64,000 bases of DNA from Oopsacas minuta (Eukaryota > Animalia > Porifera), in NCBI GenBank assembly GCA_024704765.1, contig JAKMXF010000315.1, positions 214,687 to 278,686 of the forward strand, read 5' to 3'. The translations under genes were made by a program, and so were the position numbers. This document shows positions 1 to 64,000 of this stretch, piece by piece. Below the pieces are notes generated by a model. It did no database searches and was not told the origin of the DNA. It was given only the letters and a program-made list of their open reading frames with translations. The stretch's first letter is position 1. The number at the start of each line of letters is the position of its first letter.

Positions 1-479
1 GGACAGTATATTCAATAACACTTGTCTGTTAAAATATGACAGTTTATTATGAAACTGGTTCTTAAGCCTAGCTTCTCTTACGGTAGGATCATTGAGTCGA
101 TTATCTTTTATCCTCTGGTCTTCGTTTTGATGTATTTTCTTGGGTTCAAGTTTACTTATTCGAGGAATTTTGGTATGCAAAGACGTAAAATGTGTCAAGT
201 TGTAAATTTCAGTGTTATAAATATTCTAAATGTATAGTATTCTATACTTACACAGTGAATTTGATCAATAGTGCAATTGTAATTTTATTGGTCACTTCAT
301 ATGCACATTAACAAACATAGTTATATTTATCCTCAATCCAGTGGGGTGACGTAGCATGGTTACACGTTTAACAAATTGAAATTTGAAAATTTTGCGTAAT
401 TGGAACCATTGCATTCTAATTGGACTGTGTTAACACCTATATTATATGATCACCACAATTGGTGATCGATGAGTGATTC

Positions 480-700
480 TCCAGCAATGGTTGCTAAACA
501 TTGTAGCAAATTCTTGAGCGAAATTTCGAAAGGTATATCGCAGCAATGCACTAAAAGATCTCTGATTGATAATATCTACTAGCATTTAGATCAGAAAAAT
601 GCTTCGGTCAGTTTGCTTGTCATGATATCTTACAAAGTTTTCTAGAATGGGACTGCTTTGCTCATTTCCAACTCCCACGACTGGAAGGGGTTATCCTCTA
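480..700 (+). pseudogene. Very degenerate non-LTR (LINE) reverse transcriptase fragment
   Basis: Manual translation gives LIDNIY*HLDQKNASVSLLVMISYKVF, resembling the LINE RT segment that precedes the D.sKAFD motif. Short and interrupted by stops. Confidence 0.35.
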
Positions 701-1396
701 ATTGTCAGCGCTTCACACTCTACTCATTTCCACCTCTACCAGAATCTAATGTACAACGAATTGAATTCTGCAAGATCATGCGGCTTTAATCAATTCGTAA
801 AATGTCGAACTATCAATAATATATAGTTTCTTCAGTATTCAGACACTCTAGAATTCGTTTTCCGACAATGGGATCTTATTATGAGAAGCGAAAAGAATTA
901 TGTATGGATTTTTGGAGTGCATTTCCATTAGTCTTCATCACAGTAAAGAAAGTTATCAAACAAATATTAGGGAAACCTTTGTGTTAAGATGTAATGATAT
1001 CAATACATTACTAGATATTTTATGATATTGCGATAATCCTCAATGATTGAAATATAAACTCTGCCTTGATTCTGGACGAGATTTTCTCAAACTTGTACCT
1101 AGCTTAAGGAATGAGAATTCTGTAGATAAGCTAATCAATTTTTGTATGGTAAAGTTTCTGAAATTGTTATAACTTTTAGCGGATTTTCAGTCCAATCAAA
1201 TAAGCAATTTTCTGGCAAACTTTGATGTCACACTTTCGTTGATCTCAAAGTTGAGTGTATTTCGATCGTTTTAATGGCAGGGTGGTATCGATGCATCTGG
1301 TGTACTTGGATTGTCGCCTAGGTTAAACGAGAATCAGAATACATGCAGATCGATTCTTCTATATTCAACAATGTTCGACAAACTTCCTACAGTCTA

Positions 1397-2324
1397 CAGG
1401 GTTCATCTTAACTTCTGCCAAAAAGGTGATTATGTATTATCTAACATTTATTGTTGAATATCTCACTTTAGTGTTGTGACTTCGTCCAACACTATGCCAT
1501 CGGAAAAAATCTGTAAGAGTAAAGATTTCTAGTGCATCTGCTCGATGAATTCTTTCAAAGGACACTGAAAACCTTTCTTTGAAACGAACCAGGGATGAAT
1601 CACTTACTTGTACCTTCAGCGAAAAGAGTTAATGAAATCGTCGACTTCTCACCTGGCTCAAATCTGTGAATCCTAAAACGATCATGGTTTCTGATGAAAG
1701 GACTTTCACTATTGAGGTAAGATCATGTCTTAAAATTCTTCTATCCATTGCACATCACGAAAGGATATACCTGAAATGTTTAGAACTGTTCAGAAGAGTC
1801 AACATCCGAAGAGTATTATTGTTTGGGCATGAATTACTGTGATTGGTAATACTCCCTTGGTTTTCGTCTGGGATTGAACCAAAATAAGTGCTCAGATGTA
1901 CCAAGACCTCCTTTTGGAGCAATTAACCGATTACCAACTCTGTGATGAATAGAAACAAATGTATATTTCAACAGGATGGTATACCGCTGAAATTTCTCCA
2001 CATTGGCTATCTGTCAATGTGCCGGTGATTTTGGCCGCGAAGAATGGCCCGCTTCAAGTCCGGACCTTTTCCATGCGACTATTATTTATGTAAATAGGAT
2101 GCCCAGGTAAATACTCACATGTACAACTATGTTAAATCACATAAAGGAGCTCTGAAATAGGCGTTGAAAGAATTAGACCAAGAAGAAGTTGCTTGTGCTT
2201 AATTTATTTACAATTTGGATTATGAGATGTATAAATGGAAGGACGCAGATTTGAGATAAGCAAATGCTATTAGATACTATTGTTTGAATGCATAATTTTG
2301 TAGCAAAACTTATGACGCATCCTG
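1397..2324 (+). mobile_element. Internally deleted, degenerate Tc1/maT-like element
   Basis: TA|CAGGGT...CATCCTG|TA ends resemble the TIR of the 5920-7227 element. Frameshifted remnants of SDE-type, VW..I, FQQDG and WP.SSPD motifs are present. Confidence 0.6.
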
Positions 2325-2326
2325 TA

Positions 2327-3237
2327 CAGGTGTGTTCCAAAAATCACCCAATTGATTTTATGGGCGTTGAAGATCCCACTCCAATAGGAATATGGATGTA
2401 AATTCAATTGATAGATTCAATATTCAAGAGTTTCATTTGATGTTAGGAGTGGGACAAAAGTTATATGATGCCATACCAATAACAATGTCTGAGGAAGAGA
2501 TACTCACCCATGAATCTCTACTAAGACATATTATGAATCAACGGAGCACATACCATTGGTATACACTTGAAGGAAATTCAATAGATAAACTGCTCAGGAT
2601 GTGTAATGGACTGGCTTCCCTCCTTCAAACTCTCTCTTCATTCCCCTGAAGAATTTTAGTGATGTGGTTGAATCATGCTTTGGAACAAATATTGAAAGTG
2701 AATACATTGATCAGATTTATCAATTAGAAGATGCTTTTAATCAAACAGGGCTACCCCATGTTCAACTAAAGTCCATGTTGTCAGACGCCACATTCTACCT
2801 TTTGCTCAAAACTACCTTCTTTGGGGAAGGGTCTGAAGTATGTATCAGAAAAGCTATTGAATTATCTTAGCTCGATTTTGAAGTTCTGGAATAGATACAA
2901 ATGTGATGAGGATCTTGAAATTTTCCTAAATGTGTAATAATGCAGTTTGTGAAACCAATTTCACAAATTAATCCATATCACAGTCAAACTTATTTGTGAT
3001 TTTGTTTACTTGTTATGGTAATTGCCAAAAGTAATCATATCTATTATCCATTATTTATGAAAAAATATTTTGAGAATATAGTTTTAACACCAAATTTTAA
3101 AATCACACTCGCAAAAATCTTGTGTTGGAAATATATTTGTCAAAATAGTTTCGTAATCAAAAAAATATTCTGTGCTCAGCCTGTAAATTTCGTAGGGTGT
3201 ATTTTTTTTACCGTAATCACGATTTCAGAGACCCATG
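2327..3237 (+). pseudogene. 3' fragment of an older Chapaev-like transposon
   Basis: ORF 2392-2649 (QEFHLMLGVGQKLYDAI...LEGNSIDKLL) aligns by eye with ORF 9483-10334 (AELHLLLGVSQILYDVI...FEGNSMRILL). The end at 3237 (tgtattttttttaccgtaatcacgatttcagagacccatg) resembles the right terminus at 10852. Confidence 0.7.
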
Positions 3238-4610
3238 ATAGATAGGTGTCGGATACATTAACCGCTTGGCCACAATTTTGCATGTCAATAATTCCTGAAC
3301 GATTTGATCGATCGACTAGTTCAAAAATCAAAAGTACGTTCTATGGTACCTCTTACGAGAATAAACCTTTCACAATAAATACCCCGATTAGAAAACATTG
3401 GAGAATATCTTACAGAATTTTTAATCTTTCCCAGGGTTGGGAGACACTGACCTTGACTGACAATTTTCCCGATATAGTGATGATCCAGGGTGGGTCTCCA
3501 TTCCTATCGAATTATGATACCATACTCTACATCTGGACCTATAATGGCACTTACTTCCAAAAAATACACAAGCAGCTTGAAATTCTATTTATATGCAAAT
3601 ATTCGAATTTGACATTTTACAGTTGGCAATTCCTGAAGTACCATGGATAGCATAATTATTCAAAATTCATTATACCTCAAAAATTTATTTTTGCCGAATA
3701 AGTCAGTCCAATACCTAATTTATACCCGACTTCCCACACCCTGATAATATATTTGATCTCTATCCATTTTTGATGTAATCTACCATACTCGAACATAGTT
3801 TTTTGCATTGTGTGCCTTGCATACCCCCAGTATACAAACATTCAGTATACAAACAAAATACTGAATAATAATACTGAATATTTTCATATCATCACAAATT
3901 ATGCCACTTTAAGCCTATTGCAACCATTATACATAGAGCGGTTCACTAAGTAATACGGTAGATAATTTTCAAGCTTATCAATGAGTATTTCATAAAAATC
4001 ATAGAATCGTTTTCTCAGGATGGTAGATTTCTTATTTGACAACTCTTGCCATTATATATTATTGTATTGATCATCAAGAATAGACCCACTATAGGGACCA
4101 TGAATTACAAATTTTTAAATTTTTATTTCAGTTGAGAATCCTGAAAATTATGGTAAAATCGGAATTCCTATACCCTAGTTATACATTTTGGTATAATATC
4201 TCATATCAATGCGACACTATTCTTCAATTATCTCATATCATTTGCTAAAATTTCAATGAATCTCGATTTATTATTGAATATTCAGAAATAGTAGTTAGCC
4301 ATGTTCTCTATTGGAGCCCAACGACTAACCAACTTTTGTATTACAAACTTTTGATATTTTCTAAAAGTATCTATGGATTGAATTATCTATAGATCATTTC
4401 ATGCATTCACATTGAGATGATAAATGCAAATTTAATGTTCTATTAGACATCTAAGAATGAAAAGTTTAAATAAATATGTGGTAACCAGGGAAATATTTTG
4501 ACACATTCCTACAACGTTATATTTGAATAATAATTGATGGTGCACAATTATGTACTATATTTATTCAGACAAAAATACACTGATTCTACAACAAAGAACC
4601 ATAAATGTAC

Positions 4611-5053
4611 GAGGTCGCGTTGTTAGTCCAAATTCGTATTAGTCCAAATTTGATATGTTTGCGTCAGTTTAAATATCAAAATTAGTATTAGCTCAAATCT
4701 TTGGTGATGTTTGCGTAAATTGGATCTGGAGCAGGCTGTGAGTAGCTGAGGGTATTTAGAACTCACGTTGGAAGGTGTTAGAATTGGCAATTTCATGGAT
4801 TATCTAGCTAGATTGGCTTGAGCTGAGAAGATGAGCATTTCAGGGGACAATTTGGATAACTGGTGTACTGTTTGACTGGATTCGAGTTGGATCTTGAGCA
4901 GACTATGAGTTGCTGGTAATTTTTATATTCAAAAGAACAAAAGTAAATGACTACATTCTTCCTTGTGGCGAAATTTCACCGTGAATGCCTGAACTCGATC
5001 ACCATAAATTTGAACTAATACCGATTTTGATATTTGGACTAATGCATGCGCCC
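4611..5053. mobile_element. MITE with subterminal TTAGTCCAAAT repeats, possibly Sola2-like
   Basis: 4672-4708 is an imperfect inverted repeat of 4998-5034. ttagtccaaat occurs twice on the left and inverted on the right. Termini are GAG/GGG, with imperfect flanks gtac/atac. Confidence 0.4.
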
Positions 5054-5919
5054 ATACATCATGCACTCAGCAAATACCGCATCCCTGTTTATTTTCCGCA
5101 CGCTTCATATTAGTTTGCTATAGTAATCCATTTATTCGGTCAAATACATGGAACTTTTGAAATATTTAAACTCAAATTTATTCTAATGGCGCCATGTTTC
5201 ACGACCAGAGTTGACACATGCAGTTGATATTTTTTGAGTCTATGGCAAATTCATGAAGATGGTTGGTCATTCCGACCATTCACCCTTAATGTGTATTAGG
5301 TTTCAAGATGTTCAGAATACACTTTTTCTGCCACAATATACACAAATATACACAAAAATGTGGTTACTCGATAGACTAGCACATTCTATATTTTAGATCG
5401 GCTTGTGTAACCCTGGAGACCAATTCGATCGTATGTAAATGATCATTTTGGGCTAACCAGTTTATATATATATGTGAAAGGCTGCTAATCGAAATACTTC
5501 TACAGGGCAGGACAAAAACAACTGGCCGTAACAATTTACTTTGAATGTGCAGAATATTTTGGAGAGATTAACAAAACCTTATAACTATAGTGCTGAATCA
5601 AAACATTTCCATTATTGGATTTTTAGAGTAAAATTCCCATCACATTCTTCAGAACTATTTCTTCCCGGAATGATTTGTAGGGTCTTCGGACTTGCTATTT
5701 AGGTTTTAACAGTTCTCAGTCTGAAATTTCTTAATCCAACCATGAATTCTCGATTTCCAGGGCGCATTTTTGACTGTCTATATGCAAAATTTTTATGTAA
5801 TTTCCTTGAAAGACCGAGATTCAAAAATTCTCTGAATTCACAAAGACTTGTACTGAATACTTTATTACTTCGTCTTTGGATTATCTAACATATCTTTAAA
5901 GAGAATATATAGAACAGTA

Positions 5920-7227
5920 CAGGGTGGCTCATAAGTTCTGTGATATTTATGTTAATCCATTTATATATTCAAAATGTACTATTCATGATTGATGTTCTAA
6001 TTAGACTAACACTATATGCTAATAATATGCTAGAAATAGCCGCTATTCTATATACCCTCCCCTCTTCTCAATTACAGCCTTTAATCTGCGAGGGAAGGCC
6101 TCAACCGCAGCACGCAGTGTTTCTTGAGGTATTTTAGCCCATTCTCTTCTCAATGATACCTTTAGAGATTCTACATTGTTGTGGGCCATAGCACAAGCTT
6201 TTGTCTCCACAATCAGCCAGATAGAGTAATCCATTGGATTCAAATCGGGGCTGTATGGAGGCCATTCGTCTTTGGGAATAAAATCGGGAATATTCTCTTT
6301 TAGCAATGCCTGAGTGACTTTGGAGGTGTGGGCGGGCACACCTTCCTGTTGAAACAGAAATGACTCTCCAGAAAATATGGACTGGCTTAGATCTTTCAGT
6401 ACAGGTTCTAATATCAGTTCGCGATATGAGATTGAATTAATTTTAGCCCTGGCGGGACAAATATCAGGGATGTCTGACCAATTACTGAAATTCCAGCCCA
6501 ACCATGATAGATTGTGGTTTTTAAGCTCGTCCGATTGTTATGCAGCTCGTCTGTGATTGCTTGAGAACTAGTTACTACTATTCTGTCATTTTGAGCTGTG
6601 TTAGCTTCCTCTATTGTAAATAATTTCTCGTCAGAAAGAGAATGTTGTTTATCTCGTAAATAGCGTGCCGCTTTAGCAGATCCTTACTCCTAACCAGTCT
6701 CTTTCCCATGATCTTACTAGAAAGGAAGTGCACTGTCTTCCTTTTGAATGATCTCATTCCTAATTGATTTTTAACGATTCTTTGGACAGATCGATGGGAT
6801 AGTTTGAGGACTGATGTCATTTACGCATTGATCGTCGGGGATTTCTCCGAATTTGTTCCCGCACCGCCTTTCGCACCTTTGGAGTCACAACAGAACACGA
6901 ACGATCAGTCCTCGCCCTATCTTCAACTTTCCCAGTCTTCAAATATCTCTTAATGGCCCTTGTAATAAACATCCCTCTTTCCCTGGGCATTTTGAGAATT
7001 TTAGAAATTTCCCTTGGTTTATGTCCCGCCTGAAATAATTTAATCATAGCACACCTATCGCTTTCCATAAGCTATTCAACACTGAAATGAAGTAAATTAG
7101 GAAACTACTTATGAAATACTATTATTGAATATGTAGTAATGATATTCATTTGATAATACTATTGTTGTAGCATTAGAAATGAAAATTTACGAAATCAAAA
7201 ATGTCACAGAGCTTGTGAGCCACCATG
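5920..7227 (-). mobile_element. Tc1/mariner maT-type (DD37D) transposon, defective
   Basis: TIRs CAGGGTGGCTCATAAGTTCTGTG / inverted CATGGTGGCTCACAAGCTCTGTG, with TA TSD. Transposase is split over ORFs 7068-6817, 6820-6611 and 6501-6043. There are 37 residues between QQ(E)G and SPDLNPMD; the second Asp is mutated to Glu. Confidence 0.9.
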
Positions 7228-8100
7228 TATTGCTTTGTTTGACTAATAGTTTAAGGTGGCCTGAAATGTGCACGGACCCCGTATTTTTGACACACTATAT
7301 ATTAATTATTACAACCATATGTTGAAGTTACCTATTGATTTCTAATTCCGTATTAAATCAGACTTAATCCTCGAAGTTCAATTCTACTATACATTGGGTT
7401 AATTGTTAGTGGCTCTCTTGAATCACATTGTGTAACTAAGCGTCAAATGTATTTTAATAAATTTTTATGATTGATACACTACTTGAACCCCTGGTCCAAA
7501 TCTGTTATCCCCTGAACAGACCAAATCTTTGGAGAGCATTAAAAAAAAATATGATCTTTTCTTAGATGATTATGAAGGTTTTAGGTAATACTGGCTCGTT
7601 CAGACTGCTTATATCATTGCATAGAAAAGAATCACCATACCCACGAGCAGATATACGTCACTCGTATTGAATACAAGTAGTAAATATTACAAGGTTTAAC
7701 TTGAAAAATAATAAACACATCGATTAATTCATAAATCTGAATCCCCTTGCTCTGTTGGGAGAGAAATGAGACTTATTTTTCAAATTTATTGCGGGTTTCC
7801 CTCAAATCTTTATCTCATCCTACAAGTTCGATACAGAAAAACTATTTAGCTGTACAGGCAAACTTTTGAAGAATAGTTTAGCTCACTAGTTACAGATAAT
7901 GCTAATATACTAATATTCATTCAAAAGAATCTTTATTTATTCAATTACAAATATTAGCTAGCTTTACATTTGTGTATTGGATTATTATTTGTAGTTGGCT
8001 ATTGATGAGATTTTGGATGCATAATGGTTTTAGAAATATATTGTAGTCAGTTGAACAATGGTTCTGTTTATCCTGTTGGTAGTTAAAGCTAAATCCATCT

Positions 8101-10852
8101 CACGGGTCGCTCAGATTCAAATATCGATCAAAAAAATACAGTTTATTCAAAACCTAGCTGGAGTGATAGAGTAGCATGTCTATTTCCCAAATATTCATTA
8201 TTTAAAATTATTCGTCCGCAAAAACAAAAATTTAGCCTAATTATATTTTTTCACCTAATTTCTAACACCTTCCATTTTGTGGTACTTACTCTTTGAATTC
8301 AATTCATGTTAATTTGTAGTGTTATATATACACATGAATTGTAAGGATATTCTCCTTACTTGTCGTGTCTTCACACTTGAAAACATGTTGTTTAGTACGG
8401 CATCCCTATTCAACTGCAAATACCATAAATATCGAATTTTAGAAAGCAAAATCTATATTTGGGATGGAATCCTTTGGAACAATTTTCAGTGACAAACATA
8501 TGAAAGCGCGAAAGAAGGTATATCGCAATTGTTGTGTTAAAGTGGGGAACAATGGGGTAAATTTAATTCCAAGGTTACTAAAGATGTATGCACAGTTTTT
8601 ATCAAAGAACTTTGACGATCTTAGCTGCATGATACCAATGTTCTCTGTGAGACTTGTGCAAATGGCTTGAGAAAACAGACAAGAATCTGAGTGCTGGAAA
8701 TATTCCGAAACCTTTTTCTTGGATACTGCCAATAAAGAACACCAGACTAAGCTCTTGTTTTGTTGATTCTCCCTTGTGCTATGTGTCAAGAAGCGTATCG
8801 GTTTGGACCAAAGAAACATGAACCCCAGCAAATTCGACACAAATCTGTTGGTAGACTGGTAGAAAATTCTCCTCAACAATTTGTAAAGTTGTGCAATAAA
8901 TGTTTTCTTAAAGTAGGACGAGGCATTCGCCATGAATGCTCTTCTTCTAATGCTGTTACCAACACCAGACACTGCTTAGGTAAAAAAATCATTAGATAAA
9001 TTTGTAGGAGATGATATCGTTAAGCGTTTGGATGTAAGTGATGATTTATACCTCGAACTACCACGTATTTCAGGAGGCATCCGGTTTATCTTACAGATAG
9101 TTCTTCTTTGAATAAGTCTGCTTCAAGTAGTGTACCGTCTGTCAGTCTTGAACTCTCAGATATGTTACAAATAAAGACTGAAGGAAATCTAAGTAATAAC
9201 GATCTTAAGTCAGTTATAAGTATATTGAGAGGTAAATTAATTGGCACCCCAGGGAAGAAATTATTTTACACCGCTCGATATTAAATTATTGGTCAATTCT
9301 TTGAAGTTTGCCAACTAGAGCTGAACCGATCTCAGAAGAAGGGATATAGTGATATTTGCCCTGTCTGGACAGTATTCTGTTGTGATGTTCCTGGCCTTCT
9401 TAGTAAAAGATTTTCTCAATCAGATGGGATTGATATCTATAAATTACATTATAAATTAGGACTGGACTTTGGACAAGGATTTTTGAAAGTGACAATTCAA
9501 CCAGAATTATCCAATAGTGTATGCGAACTGGCTATAATTTGGCTAAGCCCTGTACCAGAAAATTATCACAACCTCAAGTCAATATACTCTAGTCATGAAA
9601 TCAGACGTCTAATCCTAGACCTCAATATAAGCCTAACGATTGATATAAAAGCTGCACTAATAGCTTTTGGTATCATGCCTGGCAGACATCCCTGTCCCTG
9701 GTGTACCTGGGACGAAAGGAATAATCTTGACGATATTGAGAAATGGGAGCTAAGAGGGTCAACACAGCATGCTGCACAGTATGAAGAATTTTGCAGAGAA
9801 TATGGCGGATTGAAAGAAAATTCAAAATTATGCAAGGGAGTTGATAACCCCACCGTATTTCAGGATGCTGATATTCTACCTATTGAAAACATGGTTATTC
9901 TCAATCTCGCAGAGCTACATTTGCTGCTTGGAGTAAGCCAGATACTTTATGATGTAATTGTAGAGTCCATGTCAGAAGACGAAATACAGATCCATCAGGA
10001 TACTTTGAAGAGGTATAACATCAAGAAAAGTCAATACCAAAGTGGAAGCTTTGAAGGGAATTCAATGAGAATATTACTGAAACATCATGGAGATTTGTTT
10101 CTAAATAAGAATTGTAATGCCTTCATAGCATTAAGAAGATTTGACTCCGTGGTATCTTCTTGTTTTGGGATATCCAGATATACTCCCGAGTTTCACGAAA
10201 GGATCTTTGAATTTGAAGAAGCCTACAAAATGTGTGGAATTTCTTGTACAACAAAAGTAGATATAGTATGCCGCCATTTGGTTCCCTTTCTGCTAAAATA
10301 TTTACCTACAGATAATAAATTGGCTGTAGTATAAGAACAGGCATTGGAATCTAGTCACCATCATTTTAACAAAGTGTGGAGAAGATACACATTTGATGAG
10401 GATACAGAAGGATATGGTGAGGGGTTGTTTAACGCAGTATGCGAATTTAATTTTATATCTCTTACTACTGATAATGCAGCAGATGTTTGGAAGGGATACA
10501 AGATGAAAACAAGATCGAGTGCAATTGATAAGATAAATGACAAGTAAAATTATATTAAAACCAGTGTGAATTAATAGTTTTCTAATATTTTTGTCTCAGT
10601 TTATATGAAGATATTCATTAGAGATATTTAATACTATAAATTAACATGAATTGAATTCAAAGAGTAAGTACCACAAAATGGAAGGTGTTAGAAATTAGGT
10701 GAAAAAATATAATTAGGCTAAATTTTTGTTTTTGCGTACGAATAATTTTAAATAATGAATATTTGGGAAATAGACATGCTACTCTATCACTCCAGCTAGG
10801 TTTTGAATAAACTGTATTTTTTTGATCGATATTTGAATCTGAGCGACCCGTG
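8101..10852 (+). mobile_element. Chapaev (CMC/RAG1-related) DNA transposon, full-length but coding-defective
   Basis: CACGGG termini. 215-bp TIRs (8101-8315 / 10638-10852) with one mismatch seen. 4-bp TSD ATCT (8097-8100, 10853-10856). Confidence 0.85.
8464..10547 (+). pseudogene. Chapaev-type transposase pseudogene
   Basis: N-terminal Cys/His clusters (VLCETC in an alternate frame, CAMC, LCNKCF..GRG..HEC). Catalytic-core motifs GLDFGQGFLK, DIK...CPWCTWD, ELHLLLG, FEGN, TKV(D)IVCRHL and *EQALESSHH. Several frameshifts and stops, e.g. TAA 10332-10334. Confidence 0.8.
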
Positions 10853-11799
10853 ATCTGCAGTTACAATTGGGACTGTTTTTCGGCGAGATAATCATTCATT
10901 TCCTGTTGCGGTCGGATACAGCAGGATATCGGATTGGAACCTGATATCCGCTACAGCACTACGCCAAACTCATTCAAAAATATTTTAGGTTGGGCCATAT
11001 GGCCAATCAACTCCCAACCTGACTTCCTACTCAACAATAATATAGATTTAATTACAAGAAAACTTCACAGTTCTAGATAACAATTTGAATTATATCCAGA
11101 TAAAATAATGTAATGCTACTTAGAATTCAATACATATTCCAAATTTCAGTGTCAAACCCCCAAAATGAGGTATCAAGGAGTAATATGGCAACATTTCTAC
11201 CTAATTCAGTGTATTGCTATGGTATGAAGCCAATATGACTCAGTATGAAAAATCCATGCGCTATCTTGCATTCATTAGCAATTGTTTTAAAGCTTTACAC
11301 TTGCCCAATACCAAATCACAATTACAACATTTTGTACAGCTCTCTATATATGAACAGTTGACCACCTCCCTTGGTTAAATAGGTAATTTCCAATAAATCC
11401 CCGTTATTGCTTAAAATATAGTGTTCGTTGATGATATATTCCTACATCCAAAGGTCAACACAAATACTATCTAGTCGTCTGTTGCTTCTCATTTTAGTTT
11501 ATTCAACCCAACAGTGGGATTAATAAGCTTCTAAATCGGACTATAAGTGCGGGAAAATTTTGATTCTCCTTTCAGAGTCTCCGTACATAGATATGAGCCT
11601 CTTACTGATTTCCTTCCGGGTTTCCAGTAGCCTACACATGTTTTTCTCTTTTGTATATAATCAATTGTCAAAACTTCTGCCTCCAAATATCTAAGCAAGC
11701 TACTATGCGATATGCCATGTTAGCCTGTGACTTCGAACTTTTACTACTGACACTATCACTTTTCTGTTACTATATAATTCTCACATAAGAATTGTATTA

Positions 11800-13135
11800 G
11801 AGGGCGTTAAATTAGTCTTCCCGGTCATGTTATATCTCAGGAATTAGTCAAGTATATATCTGGCTTTCATATATTATAAGTCCATATAGTTAAACTCCAT
11901 ATACTGATGGTTTCAAGCTTATTCAATACAAATTATGAATTTTTGAGATAGTTACGTGTAGTCAATTTATACCCACTGTTGAATTTATGGCTTAAAAGGA
12001 TGATAATTTCAAACTCAAATGGCGAGCTTGCATAGAGTTTCGCACAATACTCAAGATCCAGCCCGTACAGATCTTCAGCGAGTTACAGGAGACATTGTGC
12101 GTGGATTGCCCTTCCAGATCTACTGTAGAGCGATGGGCTGTCCGTTTTAGCTCTGGTGATGCTGATATCGCAGATTTGCCTCGATCTGGAAGACCGGTAT
12201 CCGCTACCACTTCTGAGTATATAGCACTCATTGAAAGTATGGTCATGGAAGACAAATGCATTACTGTCAATCAGTAATAACAAAGTATGGAGATTTCATC
12301 CGGAGCTATTCATACAATTCTGACGACTGAGCTTGGCTACCGATCGATTTGTGGGAAATGGGTCTCGCATAAGCTCAGTGAGAATCAAAGGTTGGCAAGA
12401 CTGAATATTGCCAAGAAACTTTTGGAAACTTATGAGAACTGCGATTCTAGACGCTTAACAGAGATTATTACTGGTGACGAGACGTGGCTGTACTATTCAA
12501 CATCATGTAGCAAGTATAAGAAGCGATCATGAGTGGGGGGATAACGACAACCGACGAAAATTCCTAGGCCCGACTAGAGAAAACCTAAGATTATGTATAC
12601 CATCTTCTTCAGTAGTTATGGAATTGTCTTGCAATTACCTTGTGAGAATGACAAAGCAGTTACTGCTACATTCTTTACAGAGCATGTGTTTCGAAACTTG
12701 ATAAAGAATATAGAAAGTACCGCCCGAAAACCGGAACGGAACTCGAGGAATGAAGATTTTGATTGATAACGTCATGCCCCATACAGCTAAGCTTGCCAAA
12801 AACTTCTTGGATGTAGAAGGATTAGAATTACTTCCTCATCCACCTTACTCACCAGACCTAGCTCGTGTGATTTTTTGCTATTCCCCAAGCTTAAAATCTA
12901 CCTTCAAGGCAAAGATTTTAACACATTACCAGCACTCGGAACGTGCCTGTACCAGTACTTCAAATCCACCTCCGAAGAAGAGTACAGAAATCTGTTTTAC
13001 AAGTGGGGGGGAGAGTTCAAACTTTGCATATCTTCAGGAGGCGTTGAATTTGAATAAATAATGTAATGAATTAGTGTGTATAGCGTTTGTATCCTGTTCG
13101 ATGATATCAACTGCAAGACTTATTGAAAGCCCTAC
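11800..13135 (+). mobile_element. mariner (DD34D-type) transposon, degenerate
   Basis: Imperfect TIRs gagggcgttaaattagtctt / inverted tagggctttcaataagtctt. HTH remnant (TVERWAVRFSSG...SGRP), TGDETW, DNVMPH and HPPYSPDLA spread across broken ORFs 12095-13061. Confidence 0.85.
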
Positions 13136-13179
13136 CATTAGCTTAGTTTGTTTTGAATTTCTTTATTTCTTGTCCGACA

Positions 13180-13310
13180 GTCTGCAAAGTAGTGCATTTT
13201 GCACAAGAATCTTGAGTGAGGAGAGTAGACTTTCACGAACTGGATGAACTTCCTCAGGGACCTATATGTTGAGGATTCTTTAGTCAATTCTCAACCAATT
13301 GGGGCAAAAT
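13180..13310 (+). pseudogene. Short remnant of a Merlin (ISXO2-like) transposase
   Basis: Translates as NWMNFLRDLYVEDSLVNSQPIG, similar to NWKNFMRDICIEDLIINQEPIG in ORF 54732-55658. Confidence 0.6.
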
Positions 13311-13791
13311 TCAGAAAATTGGTTCTGACTGTGTATTGTATTTATGTATCAATATAGAGTGGCGTCACTAATTCACGGAACGGAGCAGAAAGGTTTTCCT
13401 GAAGAAATTTTAATTTTGTGTTTGTTGCACATTTTGGCTGGTAAAACCCCACCTTTTCTAGAAAAGACTATACAGGTGGAAAACTAAAGTTTTCTAGCTC
13501 TCCATAGTACATAAGAATGATACTAACTAAATTTAAGCGCCTTTTTGGAATTTTAAGTTGACATTTAGAGGATACCGATAGAGTCAATCCTTTGACATTC
13601 CAAAATTACTAAAGATCCTTGAGAGATGCTGGAAGAACAGCTATACTCAAAATAGGACATGAACTCTATTTAACATACACTTAACCGCATTAATACTTAC
13701 ACTAACTAACGATCAAAAATAATTCCCCTTATCTTGAGTCCATATTAACTTCAGTAATATGCTTAGGAGTAGGAAAATTTTGAGAGTTAGG

Positions 13792-16700
13792 CACAGTGGT
13801 ACACCCCCTGGAAATTGGTCAAAATTTCAATCCGATATTTAGTAACCATTTAAAGTTAATTGGAAAGAGAACTATCCAATTACTTGAAATGCCTAAAATT
13901 GTTATGATCCATCATTTAGTTTGGGAACAACTGGAATGTATATGAGCATTACAATTTCTTGCTCAGAAATTATTCTTGAAAACCACAGATATTCATTTAT
14001 ATCAATGAACTTAAATTCCAGTATCTAAGCAACTAATACATTCCAAAGACTTCATTCCATTGCATTTTCGACTACTCTCTTATTATAGTGATTATATAAG
14101 CGGAGTTCAAATAATAAATCCTTAAAATAGCTCAAATATTTTTATAAATTTTTCTGTTGGATATTTCTGTCGCAACTCAACTTCGAACTCCCATAACTTC
14201 ATCTGTCGCGTTCTGTCAAGTTGTCGCCTGAGTTTTATTATATAGCATTTTTAATTCTCTATAAAATACAACAATTTTCAGGTTCCCGAAAATTCGCGCA
14301 AATATAGTTTCAATCACATGAACTTTTGAAGTTATCTAATATTTTAAAAAATTCTCTTTTCAAAATTTATATTAATATTATGGTTGCTTAGCGACATAAT
14401 CAAAACGTAAAGTTATTTACAATTTTATGCTTGTGTTTACAAAATTCAGCTTGTAATTAATACAAATAAATGTTCTCATCACGTATTTTACAAAGATTCC
14501 ATTAAAAAATCAACACTCTTCTACTGTGAGAAAGTTTCGTCAAATTTCCTTAATTCTTAGATTTCAGAATGTATTTATAAGCTCATAAAACAACATGCAT
14601 ATACGTATATATAATCTTACTTTTTGCCCTGTATTTACAATATTGTTAATAAATAATATATTAATAATCTAGAAAATGGAAAACTTTCAAGCTTTTCAGT
14701 TTTATTGTGAGCATAAATTACTTAGCACTCGTTTAATCGCAGACCAATATATTTAAACTCATGGTATTGATCGAAATCAGCAAAATTTCTTTCGTCTGAA
14801 GTTCAATGATATTCGAAAAGAGAGAGCCTCTTTTCATAAATATTCGGACCTTGATACTTGGAATTCCATGTGCTTCTGTCCTCTGTCAAAGAAGCCTAGG
14901 TTAAGCGCCTCTCCTTCATTAACCATTAACTTTGAAGGAGACTTTAATCTTTCAAAAAAGAAATCGCTCGCTGACTTAACGACCAGAGGTTTGAGAAATC
15001 GGCTCTCTTCTCTTAAGTCTCACCTCGAATCAGTCGCTGCAAACGAGCATGTATCTCCAAAGACTCTTGCAACTTATCTCTTACTACTTTGTTGCAATGA
15101 GGAGCAGGACATGAATAGTCCAATGTTTGTAAAGAGATACTCGAGAAGGGAAACTCATTTCCTATCTATCCACAATTATCACTTGATAAATCTGCCTTTC
15201 TTTTCGATTCGCTTGAGATCGGTAAAACTAAGTATTTAGAACTTCGGCGTACGTTACTATCTGAAGATCTCAAGTTACCAGGCTACAATAGTGTAGCTAA
15301 ACATCGGGCTCAAATTAATTTGCTGGATGAGGTGCGTATAATTCATAGAGAATTTCCATGTGGAGTAGGTATTTCTTACACCAGACAACTCACCCATACA
15401 GTTGAACGCATTGTATCTAACTTAAGTCCTGACACCCTTGTCTATCCGCTAAAAGTTCGAGTATCCGATGGCTTAGATGGATCTGGGTGTCATCGAGTTT
15501 ACCAGCAAGCTATTTCTATCCCTGACCTCTCGACTAAAACCTTCATTTAATTTGGTTTCAAGGTTAACGCAATCATAAATGCAAATGATCATATCCTATG
15601 GAAACCTCATCATCCAAATTCGCCATTTTGCACTCGACCAGTTGCCCTCTTAGCCCTTCCAGAAAATGAAGAGAGTTTCAAGTTTTTGATGGGGTCATTA
15701 ATAGATAACTAAACTTCAACTATTGAAGAGAGTGGTTTGTGTTTATACAATGGCAATGCAGAGGTCAAGATCATAAGATCTTATTTCGATACAAAGATGG
15801 CAAAAATCTTAAGCCGTGCTGGTGGTGCTAATTGTCAAATGTGTACTGCAACGTTCCAACAGATACACGATATTAGCATAGTCCAAAATGGCTTTCCCAT
15901 AAATAGGACTATCCGTGATGCACGTGATGTATTTGATGAGGTTGATGAGGAAGTATTTTTGTCTTTGCCAACAAATCAAAGATTCAATTTAACACACAAA
16001 CCGATCTCATAAAAAGACATCATATCAGCTTCTCCTCTACATGCATATTTGAGAACATTTATTTGGTTCCTATTATTGATTTGCCATTTACAGCGTGGTG
16101 CTATTCAAAAATGGTCACCAACTTCGCCAATATTTCTTGGGGCCAAGAAATTTATTACTAGCCTTATTGAAGAAAAACTTAGTATATCAATTGACACACC
16201 ATCAGTCCAAGGAGGAACCACCGCAACCGGAAATGTCGTTCGGAGATGCTTCACACGTAGCGATGATACTATGCAAGATTTTCTATATTGGGTATTGACG
16301 GTTGTTCCTCAAGAGACACATCAAGTTGTCCCTAGAATCTTTAATAATTTGAGTGTTATCCTGAGATTGTATAATAGTAACAGGAAAGTGGATACTGAAG
16401 GCCTTGATAATGTATGCCGAGAGACTTACGAATCCATTTTAACCAATTTTTCATGGGCACATGTAACCCCTACTTTACATAAACTTCTAGCCCATGCACC
16501 ACAAATAATTGCAGATTATATCGATGGGTTTGGCTTAGAAGATTTGTCTGAATAAGGCCTTGAATCTTGTAATAAATTGGTCAGGCCACACCGTGAGAGA
16601 CTCTCAAGAAAATTTAGCTTTGAGGACAACGTTAAAGATGTGTTCGTCAGGCTTATCTCTCAAAGTGATCCAATTTTAGCATCTTTCGTAATATTACCAA

Positions 16701-17116
16701 AACGATTCGGAGCCAGATCTATCTGAGTTAAAGACTGTCAAGATACTTTGGTGAATTCTCTAATTATAAATACGCTATAGTTTGTAGTTCAATGAACGGT
16801 AGGTCATTTTAACAAGAAATATGGTTTCATAAGTTGATAAAAATGTACATTAAATAGTGTTAATAATATCAAAACATAAAGCACTCAATTTCTGAACCTA
16901 TAGCTCACAATTGGCTGAATTAAATTCGATAAAAAATCAAAATATTTTTGAATGTGACAATGACGTCATTACTTTCACACCCAAAGACTTAGAAAAAATC
17001 TAGTTACGTCAATCGATCCCTTGGGTACGATTCTCCATATGTCAATAATATAGTTTAATACATTATCTAGTGCCCTAGTACCTAATTCCAGGTTTTAGCT
17101 ATTTCGTGCCACTGTG
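13792..17116 (+). mobile_element. RAG1-like / Transib-superfamily transposon, complete ends, coding-defective
   Basis: Both ends read CACAGTGG (13792-13799; inverted 17109-17116). Perfect 5-bp TSD TTAGG (13787-13791, 17117-17121). Length 3325 bp. Confidence 0.92.
14676..16726 (+). pseudogene. RAG1-core/Transib-like DDE transposase pseudogene (about 680 codons)
   Basis: Reconstructed motifs in RAG1 order: SDGLDGSG (D600-like), PNSPFCTRP (cf. PNSELCCKP), YFDTK..CQMC (D708 + CxxC), SPLHAY, TGNVVRR, LHKLLAH, SE*GLESCNKL (E962-like), SQSDP. Stops at 14754, 15548, 15710, 16010 and 16553, and a frameshift near 15120. Confidence 0.9.
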
Positions 17117-18326
17117 TTAGGCACGCTGTATACGCCTAATTTCGACGAATACTGTAATGGGTTATCTTACGATCATAATGTCAAATGAATCGTATTATAG
17201 TTTATTAGAAGAATTCAGTTGAATTCATTAATATTGGAATATAATTCGAAATGTGAACTGTCTATTGTTAAAGGGGAAGCTTGATAAATGATATGTAGGT
17301 CGAGTCCTAATACTACTGATACTACATAGGAGAAACTTTAGTTTTGCTTAGAGAGACAATGAATACAGATAAATATATATAATGTTAGGTTAACAGTTAA
17401 TTATTAATGCACTATAAACGTGTTTGTATATTGAAAGATTCTAGATGACACATCTGTAGTGTATTTTAGCCGTATTATATGTAATAGTTGAATGGTTTGC
17501 TTAAAATTTAATTTTGGTGCTTCGAAAATTCAACTTCTCTAGGCGCGTAAGTGAAATCGAGTACGCATTTAGGCGCCTACATAAAAAAGCTGGAAGAAAC
17601 CTGATTGTAGCAACTTAATATGCAAATATATGTTCGCCTTACCTTGCAATTCTATTAATCGGGTTCAGATTAACGGAGTGCCTCTGTATACATTGGGACC
17701 GTCGAAACTGTATTTAACGAAACAAGGCATTGGACTGGTTCCGATGTGTGACAGTCTCATTCATTGTGTACTTATTCAAAAACGGTGAAATGCGTGGCAG
17801 AGAGAGGAGTGTGGATCAATATTTAATGAAAATTACGTTTACGTAACACATACTTGTCAGCCTGATTGAAGATATAAGCGCAACGGAAGGTACTAATTTA
17901 AGGGGACATCACTGAACGTTGCATAATTACATTGGACTGGATTACAAAAAGCCTGAAAATTCAGATTTAGGCAGGTCTTGCCGGGACATTTGCCTCAATA
18001 CATATCCGGGCCGAAACTGTAGGAAGTCCCGCCAAAACTGGGACAGTCGATAAGTATGGTAATGAATGACTGCTCTATACAAGATGAAATCTAGCCAATC
18101 AAACAACAATGAAATATATAATTCAAAATTACATCCAAAATTTGAATACAATTTGATTATATATTTTTGTGTTACAGATGTAATTATCTCATTTCCAGCT
18201 TCCCTGTAGAGTAACACAATTACCTGCAGTGAAATACAATGAATAACAAACAAATTAACATGAAAGAGTTGAGTAACCATCGTGTATTCACTCAATATCA
18301 ACAGCATGCGGATTCCTATTGTTCGA

Positions 18327-18878
18327 CAGTGGAAGCTGTTTACTTGGGACTCGAATAATTGGGATATCCGCTTAAACGGGAATGTTTTGGACAGATTTTT
18401 GTATACAAACATAGTGTGAAATTGAGAGATCGAATTTGTTAATTGGCATTTATTACCCCGAGTACCGAACATTTTGAAGAATGTTTCACACATATATTCT
18501 TGACTTCTATCCTGATAAACCGTCTATTTTGTTAAGTATGATTAGTTAATTTGGGTTGCAATCCCAGTTAAGCAATTCTAGTTATGGTATCAAAGGTTTT
18601 TGGTGAAATCGAGTAATGTGTATTCATAATCAGTACTAAAATTTTTTTTTTCTAACAAAGAATTTGCATATTTGATGCAACTTGTAACCTTTATACACTT
18701 ACACCTACTCATCATTGCTGGACCTTATAACCAGGGTATAGTAGTAGTGACTAGATAATATGTGACCACGTAAAACTAGCATTTAATTCGTGAATATCCA
18801 TAATAGGTTAATCCGGTTAATCGTTTAAAAGGACAAAACATTGACTTCTCAGCTCTCCTGATTAAGTGGCTTCGGCTG
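18327..18878. mobile_element. pogo/Tigger-like MITE remnant
   Basis: Ends CAGTGGAAGCTGTTTA and inverted CAGCCGAAGCCACTTA|TA. Related termini with ttaatcggg-type subrepeats occur near 17640-17689 and 32040-32272. Confidence 0.45.
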
Positions 18879-20036
18879 TAATTCTACTTGTAATGCATAT
18901 ATCAATGCTATTTTACCATATTGAGCAATACAATTTTCCACAGGAATTGGCCAAGCATTCAAAATTCAATTTTCGTTGACTTTCCTTAGCTCTATCAACT
19001 TCCCTCAACTAGTTGTTTAAGAGTGTCTATAGAGATTTTCAACCACATTACAAAAGTTGATGGTTGTGAGAGTCTGCAATTATACACTAGGTTTAAGTTC
19101 GAATTCTTTTAAATTATACTTTGATGGTAGAGTGTACCCAAGCATTCAGTTAATATGAATATTTTAACTTAACAATCAACGTATGAAATGTGATTATGAA
19201 TGCAATCTTTTATGTAATATTCTTGCAGAAATAATAATATTATATCTACACGTAGTTATTAAAGTGTTGAATTGATAGAATCCATAGTAGTGCTTACACG
19301 ATAATTTATCACAGAATAAATTGTTTATTTGAAAAAATCATTACCAAGTTGTTCTCCTCGAACAAATGTGCTAAAACATTCTATGTGTCATTTGTGGCAT
19401 GCAGTTCCGATTCTTTTGGCCAGGTAGTTTTCTAATACTTTATGCAAAATCGTTTTAGAAGGTTATACCCCTTATATAACATTTCTAAAACGACATAATT
19501 ATATCAATACATTTCAAAAACATAAGTACACTTTCGCTAGAATAGGGAACTACTTATATCGCCACAGAAGACACAATTGTCACGCCCTTTACCACATAGA
19601 AACACAAATAATTACCTCAGTAACGATAGCGGCTAAAGTATTATTATTTTCAATTTATGAAGTATAAACACATTGTCTGCCATAACGATGACCTCATTAT
19701 TTTGAACTTGATCATATCTAGTAAATATTTTGATAGCTTGATTATGCCACCAATCGACCTAATTTGTCAACCACTATAACCCAGCCATGAGAATCAAGCC
19801 AATTCGTCATAACACTCATTCAAAAGTTTTCTTGCTAGCCAACATATTTTTCTGGTCACTAAATATTTTTGGTCTTATTAACTCTGTATTCACTGTATAT
19901 ATATGTCTATACTATATACTAATATTCACATATTGGAATGAATATCTTTTCTTCTTATATTTGTTTGCTTGTTGTACCTGTAATTGCTATTCGGGTTATT
20001 TTGAATTTTTATATATTCTTATAATATTCTTTTTAG

Positions 20037-20296
20037 GTAAGTATACTGCTGTTGCTGTTACTGGCGATTATGCAGATTTCCAGTATATTTCAGATCGTTT
20101 GTACGAAAAAGTTCGTCAGGCTGAACTAATGGATGATAAACTTCAAATTGGTCCTCGTGAGATATTTTCTTGGTTAAATAGAGTTTTGTATTACCGTAGA
20201 ACCCAACTCAATCCACTTTGGATCAATCTAATAGTTGCTGGGATTGATAGAATTTCGTGTTCTGAAAACAAAACTTTCCTCGCATATATTGATATG
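20037..20296 (+). CDS. PSMB4: Proteasome subunit beta type-4 (beta7), internal exon
   Basis: KYTAVAVTGDYADFQYI...REIFSWLNRVLYYRRTQLNPLWINLIVAG...FLAYIDM matches PSMB4 (GASGDYADFQYL...SWLTRAMYSRRSKMNPLWN...FLGYVDM). Acceptor ttctttttAG at 20035-36; donor GT at 20297. Confidence 0.93.
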
Positions 20297-23200
20297 GTAA
20301 TTTATATATATTTCAATATATTATTTACTGGCCTCACAATTCGTGGTTCTAACTATTTCGTATCTAATTGGCTTTGAATACCTTGTTTTTATCATATATG
20401 TAATTATATAATTTTACATATTAGCAGAAATGGAACTCATATTCAATCGTTAGATTTCTTACGAATCTTTCGATTTAGACCTCTGCAGGCCGAGTCCTTA
20501 TAAACGGAATCTCTGGCATCCCCAAAATCATTGAATCCAGATTACCTAAGCACCTTTCTTATTGAATTTATTTTTGATAACATGAAATTTCATGGTATAA
20601 TTTTTTAGATGCTGTTCCTTTATGCCTTTTCATTCTGCCATGGGTACAAATTTTGGCGCTTTGCGAAATATACCATACTTGTATCTCGTTATCTAAATAT
20701 TATATACTTACATATGCCCATTCCAATTCCTGAGATTTTGGAAACGCTATGCTTCAATCTAGTTATCCACTCAAGGAATCCAGACCCCAAGTTCTTTCTA
20801 AGTACTATTTTCAGATTCAGAGGAAATTTGTCAGGTCCTATTTTGGCTTAAACAATGCGGGCATCGGAAGATTTCCCATAGAATATTATGGGTTTGGTGG
20901 GCTATCAGGCTAGTGAGTCTTGAAATTGTATTTTTAGTATTCAGTGTAATTATTTGGCCTGAGGTGGGAACAATCTTTCTTTTAGAGACTACTACCCTTG
21001 TTGAGTCCATTGGTAGCACTCAAAATCTCAAAATTCCTACTGGTCTACCGCAGTGTGTCCAAATTTTTGAGTTCCTACACCCAAAGAAGTAAGATATATG
21101 TCTAAAATTCGCTAAGCTTCTAGATAACTTCATTGGTTGGGAGTTTTCTGATCATAAGACCTAGTGAACTCTATGTAAATGTAAATGCTCTAAGCCCTTT
21201 AGTCGAAAATTATGACGTATTTGACACCCGATGATTTTCAAAAATTCACCAAGTGATTTCAAGATTTGCTATATTTATACCATATATATATATCAAGTAA
21301 ATGTGAGTATTGACTATTAAAGAGTCTGTCCTCTTTAATTTTATCACTTTCATCAGTTTCTTATCCAGTTTGTGCTAGTGACATTTTGGTAGCACACTCG
21401 ACTACGCATTGAGGCACACACATGTAGAACCACTGCACTACTAGGAGCTAGTTGGCCTTAACACTATTGTATAACTTTATTATTTTGAAAATGTTTCAAC
21501 TGTTATTCGGACAGGTCACGCCAATTTTGAATTTTGGTCAATGATACTCGAAAATCCATGAGCCATGAGAATAATGAATTGTAATTCGAACTAAATTTAG
21601 TTTAATTAATATAATACCTTTATCAGTTAATAATATTAGATAATGAAGGTCCCACATGATTTTTGGTAAAGGTCCCCACTGTTAGATACAAAATCAAAAC
21701 TTTTCGCCTATGGACCCGACTATTCCCGCCCAACAACCTACAACCCATTCGTAGAATATCCGAATTTGGCCAGAAAAGTGAAGGTTCGATACTCAGCATT
21801 CAGCCAATTAGTGAATGCTATCAGTGGAACATACATAAAGTGACATCTTTGAGATATGAAAATTCTGTCGGTTTAGCAAGTTGTTCAATTATGCTTATGA
21901 ATTTGTTATTGTCTGAATCTATTTCATGTCAGAATCACTTTCGAATTATATAGGTCTTCCAGATCATGCAGATTTCGCTGAACTTGATACAAATTGCTTA
22001 TCCTAACGGAAATTCCATTTGACAATATTCTGTATTCAGTTCGTCGTAGCAAGGATACCATGTAGCACTACATATATGGCTCCGAGAAGGAACTTTAAGG
22101 AAAAATCAAGGATACAATTAACATATATATAATTTCTGCCTGTAGTTGGAGTAAGGTTCTCTCTGAGAACAGCGTATATGAGTACTTACCAGATTAATAG
22201 CATTATATTCCAATCACTCTCAATTTTCTTAAATTTTATCTAGGAACTGAAACAATATCGAAAATGGGGGAGGGGGGACTTGGCTCGCCTATTTTGCAAG
22301 TTCTACGCCTATGCCTCTCAGTCGACCTTAAATTAATTGTTTTAATGTTTGTTTACAGTTTTTGAAACTGGCTACTAGGACTTAATCTGAAGTGAAAACA
22401 GTAAATTCATAGAATTTATTTCGATATTTGGCCATTTTAACACGGACATCCCCAGGACTCTTCGCCTAGGAGCGGAAAATATATCACTAGGGGGGGGGCG
22501 GCACGAAATTACTGGGGGTCAGGACGAGAGGCAAGGTGTTTTCATCCGTTTTACAAGAGGTATTCAAAGTAGCGGATCTATAAATTCATAGTTGAGTATA
22601 ACCTTGGCGTCCTGTTGGTTTGATAGCTGGTAGTCAATATATTCGAAACGTTGATCTATGTGACTTGTAATAATCAATGAGGTCCTGGAACGAGATCCAT
22701 CGCTAGAAATAACATTTTGTTTTTCAATTGACAAATATAATTGATATTTTCTGGATCCTTTGGTGCCTCCCGTTTACATATAGCACGATGGCACTACGGC
22801 ATTAGGCCGTGCCCTTGCAAGTATTCCTGTGGATTCGGAGCGTAGACCCTGGATAATAAGCAATGATTGCTACGTATTAATTAACTTTCTACTGACAAGT
22901 AGTTGAAACAATTTATCATAACTGCCTAATACACATCTTTTGGAGAATTGTGCCACTGAATTAGTGCTTTGTATATCTGAATAACATACATTTGTTCAGG
23001 GTAATCATCGAAAAGTTATATTGAGTTGCATACATCAAAATTAAATAACACTCCATTCATAATTGAATTTATGCCAAAAAGATGCTCCGGTGCACAGGTT
23101 ACCAATCAAATTATGCCCCGGAGCACGATATTTGCCATAACGGGCTTTGCTCCCAATTCCAGTTCAGCGACGCCCGGTATTTGAATCTAATTTGCTAATG

Positions 23201-23385
23201 TATGCGACTCCCAAATTTAATGTTGGACAAAGTACCTATGTGTAAATTGTACCAATCACTTATACTTGATGTCTACTAATCGAAGATTTCACATTCTTCC
23301 AGGAGCATTTCAAAATCGCATCTTGAATTCATGTGGTTGAAAATTGTGACTGTACCAGTAAGTTGAAATCTCTGACTCTTTATAG

Positions 23386-25456
23386 CAGTGTTTCCCAACA
23401 TTTACTAATTTAACGCCCCCTTATCGGCTTGATACTTACAGAACGTCCCCTACTTAATACTTTATTGAATCAGTTTTAATTATTGACTATATGGAATTTA
23501 GAAGATTGACTGATATTTTATCTAGGGACTAATCTAAGTATCAGTATACGTTGGAACATGTGATCTCTAACTTTGGTGGACCTTTGCTAGTTTGAATACA
23601 TCCGGTTCTAACTGCGTCAGAAAGAGTCTCAAGTCGACTCTTGTTGCTATTTCCGGTCGATTTCTTTGTTTTGTGAGCAGATTAACTACTGTATTGAATC
23701 CCTTTTCGACAAGATATGATGATGGAAATGCAACGAACATTAATTTTACAGTTTGAAAAATATGGGGATAGCATTCAGAGACTTCTTTCTTCATCCAGAA
23801 TGCACTATATCCTCATTGGGTGAATATGGCATTGCATTCGATATCATTCTTCAAGTCGATGAATTCTTCTTGACATTGTGGATCCAAAGTTTCTATATTT
23901 GTTCCAAATGGATTTATAACAAAATTAGCGATAACAAACTCGGTTAAATGTTTGAATCGAATCAACAAATCTTCGCTAAGGGAATCAACATGTGAACAGT
24001 AAATATGAATGTTGTCCTCCGTAATGATGTTATTATTTGTCATATCCAGTTCACTTAAACAAGGTAACTGCCCAAATTCACGACACGTCATATTCTTTCG
24101 GTACAAGGTTAGTTTACTTAAGAATGATAGAACAACATCCTTCCCTTGTATAAGAGTGGTATTTTCCCTTGTATCTGCTTATTCATTATATTCAGTTAAG
24201 TAATCAACATCAGTCCTTATCATTTTAGCCTTTTCTCAGAGTTGAATCGTATTCTTCTAGAAACTCGACTATAGAATCAAACAGTTAATGGAATCGTTTC
24301 AAACAATTACCTTTAGAAAGCCACCCAACTTCAGTAAGAAGAAGGAGGCGTTTGTAATCTTCATCATTGTTTGAACAAAGTTGCTGAAAGATGCGATCAT
24401 TCAGTGAGTTCTTTTTGATTTTGTTCGTAGCAGTAATCACGATTTGTAAAGACAGGTGAAGATTAGGTGTTGGGTGCTTGGCGATCAAATGTTGACGATG
24501 TATGACACAATGAATAGAGAAAACATTCGGAATAACTTATTTCAGATGAGCTATCAAACTACGATGGCGCTCCATCAGTAGCATATGTAGTAATATTTCC
24601 TATTTCTACGTTCTTCTCTTCACAAAATTGCTTTACCACAGTATATACTGTCTCACCCCTAGTATCTACACTAGACGCATCTTGATGCATGACAGTAGAT
24701 TTAACCTCTCTTATAGCTGGAAGGACGAGCTTTTCACCTATTGTATGAGGCTTTCCACATTTGGCGATTGAAAGAGATATATTGTAAGAAGCAACAAGAC
24801 CATCGTCACTTTTAGTGGTAATGTTGTTAATCTACCATCTATGGAATTAGGATTTGTAAACTGCTTGCTTAAAGTCTGGAAATATTTGATGTCCTTGTCT
24901 TTCTCATCAAGGTATTCTTTTTCATGTAGCCGCACATAGGTGAAGGTTTCATGCCCTCATTAGAGAACGCTTGATTGTAGAGTAAACACAAGGGTAATTG
25001 TTGATTAGTAGATTAAGCGATGAAACTAAATTTCAGATAATCTATGGAGTATTGACAGCATTTTTTCTTTGGATTTTTAGCCATGATTGGATATGCAAGA
25101 AAAAGACGTGTCTACTATTGAGGTAATTAATGAAATAACATGGTATGATCACTTTTTATAACTTCTTTGGTTAGAAGCCGTCTGAACTGTTAATTTACCA
25201 CAACAAACAATATCATTGAAGGCATTGATTGATTGTTAATGGTGAATAATTAGTTCTTCTTGTGGGCACCGTTTTAGAATTGTCATTATGGGTAAAGTAC
25301 ATAACATAATAATGATGCAATAGTATTTCACAAAATTTACAGATGTTAGAATAAACCTTCATCCAACAGCTCATTATCTCTCAGCGCCCCACACAGCGTC
25401 CCTTGAGGCAAGTAAACGCCCCCGGGGTGCGTTTGAGCCCCCGTTAGGAACCACTG
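23386..25456 (-). mobile_element. hAT (Buster/ZBED5-like) transposon, degenerate, inside the PSMB4 intron
   Basis: TIR CAGTGTTTCCCAAC / inverted CAGTGGTTCCTAAC. Degenerate 8-bp TSD ctttatag/atttatgg. Minus-strand remnants LLLTEVGWLSKGNCL and FPSSYLVEKGF. Confidence 0.85.
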
Positions 25457-27547
25457 ATTTATGGCTTCAAAATATGAGTTTTTTCCGGATGCTTATAATG
25501 ATATTGTCGTGCATAGTGTAATATTTAGCAAGTACCTCCTTTAAGTCAAATTTAACATTGTTGTATAATTTTAGCTGAATAACACTAATTACCTAGATTG
25601 ATTAATACTTTTCGTTACAAATTTAGAATCTAAATACCATTCTTTCTAGCCTCTATAATTGCTATGATACTTATTTGACCAATATTATTTCAGTGACTTG
25701 TTCTTCTTGGACGATATGTGATTGTTTACAAATACCTTAGCATTCTAATATGGGATACTTGTATTTGAAGATACTTAGGTTGATATATGCGACACCATTC
25801 ATCCAAAACTTTAGGTCCTGACCTATTACTTGACTGTTGGTTAGTAATCTCTACACTTCGTGCTTCAAACATTAAGAGAATCTCAAAATCGTCGAAATTT
25901 AGGAAAGTTTGATTTTTGTACACTCATAATGGTGAAATAATTGCATGATGAGTTTGCATTTGGCCCAAATCATGAAGTTAGAACAACTTTCATATTGAGC
26001 TGTACCTGTGGCTGATAATTTACATTCCAACATTTACATATATTGGCTGAGGAGTAGCTAATAGTCTGATTTTTCTAAATTCCAAATTGCTATTAAGTAC
26101 TTAATAATTTCGTTATAGATATGAACCTTATTACAAAAATTCCAACATATCTGATCCATGCCCAAAATACCTACGTACCCCAAAAATCAGACCTGGTCAT
26201 GTAATTTCTTCAATCAATTTTGAGCATGTAAACATATAGTATAGCAGGTATATAAATACAGAATAATCATAGATTTGAGCAATTACCTAATCTAATTTGA
26301 TATTTATAATTACGTGTGACCTTGTTAACAAATTTGGGGCTAATATCCATTATTATTTCATATTCTATTGTCCATCGTATGTAATTCCTACTTTATTTCT
26401 TTTCCATTTACATTAGACATACATACCATACGACTCCCAATATATTTAATTTTTTGATAAAACTAGAACTTTTCTAATCACAAATAATATTACTTACTAT
26501 ATTTGTGCTTTGTCTCTCTGCCTCAGTCCCCTCTTATCATCACTCATTTCATGGTCTATATCGGCCCTTGATGCACATTTGTTTATTGTTTGGCACTATA
26601 ACATCAATATGCTTAATAACTTACAGTCTGGCTGTTCAGGAATTTTTCGTAATTTTCAAATCCTCTCTTTTTACTAGATTGTAGCCCTGCGTTTGCTTGA
26701 TTTAAAGTTTAATGAGCTATCATCACATTAGTGATATTTAAATTCTTGCCACATACTGTAGAGCAGTAACAAGCACACTTCAATTGATCAGTAAAACCTA
26801 CACAGATGTATCCATCACCAAAGTCACTCAGGTTAACAAATACCAATTTTATTTGTAGCTCTAAACTTGGTCCGACTGAAACATAACCAACCAGACCCTC
26901 CCCTACGGCTATGTATTGTTATTCACTACTTCCTTTCGCATGTGTCTGCTTTTGTTCAGAAAATCGAACTGAGTCACATTATTTTCAATTTCAACAACGA
27001 AATTTTCATTACAAATACATCTGATATGAGTGTTAAAAGATTTGTAACATTTATTCTAATTTACACTAACTGAACAAAAGTACTTGAACACCACTAAAAC
27101 TACAATTGTTTTCTTGGTTATACCGCGATTATTTCAATATACATACGATAATATACCTGACAGAATTTTTTGGCTATGTTACCCAACATTGTCTTGAGTA
27201 CACAGTGTACCAAAATCGTCATTATGGCGTATTAGGGATTTACATAAATTATAGTACAGATCAGCATCATATATCTATTATACACATGTTGTAAATCGAG
27301 ACTAGATCCCAAAATATGATTACTTTTCCAAAGCATACCTGTAAATATGTATTATACTGAATCGCAGTTACTTTTTTGGATTTAATATTATGGGTAATTT
27401 ACATTCCTGGCACATGTCTGGATTAGTGACACCAGAAATAGATACATTTTGAAAATCTATTGAGACTCTCTAAACTGAATTGCAAATATTTGCATAGGTG
27501 GGAATGCCATCTATTTTTCGCTACATCTCTGTTCACAGACTAAGTGG

Positions 27548-27549
<2 letters not shown>

Positions 27550-27582
<33 letters not shown>
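27550..27582. repeat. (AT)n microsatellite
   Basis: About 16 uninterrupted AT/TA units. Confidence 0.95.
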
Positions 27583-27583
<1 letters not shown>

Positions 27584-27961
27584 TTGATATATTACATGTC
27601 TGCCACAATTATTACACATAATCAAATGGTATATTATCACTAATATTTGCTCTAAACAATACAAAATATTTATTCTGGGGTAATACAGACCCTGTAGATT
27701 TTCACATTATTATCAGATTTACAATTGTATATTTAGTGTTGCTCAGGTACTTTCTTTCAGTTATTGTATTTTTATATAATATTCTTATCTCAAAGACATC
27801 ATTATATGAGTTTTTTGTTAGTTAGCTATTATGATATGGAATGAAATCATTTTATCCCGTTGGTGTTTTTATTTTTACTATATTCTTTAATATTGACTGT
27901 AAATACTATACAATATATTTGTTCTTTCTAATGGTTCACACGTGTCTTCTTTTATGTTCAG

Positions 27962-28249
27962 GTTGGTACAGCTTATCAAGACGATAATATCGCTACTGGA
28001 ATTGGTAGTTACCTTGTGAAGCCATTATTGAGAAAGGCCCTATACAATCAAGACGGTAGAATTATTGTTGATATGGATCGTGGAAAGCAATTAATTTCTG
28101 AATGTATGAAGGTCTTATTTTACCGTGACTGCCGTGCGTATCCAAATTATCTTACTGCTTCAATTTCTCTGAATGGTGCTGAGTTAAACGAGTCAGCACA
28201 GGATTTTGGAAATTGGTCTATCGCTGATTATGTTCATGGTTATGATTAG
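27962..28249 (+). CDS. PSMB4: Proteasome subunit beta type-4, terminal exon
   Basis: Acceptor ttcAG at 27960-61. Phase-0 continuation VGTAYQDDNIATGIGSYLVKPLLRK...ECMKVLFYRDCRAY...GNWSIADYVHGYD* matches the PSMB4 C-terminus. Confidence 0.93.
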   Translation, partial: VGTAYQDDNIATGIGSYLVKPLLRKALYNQDGRIIVDMDRGKQLISECMKVLFYRDCRAYPNYLTASISLNGAELNESAQDFGNWSIADYVHGYD

Positions 28250-28512
28250 ACATATTTTCGCATTGTATCTAATTTCTTTATCCTGATGTATTTAGTAAAA
28301 TATTTTCTATGTTTCGTTTCTTGATTGAGGGAAATGAACTCCTAACCTAGCAAGGATACTTTCATTGGTATTTTTTCACAATGGACTACTAACATATTCC
28401 ATCAATTTAAGTAACCAAATATTTCAGCGTCACAATGGTGCCAATATTTTCCATAGTATTATTCTTATGCAAGCTCCTTGTACCTTGTATGTATATTTTT
28501 GACGCTATATAT

Positions 28513-30978
28513 TGGTGGTCTTCAAACATTTTTCTCAGCGTACCTCCTAGCTATTTTTAACTTTACGCGTATCCCCAAGTCCCCAACATCTGATTTTTAC
28601 ATATAGTATTATATATTCTTAAGTAATATTCGAGTGAATAATATAGAATGATGATAATTCCTATTCAATTACTCCTGAATAGATATCTACTCTAAAGTCT
28701 AAAGGTATTCCTGAACCTAATAGGATGAATGGTGCTAATACAGCTCTAAAATTTGACTAATTCTGAGCCTAATTTTGGTCAATGCTAGTATCAGAGATGG
28801 TCCTGGATCCAGGCGATTTCTGAGTTTTGTTTTAATTGTAGTGATTGCAGAGAAACCTTGTTCGCATAAGTATGTTGAGTGAAATGAAGTAACTGAGTAG
28901 TTGAACATTACTGATATTTTTGTATTCAAGGCTAGCAAATGTCCAAAACTGACACAAAGCATGTTATGTAAAACAGTTCTCATGGGAGCTGTCAACAGAC
29001 AATTCAAGCAAATTATCTTTTAGTTTATTACTAAGATTCGCTTCAGAAATTGACTGAGTCGCAAAGGATTATTACTCTAAGTATTCGTTAAATCTTTTAG
29101 AGCAATTTCAGGAATATACTTCAGAAAAGTATTTGCAAGTATTGTTAAGTGATTGCTAATTATTATCATCACTCTTCCTGTGAGAACTACTTCATTTTCA
29201 ATGATAAGATTACTGAGCGATTCAAAAGTGGCGATATCTCCTTTTTCAACTTGAGTAATCCAAAACAATACTTTCTTGTAAAAGCCTTTCACTTTGTCAT
29301 GTGCCTGAAAAATGTTAACATCAAATCCTTGTCCCTGAAGATTTAGCTCTTTAATTTTACTGAATACGTCTGCAAGATAGGATAATTGAAAAACCCATTC
29401 TTCGTCCAAAAAATGAACTTTCAAATCAGATTTCATATCTGAAAGAAAAGTACATACTTCATGTCTCATTTCAAAAAGTCTTGTCAAGACTCGCCCTCTC
29501 GATAACCACCTGACCTCAGTATGCAACAATAATTGCGTGTGGTTTCCCCCCATTTCTTCACACATGATTTTAAATAGACGTGAATTCAATGCTCTTGATT
29601 TGATATAAATGACAATTTTAACAGCATCATCCAGTACCATGTGTAATTTTGGCTCATTTTCTTAGTTGCCAAAGCTTGTTTGTGAATCGCGCAATGTTGC
29701 CATTTTAAGTTTGGATTTACTGACTTAAGGCGAGCAATAAGACCATTTGTGTGTCCTGTCATGAGGTAGCGCCATCTGAAGATGTACTGGTACACCATTA
29801 CCATTTGAAATCACATTCAGCTCTTATGTGACCATCGAGTACTTCAAATATTTTCTTCTCCAGTGGTTTTTCCGAGTTAACTTTTAGATGCCAATATTTG
29901 ATCATTAATACCTTCATCACAGCAGCACACATACATCAGTAATTGAGCCTGGTTTGAGATATCAGTCGATTCATCAAGTTGTAGTGCAAAACGTTTATCT
30001 TGTTTAATCTTCTCTATAACTTGTTGTGAGACATCACACACCATTTCTTCAATTCTGCGAGCCATCGTTGTACAGAAAATGGTATTGACTTGATAGCATA
30101 GACAGCTGCAGCACCTAGCATGTTTTCAGCTATTATCACAGCACCTGGAATTATTAGATTTTCTGCGATTGAATAGTCCTTCTTAGCTCTAGCTGTCCAA
30201 AATGCTAATTCATATGATGTTTTTGTGATATCTTATTAGACTGTGAAAAATTACTTATAATGCTTCTTGACTTAATAATTTCACTAGCCTTTCATTTGAA
30301 ATTTTCTATAGTTTATTTTGTAGTTCCTTGTGTTTTGTGACAAAATGGCTCCGTAAAAGAGATGGCTTCATATTATTTTTTGACACAGTTTGGTTGCAAA
30401 TAATGCAAAGTGGTAATGCAGGATCACTGTTGGTAGAAACAAACCCAAATCTATTATATGATCCATTGCATTGTCTTCTTTTTGTTTTTACTTCTGTTTT
30501 AGTTCTTTTAGTTACTCTCATTACCCCAGGAGATTCCGAATATGACCTTTCACTACTTGACTCAACTTGTAAAACCGCACCCTCTTTAGAATCACATCCC
30601 ATATCTATCTGAAATTCATTCATGCTAATAAAACAAATTATAAGAAAAACACAATTGTAGGAGGTGGCACTTATCTACGTAAACTCGGCAAATAGATAGA
30701 ATATAGACTCGAATCTGTTAAGTACAGGAAAAAGTAAAAGATTGGTCAGTAAAATACATATTTTGCAACAAGTTTAGCTTCAGGAATCAGGAATGTAAAC
30801 GAAGGGAATAACAATACTTACCTAACGTACTTTTATTCAGAAACAATTATGGTTGAATAAAATCTTTTTACTGGATGCTGAAATATCACATATATACTTT
30901 ACCGACTCGTCTCAAGTCTCAAAGAGAGCTGGTGTACCCCCATGAGAAGCCTCGCATATCACAGTTTAAAGATCACTG
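28513..30978 (-). mobile_element. hAT (Buster/ZBED5-like) transposon, degenerate
   Basis: Perfect 8-bp TSD CTATATAT (28505-12, 30979-86). TIR tggtggtcttcaaac / inverted cagtgatctttaaac. BED finger remnant (LCIICNQTVSKNNMKPSLLRSHF), LQLDESTD, QHCAIH, HTEVRWLSRG and STYLCEQGFS. Confidence 0.9.
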
Positions 30979-33199
30979 CTATATATTATATACCGCCTTT
31001 AAGATTTGAAATTATTTGGGTAATCGATGTGATTACTTAACGAAATAAGGGCGCATCTACTGTTTTTGTGCAATTTTCTACCCACAAGAAGTGAACTTTA
31101 CCATAATTTCTTCATCCATCCACGGATTCCAAAGTTGTGCAAATGGAATGCATAATTGCTAAAGTTTCAAAGACTTTCTTGTACAAATGAAATCTTAATT
31201 TTTGTCCCCTATGTTCGGAAAAGAGATCAGCAATTCATATATAGAAAATATACCGTTTCAGCTACTAAACATTTTCTGCTTCGAGAGTACAGTTCTTAAT
31301 CTTCATGTTTACCCAATTTTTCTCTGTACAGCGATTTGATATCAATAATTTATTCATAATAACTAGACTAACAATATTGAATCATTTTTACCAATGAAAA
31401 TTTAACTCAAATGTGAAGTTTCTGATCACTTATTACGCCAAAGAGTGCTAAAAACAGATGTAAATAATCTGAAAATGATCTTTCCTATATGTTCAAGGTC
31501 GTACAGTAACACCATACTTAAGTTTTGACTAATTTGTATTAGCGTACATCGTTGTCTCCATTAAACGATTATGATTATTTCAGTATTTAAATCTAGTTTT
31601 TCATGGTCGCATGACCAGATATGTCTTATTTACATACTACTAATCCTGATTTATCTAGGGTCTAGTAGAGATTTGGTTGTAGCATGGGTATAGTTCTGCT
31701 TCAAGATGTCATAGAATGCGTTACGCTATATACTTAGAAAGTAAGAAAATATAATTTAAATAATTATGCATGTGCTTATCACTGCGACCCATGCAAAACA
31801 TTTGGATATCCAACAGTGTGGTCATTATTGAGGGAATTATACACGGTAGAATAGCCAATGGAACCTGTGGCGAGTGAGCAACATTAATAATCTTAGTATA
31901 GTTAATGTTAATCGCATCCGTGTTGTATTGTCATGGTTGTGATAATATTAAATTCCTATTTCTAAAACAAACCATTTAACAATGATCCTGAATAAATATA
32001 TAATCGTTTAATTGGGATAGAAATCCCAATAAGCGCATATTATTCATAGTCGATTAATCGGGATAAGAGATCCTGAATAACCTATTATGAACTGTCAAAT
32101 ATTCGGTTAATCGGGATAAAATTTCCCGATTAACCGATTCAATGTCCCAATTATCGAAAGATTTTTCTATGTAATAATCTGTTCTCAAACCATTGGTCAG
32201 TTCAAGCTGATATCCCGATTATCCGAGTTCAGATTAAGCAGCTTCCATTGTATTCAAAAATTCTGACCAGATGTTGCTCGGTTAAATCTTGTTAATCGGG
32301 TCACTAGAACAGAATCAGAACCTTACAAATAGCGTGAATTACTCCAGCTATTCTAGCCTACACCTATATTCCTCTTAATCTGGTCAAAATTTCCCTGTCC
32401 CGATGTGACCTAATTAAGTTGAGTCTACTGTATCATACTTCGATCCATTCCCTTCTGTCTGGGATCTCGACACTTCATATTATATTATTTTGTCCTGTGT
32501 TTACCAGATTATTGGAACACCCGAGGAGTATATCCTGGTATTTCTGACCACTAGCACATTCCTAGCATTGGCTCTGCTTGGATGGTGCTTTTTGGACGGT
32601 AACGCATTCCTCCTATACAAAGTTGAGGCTCATGTTCTGCACATTTCTTCTTCATGTCCACTGAACTAGCATTTTAAAGTTGTTCCCAAGTACATTTTTG
32701 GTCATGTATGGCACGTCTGGTCAAGTTTGTTCAAATTTGTCATTGAGCTTCAACTTGACCAAACTCCGCAGCTCACATACAAATCTCTGTGACCATAGTG
32801 TGCTCAAGCTTGAGTATATTACCACAGGTTCAGAAACCCCGAGCTAGAGAAATCCCTGGACTGCCCTGCTTCTAACTTAATTACGTATCTTTCCATCCAC
32901 ATGAACACATCACTGTATCAAAATGATGAACTGTAAGCTATTATCATATCGAAACAACTATCATTGAAGTTTGACTGTTGTAAACCAAAGAATATTACGA
33001 TTATGCCATTCTAGAAAGGAACAAGTCCATTCTATTCAGAATTTCAGGACTTTCCCACTACCCTTTCACAAGAGCCATAATACCCTGTGTTAATTCACCT
33101 CCCAGGTTGGCGAGCACTGCTTGAATTTCATTGATAATTGTTTTCCAACTATAAAGCAATTATTTTTCATGAGATAAACATTTGTTTGAGCTATCAAGG

Positions 33200-33800
33200 T
33201 GGTCAAGAAAATACTCTACTGCTTCACTCTAAGACGAAAACATTTACCAAGCATTAGATATTTAGAAATACAACGAAGTCACCTTGTGCAATGTCATGTT
33301 GGATGGCTAAGCATCTGAATGGGTTTGTCGGCAAGGATGTCCAGGTTGCGCCTGCTGTGTCACCGCTTATCCTATCGTCATGAAAAATTATACCTCGAAG
33401 TCCTAAATTTGTACGTTGTTCACAGAGGTTCTTGACTATTGAGCAGTTGATGTTCTATGTTCCTTCGAGTCGAGAATACTGTCACTACATCAACAATTGT
33501 GGTAACCATATGTTTATGGGTGCACATCCACGAGCCACATTTGTTGAAAGCATCCCAACCGAGAAACAAAATACTTTAGATTGTATTTTTCTCAGGATCT
33601 TAAGAATATAACCATGTCTCATACCTGTAACTATCTGGGAAACTCTACTGTATTTCCAATATCAAAGTTCCATAGTATAGATTTATTAATCAACCTTAGC
33701 CAGCTTTTGAGATTCGGTCAAGATATGTGGCATGATCAACCGACTGCTCAACTTATGAAGACTAAGCTCTTCATGTAAGAATTGCAAACTGTATATACTG
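33200..33800 (-). pseudogene. Highly degenerate mariner-like transposase fragment
   Basis: Minus-strand translation GLRGIIFHDD...DIAQGDFVVF resembles GLRGI.LLHDNA...DLAPCDFWLF of other mariners in this window. Confidence 0.35.
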
Positions 33801-33899
33801 AAACCCCTAGGGTGTTTGGATAATCATAAAGTAATCGTCGGTCTTCCACCAATAACCTTCATACAAGCTCCGTATTGTCCCTTGTTGTCGCACTTTACG

Positions 33900-34761
33900 G
33901 TCTACCAGTTCTTGAGACATTTCTCTAAGAGATTCCCGTTTTAGTGAAAATTGACGATATCAATTAGTAAAATTAATGTGAAAAATGCTGAAGTCAAACG
34001 TTAATGACATTCACGGTGAGTTAGACTAATCTTGAAATAATAGAATATCATAGCGCGAGAATGTTCTCGATTTAGATCCATGGTATAATTCGAATTGTTC
34101 TGAGAATTTGTTTACTAACATATAAAGATACGACGAGCCACTATCCAAAGAAAGAAATAAGGTTTCGGTCGTAAAAAGTGAGGCGCCTCCTCTCAATCCT
34201 AAGCCGGACGTCAGAGATTCGTAAGTCCTGTAGTCAATTTTCTTTGATACACGTGGCCCAGTTGCCCAGATTACAGTTCTAAAAGCGAAACAATTACCGG
34301 GGACTTTATGCAAATAGTTGTCTCTCAGAAGTAGAAAAACATTATTAGGAGTGGAGGCCAATGTCTGGACTACGGTGCATGCGATTATTCTACTATAATG
34401 CACGGCCATATAAAAGTAAGCTCATAAGCCAGAGTTGGATAGAATGAGAGTTGTTGAGCTAGATCACCCACCTTATTCACCTGACCTCGCTCCTTGTGAT
34501 TTCTGGCTCTTTGTAAAGTTGAGAAAGGACCTTGCAGGCAGCCATTTTGGCCAGAATCGACCTAGGGAACGCAATTGGGAGATTCCAAAAAGACATCCCG
34601 CCAGGGGACTAGAAAAATTTTTGTTTTTAATTGCCAGAACGTCTACAACGAGTTACAGACGTTGATGGTGATAATTTCCAGAAAATATAACAATTGTACA
34701 TGTGTATTCTGTATAGTTACAAAAATATGGGGTAGGGTCGGGAACCTTTGAACGCCAATTG
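33900..34761 (+). mobile_element. mariner (DD34D-type) 3' portion, degenerate
   Basis: Frameshifted IFFDTRGPVAQITV, GLR..RL..NARP and ELDHPPYSPDLAPCDFWLF. Right end gaacctttgaacgccaattg|ta. The left boundary is approximate. Confidence 0.75.
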
Positions 34762-34883
34762 TATTATACTTCCATGGCTATATTTTATAAAAAGCTTTTA
34801 TACTCTGGATTGATTTCTTGGAATTTAGAGTTGTCAACCCAGTTGTTAAAGCCTACTTTTCAATATCTGGAACCAGACCATTT

Positions 34884-35145
34884 CCGTATTTTCCTGAATA
34901 AGCGCTTGGGCTTGTATATGCTTTGTGGGCAAGAAAAGGGCTCCAAGACTGAATGAAAATCTATCCCCACAATATAGAAGAATTCTTTATGAAATACACT
35001 CCCCATTTGACTATGCAACAAATTCAGACAAAAGTTTCCCAATAGTCCTTTGTATGCATATTCAAAAATTCAAATATACTGAATTCTATAGAATATCACG
35101 AAAAGAATAATGAACGCCCGGCCGCTTATTCATGAAAATCAGGTA
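34884..35145. mobile_element. pogo/Tigger-like MITE
   Basis: Ends ccgtattttcctgaataagcg and inverted cctgattttcatgaataagcg. Same CCGTATTT-type terminus as the 63227 MITE. Confidence 0.55.
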
Positions 35146-35985
35146 TTAATTATTGCAGCATTTGGAGTATACCAAGTTTGGCATTGTTGTTAAGTTTCAC
35201 AGATATACAGTTAGACTCACTCACTCGCCTATTTACACATAGTCTCACTTTGATTTTCAACTTCTGGATTAACACCATCAAACGAAAAATACGAAGTCGC
35301 AAAAGAGTAGCGAAAGAGTGAAGGTTTTTTTCGGCCGCTTTTAAATATTGTTCAGCTAAATATCGAATGTTACGTTGATAATAGTGCGCTGATTCCAGGT
35401 AGAAGATTGAGAAATGTTTGTAGATATGAACTCTGAGAATATATCCACTGTTCAAGTATATATTATGTATCACAAAATGGCCAACGTCTAATCATATGAT
35501 CTGGCCAACAGGATCTAGAAGAATTTTGGGGATTTACAGACCCCACGAAGGTCCTATCTGTAGCCAACGCTGTAAATAATAATAACAATAATTTATAATA
35601 GTTTGCCTAGTGATCCAATGAATCTGGCTGCGTCTCTTTCCACTGCGATTTATTCTGTGATTTCCTCTCTACCTCATCCCAATTTATTTCTGCAGATAGC
35701 AGATGTGTGAGCTCTTAACATTTTTATTTTCTCTACCTAGAACATGCACTAGCCAGTTCCATAATTATCTTTTACCTACTGTAGGAGACTCAAGTTGAAG
35801 CCACCTTTCACTTTGTCCAGTTACAGACTTTCCAATTCTTGCAAGGTACTTTAATTCGAAAGATTTCATTTTTTCTTCAGTCCCAGCGCTAGGATTCACA
35901 CCCATAAGATATAATTGCGCCTATGCGACAAAAAATTGACGTTTATGGAATTTATACGATAGTCGATGATTACACACCACAATCT

Positions 35986-37557
35986 CTAATTCTCCAAATT
36001 CACTATAACCTCTACTAATTCTGTATTTCTGTTCTTCACTTTTTCCTCACAGTTTATTGATAAATGAGCCCAGATATTCGGTGGGTGTAAGTATCTGATC
36101 CCAAAACTTACCTTCATGGTGCTCGGCTTGCATAGTCGCACTCTTGTCCCTTCTAGATGTTGGTTTATCCAACAGAGAGCCTCGGGTAAGTACTCCATGT
36201 TATACTTAATTATTCCATGGTAATGAGCCTAAGCAGTGTACGAGTGAATGTCTCCATCTTGTCTTACAATACGTAGTCTCTGTCTGGTACGTAGGACTGG
36301 ATCAGGAATATGTCTTCATCATTAGATCGACTTTCAATCATCCATGTGCCCTAAGTACGTATCCTTGTCATCTCCCGGATCATTATCTCATAATACTTCC
36401 AGACGTATACCTTTGCACGCAGGTTTGTCGGGTGGGTTGCTTGCCTTCTTTGGGAAGGGTAGAGCAGACCATGGACATCAGAAACTTGGGTTCAGTGCAT
36501 CAATATCAATATTGAGTTGGCTTCGAGACTAATGGTTTGGGATCAATGAGCAGCTGTAAGCTTTTTGATGCACTGATTTCGGGTCCCCTGACGAGGCTGT
36601 GGTCTCCAAGAGGGCTGTAGAGTTTCCATGTCCTTACTATTATTTTCCATCAACCATAATAGGTCATCTGCGTATCCGATCTTGGAGAAGTTTCTCCCGG
36701 TATAACAAGCTTACTCCCATGTTTTCGTTATCTCTCTGTTAGACTATCTCCTGATATACTCGATCTAAGCATATTAGGAATAGGAACGATGAGATTACGT
36801 CTCCTTGTATTACACCCCTTCCAATTCTGAATACATTACTTTATTTGCCCCTATTTAACTCTACTAACACAGTTGACGTATCGTATATCTTTCGATGAGC
36901 TTAACTAAGTTGTTGTGGACACTCCACATATGTAAATCTTCTACTAGATATATGTAGTTAACCTTGTCAAATGCTACCTTTAGTCTATGAGGGTGAAACA
37001 TGCTGTGTCAAAAAGTGATACTATGTCATGTATGATTGCTCTATAGTTGTGTAGATTATCACGTTTTTCTGCGAGAGGGTCTGAATCCGCACTAAATATC
37101 TGATATACAGATACTATTCATGATTTGTAGGAGAAGTATGCATGAGGGTTTTTGAGATTAAGCATAGTCCGAGTGCCATGTTTTTGGGTATCATCTCTTG
37201 GCTAATGATGTCAGACAGTAAAATTCTCAAAGAAATTACAACGGTGGAGCTTACCTTGTATACTTCAGCTGGTATTCCTTATTTCCCAACTGTATGTCCG
37301 TTTTACATTCTGTTGATTGCCACAGCCAATTCGGCTTCTGGTACTGCTCCATACAGTGTTTATGGTATGTCTACATTTTGCAACTGTATGGCGACGGATG
37401 AACGAAGCCTATCTGATTCCTTGAATCTCTCTGAGAGGTGGCTTTGCAATACAGTGATTCTCTGCTCTTCAGCCACTATGGGTAAATTATTTGTGGTTTT
37501 GATAACTTTGCTCCACAGGTGAGCCAAAAGTTCTGCAATAAATTGCAATTGATACAT
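35986..37557 (-). pseudogene. Non-LTR retrotransposon (LINE) reverse transcriptase remnant
   Basis: Minus-strand motifs LID.KVAFDKVN, RGVIQGDVISSFLF and KIGYADDL in RT order, with many stops and frameshifts. Boundaries are approximate. Confidence 0.8.
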
Positions 37558-37763
37558 ACTCCAAAGTTTTTTGCTATACCTTTACAGATTTCGTTGTATT
37601 TGGAGGAACTAACTATATCAAAATTTCAAATCCTTGTTCCTAAATTATGAGATCTAATTCATTTCAAATATCTTATCTTTGGCTTTGATTCACATTTTCA
37701 ATCATTCAGGGAATTTTCCCCATGCTCGCGCTACTTCTTCCTTTCCTAAATCATTCCACAAAC

Positions 37764-39700
37764 CAGTGGTTCCCAAATTTATATACTTAGTGACCCACTT
37801 TTAGTTCATCCAAAACCTCGCGACCATACAAAGTTAACTAGGATTATATAATAAATCATGATCAATTCAGTAGTATTATGATATGATATTACTAATAAAT
37901 GTTTTCTAATGCGAAGGATGTAATTGTTTCTGCTTAACTAACTCTTGTATTTCAGGCTCTGTGGTAGAGAGTGCGCAAAGTAGATCATCTTCCACTTTTA
38001 ATCTATTCCTAGTGCTACTTTTTAGCTGTAGTAGAATGGAAAAACTTGATTCACAGAGGTAAGTTGTCGCAACTGAAATAAGTTTTTGCAGCACAATTCT
38101 TGTCAACGTGGGATATGAATCTTTCATTAAGCTCCAAAAAGTATTCAATTCCTCTCTTTCAAAGACTTCCTTTGCAGATCCATCATTGATAAGTTCTATT
38201 AATTCATCCTAAGCCCGATCATTCTTATCAGGTATTGTTTGAGGAGAAACAATGAATGGATTTCTGAATAAAGTAAATTCGATGTCACCACATTCAGGAA
38301 AATAATGGAAAATTCAGATTCTATAGCTGCAAGGTGTTCAATGATAATACCTCTGGTGTCCTCGTCTAGCCTGATATCTTTCTCCTTGAAAGGTTCAGAT
38401 AACCCTCGAACATACATGTGTTTCTATTTCAATTTTTCTTTTCCAATTCTTAAGTTTCATTTGAAAAGTATTCAGTTTTCCATTAAAATCAAAAATGTAT
38501 TTATTTTGCCTTGAAGAGAGAGACTTAAACTGTTGATGCGATCAAAAATATCGACAAGGTAAGCAAGATGCACTTCGCTCCTCTCATCTGAGATTATTAC
38601 CAAAAATTCATGTTTTGCATTTTGGTCAAGGAATACCTTTATCTCCGGAAGCATTATTTGGACTCGTTTAAGAACATTTCCCTTTGAAAGCCAACGTACT
38701 TGAGTGTAGTAAAAGAGTAGAGTTTGGTGACTAGCGGTCATGTCCTCTCATAGTTCTCTGAAAAGCCGCGTGTTAAGTGCACTGGATTTGATAAAGTTCT
38801 ATCTTTATTATTATAGACATCATTTCTAAGAGCTGTGGCAGCATAATTTTACAAGCTAGCGCTTGTCTATGGATCACGCAGTGTACTCCTGTGACTTCTG
38901 GTGATTTATCTTTGACAAGCTTTTGAAAACCTGAACGCGAACCAAGCATAGCTGGTACTCCATCACTTCAAACGCCACACTAATCCTTCCACTCGAGTTA
39001 ATTATCTTGGAAATAATTGTCAATCAATTCAAAGACATCCTGTGATCTAGTTGTGGTTTCAAATTCACGACAGAACAAAAACTCCTCCTTAAATTTATTA
39101 TTGTGAACATCGGCAGTATACCATTAATTGTGAGCATGATGAAACATCTGTAGACTCATCAAGTTGCAGTGAAAACAACTTAATAGGAGAAACGAACAAT
39201 TGTTTCACAATCAGTTTCAGCATATTATCCGACTTATCAGAAATTCTTCGCTCGACGGTGTTATTAGAAAGAGGGATGCATGATAACTTTTGGCGAATTC
39301 ATTTCTAAAAATAAGTTGAACCATGTCCTTGCACAAGGGAGTATGGTCCTCTCCAATTGTGTGAGGTTTCTGCTTTCTTGCTATTCTTAAAATACAAGGT
39401 ATGAAGCTTCAATACACATGAACGATTGTTGTTGATAAGTGCCTGTTGTATCAAGTCTTGATCGCTTCAACACAGTTTCCATCCTTTTGAAAATGAAGGA
39501 TCTTTAGATGAATGTTCAGGATGACGAGTTTCGAGATGTCTTTTTAATTTACTCGGTTTCATTGATTCAGCTGAGAGAGTCTCATTGCATACGACACATC
39601 GGGGGGTTTTGAATTCCTGAATTTTGAATATAGGTAAATCCATAGTTGATATAATCTTCTGCGTACTTCCGCTTTTGGAGCCGTTGCCATGATCGTTGAT
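37764..39700 (-). mobile_element. hAT (Buster/ZBED5/SCAND3-like) transposon, one end missing
   Basis: 3' TIR CAGTGGTTCCCAAA at 37764. Remnants: BED finger (CVVCNETLSAESMKPSKLKRH), YTQVRWLSKGNVL, ATTYLCESSFS. No matching second TIR found. Confidence 0.8.
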
Positions 39701-39939
39701 TTTGATTTTAGAAAATTTCTATTAGATAATTATTGGGTAAATGTATTTAATAACATTAATCTACTAATGACATTGTAATAAGTATACACTATGCATATTG
39801 TTCAGTATAGTTGTTATAATTTCATCATAAGTATGTTTACAACATTCAAAATAAAATTTTGAAGTAACACCATAATACTATATGTTTTCAGACACTAAAG
39901 TAACCATAAACAGACTTGGTCAAACGAAACAAAGATAAT

Positions 39940-40250
39940 TGACAACGTGCTAAATTAGATCCCTCAATTGTTTATGAATTCGAGCCAATGACGACCCCCA
40001 GTTTTGGAAACAGTGCCATAAACGAACAATTGCCATTTTCAAAGCCTGAACAGATTTATGTGCGTGATTGTTCACTATTGCTTCCATTCTACCCCACAAA
40101 TAGTAGTCACAAGGGGTTGAGGTCTGGGCTAGGAGGGGGGCCATTCATCCTTGTTGAAAAAATCAGTAATGTTCCTGGAAGCCAGTCCTGATTAATCTTA
40201 GCAGTATGAGCTGGGGATTCGTCCTGTTGAAATAATCAATTTTCTCCCTT
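39940..40250 (-). pseudogene. Tc1/maT-type transposase 3' fragment
   Basis: Frameshifted KDEWPP..PDLNPCDYYLWGRMEA motif. Confidence 0.65.
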
Positions 40251-40304
40251 CCTGAAGGTAGGCCTATTGGTTTTATATCGGTGCCCTTGGGTGGTGGTCT
40301 ATAT

Positions 40305-42641
40305 CAGGCTTGTCCAACCTACGGCCCGCGGGACCACAATCCGGCCCGCGAGAGGATTCTATCCCGCCCGCCAACATGCTCGGGAACTGTTACCAGTTGG
40401 TGGCGATATTTAATTGAGTGAAACCTATTTGAGCGAACTCAATTAGGAGAAACCCAATATTGCAAAACCAAATTGAATGAAACCAATTTCTGAAAAGTGT
40501 GATTTCAATAACTTAAAAATCCTTAAATAACTTTGTAATTTAGTTTTGATTGAGTAATCATCTGTCACATAACTGGGTTTCTCTCAACTCGAACAGCTCA
40601 TATAAATTCCAAATAATAAACCATCTTAAACAATATTAAAATAACTACAAAACAAATATGTCAACTCCCGTGATTAAAGCAAAGAAAAGGAAAATTGATA
40701 GTGAATGTCGAGTTTTCAAATCCTCATGGACATTAGATTTTTTCGTCGTAGAACACAACGAATACTTATTGTGCTTGATATGTCAGGAGAAGATAGCTGT
40801 ATTCAAAGAGTATAATATCAAACGACATTACTCTACTAAACATGCAGATACATTTGACACGCTTACAGGTCAGGTGAGAATCGATCGGGTGAACCTGTTG
40901 AAGGATAGCATCAACAGTCAACAATCTTTCTTTAAAGCCGTTAAATTAAGTTCTGAGACAGCAACAAAGGTCAGCTTTCTGATAACAGAAGCGATAGCCA
41001 AGAGTGGAAAACCATTGTCTGAAGGGGAATTTGTAAAAGACTGCTTAGACATATTTACATCTGTGGCATGCCCAAATAAGAAGTCGATAGTAGAGAGCAT
41101 CAGTCTGTCACATCAAACTGTTGCTAGAAGAGTAGATGATTTATCATCCAACATTGAAATTTCACTAATTAAACGACTCAATGCTTGCAAATTTTACAGC
41201 TTGGCCCTTGATGAAAGTACCGATGTTAGCGACACAGCTCAACTGGCAATCTTTGTACGTGGTGTCACAGAAAATTTCGAAATAATCGAAGAACTGCTCG
41301 ACTTATGTCCAATGAAAGGCACAACTACTGGGCAAGATATTTTCAATGTAGTAAAACATGTGTTTACGAAATTCAAACTTGCAGATGAAAAACTAAGTGG
41401 TTTAACAACTGATGGAGCCCCTGCGATGACAGGAAAGCATAAAGGCTTTGTTAGCCTTATGCTCAAATCAATGACCTCTCCTGTTATGACATACCACTGC
41501 ATTATTCATCAAGAACAACTTTGTGCAAAAACCTTAGATATGAAACATGTGATGGAAAATGTCGTCAATACAGTCAATTTCATAAGGTCGAAGGGACTCA
41601 ATCACAGACAATTCCAAGCGTTTCTTGCAGAGATAGGATCAGACTATAACGATGTTATTTACTTTAGCCAAGTTAGCTGGCTCAGCAGAGCGTCCACTCT
41701 AGCCAGATACTGGTCACTACTTGAAGAAATAAAAACATTCATGACCATTAAGGGAAAGGATGTGAGCTTTCTGGATGATGATCAGTGGTTGAATGATCTC
41801 GCATTTCTAGTTGACATAACTAAGTATCTCGCAGATTTAAATCTGAAACTACAAGGAAGAAAACAATTCGTTAACAACCTGTATGAGCATGTCAAAGCGT
41901 TCATCAACAAATTACAATTATTCCACCAACAATTTATTTTGAAAAAGGTGGTATATTTCTCAACATTATCTACAAGAAAAAGTGAGACAGTGAATCATGA
42001 TAAGTATTCTGCACTGATCAACAGCTTAATCGATGAATTTGAACTAAGATTTTCTGATTTTAGTGACAAATTCGATGAAATGGAGTTGTTTGGAACTGAT
42101 GCCACTAATGCTCCTGAAATGTTCCAACTGGAACTAATTGGAATACAAAATAACTCGGAGAGAAAGAGAGCTTTTGCAGAGCATGACCTTCTGACATTTT
42201 ATGGTCAATATGTTACATCGGATCTATTTCCTAATTTATCGCAACACGCCCTTAGGTTCCTTTCCTTATTTGGCAGCACGTATTGCTGTCAACAGCTTTT
42301 CTCAATGATGAAAAATGTTCAAAGCAAGTCTAGATCACTCCTGACAGACACTCATCTATCAGGAATATTACGGATTGCGACATCAAGTGTACGAGCAGAT
42401 ATTGACTCTTTGTGTAAACAAAAACAAAGTCAGATATCCCATTAGATATGTTCTTTATCATTAAAGTTTACTATAATTAAATAATACATGTAGTAATTTT
42501 TCAATTCTGAAATAATCCGTATTAACGCCATCCCCAAATAAATAACATCTTGCTACTTTGATATATCCAATGTCGTGCGGCCCTCAAGTAGATAAAGAAG
42601 CCCTCATTTGGCCCGCGAACAAAAAAGGTTGGACAAGCCTG
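40305..42641 (+). mobile_element. hAT SPIN/GTF2IRD2-like transposon
   Basis: Perfect 16-bp TIR CAGGCTTGTCCAACCT. Perfect 8-bp TSD GTCTATAT (40297-304, 42642-49). Subterminal GGCCCGCG repeats. Confidence 0.95.
40658..42445 (+). CDS. hAT (SPIN-like) transposase, open ORF of 595 aa, probably catalytically inactive
   Basis: BED finger, LALDESTD, TTDGAPAM, HCIIHQ. The conserved VRW reads VSW, and the catalytic CEQ reads CQQ (CAA at 42290-92). Confidence 0.88.
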   Translation: MSTPVIKAKKRKIDSECRVFKSSWTLDFFVVEHNEYLLCLICQEKIAVFKEYNIKRHYSTKHADTFDTLTGQVRIDRVNLLKDSINSQQSFFKAVKLSSETATKVSFLITEAIAKSGKPLSEGEFVKDCLDIFTSVACPNKKSIVESISLSHQTVARRVDDLSSNIEISLIKRLNACKFYSLALDESTDVSDTAQLAIFVRGVTENFEIIEELLDLCPMKGTTTGQDIFNVVKHVFTKFKLADEKLSGLTTDGAPAMTGKHKGFVSLMLKSMTSPVMTYHCIIHQEQLCAKTLDMKHVMENVVNTVNFIRSKGLNHRQFQAFLAEIGSDYNDVIYFSQVSWLSRASTLARYWSLLEEIKTFMTIKGKDVSFLDDDQWLNDLAFLVDITKYLADLNLKLQGRKQFVNNLYEHVKAFINKLQLFHQQFILKKVVYFSTLSTRKSETVNHDKYSALINSLIDEFELRFSDFSDKFDEMELFGTDATNAPEMFQLELIGIQNNSERKRAFAEHDLLTFYGQYVTSDLFPNLSQHALRFLSLFGSTYCCQQLFSMMKNVQSKSRSLLTDTHLSGILRIATSSVRADIDSLCKQKQSQISH

Positions 42642-43044
42642 GTCTATATCACCAGATTAACCCTGACATCGCTAGCGTTTGGTTATTTATGGTCCCAAAA
42701 CGCGCTTACACCAGCGCCAATGTTGGCAGAGCCCTGATGCAATGCAATAGTACACAGGTCTAGTTTATGCAATATTTAGTAAGAGATTGGTTTAATGGAA
42801 CAACAATTTGGGTGTCGTAAGCAACCCCTGGTACCCCAATATTTCCGGGCGGGCCAGAGGCATACCCGGAGTTTCCTGGTGAAATAGCCTAAATTAACCT
42901 TCCAACCCAGTTTCATCTCGGGAATAGTTTGGCTTTTTTAGATTGTCCCCCAGGTATAAACAGGGCTAGCCCAGATTAGGCCCCGGGGTTAATCTAGGCT
43001 AGCCCTGATTATGCCCTCAAAAGGAGATCATCTGTGCTAGCCTA

Positions 43045-44375
43045 CAGAGGTATTCAATATATACCAATCACTGTATATTTTTAATGAAATAGCAGTTATA
43101 AGCTAGTATTACTCAGTGCAATTATATAGAACCCTATTTCAACTTTCTAACAAAACTTAGAGAGAGTTGATCACTTAATTATTTCCCAAATTTCAGTTAT
43201 TTTTTAGAAACCTACATTTTCTCCTTTGCATTTTTCACGGCTTCTTGTCCAAATTTTCGGATCTTGAACAACGAACGTACATCAAACTTCGAACCATTCT
43301 CGAAGTCCCTCCAAAGTCTATTCATGACGAGTTGGCAACGATATGTATAGAAGATACTTTATCGTATTCAACTGTCAGAAGGTGGGTGAGCCTATTTAGG
43401 GAAGGTATGACCTGTGTCCAAGACGCCCCTCGTCCTGGAGCACTAGAACTGGCGACCAACAATGACAAATTGAGTGAAGTAAAGGAATATGTCGAGTCCT
43501 TTCGCATTCTTCGGTTGAGGAGGTAGCTAACTATGTTGGCATTTCAAAGGGAAGTGCACACACAATTCTGAAGGCAGATTTAGAACTGAGGAAGGTACAA
43601 GTGCGAGTGGTACCACATTGCTTAACTTTTCCACAAAAGGCCGCGAGACTCCAAATGGCTAAGGAAAACCATGAAATTTATGAAGGGAGTGACCCTGGCG
43701 GTTATTAGAGATAATAACAGGTGATGAAACATGGATACAATTCAAACCACCGATCAGAAAGCAAGATGGCAGGGTATGGCTAAAGAAAGGAGAGGTACCC
43801 CCAGCTGTTTGTGTGTCCGACTTCCGTGCCCCGAAGGTCTTGTACTGCATATTTTTCGATGGCCTAGGTCCTGTAGCCTAAATCCCTGTTCCCAAAGGTC
43901 AGACACTCACAGGACAATTTTACGCAGATGTGGTGTTGCCTGAGGTCGAAAATATTATCTTAAGTGTCGTCCAAAGACTGGAACTCGCGGTCTCAAAATT
44001 TTGCACGATAATGCTAGACCACATAAATCTTTGGCTCTAGGGAAAAAATTGAAGATATGGGTATGCACGAAGTTCCACATCCACCTTATTCTCCTGATAT
44101 AGCCCCATGTGACTTCTGGCTGTTTAGAAAACTCAAAGATACCCTCACGGACGCGAATTTGAGGATCGGCTCAGCCTTGCTCGGGCAATTTACAAATACC
44201 TTGAAGTCATACCCAAGGATGAGTACAGGAAGACTTTTGAAAATTGGATTAAAGGCTAAATTCAGTTGTAGCGTATAAAGGAGACTCCTTTGAACATTCA
44301 TAGCAAAAATTACCAACTTTACACAAGTATTAATAGTTTTAGTATGGTATGATTAGTGTTTATTGAATGCCCCTG
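43045..44375 (+). mobile_element. mariner (DD34D) transposon, degenerate, nested insertion
   Basis: TA TSD. TIR cagaggtattcaatatataccaatca / inverted caggggcattcaataaacactaatca. Motifs YSTVRRWV, TGDETW, LHDNARPH and HPPYSPDIAPCD. Confidence 0.9.
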
Positions 44376-46423
44376 TAAATTATCCGCAGCTATAGTCCGG
44401 GATAGCGCAGATTACCCCCGGAGTTAATGGTCAACAGATTATGATGTAATCTGCTTGTAGAATACAAGTTGGCACACTTACAATGTGCATATTTGTATTT
44501 CAACTATTATTTACACAAAAGAGCATATTTACTTGTTTGATCCACCAATTATATTTACTATATTGTTTTGATGGATGATCAACCCTACAATCAAATATTG
44601 TATTTTTGTATATCCAATGAAAACATGTATCCAGGAGAGATCTATAAACTTACTTCTTAAAAACGAGTAAAAATGCGAAATCATTCAAACAAACTGTTAA
44701 GCAATATACATGAAGGATGGGCTTCTGATGCATGCTGAAAAGCAAGTTATACGTAAAGTGAAATGGACGCAGTACTCAAAATGTATCATGGTGAGCCTGT
44801 AACTGGTATTCATTTGGTCGTGACAAAACCTACTAGGATACCTATTGGAAGGGTAAATATTTACTAATACATAATTTAAGATTCATCGGGAGCAAACTTT
44901 CACACCCAATGGTAGCTCAATGGCACTGTTGGAGATATGCGTACCATCTCAAGTATGGAGTCTTGTAGAAATTGATCTCATTGGGTCCTTACACGAGAAT
45001 GTAAGTGACAACAAATATATTGTAGCTATTTCAGACCACTTTCCCAAGAGGTCAGAAGCTATTGCAATTCCTGACAAAGCTTCTAAATCTGTAGCTGATT
45101 TCTATACATAGTAGTCTGCAGATTGGAATGTATAGAAACACTGATAAGTGACCAAGGAAGAGAGTTGGTGAAGGAAGTTATTGGTTATCTTCTTGAAATT
45201 CTGCAGACTGAGCATAGAATTCTTCCTGCTTATCATCCTGAAACAAATGGACAACGGAAGGAGATAACAGTACCCTAAATCTGAATTGGTGAAATTGGTA
45301 AATGAAAGAGGTGATGTTTGGGATATGTATATCCCGGGAATACAATTTGCTTATCACACAAGCATTAATGCTTCTACGAAATAGACTCCATTTCAGGCGA
45401 TTTATTGTCGTAGTGCGAAGCTACCCGATTGATTTCTCTATTAAACCCCCAAATAAATTGAGCAGTCAAACCCAAAGTTTTACAGGCGCCCGGCGTGATG
45501 CGTGAAGTTATCAACAGCAAAATTGACATTAATATCGCAAACGTACAGGAACACCTAAAATGAAACTTTGATAGCCATCAATCTAATAGTAAAGTGCTAT
45601 CACCTGGCGCAACTGTGTGCATAAAAAGCAGCAAGCAAATACATCGGATGGGATCGAAGATGGAACCACGCTGGGTAGGTCCTTACAAAATCATTGAGTT
45701 GCTAGATAAAGGTTACGCAATCCTAGAGAATATTAACACAGGTAAGAAGTAAAAATTATATAATATTCAAATTTGAAGAATTATGATTCAAATAACAGAG
45801 CTTAAGATGGTAAATCAAAGAAAATATTTCAATATTACATTCTAAGATTAAGAAACTAGAGCGTACGGATGAGATAGCTATAATTGGATTTGAACAATTA
45901 ATCAAACAATTCGACCCAAACAGACTGTTTTCTCGAATTTCCACTGAATCTAGAAAAATGTTGATAAAGTTTTCAACTTGAATATATGCAAGACCCCAAT
46001 ACTTTGTAAAACCTGACTACCTATCTAAACCTGCGCCGATATACAGAGCTAAATGATGATGGTAATTGCTACTACGATCAATCCGCTGTATCCAAACAGT
46101 TTCCGAAGATAGCCATGTCGTAATTCGTAAAAACAGTCGTCCATCACAGGAGTGGTAGTTTGAGTGAAACACTAAGATTGTATCTTTCTCAAACGGTGGC
46201 CAATTCAGTCAGCGAAGGTGTCATTGACTCCAGTTGTGTATGAACAACGCAGAAGAAATACTGGCCACAGCTAACCTTATTCAGCATGATATCTTTGTGT
46301 ATGCAAAGAGTGAGGATTCTATGGAATGGCATACATACCCTGCTTCTTTTACATTGACAAAACAACAGAAATTGCATTGTATCTGGAAATTAAGCTGAAC
46401 ACTTCAACGTAGTCATCAATATA

Positions 46424-47341
46424 CAGTCAGGGGACAAAAGTATTCGACCACACAAATATATTGTCATAAATTGTATACTCTTTCCCGTTCCTATATATTG
46501 TGTAGTCTATATTCGTAGCTGCTATCTAGTAATTTGTATAGAATAACATATGTTTTTCAAGAATTTCAAAAAAATATTTTAGATTGACACTTTTTGAAGG
46601 TGTTAATCATTAATAATTATTAGATAATTATTGATAATCAAAATATGTGGTAATTCAAAACCTATTAAGAATCTATAATTTCTGACTTGATATTTGAATT
46701 CTACGTAGGCGAGTTACCCCAGGTTGAAATTTCCAATTGGATTGAACAATTTTTACCAAAGTTATAAAAGAATTTCAATTTGTCCCACTTGTGCCACTTT
46801 TTTCAAAAAGTGGCACAGGTGGCAGGAAAAAGCGCCACTACAAGGAAATCAACTAGGGTTAGGAGGAATAAGTCGAAGTAATATTTTCGAATGATATGAC
46901 TATGCTAACCCTTGAATTCCAAAATAACCTCTTGGTAGCGGCCACTTGTGCCACCTTCGGCAAAAGGTGGCACAAATGGCACAAAATTGAAATTCATCTA
47001 TAACTTTGGTAAAAATTGCTCAATCCGATTGGAAATTTCAACCTGGGGTAACTCGCCTACGTAGAATTCAAATATCAAGTCAGAAATTATAGATTCTTAA
47101 TAGGTTTTGAATTACCACATATTTTGATTATCAATAATTATCTAATAACTATTAATAATTAACACCTTCAAAAAGTGTCAATCTAAAATATTTTTTTGAA
47201 ATTCTTGAAAAACATATGTTATTCTATACAAATTACTAGATAGCAGCTACGAATATAGACTACACAATATATAGGAGCGGGAAAGAGTATACAATTTATG
47301 ACAATATATTTGTGTGGTCGAATACTTTTGTCCCCTGACTG
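46424..47341. mobile_element. Tc1-type foldback MITE (918 bp, about 355-bp TIRs)
   Basis: TA|CAGTCAGGGGACAAAAGTATTCGACC...inverted|TA. Arms are nearly identical. Two internal GTGCCAC-n-GTGGCAC hairpins. No ORF. Confidence 0.9.
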
Positions 47342-48824
47342 TACATTGATACTAGAAACATAGACAATTTTGCTAGTTTATACCCAGGGGGTTAATCTAG
47401 GCTCAGAAGGTATAATCTGGCTAGTTGAGTTTAGACCCCGGGAATAAACCAGCCTAGTCAAGTTTATACCCGGATATACTCCGGCGCTAATGCATTATAT
47501 ATAATAATAAATATATTTTAGATGATCAGAATCAAAATTTTCCTTCATTTCTCCAACCTTTATTACAAAATTTTAGACTTTCATTGAATATTTATGTGCA
47601 TACATAATATAAACCACCTGGGTTTTGGTCGTGACAATGTAGTGATATTCTATATTGAATGCCTAAAATCTATATTACTGGAACCTTACAAGTTCTAACG
47701 TCAATTTACAAATTAATTTATATTAGTGGCCAGGTCCGTATCAAATCAGTTTGATTTGGAAAAAGACTCATCGTTTATCTACCAACTCATTCAAAAAAAT
47801 GAATTGATATTGCCAAATAATAATGAGTGAATAAGTCGTGAAATCTATTATACACTACAAATATATATATACATATATATATTAGACCATGTAGAATAAA
47901 TTACTTGTTTCATCCAGAATTTCTACGGAAACTGGGACAGCGGGAGGTATTATATTTTTATTTTTATAGGCCACTTAATATGTAAAAATGATTACCATAC
48001 AATTATTCATCACATACTCTCTGGGAATAAAAATATTGAGTATTTCCATACAAGTAGTAAAATTTACATTGCACAATCTGTGACCAAGGAATTGCCCATA
48101 AATTTTGAAACTCCAAAAGAAATGAGACAAAATTAGGCATATGCGCGGATGACAAACAAGAAATTTCTTTTCATGGCCTGATTTAATGTATTTTATTTAT
48201 TATTTATGTTACATTTTGGTTTGCCCTAATGCGATCACGAACCATAAATTTAATGAAATTAGCACATTCCACGAAAGTTAGGAGCGGCCCTCAAATAGAA
48301 CATTATGGATTTTTAAGAATATATGCTGTATACCATATATTTACAAATGAGTAGCGCATGCGCTGCATTAACAGATAAAATTTTGGAAAAAGTAGGCTCT
48401 CAAATTACATCCTATAGTGTAAAGAAATCCGCAGGTACTGATATTTATTTTGAGTTTTGTTACTTATTTCCACTTCCGGTACAACTATAGAATCCGACAC
48501 GCCCCAACTTTTTTAATGTAGTCAAAAATCGCTATATGCACCGTTGAGGAACTCGTTGAAAGAAGCTGATAGAGCTTTCGAACTCAAAAATCGGATGGAA
48601 ACTGACGAAGTTACGAAAAATCTCCTAAATAAGCCAAATCCTATGGAGAAAATTGTATTATGTAACGCTGACGCATTATTAGTAAACCATAACATAATAT
48701 ACTAGTAGGTTAACGTAGTACTCCAACCTTTACACAGTAGTTAGTAACTTAGGATAGACCTGATCTTATTTGTATTTCTATTAAACACTTACCCCCAGCT
48801 TGTTAAACTATCGTTGCGTCACAT

Positions 48825-48835
48825 AAATACAAATA
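48825..48835 (+). promoter_or_regulatory. Candidate self-priming primer-binding site
   Basis: AAATACAAATA, 1 nt after the 5' LTR end, is the exact reverse complement of LTR positions 48767-48777 (TATTTGTATTT). There is no TGG start as expected for a tRNA PBS. Confidence 0.65.
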
Positions 48836-48852
48836 TTCAGCGTCAAGATAAG

Positions 48853-51800
48853 ATGGCCGCACCCATGAATATTTCAATCCCACCCCTGAAACCGGGAGAA
48901 CGTATAGAAGAATGGCAACCACTGTTTGTAGCTGCAACTAGCGCGCTTGCAGCCCATGCTGGTGACAAGGCAGTCATCCAGATCTTGCCTTCGTACGTAT
49001 GCAGGGACGAGTTTGAGAAGGACACGACGCTGTTAGCTATAAAGGAAGAAACAATTGAAGCAGCATTCAAAGTTCTCAGCAACGCCTTAGACGCCCCAAT
49101 CGATGAGTTCGACGCTACCTCAAGATTCCGTAGTATGGTATGGGCGAGAGGAACACGTATCGAAGTGTTTTTTACACGGTTATGGAAGGAAGCAAAACGA
49201 GCAGGGTTTCTCAATCAGCAAGTCTGCATAACGTTAGTAACTCAACTCCCAGGCAAGGCGTGTTCAAGTGTAAAGAAGTGGGTACGCGAACGAGTCGTAG
49301 TAACTGATGAGCAGATGCGGGAGTTTATAGGTTTCGTTCAACAGAATTTGCGCCAGGCTGATGTGCTTTTAGATTTTGGAAGTCGAGAAGCTCCCGAGGA
49401 AAAAACGGTCGGTCAGTGCAAAGTGGTTACCGAAGAAGCAAAGGAAGACCAGCAGTCGAACGATTCAGATGCAGATCCAGTAACCCCTCATGTGTGGAAG
49501 GTCCGACAATACGGAACCGAAAGGAGGGCCGAGCGAGGCTACAGAGGCGCATCGCGTGATTACTGGCAAATAACCTGTTTTACGTGTGGCAGAAGAGGGC
49601 ATGGTTACCAGAGATGTCCAGATCGGATTTGCAAAGGGTGTCATGGGAAGGGGCATGACGTAGAAGATTGTACGACCGAATGGCGAGGTAACATCGGAAG
49701 AAGAGGAAGGAAGTTCATAAGAAAAGATTTCGTAAAAGAGTTGCGAGTTGGCAACCAGGTAGACGAAAGAGCCGCATCCATTGTGGTGAGGATCGGGGAT
49801 AGCGACATTCGCGCCCTATTAGATACAGGAGCGAAGGTCAATGTTATGGACGTGCAAACCATGCGGGAGTTAGGATTGACCAACCGCTTAAGGCCCGTAA
49901 CTGGACAAGTTTATGGGGTCGGTGGAGCACCGGTTACAGTTGTTGGAAAGATGGACGTTCCGATTAGGGTGAGCAATGAAGAAGCCCATTGGACGCGAGT
50001 ACACGTATTAGAGGGCGAAGAACAAGCTTTGTTATTGGGACGGCAATTTCTCAAGTCTTTTGGACGCGTAACGTTTGATTGGGACGAGGGGTTATTATAC
50101 TGGGTAAGATCAAGATTGATATACAGGAACAGGCAATTGGAGGGGACCCACTGGCCAGAGCACGCTCGGTAAAACAGATAAGCAACTTCGAGGACGATGA
50201 GAGAGTCGAAGGCAGCCAGACCGACTTAAAGGGCGAATAACAGACGAAGTTTGCAGCTTTGGTGAAAGAATTTGAGCCGCTATTTAACGATATGCCAGGG
50301 CGAACCACATTGTGTGAGCATGTGATAGAAACGAAAGATGCAGCACCAAGCCGAACGAGATGCAGAAGACTGCCGCCGCAATGGGAAGACGAAATCAATG
50401 CGCAGTTGGAGGAATTATTGAGTCGAGGATTATGCAGACCCTCAAAATCACCGTGGGCGAGTAACGTAGTTTTGGTCACCAAAAAGGACGGTAAGAAGCG
50501 TTTCGCCATTGACTACCGCGGGTTGAACAGTGCAACAAAGAAGGATGCATATGGCATACCACAGGTACAGGCTATTTTGGACAGGTTGCAAGGTTTTCAA
50601 TATTTTTCGGTAATTGATATCTCAGCAGCGTACTGGTGTGTACCCATGCGAGAAGGAGATATAGAAAAGACGGCGTTTAACACTCCGAGAGGCCTTTTTG
50701 AGATGACAGTTATGCCGTTTGGATTGGTGAACGCACAGGCTACCTTCCAAAGACTTATGGACAATACGCTACAAGGGGTCAAGCGCTCAGAGTCATATAT
50801 TGATGATTGTATAATTTATTCCCATTCCTTTGAGCAACATATGGAGGACCTACGCACAGTGCTGACCCGCCTGCGCCAAGCCAAGCTTCACGTAAAGCTA
50901 CATAAATGTCAGTTTGCGCGTAAAGAAGTCGAGTTCCTAAGGCATGTCGTATCCAGAAGTGGTCGAAGACCCATAAGTTCCGCGGCTGAGAAACTAGCCA
51001 ATTTCCCAAGGCCCCAAGGAGTAACAGAACTGCAGCGTTTTTTGGGCAGCCTGAATTTCTATCGTTCATACATCCCGGAGTTGGCCCGTTTAGCCACGCC
51101 CCTCTACGAATTGACAAGAAAAGGGGCTAATTGGGTGTGGAGTAATAAATGCGAGAACGCGTTTGACTCCCTGCGGCACAAGCTGATTCAAGAACCAATA
51201 TTGCTGGCATTCCCAGCCTGGAAGGAGAAATTCGTGATTGAGGCAGATGCCAGCACCACGGCTGTAGCAGCAGTATTGTCTCAACGAAACGCGGAGACAG
51301 GACAGTTGCACCCCGTAGACTACTTCTCATCCTCACTTAGCGGCGCGCAAAGGAATTATAGCGCGGGGCAGCTAGAAGCATGGGCACTTGTCTCCGCTTG
51401 CCGGAAATGGCGGACCTACTTAGGAGCCAGAGGTGAAGTTGAACTAATAACAGACCACTGTCCATTAAAATGGCTGCGCAACCAAAAGGATCCTCGGAGG
51501 ACATTCGCCAGATGGATCCTAGAGTTGGAAGAATATTCGTATGTCATAACCCACCGACCCGGCAAAGAGAACAATTTACCAGACTATTTAAGCAGGAATC
51601 CAAATGTAGCAGTCGACGAGAAAGTCCAAGATGAGAGTATCTTCGAGGACAAGGTCTTTACAGTAAAGACTAGGGTTAGAGTGGAGACCAGGTGGGATGC
51701 GGTTTTAATGCGGAAACAACAGAACCAGGACGCAGTAACGAAAGACGCACTTAATCAACTAGAGACAAAGGGAAGAGTTAGCACCGGACAACTATGTAAT

Positions 51801-53201
51801 ATCGCAGAGGGTTTAGATGTCGCGAGTGACCTACTACTTTTTCGGGACCGGGTAGTGGTCCCAAGGGAGGCTCAAGAGGAAGTGATGAGAAGAGTACACG
51901 CCGCGGGGCACTTCGGCCAGAGGAGGACGTTGCAAAATCTCCAAAGAAGTTATTTTGGGGGAGGTATGGCTAGGGACACGCGCAAGTACTGTCGGAGCTG
52001 CCTTACATGCTAGAAAGCCAAGGGGTCAAACCGGGTGAGAGTGCCGATCCAAGAGTTTAGTGTTGAAGGGCTAGGTCCGGGGGACTTGGTAGCCATGGAT
52101 ATCGGGACCCTACCTTGGACGGACGAGAAGTTTCGATACTTCTTGTGTATGGTAGATGTTTTTACACGCTACATCGAATTGGTTCCCCTTCAGGAGCAAA
52201 CCGCGGCCTCACTGATACGGGAATTTGAGCGGGGATGGATCTTCCGAGGGCATGGTGTGCCTAGGGGCCTGTTGTCAGATCAGGCCCGCAATATAGATGG
52301 GGTTGAAGTCAGGAGGATGTGCGATAGGTTGGGCATTGAGAAACGTCACTCCTCACCTTATCATCCGCAAGCAGATGGACTTGTCGAAAGGAGCATAGGC
52401 TTAGTCAAGCAAGTGGCTAGATGCTTAACACTAGACCGCCAACTTCCAAAAGAATCATGGCCGGACATCTTGCCCGAAGTGGCCTTCTATTGTAATAACA
52501 CCCAAAATGCCTCTACTAAACTCTCGGCACAGCTCTTGATGACAGGTAGACAACCATTATCCCCCATAGATGCGATATTGAGTAGAAGGAAGTGGACGGA
52601 AGAACTTAGCCACAGTCAGCAGGTAGAGAGACTGCAGCAACTCTCCTCAGAATTGAAGTGCCTAGCTGCCGAGAATGACAGGATAAGTAGAATGGACAGG
52701 AACTTTAGCAGAAATCAAGGTACTCGTCTCCACCCGTTTGCAAAGGACGACTTGGTGTTAGAAACCAATGAGAGGTGCAAAGATTCGCTGGACCCTAAAT
52801 ATAAGGGGCCGTATACAGTTTTAGACGTTAGGGGTGCGAACGTCAAGATAAAGAAGAAAGGCAAACTGAAATGGATTCATGTAAGTCGTTGCAAGTTGTT
52901 CAAGGAGGGAGCTCAGTTGTCCAACAACTCAAGTGTTGTAGTTCAAGCCGCGGTGGCGGAAGGTCCAGAGGGGAATGATTCAGGAAGGGAAGAGCAGGTT
53001 GATGCAAGTTGCGAGCCCATTGGGCAGGAGCCGTCAACTGATACTACGGAGATAGAAAGCTCAACGGAGGCGGAACTAGAACCGGATGGGCAGGAGGTTC
53101 TACTCCCGACCCAAAGGAGGTATCCTTTGCGCGATCGCAGAGCTAAGAAATACGATGACTACGTGCTGGAGACCCACCAAGACACAGGCCCATTCGTTTG
53201 A
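48853..53201 (+). pseudogene. Gypsy gag-pro-RT-RNaseH-integrase polyprotein with three lesions
   Basis: Two CX2CX4HX4C knuckles, LLDTGA protease, YIDD RT, EADAS/TDH RNase H, HHCC, D-D-E integrase core and GPY. Frameshift near 50090; in-frame TAA at 50238-40; in-frame TAG at 52011-13. Confidence 0.93.
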
Positions 53202-54731
53202 AGGAGGAGTGATGTAACGCTGACGCATTATTAGTAAACCATAACATAATATACTAGTAGGTTAACGTAGTACTCCAACCTTTACACAGTAGTTAGTAAC
53301 TTAGGATAGACCTGATCTTATTTGTATTTCTATTAAACACTTACCCCCAGCTTGTTAAACTATCGTTGCGTCACAATTAGCTACTATACTGAAATAATGC
53401 TGATGAATTCTATACAAACTACCATAGGAATGCACATATAATCAATCTTGCGGTTATCAACGCTTGCGTCAGTTGATTGATTCTTTTATGAATTTATTAG
53501 TTTGCGTAATTTGTAGTTATTGCTATTAAGAACGGTCAATTTAAACCTGGTGTGGCCTGGTTCCCAAAGGGGCGAAAACCTGGTCACACCGTATATCTCG
53601 AAAACTATAATTCGCATCGCTTAGCTTTAAAAAGGAAAACGGTAGGTCTTGGCCTCATCTAGCCAAAAAATACCACTTGGCCCACATCTAGCTATCCTAA
53701 CAATAGGTGTTATGCACTATTAATGTTGCCAAATAATCATCAAGTACATTTCAAAGATATCTTAACTAGGATTCATTTGTTGCTTAGAAAAACACATCTT
53801 GAACTAAGATGAATGATAAAGACATTTCAGTATCGCCAAATTTACTCTGTTGGTGATACATATTAGTTGTTTAGTATATCTGTACATGCGGCTTCTTTAC
53901 TTAATGATTCTAGATGTTTGTTACTAGCCTCACAGTCCCCATTACAGCTATACAGTAAGTTTCCGGATACAAAGTGGCGTAACATGCTACCATGGGCGTA
54001 ATTCCCAGGGGGACGGAGGAGGAAGTGTCCCCCCACTTTTGAATAATTTGCGATGATGTACGATCATTTTCGTACCAAATCACAAGATTTTACAATTCGT
54101 CCCATAATTTATGGATCTATGCCCTTGTTTACCAGCGCCATCCCTCACCCATGTTCCAAGTTAACATATTTTGCTCATAATTTACACATTCTTTGCTAAA
54201 GTCAGTGTGGTTACAATGTAGTTTGTGCAAATTGGGTTCCAGCACTGATTCACAATATATTTTTCAGATCGGCTAAAGGAATTTCCATAGGAAATACGTG
54301 CATTGTTAAGCCCACAATACACCATGCGACTGGATTGATTGCAACTGTTTATGCAACAAAATTGCATCGTATATGGTGGGCTTTAGGTTATATTATACCT
54401 GTGTATGATTTGACTGAAATTCCCAACAATTCAATGATCATAGTATATGAATTGAATATACGTACTACTCGTGGTATAGTTAATCGTTGATAGTAACTTG
54501 ATATCACTATGATTTTCTATCACTAATGAAAATCTACATTCCTTTGAACAAATTATACTCAAGTTACACTGTGCAATAAAATGTTGACCACAAACAACCA
54601 CATAATCTAAGCTTTAATTGTGTCGCTTAAGTAAAAAGCATTCCAAAAATGTGAATGGGTTGTAATGTATGTTAGTATATAAAGACCATTCGTACATTAT
54701 TTTGTAATATACTACTATCATTCAAACCACA

Positions 54732-55658
54732 ATGGACCACACAATATTACTCGAACCCTTGATTATTCCTGACATTTCAGCAAGCTTTTTACTGTCTGAT
54801 CTCTTTCAGTTGTCTTCTTCTCTGGAAAATACTATAGATTGGCTTAAGCATTATGGCTTGTTACCACGAGGAGTCCAGTGCAGATGCGGCTCAATAATGT
54901 ATGTAGGTACATTTACCGATTCTAAGGACAATAAGAAATGGAGATGTAGAGCGTGTAAGACAACCTGTTCACTTCGTTATGAGTCTTTCTTCAAGGGTTC
55001 AAACCTATCTATTCCCTCACAAATGCAGTTCTTGTATTTTTGGAGTGAAGATATACAGTCACACGCATTTCTTGAGAAACGATTGCAATGGTCTCCGAAT
55101 ACTGTTGTGAACTGGAAGAATTTTATGAGAGATATTTGCATTGAGGATCTAATAATAAATCAGGAGCCAATAGGTGGGCCCGGTAGAGTGGTGGAAATTG
55201 ATGAATCGAAATTTGGGAGACGAAAATATAACCGTGGTAGATTACTCACTGGTCAATGGGTTTTCGGTATATATGAGCAAGGTACTGATAACGTACTGAT
55301 AATTCCAGTTCCCGATCGCTCAGGTGCAACCCTACTTCCCATCATTCAGCGATATGCATTACCTGGAACTACCATCCACTCAGACGAATGGGCTGCTTAT
55401 AATGTTGTCCCAGCTGCCGGCTACGATCATCACACTGTGAACCATTCTGAGAATTTTGTGGATCCAATTGACGGTACTCATACACAAGGGATAGAAAACG
55501 CTTGGGGTGTGGTCAAGAAAAGGCAAAGAAGAGGCCAAACAACAAATCCTGAATTGCTAGAATCCCACCTTATCGAGTCTTGTTGGAGAAGAAAGAATAA
55601 AGGAAACATCCTAAACAGCATCGTCAAGTGCATTAGAGAATTATATCCTGTTGTGTAA
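54732..55658 (+). CDS. Merlin/ISXO2-like DDE transposase (308 aa, apparently intact)
   Basis: CxC..CxxC N-terminus; VEIDESKFGRRKYNRGR, WVFG, IHSDEW, TVNHSENFVDP, HTQGIENAW. Lies between the long TIRs. Confidence 0.92.
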   Translation: MDHTILLEPLIIPDISASFLLSDLFQLSSSLENTIDWLKHYGLLPRGVQCRCGSIMYVGTFTDSKDNKKWRCRACKTTCSLRYESFFKGSNLSIPSQMQFLYFWSEDIQSHAFLEKRLQWSPNTVVNWKNFMRDICIEDLIINQEPIGGPGRVVEIDESKFGRRKYNRGRLLTGQWVFGIYEQGTDNVLIIPVPDRSGATLLPIIQRYALPGTTIHSDEWAAYNVVPAAGYDHHTVNHSENFVDPIDGTHTQGIENAWGVVKKRQRRGQTTNPELLESHLIESCWRRKNKGNILNSIVKCIRELYPVV

Positions 55659-57172
55659 TTTAGTTGCTAATATATATAGTATTACTTTGTTAAGAATAGT
55701 TACATTATACACTCTTACATCACATACTTGGTAAATGTTAGCATAAGCTATTCTAAGGGATATTGAAACTAGTAAATGCGCCCATATTGCCTCGAATAAC
55801 TGCCCCTAGGGCATAGGGTAGCTTGAAATAAATACTCACCCCGGCTAACATTAGAAGTTATGTAGTGTTGTTAACAGAATACTTGTTGTTTATTGTTAAC
55901 GACATACTATTATTAGCTATGAACAGTAACAATTACAACTTCCGTTGGACAATAACAGCTATTGCCGGGCTGTTTCTATTCCTGTCGTATTGATGTTGTG
56001 ATCCCTGTGTAAGCGCAGGAAGTATTTCAGATCATACATATTTACAAATAATTTTACACAAACGAGCTGAAGAACTAGTTCAACGAAGAGATTACTATTT
56101 GCAGACAGTTTACATGCAAACGGACCGAAACAATAATACAGAAAAAGTCCCACTGCAACAATTCAACTTGTGCTTTTAACATCAGCCCAGACCCAGGAGC
56201 AACCATGACACTATCTAATCCCGTTCATCTATCGCTAGCGTATAGACTCAAAGGTCCCTAAAACAGCAAACGCGTTTGCACCTGGATAACAACATGAATA
56301 CTAAGTTGGATCCGGTCATTTGCAGCTAGAAAATGGGTGAATAAACGTATTAATTATGAAGGTTGTGGCATGCCTCCTTTTGTTGCTTCTAGGGTTTCTG
56401 AAGCCAGTGCGATAAAATGACAAGCAAGGGAGCCAGTTCTACTTAGGTTAAATATATAAATTTGGGACATTTCTGAGCAACAAATGAATCCTAGTTAAGA
56501 TATCTTTGAAATGTACTTGATGATTATTTGGCAACATTAATAGTGCATAACACCTATTGTTAGGATAGCTAGATGTGGGCCAAGTGGTATTTTTTGGCTA
56601 GATGAGGCCAAGACCTACCGTTTTCCTTTTTAAAGCTAAGCGATGCGAATTATAGTTTTCGAGATATACGGTGTGACCAGGTTTTCGCCCCTTTGGGAAC
56701 CAGGCCACACCAGGTTTAAATTGACCGTTCTTAATAGCAATAACTACAAATTACGCAAACTAATAAATTCATAAAAGAATCAATCAACTGACGCAAGCGT
56801 TGATAACCGCAAGATTGATTATATGTGCATTCCTATGGTAGTTTGTATAGAATTCATCAGCATTATTTCAGTATAGTAGCTAATACAATTTTCTCCATAG
56901 GATTTGGCTTATTTAGGAGATTTTTCGTAACTTCGTCAGTTTCCATCCGATTTTTGAGTTCGAAAGCTCTATCAGCTTCTTTCAACGAGTTCCTCAACGG
57001 TGCATATAGCGATTTTTGACTACATTAAAAAAGTTAGGGCGTGTCGGATTCTATAGTTGTACCCCACTTCCTTTATTAGCAAAATCACTAAATATGTTTC
57101 TCTATTAACTTTATACTTTACTCAATGAGTATTTCTCCTTGATTTTCAATTCTATGCCCTTGATTAGTCAAA

Positions 57173-60100
57173 ATGTCAAAGATACCCAAATTGACAAAGA
57201 TTTATGCTATAATGGCACTGACTGACATATTGTCTGAGTTTCGTTCAGTTACAGGTGAATATGCTGGAGCTGTATTTTCATGGCATGGAAAGCTTGTCTC
57301 TTTGGGTCCAGGAAAATTTCAAAACTATATTACTGGGAATACCGATGAAATATCAAGAACTCTATTGTCAAACCAAATATCTACAAGTACGTCAGCGTCA
57401 TCAAAGCCTGTGCGTGATCACGAAATCCACAAGCTATTAGGTGGAGATATATCTAGCTATAATGTACAGAAACTGTGAAGATTTGTTTCTGTGATTATAT
57501 AAGTATCAACTGGTGAGTCAACTGTGTGAATTTATATAATTATGAGTCACTGATTATATATCTCTGTATTTTAAGGAAAAGTATGTTTTTTTGGAATGAT
57601 CCTCCTCTCTAACCACCTTTTTGGCCCGAAAGAGCCCCTTTCGAAAACATAAAAAGCGCATGTAATATTCATCTACTTATGTTAATAGAGTCATATAAAG
57701 ATTACTCTATGAACGCGCGAGTTTCATTTTGCCCTCAATCTCATAAGCCTCCAAGCTCTACTCAAGCATTGCGACATGATATCTACCATGACCGGTCTAG
57801 ATTTCCTCTTGATTTCGCTACAGATGTAATACATCAAGAATCTGATGTAGACACTAGTGATGATTCCTTCGATGAACTTTTTCAGCAACGCGTTATTGCT
57901 TCGAACAAACCCTATTCCAGATCCTCAAACACCTACCCCAACATCCAGTCTGGTGACATTACTCGGAGTTAAGCCATTGGATCCTATTCAAATAATCACT
58001 CCTTCCATTAGTTCAAATGAGAAAAACTTGTCAATTTCAGAATTGTCAAGTTATAATACTTTTCTAACAGGCACCACCATTAATTCATTCTGTGTAAGTC
58101 TATTATACATTGAAATTCAAATCAGTTTTGTTTGTAAATATTCTCATACCATATATGTATTTGCAGACATTATTGAAGAAGAATTTCCCACATTTCAGGG
58201 ACTTCAGGGTACTATTCTCTCCGGAGTGAGTTTCTCATTTTGGAATTTTTTTTTAATTGTAAATCAATATTTCATATTTAATTTATTCTTAGAATCTTCA
58301 ATTCGTCAAATCTCCTTGTCCTAGTATACAGCTGCATCACGATGGCGCACTTCACTGAGTTCGCTCCAGTATTGATGTTGAAGGGATGTAACTTCATATG
58401 ATTCGCTATTTACTGTGAGAATTACTGGTGAATTAACTGTATAATTGGCCTTTCTATATGAGAATGATGCTGATCAGAGCTGAAGCACCCTTGCTCTAAT
58501 TCAGCAGCAAAGAGGTGGCCCGGAGTGTGGTTTACTTGCAGCTGCAGTCTGTTTGACACTAGCAACAGGAGGCGAGCCGACCCAAGTATACAGGGTGTAA
58601 CAAAAGTCTTGGCCGGTTCTCAATTGTAGATGGATTTAATGTATACTAGTAATTATAGCATACAACGGAAATGCTAATTGACTGATAGTTACTATATAGT
58701 AACTACATTTATATTATAGGCATATTGAATACCTTCAACACTGCTCTCGAATTTCTTTTAGCATATTTACCTTACCAGTTCTTTTCGGGAAGATGAATGT
58801 CTGTGATCACGGAGTCGAGCTCCGTTCTAAAGCAATTGGGAAGCTTGAAGGAGACATTACTCAAAAAGAGGTAGCTAAACTTCTAGATGTTGGAATAAGA
58901 TCAGTACGGAGATGGTGGAGTCAACACAAATGCGGTGAGACTATGGAGACTAAGCCTCGATCTGGACGACCTCAAATTTTGAAACGGGTATCATGAGTTG
59001 TGATTAAGAAATCCTTGGAGAAAGGAGGTAATCAACCCGAAAATTGTCGAGGAGACTATCCATCAAAGGAAACTCCATATTTCACATCACAATTCAGCGG
59101 CACTTGACACAAAGGCTTGATGCCAGACCCTATGAACGTCCCAAATGGCCAAAAGTTACACAAAAAATCAACGAAAATCGATTGAAATTCGCTCGGGATC
59201 ATGAGAATTGGTCTTTCGAAGATTGGAATAAGGTGTTCTCGTCTGATGAATCACCCTTTGAGTTATTTCATTCGCCAAACCTGACAGAATGATCGAGTAT
59301 GGGCAATTGGTTCACAAAATATTGAGTCTATTTTTCAGGTCAAATTCCCAGCGAAATTATGGTCTGGGGAATGATGTTACACAGAGCGCTGTCAGAACTG
59401 CACATTCTACCCCAAAAACAGACTGTCGATGGAGCCTAATATAGGAACGAAATATTGAAGAAAACCTGCCTGGATGCGATCGCTCGTAAGGCTAAAAAGG
59501 GGTCCGTTATTGAGAGGTCCATGTTGGAAAACATGTCAGAATTTCTGTTCATGCAGGATGGTGCCCCCGCACACACAGTCAATGTCACGCAGCAGTGGTG
59601 TTCAGAGAAGTTCCCTCGATTTTCGAAGAAAGGAGAGTGGCCAGCTAACTCCTCCGACTTGAATCCGATTGAAAATCTTTGGGGTATTATATATGAACGG
59701 TGGGATGAAATGGGGAAGGTCACCACGATTCAGACCCTAATTGCAAACCTAAAAATGGCATGGAAGACGATTTCACCGAACTTATTTCGAAACCTGGTGA
59801 ATGGGATGCCTAATCGAATGAAATTAGTTTTAGAAAGAGATGGTGATTATATTGGTAAATAATTAGATATGTGACCTTGAAATATTTTATGTGGGCCACC
59901 ATAATACAACCGGACAAGACTTTTGTCACACCCTGTACTGGAACCAGTCAAGAATAAGATCTCACCTAACTGATTGTTTCAACTGCGAAATTTTTACACC
60001 CTTTCCTAAGATAGAAAGCATAGTATTGCGATCTCACCTGAGTACTAATATTGGGACAGATTTAAAGAGAAAGTGATGGTGTTTGTGTCATCTACCCAGT

Positions 60101-60220
60101 TGCGCCTCAAAAAATATGATTGAATGTCCCAAATGTCTTAAATGGTTCCACAAACCAGGTGTAGGACTTGAAAAATATTGACAAAGACATCGATAACTTT
60201 TATTGTCACAATTATCGTGA
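57173..60220 (+). pseudogene. Intron-containing Ulp1/SENP-like cysteine protease plus C-terminal PHD finger gene, degenerate, split by a Tc1 insertion
   Basis: GT-AG introns 58094-58166 and 58226-58292. IQLHHDGALH*V, YDSL and QQQRGGPECGL form the His/Asp/Gln/Cys set. The frame rejoins across the Tc1 TA site (TQV-YWNQSRIRSHLTDCF). PHD: WCLCHLP...MIECPKCLKWFHKPGVGL...FYCHN. Confidence 0.75.
58591..59935 (+). mobile_element. Tc1-like DD37E (TRT-type) transposon, defective
   Basis: 28-bp TIR CAGGGTGTAACAAAAGTCTTGGCCGGTT with 2 mismatches, TA TSD. Motifs SDESPF and MQDGAPAH-(37)-LNPIE. Stops and frameshifts are present. Confidence 0.92.
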
Positions 60221-60269
60221 GTCTCCTAACAAATAAACTATTTTCATATATTATTATTTTGTGATACAA

Positions 60270-62991
60270 TATGTTGATTCACAAACAAGCTAGAAAATTT
60301 CTTGTAGTGAGGAATATATTAACAATTCGTATTAATGCGATTTGTGTTGCTATCCTTCTTAGTGATGAAAACAACTGCTCGCAAATTTGTGGGTTAGTTT
60401 TTTCATTTCCTCAGTCTGAATTGATCTCAAAAAATATGAGGGATTGCACTTGTGGTGTGTAGAATGGAATCGATTAATCAGAAATGTTTTCTTACGAAAT
60501 ACTTTGGGTCCCCATATTATGAACAATCACAAATTAATTTCTATTTAAAATCTCGACTATTTATCATTTATACCCAATATTGTTATATGCACTTACCTTT
60601 TCATCATGTTTTGTGTAAGTTGCAAGCATTATCGTAGATGATCACTTTTCGCTGTTCTCTGAATATGGTCATTAACAGATTATAAATTACGACTGTAGAT
60701 TCGTGTTGTCTGAGGATTTGGAAACCATAACAAATCCTGTGTTTACAAGCGATTGCTACTATTCCGGGGGAAAACCTTTTGTGAGTTGGAAACTTTTTGA
60801 GACACGGTTCAGCTGACTCAACTTCTAGATTTTCGTATACTGGCAACCTGTACAAGTGTAGTAGAATGGTAAAATATAAAAAAAGTTGAATAGCAATTAG
60901 TATTTTCAGTATAAACACAATTACAAGTTTGAACTTACATGTAGTTTGTTGTGAATGCTGGGAAATAATTGTAATAGTTTTTGCTTTGTGGAGAATATTC
61001 CACTAATTTTCTTGATGCTCTACTAAATAAACTCTCTAATTGTGTCAGGATTCTTTTCAACAGCGGGAATACTATGGGATGTAAAGTGACAAACCCTGTG
61101 CATGTGATATCTTCATTAGGTTTGATAGAATTGAATAAGATATCCAATGTATACATCTTCTGATATATTGAATTTAAGGAATCTTCACTTGCTGATGTTC
61201 CATTGGCAAGAAGAGCTATTGCTTTTCGCTCATTCGGTTCCAGCAGAGAGAATTGGAATACTCCTGATATTGGATCTGTGTGGCAAAGGAGTTTTATGAC
61301 TTTCTTAACGTGTATATATTCTTCACTTATAGTCACTAAATTTTCTGTGCTAATGGAACTAAATAAAATATAATCAGCCATTTCTTTATGAATAGACTTC
61401 AATAGGTCTTTTAGTGTATTTTCTGTCAAACCTTCAGAACAGTATTTAAGGAGTTGCTTTCTAATTGCTGTGTCGGGGATAAAAACACGATCTGAAAATG
61501 GGATCATAGGGTATTGCTGATCCTGATTGAATTTTGCATTCACTTCTGGTACCGATATCATTGTTCCCATCGCTATGCTATCTAAAATTATCACATCGGG
61601 ATGATCTTGCACTTTGGACATATGTAGTTCGAGTCATAATCTATGTCTACTCTTCTTAGATAGGCGTTCCATGCCTGATAAACAGTATGATAATGGAATG
61701 TATCCGTTCTACCCATTCTGATAAGCTTCCTGTTCTTGGCACTAAAGAGTAAAACGAATAATTAGATTGTGTGTATATAGGAATTTTAATTTATCAAGAA
61801 TATTATTTTAAACAATACATACCTCAAGTAACCGTACAAAGTATTTCTAGACATGGTCATCAACTCGCTATACTCATATAACAAATTGTAATGAACAAAG
61901 TACTTGTTGTTGATGTTTAACAGTAAACTGCTCTGACCTTCGAAGACTGCCAAGCAATTGCAAGGTCCACTGCATTTTGAACTGTAAACTATATACTTAC
62001 AATATAATTACTGAGTTACCAAGCACAGGCAAATTTAGGGAGGGGGTAAATTGGGACGAGTTCATTGCAATCGAATGAACAATCTTATATGTAGACCAAA
62101 TATTTATTGAAATTCCTTTATAATTGCAAAGACTTGTTTTCAACGGCTAAATACGTAGAATAACCCACCATACTAAATTAAAATTGCGACCGAGCGAATG
62201 GTTCATTGGTGGTAAATATATTCCTTTGTAATCTTTGAATCATTAATATCATTTTCTAAATAGATAACTATTCCAACCTTCTCTAGTCTAAGCTTCCCCT
62301 CTTCATTGAATTTGAAACCATAGTCACAAAATTCCTTTTCAGGATACATATTTAAAGGTAAATTGATGCCATGGCAGAGCTGGTGGTTGTAAATTGCTAT
62401 TTGGCTTTCATCTAGATTGAATGGTGTTGCCCTTGTTGATATCGTGTTATATTCAAACTTTTTCTGTGTATTTGATTCAGTATTTTCGAGAATATTATGG
62501 AGTCTAGAATGTTGTTTGCACTTTGAAGAACAAGAACAACATAACCACCTATCATTATTTAATTGGAAGTTGTGAAAAGTATCATCTGTCAACAGAAAGA
62601 TATTGTTAGGACTTGGGAAATAATATACTATGTCTTGTAGAATGTTTGATTCGCAAACTTGCCAACAATCATTTTGTAAACCGAGTTCAAATGCTTGATA
62701 ATGAGAACAAGTATCACTATACTAATATATGCATAGATGCTGTTTGTTTCAATTATGATTCTCCTTTTGTTTAGTTCCTTGAAATCGATAATGTTTAGTT
62801 TTGGTAGTGAGAATAGTAAATGTACAGTAGACTCCGCTTAATGGGGTCACTTGGAACCAGGCCATTTTGACCCAGTTAAGCGAAATAGAGGTGTTGGCCC
62901 TACGAACCGGAGCAGAGATACAAACATGCAAACAGACAACAATAATAGTGATAATAACGTAAATTACCTTGTGAGTGATCATTATCTGCAA
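60270..62991 (-). pseudogene. KDZ (Kyakuja-Dileera-Zisupton)-type transposase with Cys clusters, degenerate
   Basis: SPGIVAIACKHRICYGF..HES, IIYDNACNLH, FLINRFH..H.C and PQICEQLFSSL. Upstream Cys-rich segments (CCSCSSKC, PEKEFC). Likely intron 60596-60512 with a GTAAGT donor and a mutated acceptor. The 5' extent is uncertain. Confidence 0.75.
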
Positions 62992-63018
62992 TTATAACAT
63001 ATTCACTATCCTCTAACT

Positions 63019-63403
63019 CAGGGGTGGGCAAACTACGACCCGCCTGGCTTAAGTTGTTTGAGTACTTTGATTATTGATCACTGTCTTACTCTTCCTCACA
63101 CATTCGGAAATTTCATTAAACAATATTATGCTCTCATAAACAATGTTAGTTAATTATTATGTATGATTATTGTTTATTTTACAATTAACTAGTAGAGTTC
63201 TCGAATAAATTAGAACATGGAAAGTACCGTATTTATTCGAATAGTAGCCCCTATTCAAATAATCGCCCCGCCTAAGAGGGGTTATAATTAATAATGGTCC
63301 CGGCTACTATTCGAATAAATACGGTAGCCGTAGGTTAATACAGCTCGCATTAAACTTTGGAATTAGAATGCGGCCCGCGCAGAAAAAACTTCGCCCACCT
63401 CTG
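63019..63403. mobile_element. hAT-type MITE
   Basis: TIR CAGGGGTGGGCAAACT / inverted CAGAGGTGGGCGAAGT. Perfect 8-bp TSD CTCTAACT (63011-18, 63404-11). Confidence 0.9.
63227..63324. mobile_element. 98-bp pogo/Tigger-like MITE nested in the hAT MITE
   Basis: Perfect 23-bp TIR CCGTATTTATTCGAATAGTAGCC, with TA TSD. Confidence 0.85.
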
Positions 63404-64000
63404 CTCTAACTTATATATGCAAGACTTCAACATCAGTAGTTTTACATACTGGTCAATTATAGGTATTTCTAATTGTTTCATTTCTGGTTCTGAGAAGCAA
63501 TCAGGTTGACACTGACCTATCCGAAAAATTATATTTAATCAACAAACCTGAAGTTTGCTTGAAAGCATAAGGAATTAAGAATATAAGTATCCCCTGGTTT
63601 TGACCATATTGGTATATCTGATTCTATCGATTTAAATGTTTACCTTCTGATTGGCATACTTTGTCGATGTCAAATGTGATGAAGCTGATATCTTCTTTCT
63701 CAAGATTTTAGTTTTTTGGGTATATATTACACAGGTCAACAAAATTTAACTTCATTTTCTCATCAAGTATTAGATTGACATTTTCTAGCTAGTTTGTTAT
63801 GCTGAATTCAAATCTGCTTTCAGATTATCTCCAGCACGTCCAGTTTTTTTTTCCATCTACAAGTCAACGATTTTTATGTATTTCCTAAATTTTTCCTGTT
63901 ATTTTATGGTAGTGGCTGTCTTTTTGTCTTCTTACATGATAGCCATCTGAAATAAATCAACGTTTCGATGTTTTAGGTTAATGCCAAGATAATATCAGTT

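Follow-up and report, generated by a model that had tools for sequence, protein, structure and literature searches.

How does a Gypsy retrotransposon of the sponge Oopsacas minuta start its reverse transcription if the position behind its 5′ LTR lacks the TGG of a tRNA primer site? Tf1 is already established as priming itself with its own RNA, RNase H being described as cutting an 11-nt duplex (PMC7175516), and this trait is regarded as characteristic of the Tf1/sushi group. A first-pass annotation of the locus had suggested that this Gypsy element likewise primes itself—outside the chromoviruses. Here, we examine that proposal in a 64,000-nt stretch of contig JAKMXF010000315.1 (hereafter, the window), in contigs from public sequencing runs and in related Gypsy proteins and loci. 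Positions refer to the window, and all stranded features lie on its plus strand.

A young Gypsy element within a host repeat

The element spans positions 48661-53375 and is a young Ty3/Gypsy LTR retrotransposon. Its 163-bp LTRs (5′ LTR, 48661-48823; 3′ LTR, 53213-53375) are identical and run from TG to CA, and direct comparison of the flanks revealed a 4-bp target-site duplication, ATTA (48657-48660 on the left, 53376-53379 on the right). Together with a polypurine tract, GAAGGAGGAG (53200-53209), located 3 nt 5′ of the 3′ LTR, the paired TG...CA LTRs and the target duplication are the features by which Gypsy LTR elements are recognized. The element ends are further supported by host-repeat contigs that run from 48660 into right-flank-like sequence, at loose contig ends. 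The element was present in four public runs of one sample, with at least two distinct right flanks, and the contigs of these four runs contained no variants of the LTR or the primer site.

The insertion lies within a high-copy host repeat (48478-48660 and 53376 onward); in run X1, contig depth reached ~39,000 over the host-repeat flank, versus ~1,650 for the element interior. The surroundings are AT-rich and transposon-rich. They include a hAT transposase with a Spin-doc zinc finger (601-aa open frame, 40640-42445), an ISXO2/IS1595-like transposase of 316 aa (54708-55658) that we take to be of the Merlin type, and two 45-nt direct repeats, 80% alike and spaced by 157 nt (46785-46986).

Behind gag, Pfam searches recovered protease, RT, RNase H and the zinc finger and core of integrase in the order characteristic of Gypsy, and the closest solved relative was Ty3 Gag-Pol (E 3e-93). 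Gag and protease share a frame that stops at 50172 (48853-50172); this frame encodes CCHC knuckles (49576 and 49630) in gag and an LLDTG motif (49816) in protease. RT, RNase H and the integrase zinc finger follow at 50241-52013, with YIDD at 50796 and acidic RNase H motifs at 51240, 51363, 51447 and 51579. The integrase core and C-terminal part occupy 52014-53201, and no chromodomain was found by Pfam in this integrase piece. Both the two gag knuckles and the chromodomain-less integrase had been noted in the first-pass annotation and were recovered here. Two breaks interrupt pol: the reading frame changes between protease and RT, and a stop occupies 52011-52013. A copy with these two breaks would need proteins supplied by other copies.

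The primer-binding position is complementary to the LTR

A single T (48824) separates the 5′ LTR from the primer-binding position AAATACAAATA (48825-48835), and no TGG-starting tRNA site was present after this LTR. Instead, AAATACAAATA is the exact reverse complement, over 11 nt, of the LTR segment TATTTGTATTT (48767-48777), a putative self-primer core whose 3′ end would start minus-strand DNA. Such complementarity between an LTR segment and the primer site is a feature of Tf1/sushi elements. Two nucleotides after the core lies ATTAAA (48780-48785), a hexamer that resembles a poly(A) signal and, judging by the general anatomy of poly(A) sites, may act as one; a CA at 48796-48797 and GT-rich sequence follow downstream. 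Direct inspection and exact matching thus reproduced what the first-pass annotation had reported of this site: the missing TGG, the perfect 11-nt match, its start 1 nt past the LTR end and the hexamer. Neither a TATA nor an initiator consensus pointed to 48767.

To put a number on the match, we searched 100,000 dinucleotide-shuffled LTRs for a perfect complement starting 0-4 nt past the LTR. Shuffled LTRs held one of 11 nt in 82 cases, of 10 nt in 419 and of 9 nt in 1508, in agreement with an earlier back-of-envelope estimate of about 1e-3 or lower; when the remainder of the window was divided into 163-nt tiles, 1 of 726 had an 11-nt match. The pairing could still be a chance product of AT-rich sequence, given that the 11-mer recurs once in the window outside the element (44490), that many elements were surveyed and that one outgroup element (L084) has neither TGG nor complement, so such elements do exist. 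The shuffling result, the exact register at the primer position and seven further predicted pairs (see below) speak against coincidence, which we regard as very improbable.

Gypsy loci from other sources served as an outgroup. The 163 loci included 80 drawn from 587 metagenome matches with RT motifs and 80 drawn from 132 prokaryote-genome matches. Counted were the 14 loci with automatically called TG...CA LTR pairs, with 11 further loci excluded as their repeats lacked a TG...CA call and the remainder having no pair inside the locus. TGG occurred within 1-3 nt of the LTR in 12 of the 14 and further on in the other two, and none had a self-complement longer than 6 nt, several of the 14 being close kin and so not independent cases. 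When duplex energies were compared, at least 20 of 300 shuffles were as good as the native sequence for each outgroup element, as opposed to 0 of 300 for the window element. Two chromovirus-like loci, considered as positive controls, had no callable LTR ends and reached a best complement of 7 nt.

The twelve elements with TGG near the LTR (L004, L086, L089, L091, L092, L094, L096, L103, L104, L106, L133 and L163) are tRNA-primed, non-chromoviral Gypsy elements that resemble the sponge element in domain order, in the short LTRs of most, in a 4-bp duplication (10/12) and in RT identity (42-48%). They differ from it in that TGG follows the LTR after 1-3 nt and no self-complement exceeds 6 nt. Given the exact complement, its correct geometry, the missing tRNA signature and the absence of any self-complement above 6 nt among the 14 outgroup elements, self-priming is the best reading of the locus: the element probably primes its own reverse transcription from the LTR segment paired to the primer site. 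A primer made by splicing was considered and set aside as unneeded, the match being contiguous.

Two further observations concern the outgroup. L084 (3433-3720) is a full-length Gypsy element with near-identical 253-bp repeats, without TGG and without a self-complement above 6 nt; its RT groups with that of a TGG-primed element. Loci L084-L163 are Gypsy elements in many bins labeled bacterial or archaeal, and the five bins tested had 2 to 132 matches each, likely reflecting contamination with host DNA.

Folding predicts a longer primer duplex

In the segment 48767-48860, the core duplex was the dominant fold (mean pair probability 0.89). An RNA starting at 48767 lost the core in longer context, with pair probabilities of 0.03 when extended to 49000 and 0.0 when extended to 49200. 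With a start at 48756, the core retained a probability of 0.96 out to 49000; on extension to 49200, this was 0.12 at 37 °C and 0.71 at 20 °C. At 37 °C, extension to 49200 largely abolished the core whichever of the four starts was used. These models favor an RNA start near 48756 over one at 48767.

Folding further predicted an upstream extension of the duplex by seven pairs, between 48757-48763 and 48837-48840 plus 48842-48844. The calculated energy of the extended duplex was −16.8 kcal/mol, compared to −8.4 kcal/mol for the core, in which all pairs but one are A/U. When the whole LTR was paired with the next 24 nt, the energy was −17.1 kcal/mol and 6 of 5,000 shuffles were as stable. In a test that kept the core constant and was chosen after the fold had been seen, 161 of 10,000 randomized upstream segments extended it equally well; in an unanchored test, 514 of 5,000 shuffles were as good. 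As the core is kept with a start at 48756 and gains seven pairs, the primer may be ~21 nt long, in which case the transcript would start upstream of 48767. The folding energy of the region as a whole was not beyond that of shuffles (z −0.46 to +1.18 in the four folds holding both segments).

Tf1 is reported to need two more duplexes, in which the neighbors of the primer site pair with LTR sequence downstream of the primer (PMC10085805). Candidates for such flanking ‘pretzel’ duplexes were not supported here, with 914, 3,001 and 2,672 of 5,000 shuffles as good; short pretzel-like helices can be drawn at the site, yet they do not exceed chance. The earlier proposal of Tf1-type self-priming therefore stands with respect to the exact complement, the geometry, the missing TGG and the contrast with the outgroup, but not with respect to a Tf1-like pretzel. 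Separately, after removal of the primer segment, U5 nucleotides 48795-48804 can pair with 48847-48856, a stretch that covers the start codon of gag. This pairing was not above shuffles; a contig of a sister family (see below) keeps a CAGCTTGT-like motif there.

The core also holds a TGTA (48771-48774) just before ATTAAA, and its partner occurs only after the 5′ LTR. The pairing might accordingly serve only to mask an upstream polyadenylation element and weaken the poly(A) signal of the 5′ LTR, with priming achieved otherwise. The ATTAAA hexamer itself is unpaired in the folds, however, the missing tRNA site would be left unexplained, and a single nucleotide separates the end of the duplex from that of the LTR, precisely where a primer must sit. 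We give little credence to masking as the sole function; it may be a second role of the pairing.

The element belongs to a chromodomain-less clade

The first-pass annotation had suggested an RT phylogeny to place the element. In an RT tree of 107 out of 120 proteins (13 being dropped as short or without a match), which like the other trees here came from a quick tree search, the element fell into a 25-row clade (SH-aLRT 99), apart from the branch holding a Tf2-like protein. This clade is marked by the RNase H motif YSAGQLEAW; a second motif, DI(S/A)SAYW, was discarded as a marker since it is not exclusive to the clade. A 74-row tree concurred and placed five chromodomain-bearing rows outside the main chromovirus branch. 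With these five left out, a 39-row RT-RNase H tree gave support of 99 for the clade, 98 for the clade with P0032 and 93 for 11 chromovirus proxies, which stood in for curated references and were partly chosen after the first RT tree had been seen. A forced union of the clade with the proxies was rejected without P0032, the clade's sister row (p-AU of 0.0055), and not rejected with it (0.164).

In these trees, the element is not nested in the chromoviruses and is part of a chromodomain-less clade of single-ORF Gypsy proteins. What had been proposed as a non-chromoviral lineage is borne out by the missing chromodomain and by the separate position in the free trees, but a union with the proxies is not rejected when P0032 is included. 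A sister position to the chromoviruses is thereby retained (AU p 0.164), so that an origin of self-priming independent of the chromoviruses is no more than possible.

Three full-length relatives (P0173, P0190 and P0196) each have all domains in one frame of 1,438-1,439 aa, and none of the three had a chromodomain at E-values up to 0.1. Longer relatives, of 1,809-5,000 aa, included no close member (best identity, 44%). Searching 50%-identity clusters, which were crowded by long chimeric proteins, added P0350 and, by Gag, P0255 and P0274; an Atlas search returned only generic CCHC Gag clusters. In a neighboring Gypsy lineage (P0223, P0035), RNase H and integrase are separated by a PHD finger.

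At the nucleotide level, the viral contigs searched contained no clade members, and neither metagenome contigs nor prokaryote genome contigs matched the RNase H motif of the clade. The only locus to fall in the clade (L120) begins inside gag, without an LTR. Among the contigs searched, there was hence no relative with a readable LTR in which LTR and primer site could be compared for covariation.

The primer site is apparently retained in a sister-family contig

A contig of run X2 represents a diverged sister family. It matches 21 letters at 48819-48839, spanning the primer site, and 41 gag letters at 49183-49223, the joint being one record with the 21-letter side and sides below 30 letters being flagged as unreliable. 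As the record falls in the 90-95% class and the gag piece shows five differences in other runs, we infer at most one mismatch within the 21 letters. U5 differs upstream of the matched site, and the contig stops short of the primer segment. The primer site is thus apparently kept in the sister family while U5 diverges, which suggests selection on the site.

A kept site fits a host primer as well. If the primer were a host RNA, either a tRNA fragment or a Pol III transcript ending in U, and the LTR match were coincidental, a fixed outside primer would hold 48819-48839 constant as U5 changes; half-tRNA priming is moreover described for Copia lineages (PMC6317226). On the other hand, the missing TGG excludes a mature tRNA end, the LTR match would arise by chance at a rate of only ~8e-4, and the complement, if read as a tRNA half, would by general tRNA rules either leave the anticodon stem unpaired or place a pyrimidine at position 37. 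Three site motifs gave no match in seven supplement files of PMC13524379, among them a table of tRNA primer sites, and Rfam returned a single match (E 6.1) elsewhere in the region. The window itself held no tRNA genes with which the site could be compared. Taken together, we consider a host primer improbable and retain self-priming as the preferred reading.

A proposed route of self-priming

If the element primes itself, its transcript would begin within the 5′ LTR, no further downstream than 48767 and more probably around or before 48756. The segment 48767-48777 would then pair with 48825-48835, probably strengthened by 48757-48763 with 48837-48844 to give 18 bp in total. By analogy to Tf1, as described in PMC7175516 and PMC5341516, the element's RNase H would cut between 48777 and 48778. 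RT would next copy 47 nt (48824 to 48778), comprising R-U5, and strand transfer could proceed via ~20 nt of R between the cut and a poly(A) site near 48797. The primer segment would be rebuilt from the 3′ LTR copy, and the core match would stay perfect because the primer is itself copied into plus-strand DNA.

The primer might also stem from the element's own sequence elsewhere: from the 3′ LTR copy of the core (53319-53329) or from a short transcript of the LTR. It would then be trimmed or cleaved just ahead of the poly(A) signal and act in trans or through circularization of the RNA. The segment does occur in both LTRs, with 2 nt between its end and ATTAAA, and short transcripts are plausible since the 5′ LTR has this poly(A) signal as well. 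Yet this route needs a cutting or trimming step without precedent in the literature covered, spending the 3′ end of the genome would presumably remove the R needed for strand transfer, and the 5′ fold forms locally. It is therefore unlikely, and local self-priming from the 5′ LTR remains our favored reading.

More tentatively, and with the balance of probability against it, a deep chromodomain-less Gypsy clade—with a single 1,440-aa polyprotein and the YSAGQLEAW motif—may have invented self-priming apart from Tf1/sushi. Its version would lack the pretzel and use a ~21-nt primer whose 18-bp duplex is as long as a tRNA site. The cut would fall immediately ahead of the element's poly(A) signal, and the same nucleotides would also serve as the upstream polyadenylation element.

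Comparison with known self-priming elements

Tf1 and Tf2 of Schizosaccharomyces pombe, Tj1, Tosmo1-3 and Tf1/sushi chromoviruses are likewise described as lacking a tRNA site; the primer site directly behind their 5′ LTR is instead complementary to part of the LTR (PMC7175516, PMC4600332, PMC10085805), and the Tf1 core duplex is also given as 11 nt (PMC7175516). Unlike the Tf1/sushi group, the sponge element has two CCHC knuckles and no chromodomain and occupies a separate RT and RT-RNase H branch. Its target duplication is 4 bp, compared to 5 bp in Tj1; and, unlike in Tf1, the two flanking pretzel duplexes are unsupported and the predicted pairing reaches beyond the core on its upstream side. 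Because it lacks the chromodomain and pretzel features, we do not file it as Tf1/sushi despite the Tf1-like core duplex.

Self-priming has also been predicted, similarly from sequence, for Tcn1, for the TAR lineage of plant Ty1/Copia elements (Houba, Osr-1) and for 12% of the plant elements surveyed in PMC6317226. TAR elements are plant Copia and Tcn1 is chromoviral, in distinction to the element described here; through the TAR lineage, the trait had, per the same source, already been predicted outside chromoviruses. The dictyostelid Gypsy element Skipper lacks a TGG site as well, but differs, in the account of PMC5006619, in having a polypyrimidine stretch and a chromodomain and no LTR complement.

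In the freely accessible literature, searched by title and abstract beginning, there was no description of self-priming in a chromodomain-less animal Gypsy element. Repbase Reports are said to annotate invertebrate Gypsy families, from sea urchin and sea anemone, as self-priming, and supplements of genome papers may contain similar entries. The weight of the present case is limited in that the type of mechanism is known, has already been predicted in a Copia lineage and is seen here in one family. Such elements would be overlooked or misjudged by annotation tools that insist on a tRNA site. If self-priming holds true, the 163-bp LTR and 47-nt loop would offer a compact system for studying what RNase H requires to cut the duplex, and the target used by silencing tRNA fragments would presumably vanish from the element. 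Self-priming in a lineage that has neither chromodomain nor pretzel would then mean that Gypsy elements have more than one way to dispense with the host tRNA.
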